32,000 bases of DNA from Thermosulfurimonas dismutans. Lineage in GTDB: Bacteria > Desulfobacterota > Thermodesulfobacteria > Thermodesulfobacteriales > Thermodesulfobacteriaceae. The number at the start of each line of letters is the position of its first letter. The stretch's first letter is position 1. The notes beneath the pieces are model-generated. The model worked only from the letters and a program-made list of their open reading frames with translations, did not search any database and was not told where the DNA came from. Location of the stretch: contig NZ_LWLG01000006.1 in NCBI RefSeq assembly GCF_001652585.1, positions 30,001 to 62,000 of the forward strand, written 5' to 3'. The translations under genes and the position numbers were made by a program. Shown piece by piece: positions 1 to 32,000 of the stretch.

Positions 1-873
1 GTCTCCAAGTACATTTAGATATTCTTCAATATCAAGATCGTCGTACTCTTGTTGTCTTGTTCCGGTAATACGAAATTTGTCTATGGATTGCCAATCAACA
101 ACTTCAGGTGGAGCTAAGTGAAGTTTTTCTATATTTTTGTTTTTTATTGCCTCCTCTAATTTAGAGTTTAGGAACTTAATTAGACTTAGATCTCTTACTT
201 CGTTTAAATAGTCTACCCAGCCGAAATATTGTTTATATCGATTATCATAGTAAGCCTCTAAAATTTGCTTGCACTTTTCTCCAAGCTGATCAATTGTGAT
301 TTGTGCAGTAAAAGTCAGAGCATCAGCTCCAGTTAATCGCTTTGCAAAAGCTTCATCTTCAGGCTCTCCTGTTACAGCCCGAAGTAAATCTCTCGAAACA
401 TCTAAACCAAAAACTCCTAAATCTGCTCCTCGACTTGTTTGTTTTCGGGTAGCAAGCATCATGTCTTCATAAGTTCTCAAATCTAAGCTGCGCAATCTAT
501 TCGGATGAATTCGATTTAGAACTACTTTTAGACCAAAATTAAGCTCATAACAATCTGGCTTTAAAAGATTACGGCCATAACCAAAGGTAAACGCAAAAAT
601 CCTTTTTTCAGTTTTTATAAAAAGTACACCTGAAGCATTTGAAACACTTATCTCATTAAGATCCAAATCTAATGAGGGTTGAATAAACTCGATCCATTTA
701 GGAGGTCTACTTAACGAAGTTGAATACCAAAACTCTCCTTCAAAAGGAAGTTCCGACCTAAGAGGAATTCTCTTAAGTGCATCAGGATTTCGTAATGCGT
801 CCTGAAAAGAACTTATGTTATCTTTCAGCAGCAAGACCGTTAGCTTTTGTGTTTTTTTCTTAGTTGAGCTCAC
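1..873 (-). CDS. DUF6119 / TIGR04141-family 'sporadically distributed' protein, N-terminal ~290 aa (the gene continues past position 1)
   Basis: It is absent from the ORF track because it is open at the window edge. Manual minus-strand translation is uninterrupted: (M)SSTKKKTQKLTVLLLKDNISSFQDALRNPDALKRIPL..GEFWYSTSLSRPPKWIEFIQP..GVLFIKTEKRIFAFTFGYGRNLLKPDCYELNFGLKVVLNRIHPNRLRSLDLRTYEDMMLATRKQTSRGADLGVFGLDVSRDLLRAVTGEP..YFGWVDYLNEVRD. This matches my recollection of the TIGR04141 N-terminal pattern. The GTG at 873 follows a GGGGA SD-like sequence. An in-frame ATG at 900 has no SD. Confidence 0.55.
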   Translation of the reverse strand, partial: MSSTKKKTQKLTVLLLKDNISSFQDALRNPDALKRIPLRSELPFEGEFWYSTSLSRPPKWIEFIQPSLDLDLNEISVSNASGVLFIKTEKRIFAFTFGYGRNLLKPDCYELNFGLKVVLNRIHPNRLRSLDLRTYEDMMLATRKQTSRGADLGVFGLDVSRDLLRAVTGEPEDEAFAKRLTGADALTFTAQITIDQLGEKCKQILEAYYDNRYKQYFGWVDYLNEVRDLSLIKFLNSKLEEAIKNKNIEKLHLAPPEVVDWQSIDKFRITGTRQQEYDDLDIEEYLNVLGD

Positions 874-2215
874 AAAATTTCCCCACAAACTTTTCCGCAT
901 CTTTGATGCGGATTTGACCGGAAATGAGTTTGGGAAGGAGGGTGTCGCGTACACCTGATAATGTTTGCGATTCTTTGTTGTTAGATTTTATTTTCAAAAA
1001 TAGGGGGTCAACGGTTTTTTCAAATTGGATTAATATTTCTGAAGGAGCTTCAGGAATATAGAAATGTTCAAAGGCTTCTTTAGAAACTCTTTGACGGCCA
1101 GATGTTCCTTTCATAGTTTTTACCGCAAAGTCTCTCAATTTTTCCCATCGAGACAAACAATAAATAAAATATGATCCAGCTCTTTTAGGTGAAAACACCA
1201 AAAATTCCGTTGATCCCCATCCTACTTGATCTTCTTCTAAAAAGTTAACTAAAGTTGTTTTGCCGTTTTCTAAACAGGGAGTTATGCGTGCAAATAAAAC
1301 GTCACCATTTTTAAACTTACTTCCGGAAGTAAATTCTCGGAGCTTGGGGGGAGATAGCAATTCCAATCCCGATGTGGGCAAAGATGCCATATCTACATAA
1401 GGAGCAATTTTCCCTTTGGAAAGGGAATATTTAGGATTTATCTCAATAATTTCTGTAAAAGAACTAACCCTCCACCCCTTCGGTATCGGGCCGAGGGGGG
1501 AATCCTCAAAGGAATCAGGGAAGAGCCGGGCGATTTCGGGAGAAAGTTTGGGGGTGGAGATGGCGCGGCGGCGGGCGGCCTTTTCCGCCAGGGCGTCGGG
1601 AATGGGGTTTCCGGCCTTAAGGGCGTTGTCAATCACCGGGGCAAAGTCCACAAACCAGGACTTAAAGATGGCCTTCGCCATCTCCTCCAGCGTCTCATTC
1701 ATCCGCCGATTAAGCTCTATCTTGTCATCCAGCGTGCCGAGTATGTGAGCGATGGCTTTTTGTTCGGGGAGGGGTGGAAGAGGAATTTGAATCTCATCAA
1801 ATGATTTCATGGTAATAGTATCAAATACCGTCCCATAAGAAACCGCATGCATTTCCTGTATAGAGGCTTTTAAAGCGTAGTAGAGATAATCTTGATCTAT
1901 TTTGTTTGTGTCTTTAGGAATCAAGCCATAACAAGTTTGATTAAACGCCATATTTTCGCCCAATTGGGCAATAGCTCCCACTGTTCCGCGTGCAGTAATA
2001 ATTACTGTTCCTTTTGGTAAAATCTTGGCCGCACTATTGTTGAGACCTTCTTCGGTTATTGTTTCAGCGGTAGAGAAAAGATATCTACCTTTATTGTTTA
2101 CAACATCCTTAGCTGTAGCCCATTTTATAGAACCATCCCAGTAACTTGAAATACCACGCTTGGGAGTGCCTCCTAATACAGGGATAGCAATGTCAGAAAT
2201 CGGTACTTTTCTCAT
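860..2215 (-). CDS. hsdS: Type I restriction-modification specificity subunit HsdS (two TRDs)
   Basis: Two target-recognition halves are separated by the conserved central helix LPPLPEQKAIAHILGTLDDKIELNRRMNETLEEMAKAIFKSWFVDF. The C-terminal conserved repeat is SQTLSGVRDTLLPKLISGQIRI. Confidence 0.9.
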   Translation of the reverse strand: MRKVPISDIAIPVLGGTPKRGISSYWDGSIKWATAKDVVNNKGRYLFSTAETITEEGLNNSAAKILPKGTVIITARGTVGAIAQLGENMAFNQTCYGLIPKDTNKIDQDYLYYALKASIQEMHAVSYGTVFDTITMKSFDEIQIPLPPLPEQKAIAHILGTLDDKIELNRRMNETLEEMAKAIFKSWFVDFAPVIDNALKAGNPIPDALAEKAARRRAISTPKLSPEIARLFPDSFEDSPLGPIPKGWRVSSFTEIIEINPKYSLSKGKIAPYVDMASLPTSGLELLSPPKLREFTSGSKFKNGDVLFARITPCLENGKTTLVNFLEEDQVGWGSTEFLVFSPKRAGSYFIYCLSRWEKLRDFAVKTMKGTSGRQRVSKEAFEHFYIPEAPSEILIQFEKTVDPLFLKIKSNNKESQTLSGVRDTLLPKLISGQIRIKDAEKFVGKFCELN

Positions 2216-2305
2216 TTTTTTTGCGAGACGTTAAACGAAAAATTCACTCTTACTCTCTCCTCAATCCTTTTTCTGATCTGCGAATACAATCTGGCGTTAA
2301 GATTT

Positions 2306-3322
2306 TCACGTTCCCTCCAGCTCCCTTTCCAATTCCTCCACACTCGGCAAACTACTCTTGATCTCCTCCGGTAGAGCACGGGTCAGGCGATAAGAAGAAA
2401 CGCCTATTGGTTTGGTGGTATCCCTTAAGGCGTACTCTACGATTACTTTGTTTTTGGACTTGCAAAGGATGATGCCTATAGAAGGCCTATCGTCGGGATG
2501 ACGGAACAAATCGTCCACCGCCGAAAGATAAAAATTCATCTTGCCGGCATATTCCGGCTTGAATTCGCCAGTCTTAAGTTCTATCACCACATAACAGCGG
2601 AGTTTTAGGTGATAAAAGAGGAGGTCCAGGTAAAAATCCTCTCCCCCGACTTCCAGGTGAACTTGACTACCCACAAAGGCAAAACCAACTCCTAATTCAA
2701 GGAGAAAATCCCGGATGCGGGCGATGAGCTGCCTTTCAAGCTCACGCTCGCGGATATCTTCCGCCAATCCCAGAAAATCAAAAACATAGGGATCTTTCAG
2801 TATTTCTTGAGCAAGGTCTGATTGGGGAGCAGGCAAAGTCCGATCAAAATTGGTAATGGCTTTTCCCTTACGATGATAAAGGCCGCTTTCTATTTGGTGG
2901 ACCAGGACGTTTCGGCTCCACCCATGCTCGATGGTTTGTCGGATGTACCATATACGCTCAGCAGGATCTTTGACTTTATCTAAAAGGGTGCAATGATGGA
3001 ACCAGGGGATTTGTGCAGCAACCTGCTGCACAAATTCTTTGTCAGGATAGGCTTCAGCAAAAGCCCGCATATACTTCAAATTCCGGGCTGAAAAACCCTT
3101 CAGGTCTGGAAACTCTCGCCTCAGATCCTGTGCCAGACGGTCAATCACCTTTGAACCCCAGCCTTCCTTTTTCTGGCGTTCCAGGACCATCCGGCCGATT
3201 TCCCAGTAGCGCAGGATAAGTTCGCGGTTGGCGGAAAGGGCAGCTTTGATCCGGGCCCTTCGAATACGCTCCTTCAAATCCGCTAAAAATTCGGCATAGC
3301 CGGGAGGTAAGCTATTAAACAT
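2306..3322 (-). CDS. DUF1016 / YhcG-family PD-(D/E)XK nuclease-domain protein
   Basis: The N-terminal region has typical DUF1016 strings (RYWEIGRMV, GWGSKVIDRLAQDL, GFSARNLKYMRAF, WSRNVLVHQIESGLYHR). The C-terminal nuclease core is DFYLDLLFYHLKLRCYVVIELK (D...ExK). Confidence 0.8.
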   Translation of the reverse strand: MFNSLPPGYAEFLADLKERIRRARIKAALSANRELILRYWEIGRMVLERQKKEGWGSKVIDRLAQDLRREFPDLKGFSARNLKYMRAFAEAYPDKEFVQQVAAQIPWFHHCTLLDKVKDPAERIWYIRQTIEHGWSRNVLVHQIESGLYHRKGKAITNFDRTLPAPQSDLAQEILKDPYVFDFLGLAEDIRERELERQLIARIRDFLLELGVGFAFVGSQVHLEVGGEDFYLDLLFYHLKLRCYVVIELKTGEFKPEYAGKMNFYLSAVDDLFRHPDDRPSIGIILCKSKNKVIVEYALRDTTKPIGVSSYRLTRALPEEIKSSLPSVEELERELEGT

Positions 3323-3626
3323 TCACCAGCTCCTCTTTTATATGCTGCCAGAGTCTTGGTTTGCGAATAACAGCTTTTTTAGAAACTACATCAACTTCAA
3401 GGCCTAAGATTTGTTCTAAATAATCTTTGAGATCTATTATTTTTAAGCCGATAGGCTTTTCAAACTCAACTAGAATATCAATATCACTGGCAGTAGTTTC
3501 CTCGCCACGCACATAAGAACCAAAAAGATTGGTCTCTTTAACGCAAAATTCTTTAGCTAAAACGGGTTTATGTGCTTGAAGAATGCGTTTTATTTCTTCT
3601 AAAGATTTATTCCCCATAAAACCCAA
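3315..3626 (-). CDS. Minimal nucleotidyltransferase (MNT/MntA-like, Pol-beta superfamily)
   Basis: It has the GSYVRGEETTASDIDILVEF motif (GS-x-x-RG...D-x-D) and is ~100 aa. Its stop overlaps the DUF1016 start by 8 nt (ATGTTTAA). Confidence 0.8.
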   Translation of the reverse strand: MGFMGNKSLEEIKRILQAHKPVLAKEFCVKETNLFGSYVRGEETTASDIDILVEFEKPIGLKIIDLKDYLEQILGLEVDVVSKKAVIRKPRLWQHIKEELVNV

Positions 3627-3642
3627 ATTGTTTCTGTTTTAG

Positions 3643-3993
3643 TTATAGTTTCTTCTGTCTAATCTTAGTTCGTTCTACTACTGTAAACATTCCTTTAAGT
3701 TTAATGTTTTGCAAACTTAAAATCTTTAATAAGATTTCTCCACATTCCTCAGGATAAGTAGGAGTAAAGCGAAAATATATTATTCCGGCAGGCCGAAACT
3801 CTTTTTCGTGAAAAATTATCTTTCCATAATCTTTGTCAAAAGTAAGGATTATTCTCTCTTCTTTCTGCGCTATTCTTAAAACTTCTCTATCACTGATACC
3901 TGGAGACTCTTCCATAATAGATTTTACGTCGTATCCATTGTCTCTTAAAAGTTTTATGGACTTTAACGGAATATTTTCATTAGCTAATAGCAT
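3643..3993 (-). CDS. DUF5615 (Mut7-C/PIN-like) putative toxin
   Basis: The sequence MLLANENIPLKSIKLLRDNGYDVKSI...SDREVLRIAQKEERIILTFDKDYG matches the DEN-LP...GHDV...D.E.L..A..E.R.L.T.DKDFG pattern of DUF5615. Confidence 0.7.
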   Translation of the reverse strand: MLLANENIPLKSIKLLRDNGYDVKSIMEESPGISDREVLRIAQKEERIILTFDKDYGKIIFHEKEFRPAGIIYFRFTPTYPEECGEILLKILSLQNIKLKGMFTVVERTKIRQKKL

Positions 3994-4247
3994 TATGCAG
4001 CTTCTCTGTTTTCCAACTCATAAATTAGCTCTTCACGCATACAATCGGCGACAAACGCGAAAACCGCTTTTAAGCTATCAAGAGTAAGAGAAGGATAATT
4101 TTCTAATATTTGTTCTACAGTCCAGCCTTCGGCAAGTAAATTCAAAATAAACTCTACAGAAAGTCTCGTCCCTTTGATAACAGGTTTTCCAGCCAAAATT
4201 TCAGGATTTGAAGTAATATAGTCTTGCCACCTCATAAATTCCTCCAA
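3993..4247 (-). CDS. DUF433 putative antitoxin / HTH-like partner
   Basis: The sequence NPEILAGKPVIKGTRLSVEFILNLLAEGWTVEQILENYPSLTLDSLKAV is the DUF433 signature. Its stop and the next gene's start share TAATG. Confidence 0.75.
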   Translation of the reverse strand: MEEFMRWQDYITSNPEILAGKPVIKGTRLSVEFILNLLAEGWTVEQILENYPSLTLDSLKAVFAFVADCMREELIYELENREAA

Positions 4248-4256
4248 TTTGTTTTT

Positions 4257-5930
4257 TTAGTTACCATAAAACCCAAGCTCCCTTAAATTGCGTTTTATAG
4301 CTTCTTCAAGTTTTGTGCTTTCGGCAAATTGAGTCTCCAGCTCCGCCACCAGGCGTTTCAGCTTTTCTTCAAAGGGCTCGTCGTCTTCTTCCTGCTGCGA
4401 GATGCCTACATACCGTCCGGGCGTGAGCACGTAGTCGTGTTTGCGGATCTCTTCAAGGCTTACGTTTTTACAAAAGCCGGGAACATCCTTATACTCTCCC
4501 GCACCTTCCTCACCGCGCCAGGCATGGTATGTCTGAGCAATTTCTTGGATTTCTTCGTCGGTTAACTCCCGATGGACGCGATCCACCATACGACCCATAC
4601 GGCGGGCGTCGATAAAAAGCACTTCGCCCCGGCGGTCACGAAGACGCTTCTTTTGCCCGGCAGGGGGACGACCGCTCTTGTCCCTGGCCAGAAACCACAG
4701 GCAGGCCGGGATCTGGGTGGTGTAAAAAAGTTTGTCAGGCAGGGCCACGATGCAGTCCACCAGGTCGGCTTCCACGATATTTTTACGAATCTCCCCTTCG
4801 TTTGACTGATTAGAAGAAAGCGAGCCGTTGGCGAGCACCACCCCAGCGTAACCTACTGGTGATAGATGATGGATCATGTGCTGTAGCCAGGCAAAGTTGG
4901 CATTTCTCGCCGGCGGAAGCCCATATTTCCAGCGTTTGTCGTGGCGGAGTTGTTCTGCGCCCCAGTTCTTCATATTGAAAGGTGGATTGGCCAAGATGTA
5001 ATCGGCTTTGAGATCAGGAAACCGATCATTTAAAAAAGTGTCGCCTTGCTCGATCTTGCCCTCTATGCCACGGATGGCGAGGTTCATTTTACAGAGACGC
5101 CAGGTGGTGTAATTAAGTTCCTGGCCGTAGATGCTGATTCGGGCCCGGGCCCGGCCACCGTTACCGTTGCCCGTGGCGTGGGCCTCTACAAAACGCACCG
5201 ACTGCACAAACATGCCGCCAGAGCCACAGCAAGGGTCGTAAACCCGGCCCTCAAAAGGCTCAAGCATCTCGACCAGAAGCTTTACCACCGAAGCCGGAGT
5301 GTAAAATTCACCCCCTTTTCGGCCTTCGGCGCTGGCAAATTGGCCGAGAAAATATTCGTAAACCCGCCCCAGAACGTCCTTGGACCGGGCTTCTTCGCCC
5401 TCTAACCGGATATTCGTAATCAGATCTATGAGTTGGCCCAGGCGCTGTTTATCCAGGGCCGGGCGAGCATAATCTTTAGGAAGCACCCCTTTTAGGGAGG
5501 GGTTCTCGCGCTCTAAGACCTCCATGGCCTCGTCCACTATCTGGCCGATCTCCGGCCGACGGGCGTTTTGCTTGAGACGCTCCCAGCGGGCGGGAGAAGG
5601 CACCCAGAAGACGTTGGCCGCCCGATACTCGTCGGGATCTTCGGGATCGGCGTAAGGTTCCTGTTCAAGTCGTTTGCGATGTTCCTCGAAAGCGTCCGAG
5701 ATGTACTTGAGGAAGATCAGCCCCAGGACCACGTGTTTGTACTCGGCGGCGTCCATACTTCCCCGCAGGGCATTGGCCGCCTCCCAGAGCTTGGCTTCGA
5801 AACCAAGATTGGCCGTGCTACGCCTTTTCTCTTTTGGTGGACGGGGTGGTTTTAATTCCAATTTGGGAGTACTGGTATTTTGGCCCTTTAGTTCTTCCAC
5901 AAACTCATCTATAGGATTCTTTTTCGGCAT
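4257..5930 (-). CDS. hsdM: Type I restriction-modification DNA methyltransferase subunit HsdM (N6-adenine)
   Basis: It has the HsdM_N region ([32 protein letters not shown]), AdoMet motif I ([12 protein letters not shown]) and catalytic motif IV (ILANPPFN). The ATG at 5930 is preferred (GGGGG SD-like sequence upstream); the ORF-track start at 5948 is a TTG. Confidence 0.93.
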
Positions 5931-6240
5931 ATAGGCCCCCGGATACAACAGAGTCTTAATACTTCAATACTTCTTTATCTTCTGGCTTACCACGCCGATG
6001 ATCTCATGCTCCTCGGTCATCTCGATTTTGGAATATTCGTGTTTTTTCCTAAACTACCGTATAAGTATCTCTTTTTCCCCCTTAAAAGGCTTATCTACCT
6101 AATTTAGAATCTTTTGACAACTCGGTTTGGTGTCCATATAGGTGTCCAATATTTTGGAATTTTACGATTTTATGTTACCATCCAGGCGAGATAGAAAAAG
6201 ATTACGTGAGATTGATAAAGATCGAGAAAAGTTTATCGGC

Positions 6241-6285
6241 CTCTTAATCCATAGGTTGGAGGTTCGAGTCCTCCGCGGCCCACCA
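6241..6285 (+). pseudogene. tRNA-Lys(CUU) 3' fragment, from anticodon loop to CCA; putative island att remnant
   Basis: The sequence reads CTCTTAA (loop, anticodon CTT), TCCAT, AGGTT (variable loop), GGAGG-TTCGAGT-CCTCC (T arm), GCGGCCC-A-CCA. The upstream sequence cannot pair with the anticodon 3' stem. No GGGCCGC acceptor 5' strand occurs in 5950-6240. Confidence 0.7.
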
Positions 6286-6357
6286 AGTTTTTCAAGGGTT
6301 TCAGGAATCCTCTCCTCAGGGGTCCGTACAGATGTCCGTAAATTGCTTAAAGCCCTA

Positions 6358-7716
6358 CTACCGTGAGACAAACCGGAGCCAGAGGTAACCGGCTATTCCG
6401 GCGAGGAGGGAGGCTAAAAGGATACCCATCTTGGCCTGCTGAAGTAAAGCTTCCTCACCCGGCCAGGCCAGCTCTGTAATAAAGAGACACATGGTAAAAC
6501 CTATCCCGGCCAGAAACCCCACTCCTACGAGCTGCGAAGGCCGAACCCCGGTGGGTAAAAAAGCCAGCCCTAATCTCGATACCAGCCAGGCCGTGCCAGC
6601 GATGCCCACCGTCTTTCCCACCACCAGTCCCAAGACAATGCCCAGGGATACGGGATGAGCAAACACTTCGGCCAGAGCCCCGGGCTCCATGTGAATTCCA
6701 GCGTTAGCCAAGGCGAAGAGAGGGATGATCACCAAGGCCACCGGAAGATGCAGGGCGTGCTCCATCCGTAGTGAGGGAGGCTGCACATCCCTTACAGCCG
6801 TGTGAATAGCTTGGATAACTTCTTTTTGGTAAGGGGTGAGAGTATGGGGGGCCGCCGAAACGGGAACGGCCTCGCAGGCCTTGAGGAATCTCTGGAGAAC
6901 ATCTTTGAAGTATCCGGGGATCAGTTTGGGCCTGGTGGGGACCGTGAAAGCGGTAAGTACTCCGGCGATGGTGGCATGCACGCCGGAAGCCAGCATAAGT
7001 AGCCAGAGTATAGTGCCTCCTATAAAATAAGGCAGGCCATGATAGATTCCGGCACGATTGAAGGTCCAAAGCAGGGTCCACACTCCGAAAGCCCCGCCCA
7101 AAGCCTTGAAATCAATGGCATGAGTGTAGAATAAGGCTATTATGATCACCGCCCCCAGATCATCTACGATGGCTAAAGCGATGAGAAAGGTGACCAACCC
7201 CGAGGGAACGTAACGCCGAAGGAGCACCAGCACGCTTATGGCAAAGGCTATGTCCGTGGCCATGGGGATGCCCCAACCCCTGATGGTAGGCTCACCGTGG
7301 TTCACCAGGGCGTAGATGATAGCCGGAAATATCATTCCTCCGATGGCCGCTATCACCGGAAGCAGGGCCGCCTTAAAGTCCGAAAGCTCCCCCACCAGGA
7401 TCTCTCGTTTTATCTCCAGACCGATCAGAAAGAAAAAGAAGGCCATAAGGCCATCGTTTATCCAGTGATGCAGACTCATCCGTAGTTCCCACGAACCAAA
7501 GACTAGAGCCAGCTCTTTCTCGAAGAAGTGATGGTAGGCCCCGTTTACCGGAGAGTTAGCCAGAACAAGGGCCACCACGGTCATAACCATGAGGACCATA
7601 GCCGAGGCCGTTTGAGTCTTGATAAACTCCTCTATAGGGCTTAGGATCTTGTCCACCGCCCTCTCCCAAGGAGCAAAAAGTCGAAATTCATCGGGCAACT
7701 GTAGTTGATCTTTCAT
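6358..7716 (-). CDS. nhaA: Na+/H+ antiporter NhaA
   Basis: It has HHWINDGLMAFFFFLIGLEIKREILVGELS, multiple TM segments and the DDLGAV motif. Its ATG overlaps the upstream gene's stop (ATGA). Confidence 0.92.
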   Translation of the reverse strand: MKDQLQLPDEFRLFAPWERAVDKILSPIEEFIKTQTASAMVLMVMTVVALVLANSPVNGAYHHFFEKELALVFGSWELRMSLHHWINDGLMAFFFFLIGLEIKREILVGELSDFKAALLPVIAAIGGMIFPAIIYALVNHGEPTIRGWGIPMATDIAFAISVLVLLRRYVPSGLVTFLIALAIVDDLGAVIIIALFYTHAIDFKALGGAFGVWTLLWTFNRAGIYHGLPYFIGGTILWLLMLASGVHATIAGVLTAFTVPTRPKLIPGYFKDVLQRFLKACEAVPVSAAPHTLTPYQKEVIQAIHTAVRDVQPPSLRMEHALHLPVALVIIPLFALANAGIHMEPGALAEVFAHPVSLGIVLGLVVGKTVGIAGTAWLVSRLGLAFLPTGVRPSQLVGVGFLAGIGFTMCLFITELAWPGEEALLQQAKMGILLASLLAGIAGYLWLRFVSR

Positions 7717-8405
7717 GCTGGCTCTCCATGAGGTGATCTCAGAGGCTCCAGATGGAAACGGTACTCCACTAGATCCACGAGGAGGAGTTTTCCAACCAGA
7801 GTCCCCGGAAGCCCCAGAAGGAGCTTCACCGCCTCCAGGGCCTGAATGGCCCCAAGGGTGAGGCAGATGGGGATCGCTACCGGAGGAGGCTCCGTATCTC
7901 TGGCCCCGGCAAAGATCTCGGAAAGGCGCGGGGTCCTTCCTGGAACGAGGCTCGTCACCTGGCCGAAAAGCCCGTTGAGTCCGGCGTGGACCAAGAAAAT
8001 CCTTTTTTGCCAGCAGGCCTCCTCCAAAAGAAAGCGGGAGGCCCAGTTGTCCAGGGCATCCACGGCCCCAGAGACCCCTTCCGGGAGGGCAAAGCCTGGC
8101 CTGATCTCGGTCCCCAGGGGATGCACCTTAAGGCCGGAAAAGAGACACCCCAGTCTCTCGGCCGCCACCTCCGCCTTGGGCCGGCCCAGGTCTTCCCAGG
8201 TATAAAGGATCTGGCGGTTGAGATCCGGGGGATCCACCCGGCCGGAATCTAGGAGATATAGAGTACCCACCCCCAGGCGGGCCAGGGCCTCGGCCACCAC
8301 ACAGCCCAGGCCCCCTAGCCCGGCCACTAGGAGGGACTTCTCCGCAAGGATCTCCTGGGCTCCGGGGGGAAGGAGGGGTATCTGGCGGGAGAAGACCTCC
8401 CTCAA
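7713..8405 (-). CDS. ThiF/MoeB/HesA-family E1-like adenylyltransferase (short form, no rhodanese domain)
   Basis: The sequence FSRQIPLL..LLVAGLGGLGCVVAEALARLGVGTLYLLDSGRVDPPDLNRQ is a Rossmann nucleotide-binding motif. The TTG start overlaps the moaD-like stop (TTGA). Confidence 0.8.
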   Translation of the reverse strand: MREVFSRQIPLLPPGAQEILAEKSLLVAGLGGLGCVVAEALARLGVGTLYLLDSGRVDPPDLNRQILYTWEDLGRPKAEVAAERLGCLFSGLKVHPLGTEIRPGFALPEGVSGAVDALDNWASRFLLEEACWQKRIFLVHAGLNGLFGQVTSLVPGRTPRLSEIFAGARDTEPPPVAIPICLTLGAIQALEAVKLLLGLPGTLVGKLLLVDLVEYRFHLEPLRSPHGEPA

Positions 8406-8698
8406 CCGCCGCCTCCCGGGGGAAAAACGGAAAGGCTCTCACCCCCGCGCACCGGGGTGGAAAGGCCCTCCAGGTGAAGGACGTTCACCCCATCTTTCAG
8501 GATGATGACCCCGGGGCGGAGGGCCTGGCCCTCAAAGAGCTTCTCCCGCAGAACCTTTCCCCTCTTCTCCCCGAGGACCCGAGCCAGACGCTCAAGGACC
8601 TCCCTTAAAGGGACTTCCCCGGGAAGCTCAAGCTCAACTTCCCCGAGGCCCAGGTCAAGCCGCAGAGTTCCAAAGATCCTGACCCGAACCCGGACCAA
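8402..8698 (-). CDS. MoaD/ThiS-family ubiquitin-like sulfur-carrier protein
   Basis: It is ~98 aa and beta-grasp-like (VRVRIFGTLR...LKDGVNV...GGESLSVFPPGGGG), ending in an exposed Gly-Gly. The TTG start is preceded by a GGGGG SD-like sequence. Confidence 0.75.
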   Translation of the reverse strand: MVRVRVRIFGTLRLDLGLGEVELELPGEVPLREVLERLARVLGEKRGKVLREKLFEGQALRPGVIILKDGVNVLHLEGLSTPVRGGESLSVFPPGGGG

Positions 8699-8707
8699 AT
8701 CCGCCCC

Positions 8708-10516
8708 CTAGGCCAGCCCCAAGGCCTTGAGCTTGTCCGGGGTGGGTTGGCCCGTCTCGTCCCAACCGCGCACGCGGTAGTACTCGGGGAGCATCTCCGA
8801 GAGCCGCACCACCGCCCCCTTGTTCGGGCCCTCGGGCATGGGCTCCTCCAGCATCCGTTTGGGAAGCGTATCCTGCGAGGGGTCCATTCCGGCCCGGAGA
8901 TTGAAGAGGCGCTCCAGGTTCCAGATGCGCTCCCCGCAGGTCATCATCTCCTCCACGGTGTAGTCAAAGCCGGTGGCTGCCGAAAGGAGATCCCGATAGT
9001 CCTCGACCGAGAGGGCAAAAGAGGTGAAGAGACAGAGCCCAATAGAGTCAATAACCGCGGTGAGGTCCTGAAAAATCTTGACCCATTGGGCCTTGCCCTC
9101 CGTGCTCTGGGGATCAAGCTTTTCCGGAACTCCCAGGATCTCTGGCGAGATGAGATAGGCCCGCACGTGGCAGCCGCCGCGGTTTGAAGTGGCGTATCCC
9201 AGGGCGTGCCCCTGGGCCCCGCGGGGATCGTAGGCCGGAAGCTCCTGCCCTTTAACAGACATGGAGAGCTCGGGATGGCCGTAGGCCCGAGCCAGCCTGA
9301 GGGAGCCTTCGGCAAGCTTGTCCCCGAGGCCCCGGCGATAGGCCATGGCCTCAGTGTAATACAGGATGGCCTCGGAACTTCCGAAATGCAGTTCCGGTCC
9401 GGGTCCCAGGTCCTCCTTCGGAAGATAGCCCTTCTCGTAAAGCTCCATGGCGCAGGCGATGGTCACCCCCGCGGAGATGGTGTCAAGCCCCAGGCGGTTG
9501 CAGAGGAAGTTGGCCTCGGTCACGGCAATGAGGTCCTTCACCCCACAGCAGGCCCCGTAGGCCCAGCCGCTCTCGTACTCCGGCCCCTCTCCCTTGCTCC
9601 TGGTGGGAAGCTCGGTCACTCGGGCGCATTTGATGGGGCAGGCGTAGCAGCCCCGGTTCTTCTTGAGGTAGCCCTTCTCCACCAAGGCCTCGCCGGAGAC
9701 CTCGTGTGTGCTATCAAAGACCCCGGTCTGGAAGTTCCGGGTGGGATAGAGGCCGTTTTCGTTGATGATGCTGTCAAGGACCTTGGTCCCCAGCCTGGGG
9801 AGCCCCTCACCGGTCACCGGATTTTTCTCCAGGATCCCGAGTTTTTGCCGGATGAAGTCCATGAAGACCTGTTTGTCCGGGGCCTCGGGGCGCCTGGTGC
9901 CCCGGACCACGATGGCCTTGAGCTTTTTGGCCCCCATGACGGCCCCCACCCCGGAGCGCCCGGCGGCCCGGTGTTTGTCGTTTATCACGCAAGCCAAGCG
10001 CACCCGGTTCTCCCCGGCCGGACCGATGCAGGCCACCCTAGCCCGCTCGTCCCCGATTTCTTCAAGGAGCCGGTCCGTAGTCTCGTGGGTGTCAAGCCCC
10101 CAGAGATGCTCGGCCGGCCTGAGTTCCACCCTGTCGTCCTGGATGAAGAGATACACCGGTTCCCGGGCCTCACCCTCAAACACCACCATATCGTAGCCCG
10201 CGGCCTTGAGCTCGGCCCCGAACTTGCCCCCGGAGTTGGAGCAGGCAATGAGCCCGGTAAGAGGACTTTTGCAAAGAACCATGTAGCGGCCCCCGGTGGG
10301 AGCCGGCGTGCCGGTAAGCGGCCCGGTGGCAAAGATCAGGGGATTCTCCGGTGAGAAGGGATCGGCCGTGGGGTCCATCATCCGCCAAAGATAATAACTC
10401 CCCAGGCCCCTTCCCCCGATGTAAGTCCTCAGGACCTCCTCCGAGGGCCGTTCCTTTTCTATCCGGCCCTCGGTAAGGTTCACCCTCAAAATACACCCCG
10501 CATACGTTCCAGGCAT
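8708..10516 (-). CDS. aor: Aldehyde:ferredoxin oxidoreductase family (tungstopterin enzyme)
   Basis: The N-terminus is YAGCILRVNLTEGRI...IGGRGLGSYYLW. The [4Fe-4S] ligands are CYACPIKC plus DSIGLC. GLDTIS is present and the length is 602 aa. An AAGGAGG SD-like sequence lies upstream. Confidence 0.9.
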   Translation of the reverse strand: MPGTYAGCILRVNLTEGRIEKERPSEEVLRTYIGGRGLGSYYLWRMMDPTADPFSPENPLIFATGPLTGTPAPTGGRYMVLCKSPLTGLIACSNSGGKFGAELKAAGYDMVVFEGEAREPVYLFIQDDRVELRPAEHLWGLDTHETTDRLLEEIGDERARVACIGPAGENRVRLACVINDKHRAAGRSGVGAVMGAKKLKAIVVRGTRRPEAPDKQVFMDFIRQKLGILEKNPVTGEGLPRLGTKVLDSIINENGLYPTRNFQTGVFDSTHEVSGEALVEKGYLKKNRGCYACPIKCARVTELPTRSKGEGPEYESGWAYGACCGVKDLIAVTEANFLCNRLGLDTISAGVTIACAMELYEKGYLPKEDLGPGPELHFGSSEAILYYTEAMAYRRGLGDKLAEGSLRLARAYGHPELSMSVKGQELPAYDPRGAQGHALGYATSNRGGCHVRAYLISPEILGVPEKLDPQSTEGKAQWVKIFQDLTAVIDSIGLCLFTSFALSVEDYRDLLSAATGFDYTVEEMMTCGERIWNLERLFNLRAGMDPSQDTLPKRMLEEPMPEGPNKGAVVRLSEMLPEYYRVRGWDETGQPTPDKLKALGLA

Positions 10517-10546
10517 AACGGACCTCCTTAGAGCAGAATTAGATCT

Positions 10547-10555
10547 ATTATACCA
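10547..10555 (-). promoter_or_regulatory. Extended -10 promoter element (TGGTATAAT) for the aor operon
   Basis: The minus strand reads CTTTACTGGTATAATAGATCTAATTCTGCTCTAAGGAGGTCCGTTATG. The element is a perfect TATAAT with an upstream TG, about 30 nt before the SD-like sequence. Confidence 0.5.
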
Positions 10556-10801
10556 GTAAAGTGGGTTAGGAAAGCATTTTTTTAGGCCAAGCCGGTTCTA
10601 GTCCCTTGCAGGTCCGTTTTTTTCTGCCATCTATTTTTGGAATCCTGGAGAGGCGAAAGATACCAACCACCGAATCCTGCGAAACAGGCTTTAAGCGGAT
10701 CGATAGAAAGGAATACCCTTCATAATTGCGTCAGAACAAATAGGGCTTCTTTACAAGCTATCTATAAATTGAAAAAATTTGGTGTCGCTTAATGACTCTT
10801 C

Positions 10802-10828
10802 TTGACAATATAGCTATTTGGCTATATA
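10802..10828 (+). promoter_or_regulatory. Putative sigma70-type promoter with an embedded ArsR-type operator
   Basis: TTGACA (10802-10807) and TATATA (10823-10828) flank a perfect 7-bp inverted repeat, ATATAGC-N6-GCTATAT (10808-10827). Confidence 0.55.
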
Positions 10829-11223
10829 TGAAAAAGACTATGAAGAAACTGGAAAAGCGACTCAAGGCTCTGGCAGATGGCACCCGGTTAAAAATACTAG
10901 GGCTGCTTTCGGTAAGGCCCTGTTGCGTGTGTGAGCTTTCGGCGGTCATCGGTTACACCCAGCCTACCCTTACGCGTCACCTCCAGAAACTCACCGAGGC
11001 CGGATTCCTTTCGGTAGAACGGCGGGGGTTTTTCCAGATCTACCGCCTGGCCCCGGAGGACCAGGAGGCCGAAAGACTGCTCGCCCTAGTGCTCTCCGAA
11101 ATTCGGGAAACAACGGAATACGAAAGGCTTGTCGAAAGACTCCGGGTCGAGGGGAGACTCCCAAACCTTTTGCCTACGGAAGAAAACGGGAGTAAGGCCT
11201 ATGAATTGGCGAAAAGAGCTTAG
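10828..11223 (+). CDS. ArsR/SmtB-family metal(loid)-responsive transcriptional repressor
   Basis: It has [50 protein letters not shown], a winged HTH with a CVC-type sensing motif. The start is uncertain: 10792, 10828 or 10840 are all in frame. If the TTGACA/TATATA promoter is real, 10840 is the start. Confidence 0.85.
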
Positions 11224-12484
11224 GTTCATCCTTCTCGGGACGGTAGTTTTTACAATTTTTTACTTTTGGCCGTATCTGATTCCTGGTCTTTCAGGAGACA
11301 TCGCTCCAGGAGAGGACTCCCGACTCTTTATAGCCTTGAAGGAAGGACTCCTTTTCGTCCACGAATACGCTCGGGAACACGTAATCCTCTGTTTACTCCC
11401 GGCCTTTTTCATCGCCGGAGCCATAAGCGTTTTTCTATCCAAGGAATCTGTTATGCGCTATCTGGGGCCAAAGGCCCCCCGGCCAGTGGCCTACGGAATG
11501 GCCTCGGTGGCAGGGACCATCCTTGCGGTCTGTTCCTGCACAGTGCTGCCACTTTTTGCCGGCATTTACATGCGAGGGGCAGGGCTAGGTCCTGCCACCA
11601 CCTTTCTTTACTCTGGGCCAGCCATAAATGTGTTAGCTATCGTGTTTACCGCCGGGGTCCTGGGACCGGCCTTGGGCATAGCTCGGGGGCTTACGGCCGT
11701 AGGCACGAGCGTCATCATTGGGCTAACTATGGCGTTTTTATTTCGACGCGAGGAGGCGGCCAGAGCCGCGGAGATGGAAACACTCGAAGCCGAAAAGACT
11801 CGCCCCTTTTGGCAGAGTCTACTTTTCATGGCCACGTTGATAGCCATTCTCCTTTTCGCTCACGATAAGAAGTGGATCTTTCTCGCTCTAGCGGCCTTTC
11901 TACTTGCCTTTGAACTCGTCTTCCTTTTTCGGGTGCCGTTTACCGGAGTTCTTTTTACTGGAGGTCTTGTTCTTGGAGCCGAGTTGCTCTTTAGGGGCCA
12001 CGAGCTTTCCTTTATTCTGGGGATAGTCGGCCTTTCAGTCTTTCTCCATCGGGCCGGGGGGGAGGCTCGTGAGTGGCTTACGTCCTCCTATTTCCTAGCT
12101 CGGCAGATCCTGCCCCTTCTTTTTCTGGGGGTGTTTTTCGCCGGTTTTTTCTTGGGAAGACCGGGGACGGAGGGGCTCATCCCATCGCACTACGTAGCCA
12201 AGCTGGTGGGTGGAAACTCGCTTTCGGCCAACCTTTTTGCCTCCGTGGTAGGGGCCCTCATGTACTTCGCCACCCTAACGGAGATCCCCATTCTTCAGGG
12301 ACTACTAGGAGCCGGGATGGGAATCGGGCCAGCGCTGGCGCTGTTGCTTTCCGGTCCGGCAGTCTCTCTTCCCAACCTACTCGTCATCCGCTCGGTCCTC
12401 GGGATGCGAAAGACCATAGCCTACCTGGCCCTGGTGGTCACGGTTTCTACCCTTTCGGGTTTCATTTTCGGAAAAGTTTTCTGA
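11201..12484 (+). CDS. COG0701 / ArsP-like (DUF318) permease
   Basis: It is polytopic and carries the vicinal-cysteine motif [13 protein letters not shown]. The ATG at 11201 is preceded by GGGAG. It overlaps the arsR-like gene by 23 nt. Confidence 0.8.
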
Positions 12485-12496
12485 AGGAGGTCCGAT

Positions 12497-12742
12497 ATGG
12501 CACGGGAAATCAAGGTCTTTGGTCAGGGCTGCTCCCGATGTGAGGCCCTTTACGACCATGTAATTCTGGCCCTGGATGAGCTGGGAATAGAGGCCACGGT
12601 AGAGAAGGTGCGGGACCTCAAGCAAATGGCAGTCCACGGGGTGATGAACCCTCCGGGACTTGCGGTGGATGGCCAAGTGGTCTCCCAGGGAAAGGTCCTC
12701 TCCGTGGAAGAGATCAAAAAGATTCTTGTAAAAGACGAGTAA
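12497..12742 (+). CDS. Small thioredoxin-fold protein ('redox-active disulfide protein 2' type)
   Basis: It is 81 aa, MAREIKVFGQGCSRCEAL, with a CxxC motif. An AAGGAGG SD-like sequence lies upstream. This protein is a usual partner of the COG0701 permease and ArsR. Confidence 0.8.
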   Translation: MAREIKVFGQGCSRCEALYDHVILALDELGIEATVEKVRDLKQMAVHGVMNPPGLAVDGQVVSQGKVLSVEEIKKILVKDE

Positions 12743-14071
12743 ATGGGACGGTTTTTAATTCTTAGCGCCTTGCTGTTTTTAGGATGTCCTCTTCTAGTTG
12801 AAGCTCTCACCCTTTCCGAGGCTATTTCCCGGGCCCTTGAGAACAACCCGGAGATCCTAGCCAGGGGACACGAGGTTGCGGCGGCCGAAGCCGCCCGGCA
12901 AGCAGAATGGGGGGCACTCCTCCCGCAGGTAAATCTCCTAGCCCAGGCCAGCCGGCTGAGCGACCCCCAGGCCGTAACCTCTATCAAGGGACCGAACCGG
13001 TTTCCGAGCTTCAGCCGAGACATTTACCTTTTTGATGTCAATTTAGTGCTTCCGCTTTATGAGGGCGGGAGAATCCGTAAACGGGTCAAGATGGCGAAAC
13101 TTGAAACCGCTCTCCGAGAAAGTCTTAAATACCAGACGGCCCTAGACCTTATCGCTAACGTCAGGGAGACCTATCTCCTAGCCCTCTATCTCAAGGCCCT
13201 CGTTCAGGCCCGTGAAAAGACCCTTGAGGCCTTAAAGCGTGTGGCCGAGGAGGCCCGGCTCCGGCTTTCCGTTGGCCGCATCGCCCCTCTTGATCTCATG
13301 CGCATTGAGACCCAGGTAAAGGCCGAGGAGGCCGCACTTGCCGAAAGCCGCGAGGCTCTGCGTCGGGCCAAAGAGGCCCTCTCCGTCCTTATGGGAGAAC
13401 CTCCTCGAAGTGATTTTGAGCTTACGGGAAAGCTTGAGGAAAGGCTCATTGAGCCCGAAGCCCCGGACTGGGAGAGGGTCCTTGCCTGTCGACCGGATAT
13501 TGCGGCCCAGAGGCGGGCCGTGGCCCGAGCCGAGGAGGCGGTAAAGCTTGCCTTCCGGGGGCACTTTCCGGCGGTAGAGCTTTTTTCGAACTATGGCCGT
13601 CGGGCGGGTTCAGGATTTAACGACAGTGAAGAGGTCTGGGAGGCGGGCGTAAGGCTAAAACTCAACTTCTTTAGCGGCGGCACGCTTTCGGCCCGGGTGG
13701 CCGAGGCCCGTGCAAAGTGGCTTGCCGAAAGGGAAAAGTTAAGGGCCCTTGAACTTTCCGCACGTAAGGAGATTTCCACAGCCCTCTCGCACCTTGCTGA
13801 AACCAGGGAACAAATAGCCCACTTTGAGGCCGCAAGGCAAACGGCCAAGGAAGCCTTTCGAGTAGCTAGCCTCAAGTATCGCACTGGGGCCGGCACGGTA
13901 ACGGATATGCTCCTTTCCCAGGCGGCCTGGTTTTCTGCCGAAACGGACTATCTTTCGGCCCTTTACCGGCACGCCCAGGCCCTCATCGCCTACGAGCGGG
14001 CTACCGCCGAGATCGCTCGCGGTTTCCTAAATCTTTCCTGCGAGGAGAATCGCTATGTTTCGAAACCTTAA
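12743..14071 (+). CDS. TolC-family outer-membrane efflux protein
   Basis: It has a signal peptide, LTLSEAISRALENNPEI, and two OEP repeats. Its ATG directly abuts the preceding TAA. Confidence 0.85.
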   Translation: MGRFLILSALLFLGCPLLVEALTLSEAISRALENNPEILARGHEVAAAEAARQAEWGALLPQVNLLAQASRLSDPQAVTSIKGPNRFPSFSRDIYLFDVNLVLPLYEGGRIRKRVKMAKLETALRESLKYQTALDLIANVRETYLLALYLKALVQAREKTLEALKRVAEEARLRLSVGRIAPLDLMRIETQVKAEEAALAESREALRRAKEALSVLMGEPPRSDFELTGKLEERLIEPEAPDWERVLACRPDIAAQRRAVARAEEAVKLAFRGHFPAVELFSNYGRRAGSGFNDSEEVWEAGVRLKLNFFSGGTLSARVAEARAKWLAEREKLRALELSARKEISTALSHLAETREQIAHFEAARQTAKEAFRVASLKYRTGAGTVTDMLLSQAAWFSAETDYLSALYRHAQALIAYERATAEIARGFLNLSCEENRYVSKP

Positions 14072-15176
14072 AATTCTGATCGCCCTCCTATTGATGGCCG
14101 GCCTGGCTCTGGTGGCCGTAAAGACGGTCAAAAAGAAAAAGGCCGCGCTAGAAAGACTCTCCCCACCCCAAGTGTCACCTCTTCCGGTGGAGGTGGTTCG
14201 GGTAAAGGTCGGCCCCCTTCTCGTAACCGAACACTATCTGGGAGAAATACGGCCCGTACTTTCCGCTCGGCTCTCCTCACGGATTACGGGCTATCTCCTT
14301 GAGGTACGGAAGTACGAGGGGGATCCGGTCAAGAAAGGTGAGGTGCTCGCCCGTATAGATGACCGCAAAATCAGAGCGCAGATGGGGGCTCTTTCCGCCC
14401 AGATTTCCGCCGCCGAGACGGAATTTCTCACTCGTAAACACATCTATGAGAGGGACCGCACGCTTTTTGAAAACCAGGCCATCTCCCGTGAGGCCTATGA
14501 GCTCTCAAAGGCAGCCTTTGAAAATGCGAAAGCGAGGCTTGCGGCCTTAAAAAAAGAGCTTTCCGCCGTGAAGTCCGATCTCGCCTACACCATGATCCAG
14601 GCCCCGTTTTCGGGGCTGGTTTCCCATAGATTCAGGGAGCCCGGAGAGCTGGTTCTTCCAGGAATCCCCATCCTTGAGATTGAGGCTCCGGAAGAGGGCT
14701 ACCGCATCTTCGTGCGAGTGCCCCAGAGGAAAGCCGCTTACATAAAGGAGGGCTCGAAAGCCGTTCTTTCCGAGGGCCGGAGGAGACTTTCCGTTTCGGT
14801 GTTCCGGGTGCATCCGGCGGTTAGCGAGAATGGACTGGCTACGGTTGAGATCCGGGTCGCCGAACGGCCCTTCGGACTTCCAAGTGGGGCGAAAGTGGGC
14901 GTTGATCTGGTGATGAAAGAAGTCCAGGGAGCCATCGTACCTTTAAAGAGTCTACTTGAAACTACCGAAAAGACCTATGTTTTTCTAGCAAAAACCGAAG
15001 AGGGAGATCTTGCCTCGGTCCGGAGCGTCCCGGTCATGGTGCTGGGAAGAAATGGGAATCTAGTTGCGGTCTCTGGAAGGATCTCTGAAGGCGATTGGGT
15101 CATCGTAGCCGAAGAATCCACTCTTTTGAGGCTTCACGAGGGAATGAAGGTTCAGGTGACCGAGAAGGCAAAATGA
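14055..15176 (+). CDS. Efflux RND periplasmic adaptor (MFP/HlyD family)
   Basis: It has an N-terminal TM anchor, a coiled-coil hairpin, and the lipoyl-like YTMIQAPFSGLVS. It overlaps tolC by 17 nt. Confidence 0.85.
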   Translation: MFRNLKILIALLLMAGLALVAVKTVKKKKAALERLSPPQVSPLPVEVVRVKVGPLLVTEHYLGEIRPVLSARLSSRITGYLLEVRKYEGDPVKKGEVLARIDDRKIRAQMGALSAQISAAETEFLTRKHIYERDRTLFENQAISREAYELSKAAFENAKARLAALKKELSAVKSDLAYTMIQAPFSGLVSHRFREPGELVLPGIPILEIEAPEEGYRIFVRVPQRKAAYIKEGSKAVLSEGRRRLSVSVFRVHPAVSENGLATVEIRVAERPFGLPSGAKVGVDLVMKEVQGAIVPLKSLLETTEKTYVFLAKTEEGDLASVRSVPVMVLGRNGNLVAVSGRISEGDWVIVAEESTLLRLHEGMKVQVTEKAK

Positions 15177-18100
15177 GTTTTCTTGAACGCTATTTTCAAA
15201 ACCCCTATCTCATCACCTCCCTCCTAATCTTAGGGGTGGTTCTGGGATTTCGTAGCTTTCAAAAGATGCCACTTAACCTTTTTCCGGATGCCAACTACCC
15301 CAAGATTGCGGTGATCCTCGTATGGCCGGGAGCTTCGGCTGAGGATATGGAGGACAAGGTAGCCCGGCCGGTGGAAAAGGAGCTTGCCACGCTGGACCTG
15401 GTCCGCAAAGTCAAGTCCTCCTCCCGGGATGAGGTGGCCGCAGTCTCCGTAGAATTCGAGTACGAAAAGAGCCTAGATTCCGCGGAGGTAGATGTCTCGG
15501 CAGTGCTTGATCGCATCTGGGCGGATCTACCACGTGGGCTCCTTCCCCCGCGTATCTTTCGGATAAGCGACGCTACCACCCCGGTCTGCACGCTGGCGGT
15601 CTCGCCCAAACCGGGCACACACCTTGACCTCGCCAAAGTTAGACAGATCGCGGACAATGAACTCCGTGAGGCCCTGCTGCGTATCCCTGAGGTGGCCCAG
15701 GTAGAAGTCTTCGGGGGCTATCTTCCTGAAATACGGGTAGAGATTGATCGCGATCGGATGGCCCGCTATGGACTCTCCCTCTCGCAGGTGATCTCCGCGC
15801 TCTATGCTCAGAACCTCAATATCCCTGGAGGGCTTATCCTTCGGAATCGGGACCAGATCCTGATCAAGGTTACCGGAGAGGTCCTGGAACGAGAAAAACT
15901 CGGAGATCTCGTGGTAGCGAGCTTTGAGGACGGAGAAATCCATCTCCGGGACATCGCTGAGATCCGGATCTTTTATGCCGAAAGACAGAGCTTGTTCCAC
16001 GGGAACGGACGGCCAGCCATAGGGCTCAACATCCTGCGACCGGAAAAAGGACACGTAACCAACACCCTTTCCGCCCTTCGTCGGGAGCTTCCCCGAATAA
16101 AGAAAACTTTTCCGGACCTCGTAATCGAGGTCGCCGATACGCAGGCGGACCTCATCCGAACTTCCACCTCCAATATGGTCGAGGCCCTGAGGGACGCCAT
16201 CCTCCTCACGGTGGCCGTAATCTTTTTCTTTCTGGCAAGGGGAAGGGTGACGCTTCTCGCCGCGGTCTCCATTCCGTTCACCTATTTCATGACCTTCTTT
16301 GGAATGCGGGTACTGGGTTTTGAACTCAACATCGTAACGCTTACGGCGGTGATCATCGCCGTGGGCTTGCTCGTGGACGATGCCATCGTAGTCATCGAGA
16401 ACATCGATCGGCACATCCGCTTGGGTAAAAACCCTCGCGAAGCCGCGCTTTCGGGCACAAACGAGATCTGGCTTGCCGACTTCGCCGGAACCCTTACCAC
16501 CATCGTGGTACTCGTTCCCATCATGTTCGTTGGAGGTTATGTAGAAAAGATCCTGCGGCCGCTTGCGGTCGTGCTTACGCTCGCGCTCCTTTCATCCTAC
16601 GTGATTTCCATCACAGTCATACCGCTCCTAGCCCCGAAGGTCCTCCGGGACGACACCCAGCGGAACTTCTTGGAAAGGATCTTTTATCGGCTTAGCAAGC
16701 TCTTGCTTAATCCCCTGCGGAATTTCTTTACTGGGCTTTTCGTCCTGGCTGAAAGGCGAAGACTCCTTTTCATAGCCGGGGCCATCGGACTCCTTGTGGT
16801 GAGTCTACGGCAGATGCCCCTTGTGGGCCGGGATCTCATGCCGCCTATGGACACCGGTATCATCAAGGTCTCCTTTGAAACCGAGCCCAACACGGTACTT
16901 GCTCACACCGAGGAGATCGTAAATCAGATGGAAAAAATCATACGGAACACCCCGGGATTCATTCGCATGGCCACCGTGGTGGGAAGCGAACCCGAGGTCA
17001 TAAGCTTTGGGGCCGAGCGCACCCCGCAACAGGGGCTCATCACCGCCCATTTTGTGGACCGTTTCCATCGGAAAAAGTCCATCTGGGAAATCGAAGACGA
17101 ATTGCGGAAAGCCTTTTCCCGGATTCCTGGCCTTAAGTATATCCATGTTTACGAGTTCGGAGCCACGCCCCTTTCCTCCATTACCGCACCGGTGGAGGTC
17201 ATGATAAGCGGCCCGGACATAAAAATTCTGGATCAACTGGCCGAAGAGGTCAAAAGTCGGCTTTACCAAGTTAAAGGCCTTACCACTATTTCACGGAACT
17301 GGGACATGGAAAAGCGGGAGGTACACCTTAAGCTTGATCTTGAAAGGCTTTCCCGTTACGGACTTTCGCCTACTTCTTTGGCCGAAGCCATTCGAGGGGC
17401 CTTCTCCGGGGCTAAAGCCACCGTGCTCCGAGTTCCCGGAGAGGACGGCTACATCGTGACTGTAAGACTGCCATTAGAAGCACGCTCTTCGCTTTCTGAT
17501 CTCAAGACTTTTGAGATCGCAACTAAAAAAGGCCCTGTACCCTTAAATGAACTTGCGGACTTTGAGGTGGTTAAGACTCTTACGGTTTTTACCCGCGAGA
17601 ATCTCTCCCCGGTAGTAAATGTCCTGGGATATCGAACTACCGCTGCTATCACCCATCTTCAGCTCCAAGTGGAGGAGGTCCTTTCGGACCTTCTGCTTCC
17701 GCCCGGTTACCGGATATCGCAGGAAGGTGAGATCAAACCCATGAAGGAAGCCTTCGGACGGCTTAGAGGAGCCATTATTGTATCCCTTATCCTCCTTTAC
17801 TTCGCCTTGGTGCCCACCTTCCGTTCCTTCGGACACCCCTTAACTATCATGGTGGCCATACCGCTATCGCTTATTGGGGCGGTCTGGGGCCTGCTGATCG
17901 TCGGCCGCCACTTCTGCATGCCGGCTTTCATGGGACTCATCCTCCTTTCCGGGATCGTGGTCAACAACTCTATTATTCTTATAGATTTCATCGAAAGGGC
18001 CCGGGCCAGGGGAAGCTCCCGGCGAGAGGCCATCCTTTCGGCCATCCGCATAAGGACCCGGCCCATCATCATGACCGCGGCCTCCACCATCACCGGCATG

Positions 18101-18274
18101 CTTCCTATCGCTGCCGAAAGGGCCGTGGGGCTCGAAAGACTCTCGCCCCTTGCGGTGGTGGCCATCGGAGGGCTTTTCGTCTCCACGCTCCTCACCCTGC
18201 TCTACGTGCCCCTTTTTTACACCCTTTTCGAGGACGCAAGGACCAAGCTGACAAGACTCGGGAGGAGAAGATGA
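15173..18274 (+). CDS. RND efflux transporter permease (AcrB/CzcA superfamily)
   Basis: It is ~1033 aa with 12-TM architecture and the VGLLVDDAIVVIENI motif. The true start is the MSFLERYF ATG at 15173, which overlaps the MFP stop (ATGA). Confidence 0.9.
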   Translation: MSFLERYFQNPYLITSLLILGVVLGFRSFQKMPLNLFPDANYPKIAVILVWPGASAEDMEDKVARPVEKELATLDLVRKVKSSSRDEVAAVSVEFEYEKSLDSAEVDVSAVLDRIWADLPRGLLPPRIFRISDATTPVCTLAVSPKPGTHLDLAKVRQIADNELREALLRIPEVAQVEVFGGYLPEIRVEIDRDRMARYGLSLSQVISALYAQNLNIPGGLILRNRDQILIKVTGEVLEREKLGDLVVASFEDGEIHLRDIAEIRIFYAERQSLFHGNGRPAIGLNILRPEKGHVTNTLSALRRELPRIKKTFPDLVIEVADTQADLIRTSTSNMVEALRDAILLTVAVIFFFLARGRVTLLAAVSIPFTYFMTFFGMRVLGFELNIVTLTAVIIAVGLLVDDAIVVIENIDRHIRLGKNPREAALSGTNEIWLADFAGTLTTIVVLVPIMFVGGYVEKILRPLAVVLTLALLSSYVISITVIPLLAPKVLRDDTQRNFLERIFYRLSKLLLNPLRNFFTGLFVLAERRRLLFIAGAIGLLVVSLRQMPLVGRDLMPPMDTGIIKVSFETEPNTVLAHTEEIVNQMEKIIRNTPGFIRMATVVGSEPEVISFGAERTPQQGLITAHFVDRFHRKKSIWEIEDELRKAFSRIPGLKYIHVYEFGATPLSSITAPVEVMISGPDIKILDQLAEEVKSRLYQVKGLTTISRNWDMEKREVHLKLDLERLSRYGLSPTSLAEAIRGAFSGAKATVLRVPGEDGYIVTVRLPLEARSSLSDLKTFEIATKKGPVPLNELADFEVVKTLTVFTRENLSPVVNVLGYRTTAAITHLQLQVEEVLSDLLLPPGYRISQEGEIKPMKEAFGRLRGAIIVSLILLYFALVPTFRSFGHPLTIMVAIPLSLIGAVWGLLIVGRHFCMPAFMGLILLSGIVVNNSIILIDFIERARARGSSRREAILSAIRIRTRPIIMTAASTITGMLPIAAERAVGLERLSPLAVVAIGGLFVSTLLTLLYVPLFYTLFEDARTKLTRLGRRR

Positions 18275-18509
18275 GAAGAACTGTCCTATTACCGATTCTT
18301 TTTGGGGACCTTTTCGACCGAAAAGGGGACATTATTAACAGGAACATCTCTGGGGAATAACTTTCGTAAAGTTGTGATTTTCCCCGATCGTTGAGACCGT
18401 TAAACCCCTTATCCTCAGGAAATTTCCGTTTTAAAAGTTTAGAAGATTTGACCTTTGAGTCTGATCGGGCCATCCTTTTTCTAGGCGACACTCAACAAGG
18501 AGGTGGGGC

Positions 18510-19295
18510 ATGGCACTCTACAAGATTCACCCCCTAGTGCTCGGGGCCAAGATCTTCAGTAAGGGCATCCTTACCTATCAGCATGATTACGATAAGGAAA
18601 TTACCGTCCCGGTCTACGGCTGGCTCATCGAGGGTGGGGACAAGACCATCCTGGTGGATACCGGCTACTTGGGCCCGGTGATCACCGAGGCCCGGGAGAA
18701 GGCCATCGGCGGAAAAATCTACCGTTTTGAGGAGGCGTTGGCCCGTTGGAACCTCACGCCTAAAGACATCGACATCGTGCTCCATACCCATCTTCATAAC
18801 GACCATTGCGAGAATGACATGAAGTGTGTGAACGCCACCTTCTACGCCCATGAGTTCGAGTTCGAGACCCTCTATAACCCACATCCTCTTGATTTCCGCT
18901 ATGCCCCGGATTTTGTGGAAGAGATCGATAAGGGCGGCCAAATGGTGCACCTTAAGGAGGACACCGAGATCGTCCCCGGGATAAGAATGGTCCACACCCC
19001 GGCCCACACCCGCGGCGGTATGACTGTGCTGGTGGCGACTGAAAAAGGCACCGCGGCCATCACTGGCTTCTGCACGCTTCTTGAAAACTTCTTCCCCCCG
19101 AAAAGGATCCGGGCCCTCGAATGGGAGGTCATCCCTCCAGGGGTAAACATCGACCCTTACCTGGCCTACGAGCAGGTCCTGAGGGTAAAGAGAGAAGCGG
19201 ATATTTACCTTCCGCTCCACGAGCCGGCCTTTGCCCGGATCGACACCATTCCTGATGACCTAGAAAAACTTGAAGATTACCCACAGACGAATTAG
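18510..19295 (+). CDS. MBL-fold metallo-hydrolase (lactonase-like)
   Basis: It has HTHLHNDHCEN (HxHxDH) and a later HTPAHTRG. An AAGGAGG SD-like sequence lies upstream. Confidence 0.85.
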   Translation: MALYKIHPLVLGAKIFSKGILTYQHDYDKEITVPVYGWLIEGGDKTILVDTGYLGPVITEAREKAIGGKIYRFEEALARWNLTPKDIDIVLHTHLHNDHCENDMKCVNATFYAHEFEFETLYNPHPLDFRYAPDFVEEIDKGGQMVHLKEDTEIVPGIRMVHTPAHTRGGMTVLVATEKGTAAITGFCTLLENFFPPKRIRALEWEVIPPGVNIDPYLAYEQVLRVKREADIYLPLHEPAFARIDTIPDDLEKLEDYPQTN

Positions 19296-19588
19296 GGAAC
19301 GACATCCGTAAAAAGTGATAGATACCCGTAGGGAAAATAAAGGGCCTCCGAGGAAAGGCCCTTTCGGTAAAGAAGGTCTCTAACCCGCGACAAGAAATCA
19401 CGGGCAAGGACCTGCGGGCCGCAGAAATATTTAAGGATCCGCAAGTTTTCCTTTATACGGCGAAGGTCAGTCCCCCGGCGAACACGGTTGTGCTGCTCCT
19501 CCGAGCCGTCTACTCCGTTTCCATTGACCGTGACATGCAGAACCGTGGGGCGTCTCTTCCCCAAAAACTCCTCTAAAGTACATTCCAT
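19292..19588 (-). CDS. Hypothetical 98-aa ORF (doubtful; may instead be non-coding RNA or a 3' UTR)
   Basis: The frame is open, but there is no SD and the ATG sits inside a perfect 8-bp hairpin. The ORF also reads through the terminator at 19331-19364. I recognise no family. Confidence 0.2.
   Translation of the reverse strand: MECTLEEFLGKRRPTVLHVTVNGNGVDGSEEQHNRVRRGTDLRRIKENLRILKYFCGPQVLARDFLSRVRDLLYRKGLSSEALYFPYGYLSLFTDVVP
19331..19364 (-). terminator. Rho-independent terminator (minus-strand orientation)
   Basis: The minus strand reads AAAGGGCC-TTTCCTCGGA-GGCCCTTT followed by ATTTTCCC. This is an 8-bp GC-rich stem plus a T-tract. Confidence 0.65.
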
Positions 19589-19649
19589 ACTTTAGGGTGG
19601 AAGAATTCTTAAAAAATGGCAAGTTTTTGCTACGAATTTCAAAAAAGTG

Positions 19650-20990
19650 CTAAAAGATCTTTCCGGGATTTAGAAGTCCCTTGGGATCGAAGACCTTCTT
19701 TATCTCTCTCATGAGAGAAAGGGCCCGTGGAGGAATTTCCCAAGGAAGATAGGCCCTTTTGGTAAGGCCTATACCGTGTTCTCCAGAAATGGTACCAGAG
19801 AGAGAAAGAACCAAGGAAAGGATCCTCTCTCGCAGGCTCTCTGCACCTTCCTTTTCCTCGTCAAAAAGGATGTTTACATGGAGATTCCCGTCTCCGGCAT
19901 GCCCGAAGCAGGCCACCCTAAGGCCAAAATCCTTTGAAAGGGCTCGTACCTCTCTCACAAAGACGGAAAGCTTTGACCGGGGAAGAACGATATCGTCGGC
20001 TATCCGCCGGGTCCCTAGTTTCTTTAAGGCCGGAGAGATCGCGCGCCGTACTTCCCACAAAGTTTCCGCAGTCTCTCCAGAAGCCACCTTTAAAAACCGA
20101 GTTCGGCTATCTAGTATTTCCAAGGCCTTTTCAACTTCCTCCTTTACCGTAGAATCCAGGCCATCAAATTCAAGGAGTAGCAGGCCCTTTATCTCGGGTT
20201 CGAGGGCCCCGGTGGCTGTCAGGGTAACCTCGTCCATGAATTCGGCGGCTGCAGGAAGAAGCCCCCCGGAAAGGACCTCGTTTAGGCTCGCAAGGGCCTC
20301 CTCCTCCGAGCCAAAGCCTGCGGCCACTGTAGCGCGAGCCGGAGGAAGAGGAAGGACTTTCAAAGTAATTTTAGTAATGACCGCAAGCGTTCCCTCCGAG
20401 CCCACAAGAAGCCGCGTAAGATCGTAGCCCACCACACCTTTAAGGGTCCGCGTGCCCAACGGAAGGACCTCCCCGCCGGGCAAAACGGCCTCAAGCGCCA
20501 GAACATAGTCCCTAGTGACCCCATATTTGAGGCCCCGAGGCCCTCCGGCACAGGTGGCTACGTTTCCTCCTATAGTAGAGAATCGGTAGCTTGCCGGATC
20601 CGGAGGGTAGAAAAGTCCCCGGCGGGCAAGTTTCTCTTTAAACCTCCCGTTCACTACCCCCGGCTCCACCACCGCCACCAGATCTTCGGCGTTGATCTCA
20701 AGAATTCGATCCATAAGGGTGAAGGCTACGACCAGCCCTCCTCTTGCAGCCAAAGGTGCCCCGGTAGTAGCGGTCCCGGCCCCACGCGGGATTACCGGAA
20801 ATTCCTCCTCATAGGAGAGGGCGAGAATCCGGGAAACCTCTTCGGTATTCTGCGGGAGGGCTACCGCCTCGGGCAGATAAGTCCTGCCCGAGGCGTCATA
20901 GGCATAGACCAGACAATCGCTTTCTGCCTCTAGTAAGCGGTCCCCGAGGAGGCGTCTTAGCTCTTTTCGAGCCTTTTCGGAAAGCGACAC
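19650..20990 (-). CDS. FAD-binding oxidoreductase, GlcD / D-lactate dehydrogenase family
   Basis: It has the FAD_binding_4 pattern (VIPRGAGTATTGAP, GGNVATCAGG) and a C-terminal GTISGEHGIGL. The GTG start is preceded by GGAGAAGGA. Confidence 0.85.
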   Translation of the reverse strand: MSLSEKARKELRRLLGDRLLEAESDCLVYAYDASGRTYLPEAVALPQNTEEVSRILALSYEEEFPVIPRGAGTATTGAPLAARGGLVVAFTLMDRILEINAEDLVAVVEPGVVNGRFKEKLARRGLFYPPDPASYRFSTIGGNVATCAGGPRGLKYGVTRDYVLALEAVLPGGEVLPLGTRTLKGVVGYDLTRLLVGSEGTLAVITKITLKVLPLPPARATVAAGFGSEEEALASLNEVLSGGLLPAAAEFMDEVTLTATGALEPEIKGLLLLEFDGLDSTVKEEVEKALEILDSRTRFLKVASGETAETLWEVRRAISPALKKLGTRRIADDIVLPRSKLSVFVREVRALSKDFGLRVACFGHAGDGNLHVNILFDEEKEGAESLRERILSLVLSLSGTISGEHGIGLTKRAYLPWEIPPRALSLMREIKKVFDPKGLLNPGKIF

Positions 20991-22303
20991 TCCTTCTCCG
21001 TCACGCCGAATCTCTCGGTGATTTCCCTCTCGAGGTATTCTATCTGATAACGAAAGGAGGGCGAAGAGGAAAGTCTCTTTTCTACACTCTGGAGGGCGTA
21101 CACTACGGTAGCATGATCGCGGTTGAACCGCTGACCAATGGACGAAAGGCTCTCCTTGGTAAATTTTCTCAAAAGAAACATAGCCACCTGTCTGGACTGG
21201 CTTATACGTTTCTTACGGGACCGGGAAACTAAATCTTCCCTAGAAACCTTAAAATTCCGGCAAACAAGTTCTATCACCACGGAGGCCAGATCATGTCCTT
21301 CCGGAGGCATGATCTCCGAAACTAACTCCCGGGCCAGGGCTAGATTTACAGATTCTCGAAGAATACTTGCGCGAGCTATAAGTCCCACCACCGCGCTTTC
21401 AATTTGTCGGATATCTCCCCGCAGGTGCCGGGCCAAATATTCCACCACCTCCTCCGGAAATTCTTGACCCTGATTTCTGGACTTACGACGGATAATATTT
21501 TTACGAGTTTCATAATCCGGAGGATTAATCCTTACAATCATTCCGGCTGAAAGCCTTGAGCGCAGAGAGGAATCTAGATGAGAAAGCTCGTGGGGCTTTC
21601 TGGTAGAGGTAAAGACTACCGCCTTTTCCTCCTCGTAAAGATAATCCAAGGCCAAGGCCAGCTCTCCCTGGGTGAAATCTCTAGCCGGAATATGGTGGAC
21701 CTCCTCCAGCATAAGGACGTCACAGTTCCGCCAGACCCGTTCCTTGAAGTTTTCCATCTGACCGCTTTTTAAGGCCCTAACCAGTTGTGAAGTAAAATCC
21801 CGAGCCGTAAGATAACAGACTCTAAAAGTATTCTTTCGAGAAACAAGGGCGTTTCCCACGGCCTGTGAGAGATGACTCTTTCCGAGACCGCTTTCAGCGG
21901 TGAGATAAATAATGTGCCCTCGGGGATTTTCGGCCATTTTGAGAAAAACCTTATAGGCCAGCCGATTGCAATCTCCCACCACAAATTCCTCAAAGGTATA
22001 GCGAGTCGAAAATTTTCGGCCAAGCACACGGGTAGGTTCGTAGGGCAAATCCTGTTGAAGAGGAGGCCTGGCCTCCTCCACCACAAAGGCTAATGAAAGA
22101 CCTTGCCCCCAGAGAGATAAGGCCTCTTTAAAAAGCGAGAGGTAATTCTCAATTAGCCACTCCCTTGTAAATTCATTGGGTACCGAAACTACAAGCTTGC
22201 CGTCCTGACAATGCCCGGAAAGAGGTTCTATCCACACCTTAAAAACAGGTTCAGGAAGCCTTTCTTTCAAAAAATCTTTAATTTTTAGCCATAATTCTGA
22301 CAT
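20957..22303 (-). CDS. dnaA: Chromosomal replication initiator protein DnaA
   Basis: It has YTFEEFVVGDCNRLAY, Walker A (ESGLGKSHL), Walker B (VLMLEEVH) and the C-terminal HTH (RDHATVVYA). The start is the MSELWLKI ATG at 22303, preceded by GAGGAGG. Confidence 0.92.
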   Translation of the reverse strand: MSELWLKIKDFLKERLPEPVFKVWIEPLSGHCQDGKLVVSVPNEFTREWLIENYLSLFKEALSLWGQGLSLAFVVEEARPPLQQDLPYEPTRVLGRKFSTRYTFEEFVVGDCNRLAYKVFLKMAENPRGHIIYLTAESGLGKSHLSQAVGNALVSRKNTFRVCYLTARDFTSQLVRALKSGQMENFKERVWRNCDVLMLEEVHHIPARDFTQGELALALDYLYEEEKAVVFTSTRKPHELSHLDSSLRSRLSAGMIVRINPPDYETRKNIIRRKSRNQGQEFPEEVVEYLARHLRGDIRQIESAVVGLIARASILRESVNLALARELVSEIMPPEGHDLASVVIELVCRNFKVSREDLVSRSRKKRISQSRQVAMFLLRKFTKESLSSIGQRFNRDHATVVYALQSVEKRLSSSPSFRYQIEYLEREITERFGVTEKECRFPKRLEKS

Positions 22304-22338
22304 AAAACCCTCCTCGCTTCCGGAAAAAGGTCTTTTTC

Positions 22339-22367
22339 TTATTAACTCGGTAAAAGGCAAAATTCAA
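22339..22367 (-). promoter_or_regulatory. Candidate dnaA promoter
   Basis: The minus strand reads TTGAAT-17 nt-TAATAA, about 35 nt upstream of the dnaA start. Confidence 0.35.
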
Positions 22368-22677
22368 AGTCTGAAAAAGGGGATCTCAGGAGATTAGCTC
22401 CCACATATAGGTTACCGAATTTTGGTCGATCTAAATGACACTTAAACCACAAATCCCTGAACCGACCGGGAAACCGTAAAAATTTTACTGAAAAATTTAT
22501 ACAAGGTTTAAAGGCATTTGGTAGTAACAAACTTGTTTTTAAACTTTGGGTTCTCCCTCTCGATCTTCTCCGGCTGGGTTTTTTCCTCCAATTTCACCAT
22601 CGAGATTTTAAGACGTTTCGAGAAGGGGTTAGACCAAGGCTCCCCAAAAGGCCTAGAATCTGGTAGTAAAGAGGACG

Positions 22678-23298
22678 ATGTCCCGAATTCCTTCACTTGA
22701 AGAGTGTTATCGCCTATTGGAAAAGGAAGGGGTTCCTTTTCATATCCGGAGACATGCTGAAAAGGTGGCTTTAGTCGCCGTATTTTTAGGAAAGGAACTA
22801 ATCAAACGGGGCGAAAAACTCAACCTAAAACTTCTGTGTGCCGGAGGCCTCCTTCACGATCTGACCAAGCACCATTCCCTCAAAACCGGTGAGAACCACG
22901 CCGAAAGTGCCCGCAATCTCCTTCTCCGTCTTGGCTATCCCGAGGTGGCGAAGGTCGTGGAACAACACATATTTTTAAAGCCCGGGCCTCCGGGAACCCC
23001 CATCCGGGAAGAGGAATTGGTTTACTATGCGGACAAACGGGTAAAACATGAAGAAATCGTCTCTTTAAAGGAACGTTTTATCGATCTCCGGGAACGCTAC
23101 GGCCGAAGGCCCTCTTCCTGGGTAAGGATCTTCTGCCTGGAGGAGCTCACTAAGCTTCTTGAAAAGCGGCTTTTTAAAAGGCTGCCCTTCGGACCGGATA
23201 AGATCCTGGAATTAAATCAAATCGAGGAGATCCCCAAATGCCTTACCGTGTGGCTTTGCTCTGCGGGGGAAACTCCCCGGAACGGGAGGTCTCTTTAA
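22678..23298 (+). CDS. HD-domain metal-dependent phosphohydrolase
   Basis: It has HIRRHAEKVA...GGLLHDLTKH (H...HD) and AGAGGA upstream. Its 3' end overlaps ddl by 61 nt. Confidence 0.75.
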   Translation: MSRIPSLEECYRLLEKEGVPFHIRRHAEKVALVAVFLGKELIKRGEKLNLKLLCAGGLLHDLTKHHSLKTGENHAESARNLLLRLGYPEVAKVVEQHIFLKPGPPGTPIREEELVYYADKRVKHEEIVSLKERFIDLRERYGRRPSSWVRIFCLEELTKLLEKRLFKRLPFGPDKILELNQIEEIPKCLTVWLCSAGETPRNGRSL

Positions 23299-24164
23299 AA
23301 GGCGGAGAGGCGGTGGAACGGGCCCTCGTTTCGCGGGGGCACGAGGTCGTGCGGTTTGACCCCCCAAGGGACCTTCCGCGTCTTGCCGAAAGGGCTGGAG
23401 AATTCGACATCGCCTTTCTAGTACTCCACGGCCCAGGAGGAGAGGACGGAACCATCCAGGGTTTTCTGGATTCTCTGGGCCTTCCCTATCAGGGGGCCGG
23501 AGTACTGGGTTCGGCCCTAGCCATCCACAAGGGACTTTCCCGCCTGCTTTACCAAGAGGCCGGCCTTCCCGTGCCCCCCGGCAAGGTCTTCCATCGGAAC
23601 GAAAGTCATCAAATCCCCGAGTTCTGCAAGCATTTGGGCTATCCCGTAGTGGTAAAACCCGCCACTCAGGGGTCAAGCCTTGGCCTTTCGGTGGTCAAAC
23701 ACCCGGAAGAACTTCCGGAGGCCACCGAGAGGGCCCTGACCCTTGACCACGAGGTGGTCATCGAAAAGTTCCTCTTCGGGCGTGAGATTACGGTAGGGAT
23801 TTTGGGAAATAAAGCCCTGCCAGTGGTGGAAATCATTCCCGAAAAAAGCGAATACTTCGACTATGAAACCAAGTACACTCCTGGAGCAGCCCGCGAAATC
23901 TGTCCGGCTGAAATCCCAGAGGCCTTATTCCGCAAGGCTCAGGAATACGCCCTCCGGGCCCATCAGGCTTTGAGACTCCGGCACTACAGCCGCACGGATA
24001 TGATAATTATGGGCGAGGAAATCTATCTCCTTGAAACCAACACCATCCCCGGAATGACCGAAACCAGCTTGCTTCCGCTTGCGGCCAAGGTCTTCGGACT
24101 TTCCTTTGAAGACCTGGTGGAAACCTTGCTCCTTATGGCCCTCGCGAAAGAGCCTCCTCTATGA
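23238..24164 (+). CDS. ddl: D-alanine--D-alanine ligase
   Basis: It has RVALLCGGNSPEREVSLKGG, the ATP-grasp core (YPVVVKPATQGSSLGLS) and LLETNTIPGMTETSL. Confidence 0.92.
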   Translation: MPYRVALLCGGNSPEREVSLKGGEAVERALVSRGHEVVRFDPPRDLPRLAERAGEFDIAFLVLHGPGGEDGTIQGFLDSLGLPYQGAGVLGSALAIHKGLSRLLYQEAGLPVPPGKVFHRNESHQIPEFCKHLGYPVVVKPATQGSSLGLSVVKHPEELPEATERALTLDHEVVIEKFLFGREITVGILGNKALPVVEIIPEKSEYFDYETKYTPGAAREICPAEIPEALFRKAQEYALRAHQALRLRHYSRTDMIIMGEEIYLLETNTIPGMTETSLLPLAAKVFGLSFEDLVETLLLMALAKEPPL

Positions 24165-24849
24165 AGGAGCGGACCTCCCGGGCTAGGCTCTCCTTGTCTT
24201 TATTTGTGAGTCCTTCGGTAGAAATGGGGTCGCCAATGATCACTTTTACCCTTCCAGGGTTAACGAAAAGGCTACCTTTAGGAAGAATTTTCCGGGTCCC
24301 TAAAATGGCCACCGGAACCGCAGGCACCCCAGCCTTAATCGGAATAAGAAAGCCGGCGGTCTTAAAGGGAAGTAGCCTGCCATCCGGACTACGCGTGCCC
24401 TCGGGAAAGACCACCACCGAATAGCCGGCCTTCACCCTTTCGGCACAGGCAAGAAGACTCCTCAATCCCTCCCGAGGGTCCTCTCGTTCCACCGGAATGT
24501 AACCGAGAGCCGCAAGACCCCAGCCGAAAAAGGGAATCCGAAAAAGGCTTTTTTTGGCCAAAAAGCGGATTTCAAAGGGCCGTAGGACCTCCTCAAGGAC
24601 CGGTATATCCATCTGGCTCTGGTGATTGGCAAAAAAGACGTAACGGCCGGGGGGAAGACCCTTCAGACCTTCCACTTCCACCTTTACCCCGGAAATAAAA
24701 AGTATCAGGCGACACCAGAGCCAGGCTATCTTGTGGGCCAAGATCTTACGGGACTCAAGGAGGGCTACCAGGATAGCGACCATCCCGAAAAAGGGCACCG
24801 AGACCAGGATGAAAAGACCAAGGGCTATATTTCGCAAAAAGACTCCCAT
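24133..24849 (-). CDS. plsC: 1-acyl-sn-glycerol-3-phosphate acyltransferase
   Basis: It has an N-terminal TM segment, the HX4D motif (NHQSQMD) and FPEGTRS. It converges on ddl, and their 3' ends overlap by 32 nt. Confidence 0.88.
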   Translation of the reverse strand: MGVFLRNIALGLFILVSVPFFGMVAILVALLESRKILAHKIAWLWCRLILFISGVKVEVEGLKGLPPGRYVFFANHQSQMDIPVLEEVLRPFEIRFLAKKSLFRIPFFGWGLAALGYIPVEREDPREGLRSLLACAERVKAGYSVVVFPEGTRSPDGRLLPFKTAGFLIPIKAGVPAVPVAILGTRKILPKGSLFVNPGRVKVIIGDPISTEGLTNKDKESLAREVRSFIEEALSRGP

Positions 24850-24918
24850 AGTGCTTTCCCTTTTCTTTATGTGGTAAGGTATAGGGAATTAAAGACTGCA
24901 AGTCAAGGAGGCCGTCTC

Positions 24919-26223
24919 ATGAGGATATTGCGGGAAGAAAGTTCAGCCGGGAAACGGTTCATTCAAAGGCTAATTAATCGTGGAGCAAATCTTCCTACCA
25001 GGATAGAACGGTCGGTGAGAAAAATTCTTGCGGAGGTCAGGCGCCGGGGAGACGAGGCCCTTCTGGAATACACCCGAAGGTTTGACTGCCCAGATTTTAG
25101 AATCGAAGATCTCCGGGTAAGGCCTTCGGAGATCGAAGAAGCCTACAAGAAGGTAGATTCTGAGCTCCTTTCAGCTCTAAGACTTGCCATTCAAAATGTA
25201 AGGGTCTTTCATGAGAGACAGCTTGAGAAATCCTGGTTCTACACCCGAGAGGAAGGGATCTTTCTGGGGCAACTGGTAAGGCCGGTCTCCTCGGCCGGCA
25301 TCTATATCCCCGGAGGTACCGGTGGTGATACCCCTCTGGTCTCCACAGTGGTCATGACCGCCATACCGGCCCAGGTGGCCGGAGTAAAGCGGATAGTCAT
25401 GGTATCTCCACCCAATCGAGAGGGGAATTTACATCCGGCCCTACTGGTGGCCGCCGCCGAGTGCGGAGTAACCGAAATTTACCGGGTAGGAAGCGCCTGG
25501 GCCATCGGGGCCCTGGCCTATGGCACCCAGACTATTGCCCCAGTAGAAGTCATAGCCGGGCCGGGAAACATTTACGTTACGGTGGCCAAGAAACTCCTTT
25601 ACGGCGAGGTGGGCGTAGATCTCGTAGCCGGACCTAGCGAGGTCCTCATTGTCGCCGATGAGTCCGCCGAACCGGAAGCTCTCGCCTGGGATCTTCTGGC
25701 CCAGGCCGAACACGATCCCCTGGCCACCGCGGTACTCTTTACGCCCTCGGCCGGACTGGCCCGCAAGGTCAAACGGGAAGTCGAAAAAGCCTTGGAACGA
25801 CTACCCCGTAAGGAGGTAGCCGAGGCCGCTCTTAAAAAGCAGGGCGGGCTGCTCATTACCCGAAGTCTAAGTTCGGCTCTCGAACTGGCCAATCGCGTAG
25901 CCCCGGAACACCTGGAACTAGCGGTATCCGACCCCTTCGATCTCTTACCTTATATCCATAACGCCGGAGCGGTCTTCCTAGGAGGCTTCACCCCCGAGGC
26001 CCTAGGAGACTACGTGGCCGGACCGAATCATGTGCTTCCCACCCTGGGAGCGGCCCGCTTTGCCTCCGCGCTCTCGGTCTCGGTATTCCTCAAAAGGACG
26101 AGTTTGCTAGCCTATTCCCGAGAGGCTTTACAGAAGGAAGGCCCGGCGGTACTGAAACTAGCTGAAACTGAGGGCCTTTTCGCCCACGCCGAAGCCGTGC
26201 GCGTAAGGCTAAAGGAAGGTTAG
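24919..26223 (+). CDS. hisD: Histidinol dehydrogenase
   Basis: It has IAGPGNIYVTVAKK, AGPSEVLIVAD, QAEHDP and GDYVAGPNHVLPT. The true start is the ATG at 24919, preceded by AAGGAGG. The ORF-track 5' extension lies antisense to plsC. Confidence 0.92.
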   Translation: MRILREESSAGKRFIQRLINRGANLPTRIERSVRKILAEVRRRGDEALLEYTRRFDCPDFRIEDLRVRPSEIEEAYKKVDSELLSALRLAIQNVRVFHERQLEKSWFYTREEGIFLGQLVRPVSSAGIYIPGGTGGDTPLVSTVVMTAIPAQVAGVKRIVMVSPPNREGNLHPALLVAAAECGVTEIYRVGSAWAIGALAYGTQTIAPVEVIAGPGNIYVTVAKKLLYGEVGVDLVAGPSEVLIVADESAEPEALAWDLLAQAEHDPLATAVLFTPSAGLARKVKREVEKALERLPRKEVAEAALKKQGGLLITRSLSSALELANRVAPEHLELAVSDPFDLLPYIHNAGAVFLGGFTPEALGDYVAGPNHVLPTLGAARFASALSVSVFLKRTSLLAYSREALQKEGPAVLKLAETEGLFAHAEAVRVRLKEG

Positions 26224-27257
26224 GCCTCCTCCAGATAAGAAGGCATGGGCGTAGCCCAGGATTCGTCATCAAAATAAAGTTCCCGGAGGTCCCGGGGCTT
26301 CTCGAAAGGCGGGAGCGTCGGGCCCTCCACAACTTCAAAACGTACAAAAGAGCTCTTATACCAGTCCACCTCCGGAAGCGGCAACTCTAGTTTCTTCATT
26401 ATCTCATAGGTACGGTAAAAGTCCTCCCATTGATTCTCGTTTTCAGGATAAATGGCGAAATCTCTCAAAATATCCGTAACTACTAGCCCGGCCGAAAGGA
26501 TAAACTTTTCGAAATCGTACCACTTCCGGAGCGAGGCCTCCCGGTGAGTAAAACCCATGTACCCTGCGGCCCCAGGTCCCTTCAAGGCTTCCAGGCAGCG
26601 GCCGACAAAAAGTTTAAGGCCCTTTTTGGTTTCCACGGGATCAGTGACAAAGACATCAAAGGACCTTTTAAGGCTCTCAGGTAAAGCCTCGATAACGTTG
26701 TAGTTATAGACCTCTAGGTTGGTAAGCCCTTCCCTTTCAGCAAATTCCTTAATAAAGGCATTGAGACGTTCGTCGATCTCGACCACCACCACTCTTTTGG
26801 GCATCCGGGTAAGACCCATGACCACCGAAAGCAGGTCATCGTCACCTAGAATGAAAATCTCGGCCTCCTCCAGATCGCCACGCTGGTAGATATAGGCCAC
26901 CCGGCGAACAGTATCCACCGGCCTAACAAAACCTTGATCATAATCGCTAGTAGGAAGGGGACGCTCTTTAGTGACCTCCAAGAAGCGCTGATAAAGATCT
27001 TCCCAAAAACCCTTGAGCTCCACCCCCAGCCCGCACCGAGAACAAAGAGTATCGGCCAGAGGGTTCAACGGGATTTCCTTTTCCAGATGGAACTTATAGT
27101 CCCGATAAACTATCAAACCTTCCTCAAGGAGGCTGTTCAGGGCCTCGAAGAAGGCCGCAATATGCCCATCTTGATAGTTTATAAGTTCCCAGAAAGTCTG
27201 AGGCTTGAGTTTCAAAGCTCTCAAGATTTGCTTCTTTATTCGCTCTATCTCAGACAT
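26220..27257 (-). CDS. bpsA: N4-bis(aminopropyl)spermidine synthase (branched-chain polyamine synthase, DUF43 family)
   Basis: It has DQGFVRPVDTVRRVAYIYQRGDLEEAEIFILGDDDL..VVVVEIDERL..FDVFVTDPVETKKGLKLF..AAGYMGFTHREASLRKW, matching the BpsA family as I recall it. A GGGAGGG SD-like sequence lies upstream. Confidence 0.8.
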   Translation of the reverse strand: MSEIERIKKQILRALKLKPQTFWELINYQDGHIAAFFEALNSLLEEGLIVYRDYKFHLEKEIPLNPLADTLCSRCGLGVELKGFWEDLYQRFLEVTKERPLPTSDYDQGFVRPVDTVRRVAYIYQRGDLEEAEIFILGDDDLLSVVMGLTRMPKRVVVVEIDERLNAFIKEFAEREGLTNLEVYNYNVIEALPESLKRSFDVFVTDPVETKKGLKLFVGRCLEALKGPGAAGYMGFTHREASLRKWYDFEKFILSAGLVVTDILRDFAIYPENENQWEDFYRTYEIMKKLELPLPEVDWYKSSFVRFEVVEGPTLPPFEKPRDLRELYFDDESWATPMPSYLEEA

Positions 27258-27342
27258 TTAGCCCTCCCAACGCATGGTATCTTCCCAAACCTAACAAAAT
27301 CCTCCAGCTTGACAACCGGCTTTCTTGGCGAATCAGGGCTTT

Positions 27343-27876
27343 TTAAGCCCCCGTAAGCTTTTTTTCCAGGATCAAGCGGTTTTCCTGAAAGATAGCCTCT
27401 TCATAAAGTGGGAGGCAGGCCCTGGGGTCGGCCTCTCCGGTTGATAATCTGGTAGCCAAAGCCAGACAGGAGGGCTCACCGCACTTTCCACAGTTAGTCC
27501 CGGGCAGTAACTTATAGATCTCAAGGGCCGGAGGTAATTGCCGGGGTTCATAACGAGGTTTTATTTCCTCTCGTCGTTTCCAAAGCTCTTCCAAGAACTT
27601 TTCCAGCTTTTCCTTTACCCTTCGCCCCTCTTCAATATCGGAAAGATCGGATATTCTCACATCTCCGGACCGTACGGCCACCTTCTTGCCTTCAAACCGG
27701 AAAATGATCACCGGCTCATCCGGATCATAAAAAACCACCCTGGCCTCGGCATTCAGATACGGGATAAGAGGAGACAAATCTTTTTCGGCAGGTATGACAG
27801 CCTTATAACGAGGGCAACGGGCATCTACATAACAAGAGGCAGGCTCAAGCTTGAAATCTGGCCTTAAAAACGACAT
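27343..27876 (-). CDS. Fe-S-cluster-domain protein (PF04060-like CGKCG..PSC motif), function unknown
   Basis: The C-terminal LPGTNCGKCGEPSCLALA resembles the RnfB / corrinoid Fe-S protein N-terminal Fe-S domain. No clear SD is present. The start lies 13 nt after the tRNA-fMet 3' end. Confidence 0.6.
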   Translation of the reverse strand: MSFLRPDFKLEPASCYVDARCPRYKAVIPAEKDLSPLIPYLNAEARVVFYDPDEPVIIFRFEGKKVAVRSGDVRISDLSDIEEGRRVKEKLEKFLEELWKRREEIKPRYEPRQLPPALEIYKLLPGTNCGKCGEPSCLALATRLSTGEADPRACLPLYEEAIFQENRLILEKKLTGA

Positions 27877-27889
27877 AACAGAAAAAATT

Positions 27890-27966
<77 letters not shown>

Positions 27967-28089
27967 TCCGTTAGATAATAATTTAAAGGGTTTTAAGTAG
28001 AAGTCAAGGGGGCCAACCCTCTTCGCTATACTCAGCGGTGTATTAATCCACTCTCCCTAAAGAATAAAAAAGCATTAAAATTTCAGGCG

Positions 28090-31000
28090 ATGAGAATAAA
28101 ACGGCTCGAGATCTACGGATTCAAATCCTTTCCCTATCGGGTGAGTCTCCCCTTCCCTCCGGGGATTTCGGCCATCGTGGGCCCTAATGGCAGCGGGAAG
28201 AGCAACATCATGGACGCTCTCCGCTGGGTCCTCGGGGAACAAAGTCTTAAGCGTCTGCGAGTAAGGTCCGCTGAAGACCTCCTTTTTGCCGGAGATCACG
28301 GTCGGTCTCCAGGTTTTGCCGAAGTTCGGTTGGTGCTCGAGAATGACGGTGGAGTTCCAGAAGAATTTCGGGAACTTCCAGAAATAGTAGTAGCCCGTAG
28401 ACTTTATCGATCCGGAGAGTCCGAGTACCTCATCAATAATCGCACCTGCCGCCTCAAGGACATTCATTACCTCTTCTTGGACACTGGGGTAAACCCAAGA
28501 GGTTATGGTCTTATAGATCAAGGGGAAGTCGGCAAGTTCCTGGAACGGAGTCCTCAAGAAAGGCGTTTCTTCCTGGAGGAGCTGGCCGGAGTCTCTCGTT
28601 ACCGAGCCAACCGGGATGAAACCGCTCGAAATCTAGCCCGCACGCGTGAAAACCTGGCTCGGGTAGAGGACATCCTCTCCGAGATCAGAAAACAGATCAC
28701 CAGCCTGGAGGAGCAGGCCGAGCTAGCCGCAAAGTACCTCCGGCTTAGAGACCGCCTCAAGCAACTCTCGCTCTCAAGACTGGCCGTCCTCTACCTCAAA
28801 GCCCGGAGAGACCGAGACCGAGCCGAAAAAAACCTCTCCGAGCTACGCCAGAACCTTGAAGCCCTTTCGGAACGGGAAGAAAAACTCCTCCCCCTCTATG
28901 AAAAGGTCCTCTCCGAGGTCAATCTCCTGAAACGAAAGCTTCGGGAAAAAGATGAAGCCCTTCAATCCCTAGAATCCGATCTCAAGGCTGTAGCCGAAAA
29001 ATTGCGTACCCTCTATCGGGAGGAAAACGAGATCTCAAAGAAGTTGGAGAGGGAACGAACGCGGAAGGAAAATTTCACCGAAAACCTCAAAAATCTGGAA
29101 AAAGAGCTCCAAGGACTCATCACCGAAACCGAAGAACTTCAAAAGAGACTCGAAACCGAAGAGCACGTTTTCAAAGAACTTCAGGAAAGATATCTGGCCA
29201 AAAGAACAGAGGCCGAAAAGGCTGAAAAGAAATTGAGAGAAGAGGAAAAGAAGGTCCTTGGTCTTCGGGAAAGACTGCGCTTTTTGAAAGAAAGGAAGGA
29301 GCGCTTGGATAGGGAAAAGCGAACCCTTGAAGAAAAGAGACGGCTTCTTTCCGAAAAGAGCTCCAAACTAAAAGCGGAGAGAGAGCGCTTAAAAGCTCGC
29401 CAGGTAAGCCTTGAAAGTCATCTAGCCCGAATTGAAGATGAACTTTCCGGTCTTCGCAATAAAAAGCAAACTCTTGAGTCCCGGGTAGCGGAACTAAAGG
29501 AGGCTCTTCGCGGTCTTGAAAACGACGAAAAGGAGCGAAGACTTGAAATACGTTCCTTAGAGAAGGAAAAGGCCATGCTCCTTTCCCTTTTAAAGCAAGA
29601 ATTGATCATAGATCCCGAAAAACTAAAAGGAACTGGCTTGAACCTCAAAATCTTGGCCGAAGAACTGGAAATCTCTCCAGAGAGGATGGAAGCCGTAGAA
29701 GCCTTCCTAGGAGAAAAGTTATCCTTTCCCGTGGCGGAATCTGTAGAAGATATAAAACAACTCCTCTCAAGCACGGAACTTCCAGGTCTTTTCTACAAGA
29801 CGCCTGAAACTCACCAAAGACTTATCCAGGAACTTGAAGAACTTGAAGAGGAAGAGAGCCTTGAGAGGCTTCCTACTTCTCTACCATCAGGAAAAATACT
29901 TTATTTCCAGAGAGAAAAGGCCATCTTGTTCCCCAGCGGATTCCTGCTGTTTTCCGGGCGGGAGGCCCCGGGACCTCTGAGGATCAAAAAAAGACTTCAT
30001 GAGCTTGAAAAAGAGCTCCAGGATCGGGGGTTGGTCCTACAAAAAGTTCAGGAAGAAAAAGCAGGTCTTCAGAAAACCCTTAAAGAAACGGAAGAAGCCT
30101 TAAAAGGCCGAGTTAAGGCTTTAAAGAAACTTGAGGAAGAGAAGGGACGTCTGATTAGAGAGCTCAAAGGCATTGAACAGAGTCTTACGAGGTTGATGCA
30201 GGAGGAGGCTTTTCTGGCGCGGGAAGGTTCGGCAGAGACGGCCAGGCAGGAGGCCCTGGCAGAGGAAAAAGAGAAGATTGAAGCGGAAATCCAGGGCTTA
30301 ACCGCAGAACTCGAGGAGATCCTCCGGCAGGAAAAGGAACTCCGAGAGAGGAGACAAAGGTTAAAGAATGAAAGCTCTAAAGAGGAAAAGGCCTTTAAGG
30401 AGAAGAATCTTCTCATCTCGGAACTCTCCGGAAGACTGAAGGCCCTTTCCAGGAGGAAGAACGAACTTAATGAAGAACTCCGCAGGACACGGGACAAGTT
30501 GCGCAACACCTCCCAACAGGTCAGGCTCCTTGAGGAAGAGCTTCAATTTGTACGGGGAATGATTCGTAAGGAAAAGGAGACCCGGCGGGAAAAGGAAACT
30601 GTTCGTGAGGGTTTGCTTCGGGAAAAGAAAGAAGTTGAGGCCGCCCTTTCGGAGGCTAGTAAAAGGCTTTCCGAATTAGAGAGAGAGGGTAAGTCCTTGG
30701 AAAAAGATCGGGAGCGTCTAAAAGAGCGGTTACATCGCCTTGAGCTTGACCTGGTAGAGGCCGAAATGAGCCTGGAACATCTCTTGAGAGAGGCCCGTGA
30801 GAACCATGAGACTGATCTTGAGGCCTTCGTGGCGGAGGAAAAACCGGCGCTCAAAGATACGAGCGGCATAGAGGAAGAAATCATTAAAGTACGGGAGGAA
30901 CTTTCACAGTTTCCGCCGGTCAACCTGGCCGCCGGCGAGGAACTCGAAAAGGCCCGCGAAAGGTTTGAATTTCTTTCCTCTCAGAGAGAAGAGCTCTTGG

Positions 31001-31503
31001 CAGCCATAAAAGACCTTGAGGCCGCCTGTCGGCGTCTAGATGAAGAGAGCCGCCGAAAAATCCGCGAGGCCTTGGAGCTTGCCAACCAAAAGTTGAGCGA
31101 GGTCTTTCCCCTTCTTTTTGAAGGCGGACGGGCAGAACTCTATTTCACGGATTCAGATGATCCTCTCCAGGCCGGACTTGACCTCAAGGTAAAGCTTCCG
31201 GGAAAACCGGTAAGACACCTCTCCATGCTCTCCGGAGGCGAAAAGGCCCTCTGCGCCCTGGCGGTACTTTTCGCTTTTTATCTAGTCAAACCAGGACCCT
31301 TCTGCATCCTAGACGAGGTAGACGCCCCTCTGGACGAGGCCAACACCTTAAGGTTCAATGAGCTTCTCAAGCGCCTAAAGGAACACTCCCAGGTCATCCT
31401 GGTAACCCACAATCCCCGCGTCATGGAGATCGCAGACGCCCTTTTCGGAGTAACCATGGAGGAAAAAGGGGTGTCTAAAGTAGTAAGCGTTAAGCTTACC
31501 TAA
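28090..31503 (+). CDS. smc: Chromosome segregation protein SMC
   Basis: It has Walker A (GPNGSGKSN), long coiled coils, a hinge-like middle, the signature LSGGEKAL and Walker B ([13 protein letters not shown]). Confidence 0.93.
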
Positions 31504-31904
31504 ATGCGAATGCTTCCGTAGCGGGACGAACGCCGGGAACGGAAAATCATAAAGAGCAAGATAAGGACAAAGACCCCTATAAGGGCCATTATGGCCTTGG
31601 CCAGAATCTGGACCTGGATCCTAAGTTCCTCTATTTGAGCGCTCATTTGATTAAGCCGAACTTCAAGAACACGATTAGGAGATAGTTTGTCATTGCTTTT
31701 TAGAAGAGAAAGGATTTCCTCGTTTTGTTGACGAAGGATAGAAACCTGGGAGGACAGCTCGTTGATACGGGAAGTATGTTCCAAAGAATTCTTTTGAAGT
31801 TCCTCGAGCCTCTGCAAAATTTTTTTAGAGGAAGGATCTTGGGCAGCCAACGAAGAGACAACCCCTAACTCCAACACCAAAAACAAACCTAATATCAGTT
31901 TCAT
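31500..31904 (-). CDS. Hypothetical coiled-coil protein with an N-terminal signal/anchor and a C-terminal TM helix
   Basis: The sequence is MKLILGLFLVLELGVVSSLAAQD, then heptad-like LEELQKNS..LRQQNEEIL..IEELRIQVQIL, then IMALIGVFVLILLFMIF. The start was moved to the ATG at 31904. Its stop overlaps the smc stop by 4 nt (convergent). Confidence 0.45.
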   Translation of the reverse strand: MKLILGLFLVLELGVVSSLAAQDPSSKKILQRLEELQKNSLEHTSRINELSSQVSILRQQNEEILSLLKSNDKLSPNRVLEVRLNQMSAQIEELRIQVQILAKAIMALIGVFVLILLFMIFRSRRSSRYGSIRI

Positions 31905-32000
31905 AACGGCTTCCCATCCCCGGCCCATATATCTGTTTTTATCAGATTTTCTCAACCATAGCAACAAATCTTTAAAAAACAAAAAAAGGGCGGGCTGGTC

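What the first reader, a model, noticed from the sequence alone, without database searches (positions are those of the whole stretch)
1..5948. Type I R-M operon split by four non-RM genes and followed by DUF6119, with no hsdR in view
Seven minus-strand genes are packed as one apparent transcription unit.
- hsdM to DUF433: 9-nt gap.
- DUF433 and DUF5615: share TAATG.
- DUF5615 to MNT: 16-nt gap.
- MNT and DUF1016: 8-nt overlap.
- DUF1016 to hsdS: 90-nt gap.
- hsdS and DUF6119: 14-nt overlap (41 nt if the ATG at 900 is used).

In canonical type I loci, hsdM and hsdS are adjacent or overlapping. Here two toxin-antitoxin-like modules and a PD-(D/E)XK nuclease sit between them. The position after hsdS, where hsdR is often found, is taken by a DUF6119 gene.

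Composition is mosaic by hand count of single 60-nt lines. The MNT/DUF5615 block is about 27-28% GC (lines 3421 and 3661). DUF1016 is about 42-52% (lines 2521 and 3121). hsdM and the hsdS core are visibly GC-rich.

The locus is either a recombination hotspot that collects defence cargo or a composite multi-gene defence system using the M/S module.
Basis: partly seen in the sequence, partly recalled or inferred. Interest (0 to 1): 0.75.

Follow-up and report, generated by a model that had tools for sequence, protein, structure and literature searches.

The report
Type I restriction operon carrying swappable cargo
This is an ordinary type I restriction-modification operon that has picked up unrelated defence and toxin-antitoxin genes between its own genes, a pattern already described. 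Relatives carry different cargo at the same spots, and their missing restriction gene lies just past the point where this window ends.

Summary

The "composite system" reading is not supported. The "hotspot collecting cargo" reading is.

- **Source and relatives.** The window's HsdM is 100% identical to a Thermosulfurimonas dismutans protein. Five related loci keep the hsdM 3' end as an anchor but carry different genes after it:
  - hsdS directly (L001)
  - MntA-HepT-IetA-IetS (L004)
  - IetA-IetS-MNT (L045)
  - DUF1016 directly (L044)
  - DUF433 (L046)
- **Scars of turnover in the window.**
  - A 64-nt relic of the ietS 3' end fills most of the "90-nt gap".
  - MNT is an orphan antitoxin whose HepT partner was replaced by DUF1016.
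  - A 21-nt imperfect duplication flanks the DUF433-DUF5615 insertion.
- **hsdR.** It starts right after DUF6119 in L001 and in L004/L043, so its absence here is most likely a window-edge effect.
- **DUF6119.** It is itself cargo. About 9 of 42 homologue loci touch type I R-M genes. The rest are solitary or sit beside RmrA-like, ApeA, integrase or IS genes.
- **Island boundary.** A 5'-truncated tRNA fragment at 6238-6285 probably marks the right edge of a genomic island.

Embedding in type I R-M loci is already published (Payne et al. 2024). DUF6119 as a candidate defence effector is the only fresh lead.

The parts
4257..5948 (-). hsdM, the type I R-M methyltransferase subunit. The likely true start is the ATG at 5930, giving the 557-aa product.
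   Evidence: Pfam N6_Mtase 2.3e-111 plus HsdM_N 3.2e-30. PADLOC MTase_I 3.9e-215. Motifs DPCCGSGG and NPPF are present. 100% identical to P0053, named 'type I restriction-modification system subunit M [Thermosulfurimonas dismutans]'.
3993..4247 (-). DUF433, the putative antitoxin or DNA-binding half of a DUF433/DUF5615 pair (embedded cargo).
   Evidence: Pfam DUF433 3.3e-23. One-base overlap with DUF5615. The block is absent at this junction in L004, L044 and L045 and present in L046.
3643..3993 (-). DUF5615, a PIN/Mut7-C-like putative toxin (embedded cargo).
   Evidence: Pfam DUF5615 8.5e-24 and a weak Mut7-C RNase hit at 4.6e-4. No PADLOC hit.
3606..3626 (.). Right copy of a 21-nt imperfect direct repeat flanking the DUF433-DUF5615 insertion. 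It is the MNT start region.
   Evidence: the repeat finder family D3, 18 of 21 identical to 4256-4276. In L004 the hsdM 3' end and the MNT start are one overlapping sequence.
4256..4276 (.). Left copy of the same 21-nt repeat. It is the hsdM 3' end and stop codon.
3315..3626 (-). MntA-like minimal nucleotidyltransferase, an orphan antitoxin with no HepT partner.
   Evidence: Pfam NTP_transf_2 6.5e-14. PADLOC PDC-S09 1.1e-26. NCBIfam MntA 41.7 bits, below the 60-bit cutoff. GS...DIDILV motif intact. 87% nt identity to the L004 MNT, which is followed by HepT (Pfam 2.4e-33) with the same 8-nt overlap.
2306..3322 (-). DUF1016/YhcG PD-(D/E)XK nuclease, a single-gene defence candidate (embedded cargo).
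   Evidence: Pfam YhcG_C 8.7e-69 plus DUF1016_N 6e-49. PADLOC PDC-S02 4.7e-166. The D...ELK motif (YLDLLF, VVIELK) is intact. It occupies the place of HepT-IetA-IetS in L004. It follows hsdM directly in L044.
2243..2306 (-). Relic of the 3' end of an ietS (subtilase) gene. It fills most of the '90-nt gap' upstream of hsdS.
   Evidence: 94% nt identity to L004 7136-7199 and L045 10468-10530, which are the 3' ends of intact S8 peptidase genes. The encoded NLNARLYSQIR[K/E]RIEERVRV is conserved. The L045 pair matches PADLOC IetA 4.9e-97 and IetS 2.8e-257.
860..2215 (-). hsdS, the specificity subunit, with two AT-rich TRDs and a GC-rich central conserved region.
   Evidence: Pfam Methylase_S, two stretches. 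PADLOC Specificity_I 2.5e-120 over residues 3-445. Only the central region (1465-1772, 86%) and the 3' end (876-949, 92%) match L004, so the TRDs differ.
1..873 (-). DUF6119/TIGR04141, N-terminal 291 aa only; about 0.75 kb of the gene lies beyond the window. It is embedded cargo between hsdS and the inferred hsdR.
   Evidence: Pfam DUF6119 2.9e-85. TIGR04141 1.2e-74. No PADLOC hit for the fragment or for the full-length L004 homologue. 90% nt identity to L004. hsdR follows it in L001 and L004/L043.
6238..6285 (+). 3' two-thirds of a tRNA (anticodon loop CUCUUAA, Lys-CUU-like, through the T-arm, acceptor strand and CCA). Probably an att-site duplicate marking the right edge of the island.
   Evidence: Rfam tRNA model positions 28-71 of 71, 24.3 bits, E 0.0011, truncated at the 5' end. 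ARAGORN finds no full tRNA here. GC rises from 44% (1-6285) to 54% to the right of it.

Best explanation
The region is the right-hand end of a horizontally acquired island. It carries a type I restriction-modification operon whose inter-gene junctions have served as insertion and exchange points for independent cargo.

**Shown**
- hsdM and hsdS are intact. This pairing is what forms the M2S1 methyltransferase in characterised type I systems.
- Four cargo genes lie between them, forming three units:
  1. a DUF433/DUF5615 (PIN-like) putative toxin-antitoxin pair;
  2. an orphan MntA-like nucleotidyltransferase;
  3. a DUF1016/YhcG PD-(D/E)XK nuclease.
- A fifth cargo gene, DUF6119, follows hsdS.
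- Related loci keep the backbone (hsdM 3' end, hsdS conserved segments, DUF6119) but carry different cassettes: MntA-HepT, IetAS, PDC-S54, DUF1016, DUF433.
- The window retains an ietS 3' relic, an orphaned MNT, and a 21-nt junction duplication.

**Inferred**
- Cassettes are exchanged by homologous or microhomology-mediated recombination between variant loci that share these flanks. The joints fall at stop/start overlaps, which keeps the downstream genes translatable.
- hsdR lies about 0.75-0.8 kb beyond position 1, after the rest of DUF6119, so the locus would be a complete hsdM...hsdS-DUF6119-hsdR system.
- The cargo genes act independently of the R-M enzyme as extra defence or addiction modules. 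They may be co-transcribed with it.
For: **Anatomy and families.**

**Cargo differs among relatives of the same backbone.**
- L001: M-S-DUF6119-R.
- L004: M-MNT-HepT-AAA-S8-S-PDC-S54-DUF6119-R'.
- L045 (hsdM 92% nt): M-IetA-IetS-MNT.
- L044 (hsdM 91% nt): M-DUF1016.
- L046 (hsdM 94% nt): M-DUF433.

**Sharp homology breakpoints at gene boundaries.**
- The match to the L004 MNT ends 3 nt past the MNT stop.
- Homology resumes exactly at the DUF1016 stop.

**Scars in the window.**
- ietS relic.
- 21-nt duplication flanking DUF433-DUF5615.
- An analogous ~75-nt duplication of the hsdS 3' end flanks PDC-S54 in L004.

**hsdR after DUF6119 in relatives.**

**DUF6119 is not tied to R-M.** About 9 of 42 loci adjoin type I genes. 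The others sit with Peptidase_M78+HTH (RmrA-like), ApeA, integrase, IS110, Dcm or Hachiman genes.

**Composition and boundary.** Mosaic GC. tRNA 3' fragment at the island edge.

**Published precedent.** Type I R-M, BREX and DISARM loci frequently contain embedded genes, and PADLOC's PDC candidate systems were derived from such genes (10.1101/2024.01.29.577857). TgvAB is embedded in the Vibrio cholerae type I R-M cluster and works independently of it (10.1101/2024.04.04.588119).
Against: - hsdR was not seen in this genome. The source contig could not be retrieved.
- In the closest relative the hsdR reading frame is interrupted, in two assemblies that are 99.8% identical over the shared stretch. 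The restriction arm could therefore be decayed in this lineage.
- No transcript, methylation or phage-challenge data exist.
- S-DUF6119-R synteny persists across 51-86% amino-acid divergence (window, L004, L001; L005 shows S-DUF6119). That is more stable than the M-S cargo and leaves room for a functional link.
- The recombination mechanism is inferred from breakpoints only.
- Some relatives are MAGs, where fragmented hsdS or hsdR may be assembly errors.
Confidence: 0.8

Rival explanations
1. Composite system: all seven genes form one obligate multi-gene defence machine. The M/S module supplies target recognition or self-marking, and the nucleases (DUF1016, DUF5615, DUF6119) act as effectors in place of HsdR.
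For: Tight same-strand packing with overlaps, and no intergenic terminator-like sites. No hsdR in the 32 kb. Two predicted nuclease-type genes are present (DUF1016, DUF5615), and DUF6119 has a weak HamA-like C-terminal fold match.
Against: - Cargo content and order differ in every relative examined.
- The tight junctions are inherited from earlier neighbours. The MNT/DUF1016 8-nt overlap is the old MNT/HepT overlap.
- The '90-nt gap' is a gene relic.
- hsdR is present in relatives right after DUF6119.
- MADS-type M/S models score far below their cutoffs: 52.8 against 720 bits and 28 against 400 bits.
Confidence: 0.04
2. DUF6119 is a dedicated partner or guard of the type I enzyme, like PrrC. 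It would be held inactive by the R-M complex and released when a phage inhibits restriction.
For: DUF6119 lies between hsdS and hsdR, the position I recall for prrC (not checked here), in L001 and L004/L043; the window and L005 show the hsdS-DUF6119 half of that arrangement. It is adjacent to hsdR in six actinobacterial loci. About 21% adjacency to type I genes is, by my rough estimate and not a computed control, far above what a random gene would show.
Against: - About 33 of 42 loci have no type I gene within reach. These include relatives at 59% (L047) and 45% (L049) identity.
- Payne et al. describe PrrC as found almost exclusively embedded in type I R-M.
- In the homologue loci sampled, the neighbour families that recur are an RmrA-like HTH+M78 regulator and ApeA.
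- DUF6119 matches no Pfam family other than its own, so there is no detectable similarity to any other described family, PrrC's domains included.
Confidence: 0.1
3. Orphan M/S methyltransferase: the lineage has lost a working HsdR, and the locus now acts only as an epigenetic methylase flanked by selfish toxin-antitoxin and nuclease genes.
For: No hsdR in the window. The hsdR reading frame is interrupted after about 90 codons in L004 and in L043. hsdS is fragmented in L004.
Against: - L001 has a full 1061-aa HsdR with all its domains.
- hsdM and hsdS are intact in the window.
- L004 and L043 are 99.8% identical over the shared stretch, so they are not independent evidence.
- The region beyond position 1 is simply unseen.
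Confidence: 0.12

Closest known systems
Genes embedded in type I R-M, BREX and DISARM loci ('guilt-by-embedding', Payne et al. 2024, bioRxiv 10.1101/2024.01.29.577857)
   Same: Non-R-M genes are nested between hsdM, hsdS and hsdR on the same strand. Two of them match PADLOC candidate families: PDC-S02 (DUF1016) and PDC-S09 (MNT). Relatives carry IetAS and PDC-S54 at the same junctions.
   Different: Five cargo genes sit at two junctions of one operon. The locus shows datable replacement scars (ietS relic, orphan MNT, junction duplications). DUF433/DUF5615 and DUF6119 have no PADLOC v2.0.0 match and were not found in the paper's text or held supplements.
TgvAB, embedded in the Vibrio cholerae VPI-2 type I R-M cluster (10.1101/2024.04.04.588119)
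   Same: An independent defence module sits inside a type I operon. It was shown experimentally to work without the R-M genes.
   Different: TgvAB is a GmrSD-like type IV enzyme. The families here are different, and nothing here has been tested.
PrrC / EcoprrI (an anticodon nuclease embedded in a type I R-M locus)
   Same: A gene embedded in a type I R-M locus. From memory, prrC lies between hsdS and hsdR, which is the position DUF6119 takes in L001 and L004.
   Different: PrrC is described as found almost exclusively embedded in type I R-M. DUF6119 is mostly found elsewhere and matches no Pfam family other than its own.
MntA-HepT (type VII toxin-antitoxin, MNT-HEPN)
   Same: The window's MNT has the GSX10DXD motif and is 87% identical at nt level to the L004 MNT, which is paired with HepT.
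   Different: The HepT toxin gene is absent. DUF1016 starts at the former HepT start position. The NCBIfam MntA score is below the cutoff.
Rosmer (RmrT/RmrA) and HamA of Hachiman, as analogues for DUF6119
   Same: In four actinobacterial loci an HTH+Peptidase_M78 gene matching PADLOC RmrA lies directly upstream of DUF6119 on the same strand. At least three further loci carry one inside the adjoining type I operon. The best PDB match for the DUF6119 C-terminal domain model is the HamA nuclease (Foldseek probability 0.85, E 0.02, TM 0.34).
   Different: DUF6119 matches no RmrT model or any other PADLOC model. The fold match is below significance. No RmrA-like gene was noted among the ORFs called in the finding region of the window.

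Membership tests
Type I restriction-modification system | HsdM with an N6-adenine methyltransferase domain, the HsdM_N domain, and catalytic motifs I and IV | tested here: met
   Pfam N6_Mtase 2.3e-111 and HsdM_N 3.2e-30. DPCCGSGG and NPPF are present. PADLOC MTase_I 3.9e-215. The NCBIfam hsdM equivalog scores 185.6 bits, below its 242.75 cutoff.
Type I restriction-modification system | HsdS with two target-recognition domains separated by conserved regions | tested here: met
   Two Methylase_S stretches. PADLOC Specificity_I 2.5e-120 covering residues 3-445.
Type I restriction-modification system | HsdR (HSDR_N nuclease plus SF2 helicase) encoded in the same locus | tested here: inconclusive
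   None in the 32 kb. Present directly after DUF6119 in L001 (1061 aa, all domains). Present as an N-terminal start with an interrupted reading frame in L004/L043. The region beyond position 1 is not available.
Type I restriction-modification system | Sequence-specific m6A methylation and ATP-dependent restriction | not testable with these tools
   Needs methylome data and restriction assays.
Defence genes embedded in a multi-gene defence system (Payne et al. 2024) | Non-system genes nested between genes of one system | tested here: met
   Four genes lie between hsdM and hsdS. DUF6119 lies between hsdS and hsdR in relatives.
Defence genes embedded in a multi-gene defence system (Payne et al. 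2024) | The embedded genes belong to known or candidate defence families | tested here: inconclusive
   DUF1016 matches PDC-S02 and MNT matches PDC-S09. DUF433, DUF5615 and DUF6119 have no PADLOC hit.
MntA-HepT type VII toxin-antitoxin | An adjacent HepT (HEPN) toxin gene | tested here: not met
   The gene after MNT is DUF1016. HepT is present at the same place in L004.
MntA-HepT type VII toxin-antitoxin | A minimal nucleotidyltransferase with the GSX10DXD motif | tested here: met
   FGSYVRGEETTASDIDILV. Pfam NTP_transf_2 6.5e-14.
DUF433/DUF5615 (PIN-like) putative type II toxin-antitoxin pair | Two small overlapping genes, one DUF433 and one PIN/Mut7-C-like | tested here: met
   Pfam hits and a one-base overlap. 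That this pairing was predicted as a toxin-antitoxin module is my recollection of the comparative-genomics literature; no paper was found in the library.
DUF433/DUF5615 (PIN-like) putative type II toxin-antitoxin pair | Toxicity that is neutralised by the partner | not testable with these tools
   Needs expression assays.
PrrC-like R-M-dependent guard | Near-exclusive embedding in type I R-M loci | tested here: not met
   About 9 of 42 DUF6119 loci adjoin type I genes. L047 and L049 do not.
Rosmer (RmrT/RmrA) | An adjacent RmrA (HTH plus Peptidase_M78) gene | tested here: not met
   None seen in the finding region of the window. It is present next to DUF6119 homologues in L008, L010, L012 and L013, and inside the adjoining type I operon in L016, L017 and L019.
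MADS (methylation-associated defence system) | MAD2 and MAD5 equivalog scores above cutoff | tested here: not met
   52.8 against 720 bits and 28 against 400 bits.
IetAS | Intact ietA ATPase and ietS subtilase genes | tested here: not met
   Only a 64-nt ietS 3' relic remains at 2243-2306.

The most novel reading that the evidence does not exclude
DUF6119/TIGR04141 is an unrecognised stand-alone anti-phage effector. The family has roughly 4,000-5,000 cluster representatives at 50% identity and no literature that I could find. It would combine an N-terminal sensor or regulatory domain with a C-terminal HamA-like PD-(D/E)XK-type nuclease. In some genomes it would be controlled by an RmrA-like HTH-metallopeptidase. 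In this lineage it is fixed between hsdS and hsdR, where it might also sense failure of the restriction enzyme.
Probability: 0.3. Interest if true: 0.55.

Novelty: new member of a known kind. Interest (0 to 1): 0.3.

Why it matters
The general phenomenon is already published, so this locus does not change the picture.

Its value is as a clean natural series. Six related loci share the same anchors and carry different cassettes. They show where the exchange joints fall: at stop/start overlaps, with junction duplications or gene relics left behind. That is useful for understanding how defence islands turn over.

The locus also nominates DUF6119. This is a sizeable family with no assigned function. 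It is absent from PADLOC v2.0.0 and is a reasonable candidate for experimental testing.

Tried and rejected
- **Retrieving the source contig to look left of position 1.**
  - Exact look-ups of the window's HsdS and DUF1016, and of P0053, found nothing on record.
  - The genome and metagenome scans returned only relatives.
- **Fold searches for DUF6119.**
  - The full-length model (pLDDT 81) gave no meaningful PDB match with Foldseek.
  - The C-terminal-domain model (pLDDT 85) gave only sub-threshold matches, led by HamA.
- **Sequence-profile searches for DUF6119.**
  - Profile against PDB sequences: nothing.
  - hhalign against the window's DUF1016: nothing.
  - Lenient Pfam scan of 24 family members: only DUF6119 itself.
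- **Literature.** Searches for DUF6119, TIGR04141, PF19614 and DUF433+DUF5615 found nothing relevant. The supplements of Payne et al. do not mention DUF6119, DUF1016, PDC-S02 or PDC-S09 by those names.
- **MADS.** Considered and rejected on score.
- **Rfam on 5900-6500 as a whole.** It missed the tRNA fragment. The fragment was detected only when placed at the edge of the searched stretch.
- **Promoter and terminator scans.** Uninformative; counts did not exceed shuffles.

Full report
**1.

Pfam confirms every family name.
- hsdM has both its domains and the DPCCGSGG and NPPF motifs.
- hsdS has two Methylase_S stretches.
- The DUF6119 match covers profile positions 1-286 of 524, so the gene is cut by the window edge.
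  - hsdM is 54% GC.
  - The hsdS central region is 59%.
  - The hsdS TRDs, DUF433, DUF5615, MNT and DUF6119 are 31-39%.
  - DUF1016 is 49%.
  - The flanking chromosome is 54%.
- phmmer with the L001 HsdR matched no ORF in the 32 kb at E<=1e-3.
- PADLOC assigns DUF1016 to PDC-S02 and MNT to PDC-S09. It has nothing for DUF433, DUF5615 or DUF6119.
- MADS models score far below their cutoffs.

**2. Where it comes from**

The window's HsdM is 100% identical to a protein named by NCBI as type I R-M subunit M of Thermosulfurimonas dismutans (P0053). The contig itself could not be retrieved.

At 6238-6285 on the plus strand, between hsdM and the nhaA-like gene, lies a 5'-truncated tRNA.
- It matches Rfam model positions 28-71 at 24.3 bits, E 0.0011.
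- It has a CUU-type anticodon loop, a T-arm, an acceptor strand and CCA.
- ARAGORN finds no whole tRNA there.

Such a 3' tRNA duplicate is the usual scar of an island integrated into a tRNA gene. Together with the GC step (44% for 1-6285, 54% to the right), it suggests the R-M locus forms the right end of an island that extends left of the window. This is inference.

**3. Relatives show cassette turnover, not a fixed system**

| Locus | Relation to window | Gene order |
|---|---|---|
| Window | - | hsdM - DUF433 - DUF5615 - MNT - DUF1016 - hsdS - DUF6119 |
| L001 | DUF6119 51% aa | hsdM - hsdS - DUF6119 - hsdR, no cargo between M and S |
| L004 (Thermodesulfobacteriota MAG) | DUF6119 86% aa, 90% nt | hsdM - MNT - HepT - AAA - S8 peptidase - hsdS (fragmented) - 413-aa gene - DUF6119 - hsdR start |
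| L045 | hsdM 92% nt | hsdM - IetA - IetS - a different MNT |
| L044 (Thermodesulfatator indicus) | hsdM 91% nt | hsdM - DUF1016 directly |
| L046 | hsdM 94% nt | hsdM - DUF433, as in the window |

- The AAA/S8 pair was scored on the L045 copy, which is 92% identical at nt level to the L004 block. It matches PADLOC IetA at 4.9e-97 and IetS at 2.8e-257.
- The 413-aa gene in L004 matches PDC-S54 at 4e-166.

Every relative has a different gene set after the same hsdM 3' end.

**4. Scars inside the window**

- **MNT/DUF1016 joint.**
  - Homology to the L004 MNT (87%) stops 3 nt past the MNT stop.
  - DUF1016 begins where HepT begins in L004, with the same 8-nt overlap.
  - The window's MNT is therefore an antitoxin orphaned when HepT-IetA-IetS was replaced.
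- **The "90-nt gap".**
  - Homology resumes exactly at the DUF1016 stop.
  - Positions 2243-2306 are 94% identical to the last 64 nt of ietS in L004 and L045.
  - They still encode NLNARLYSQIR[K/E]RIEERVRV.
  - Most of the gap is a gene relic, and the IetAS-bearing arrangement is ancestral.
- **DUF433-DUF5615 insertion.**
  - The block (3627-4255) is an insertion relative to L004.
  - It is flanked by a 21-nt imperfect direct repeat, 3606-3626 and 4256-4276.
  - The repeat duplicates the sequence in which the hsdM stop and the MNT start overlap in L004.
- **The same signature in L004.** About 75 nt of the hsdS 3' end occur on both sides of PDC-S54.
- **hsdS.** Only the conserved segments match L004. 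The TRDs differ.
- **hsdM.** The body is about 60-75% identical to L004, rising to about 90% in the last 100 nt.

The pattern fits recombination between variant loci at shared flanks. The joints sit at stop/start overlaps. The mechanism itself is inferred.

**5. hsdR**

- In L001, a full 1061-aa HsdR follows DUF6119 with a 4-nt overlap.
- In L004, an HSDR_N-type N-terminus starts 77 nt after the DUF6119 stop. It is 56% identical to the L001 HsdR over residues 8-88.
- In L004 it continues in another reading frame up to the contig end.
- L043, a metagenome contig 99.8% identical to L004 over the shared stretch, shows the same start and the same frame change.

The simplest expectation is that hsdR lies about 0.75-0.8 kb left of position 1. 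Whether it is intact there is unknown.

**6. DUF6119**

The family is sizeable: 4,966 representatives at E<=1e-3 and 3,859 at E<=1e-10 in the 50%-clustered library, nearly all 520-540 aa. I found no functional literature.

Contexts in 42 distinct loci:
- About 9 adjoin type I R-M genes. These are L001, L004, L005 and six actinobacterial loci.
  - The three best-resolved actinobacterial loci (L016, L017, L019) read hsdM - hsdS-like gene - [HTH+Peptidase_M78] - hsdR - DUF6119, most followed by ApeA.
  - L040 is similar.
  - L018 and L031 show only hsdR - DUF6119 - ApeA.
- Four loci have an HTH+Peptidase_M78 gene (PADLOC RmrA-like) directly upstream on the same strand.
- The rest are solitary, near Dcm, Hachiman, integrase, IS110 or plasmid-type genes.
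- Relatives at 59% (L047) and 45% (L049) identity are not R-M-embedded.

So DUF6119 behaves as an independent island gene that is strongly enriched near defence genes. It is not a dedicated R-M subunit.

Structure and motifs:
- The AlphaFold model is confident (pLDDT 81; 85 for the C-terminal domain).
- PDB matches are all below significance. The best for the C-terminal domain is the Hachiman nuclease HamA (probability 0.85, E 0.02, TM 0.34). The list also includes a CdiA-CT toxin, Mus81 and SfsA.
- The C-terminal domain has invariant E, D, H-x-K and Q residues on a helix - three strands - helix core. I read this layout as PD-(D/E)XK-like.
- A nuclease effector is therefore a reasonable but unproven guess.

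**7. Comparison with what is known**

- Payne et al. 2024 report that BREX, DISARM and type I R-M loci frequently contain embedded genes. They derived PADLOC's PDC candidate systems from such genes and note PrrC as an almost exclusively embedded case.
- TgvAB in V. cholerae is an experimentally verified independent system inside a type I cluster.
- YhcG/DUF1016 was predicted to be a PD-(D/E)XK nuclease in 2005, and one copy was already noted in a type I cluster in Methanosarcina acetivorans (PMC1189080).

The window is thus a further, unusually cargo-rich example of a described phenomenon.

**8. Verdict**

- The hotspot reading is supported, and the composite reading is not.
- "No hsdR" is most likely a window-edge effect.
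- Novelty is low: a new member of a known kind.
- The residual interest lies in the well-resolved exchange joints and in DUF6119 as an untested defence candidate.

Noticed in passing
window 6238-6285 (+): A 5'-truncated tRNA (Lys-CUU-like anticodon loop through to CCA) lies between hsdM and the nhaA-like gene. It is probably an att-site duplicate marking the right edge of a tRNA-integrated island. The intact tRNA and integrase would lie left of the window.
   Followed up: partly
window 2243-2306 (-): Most of the 90-nt 'gap' before hsdS is a relic of the 3' end of an ietS subtilase gene. The IetAS defence system is intact at this place in L004 and L045.
   Followed up: yes
window 3606-3626 and 4256-4276: A 21-nt imperfect direct repeat flanks the DUF433-DUF5615 insertion. 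It duplicates the ancestral overlap of the hsdM stop and the MNT start.
   Followed up: yes
L004 8561-8634 and 9925-9997: About 75 nt of the hsdS 3' end are duplicated on both sides of an inserted PDC-S54 gene. This is the same insertion signature as in the window.
   Followed up: yes
L004 11691-12051; L043 1804-2236: The hsdR that follows DUF6119 changes reading frame after about 90 codons, in two assemblies that are 99.8% identical over the shared stretch. It may be a real pseudogene or a shared sequencing artefact. hsdS in L004 is also split into three ORFs.
   Followed up: partly
L008, L010, L012, L013 (8483-9664 or equivalent); L016, L017, L019 (about 5912-6988 or equivalent): An HTH+Peptidase_M78 gene matching PADLOC RmrA lies directly upstream of DUF6119 in four actinobacterial genera. 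In other loci it lies inside the adjoining type I operon. This hints at a Rosmer-like regulator-effector pairing.
   Followed up: partly
L017 11631-13109, also L018, L019, L031 and L040: ApeA (ApeA_NTD1 plus HEPN_Apea) follows DUF6119 immediately in five actinobacterial loci, giving hsdR-DUF6119-ApeA.
   Followed up: no
L044 and L046 contig ends: The contigs of two relatives end within about 150 nt after hsdM. This would fit assembly breaks caused by strain-variable cargo at this junction.
   Followed up: no
window 3312-3322; L044 11679-11700: The DUF1016 cassette is joined at its second or third codon to two different upstream genes: MNT in the window and hsdM in L044. In each case the start codon overlaps the upstream gene's 3' end.
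   Followed up: partly
L011 8751-9974: A 407-aa protein with only an HSDR_N-type domain lies directly upstream of DUF6119 in Herbiconiux ginsengi. It is not a full HsdR.
   Followed up: no
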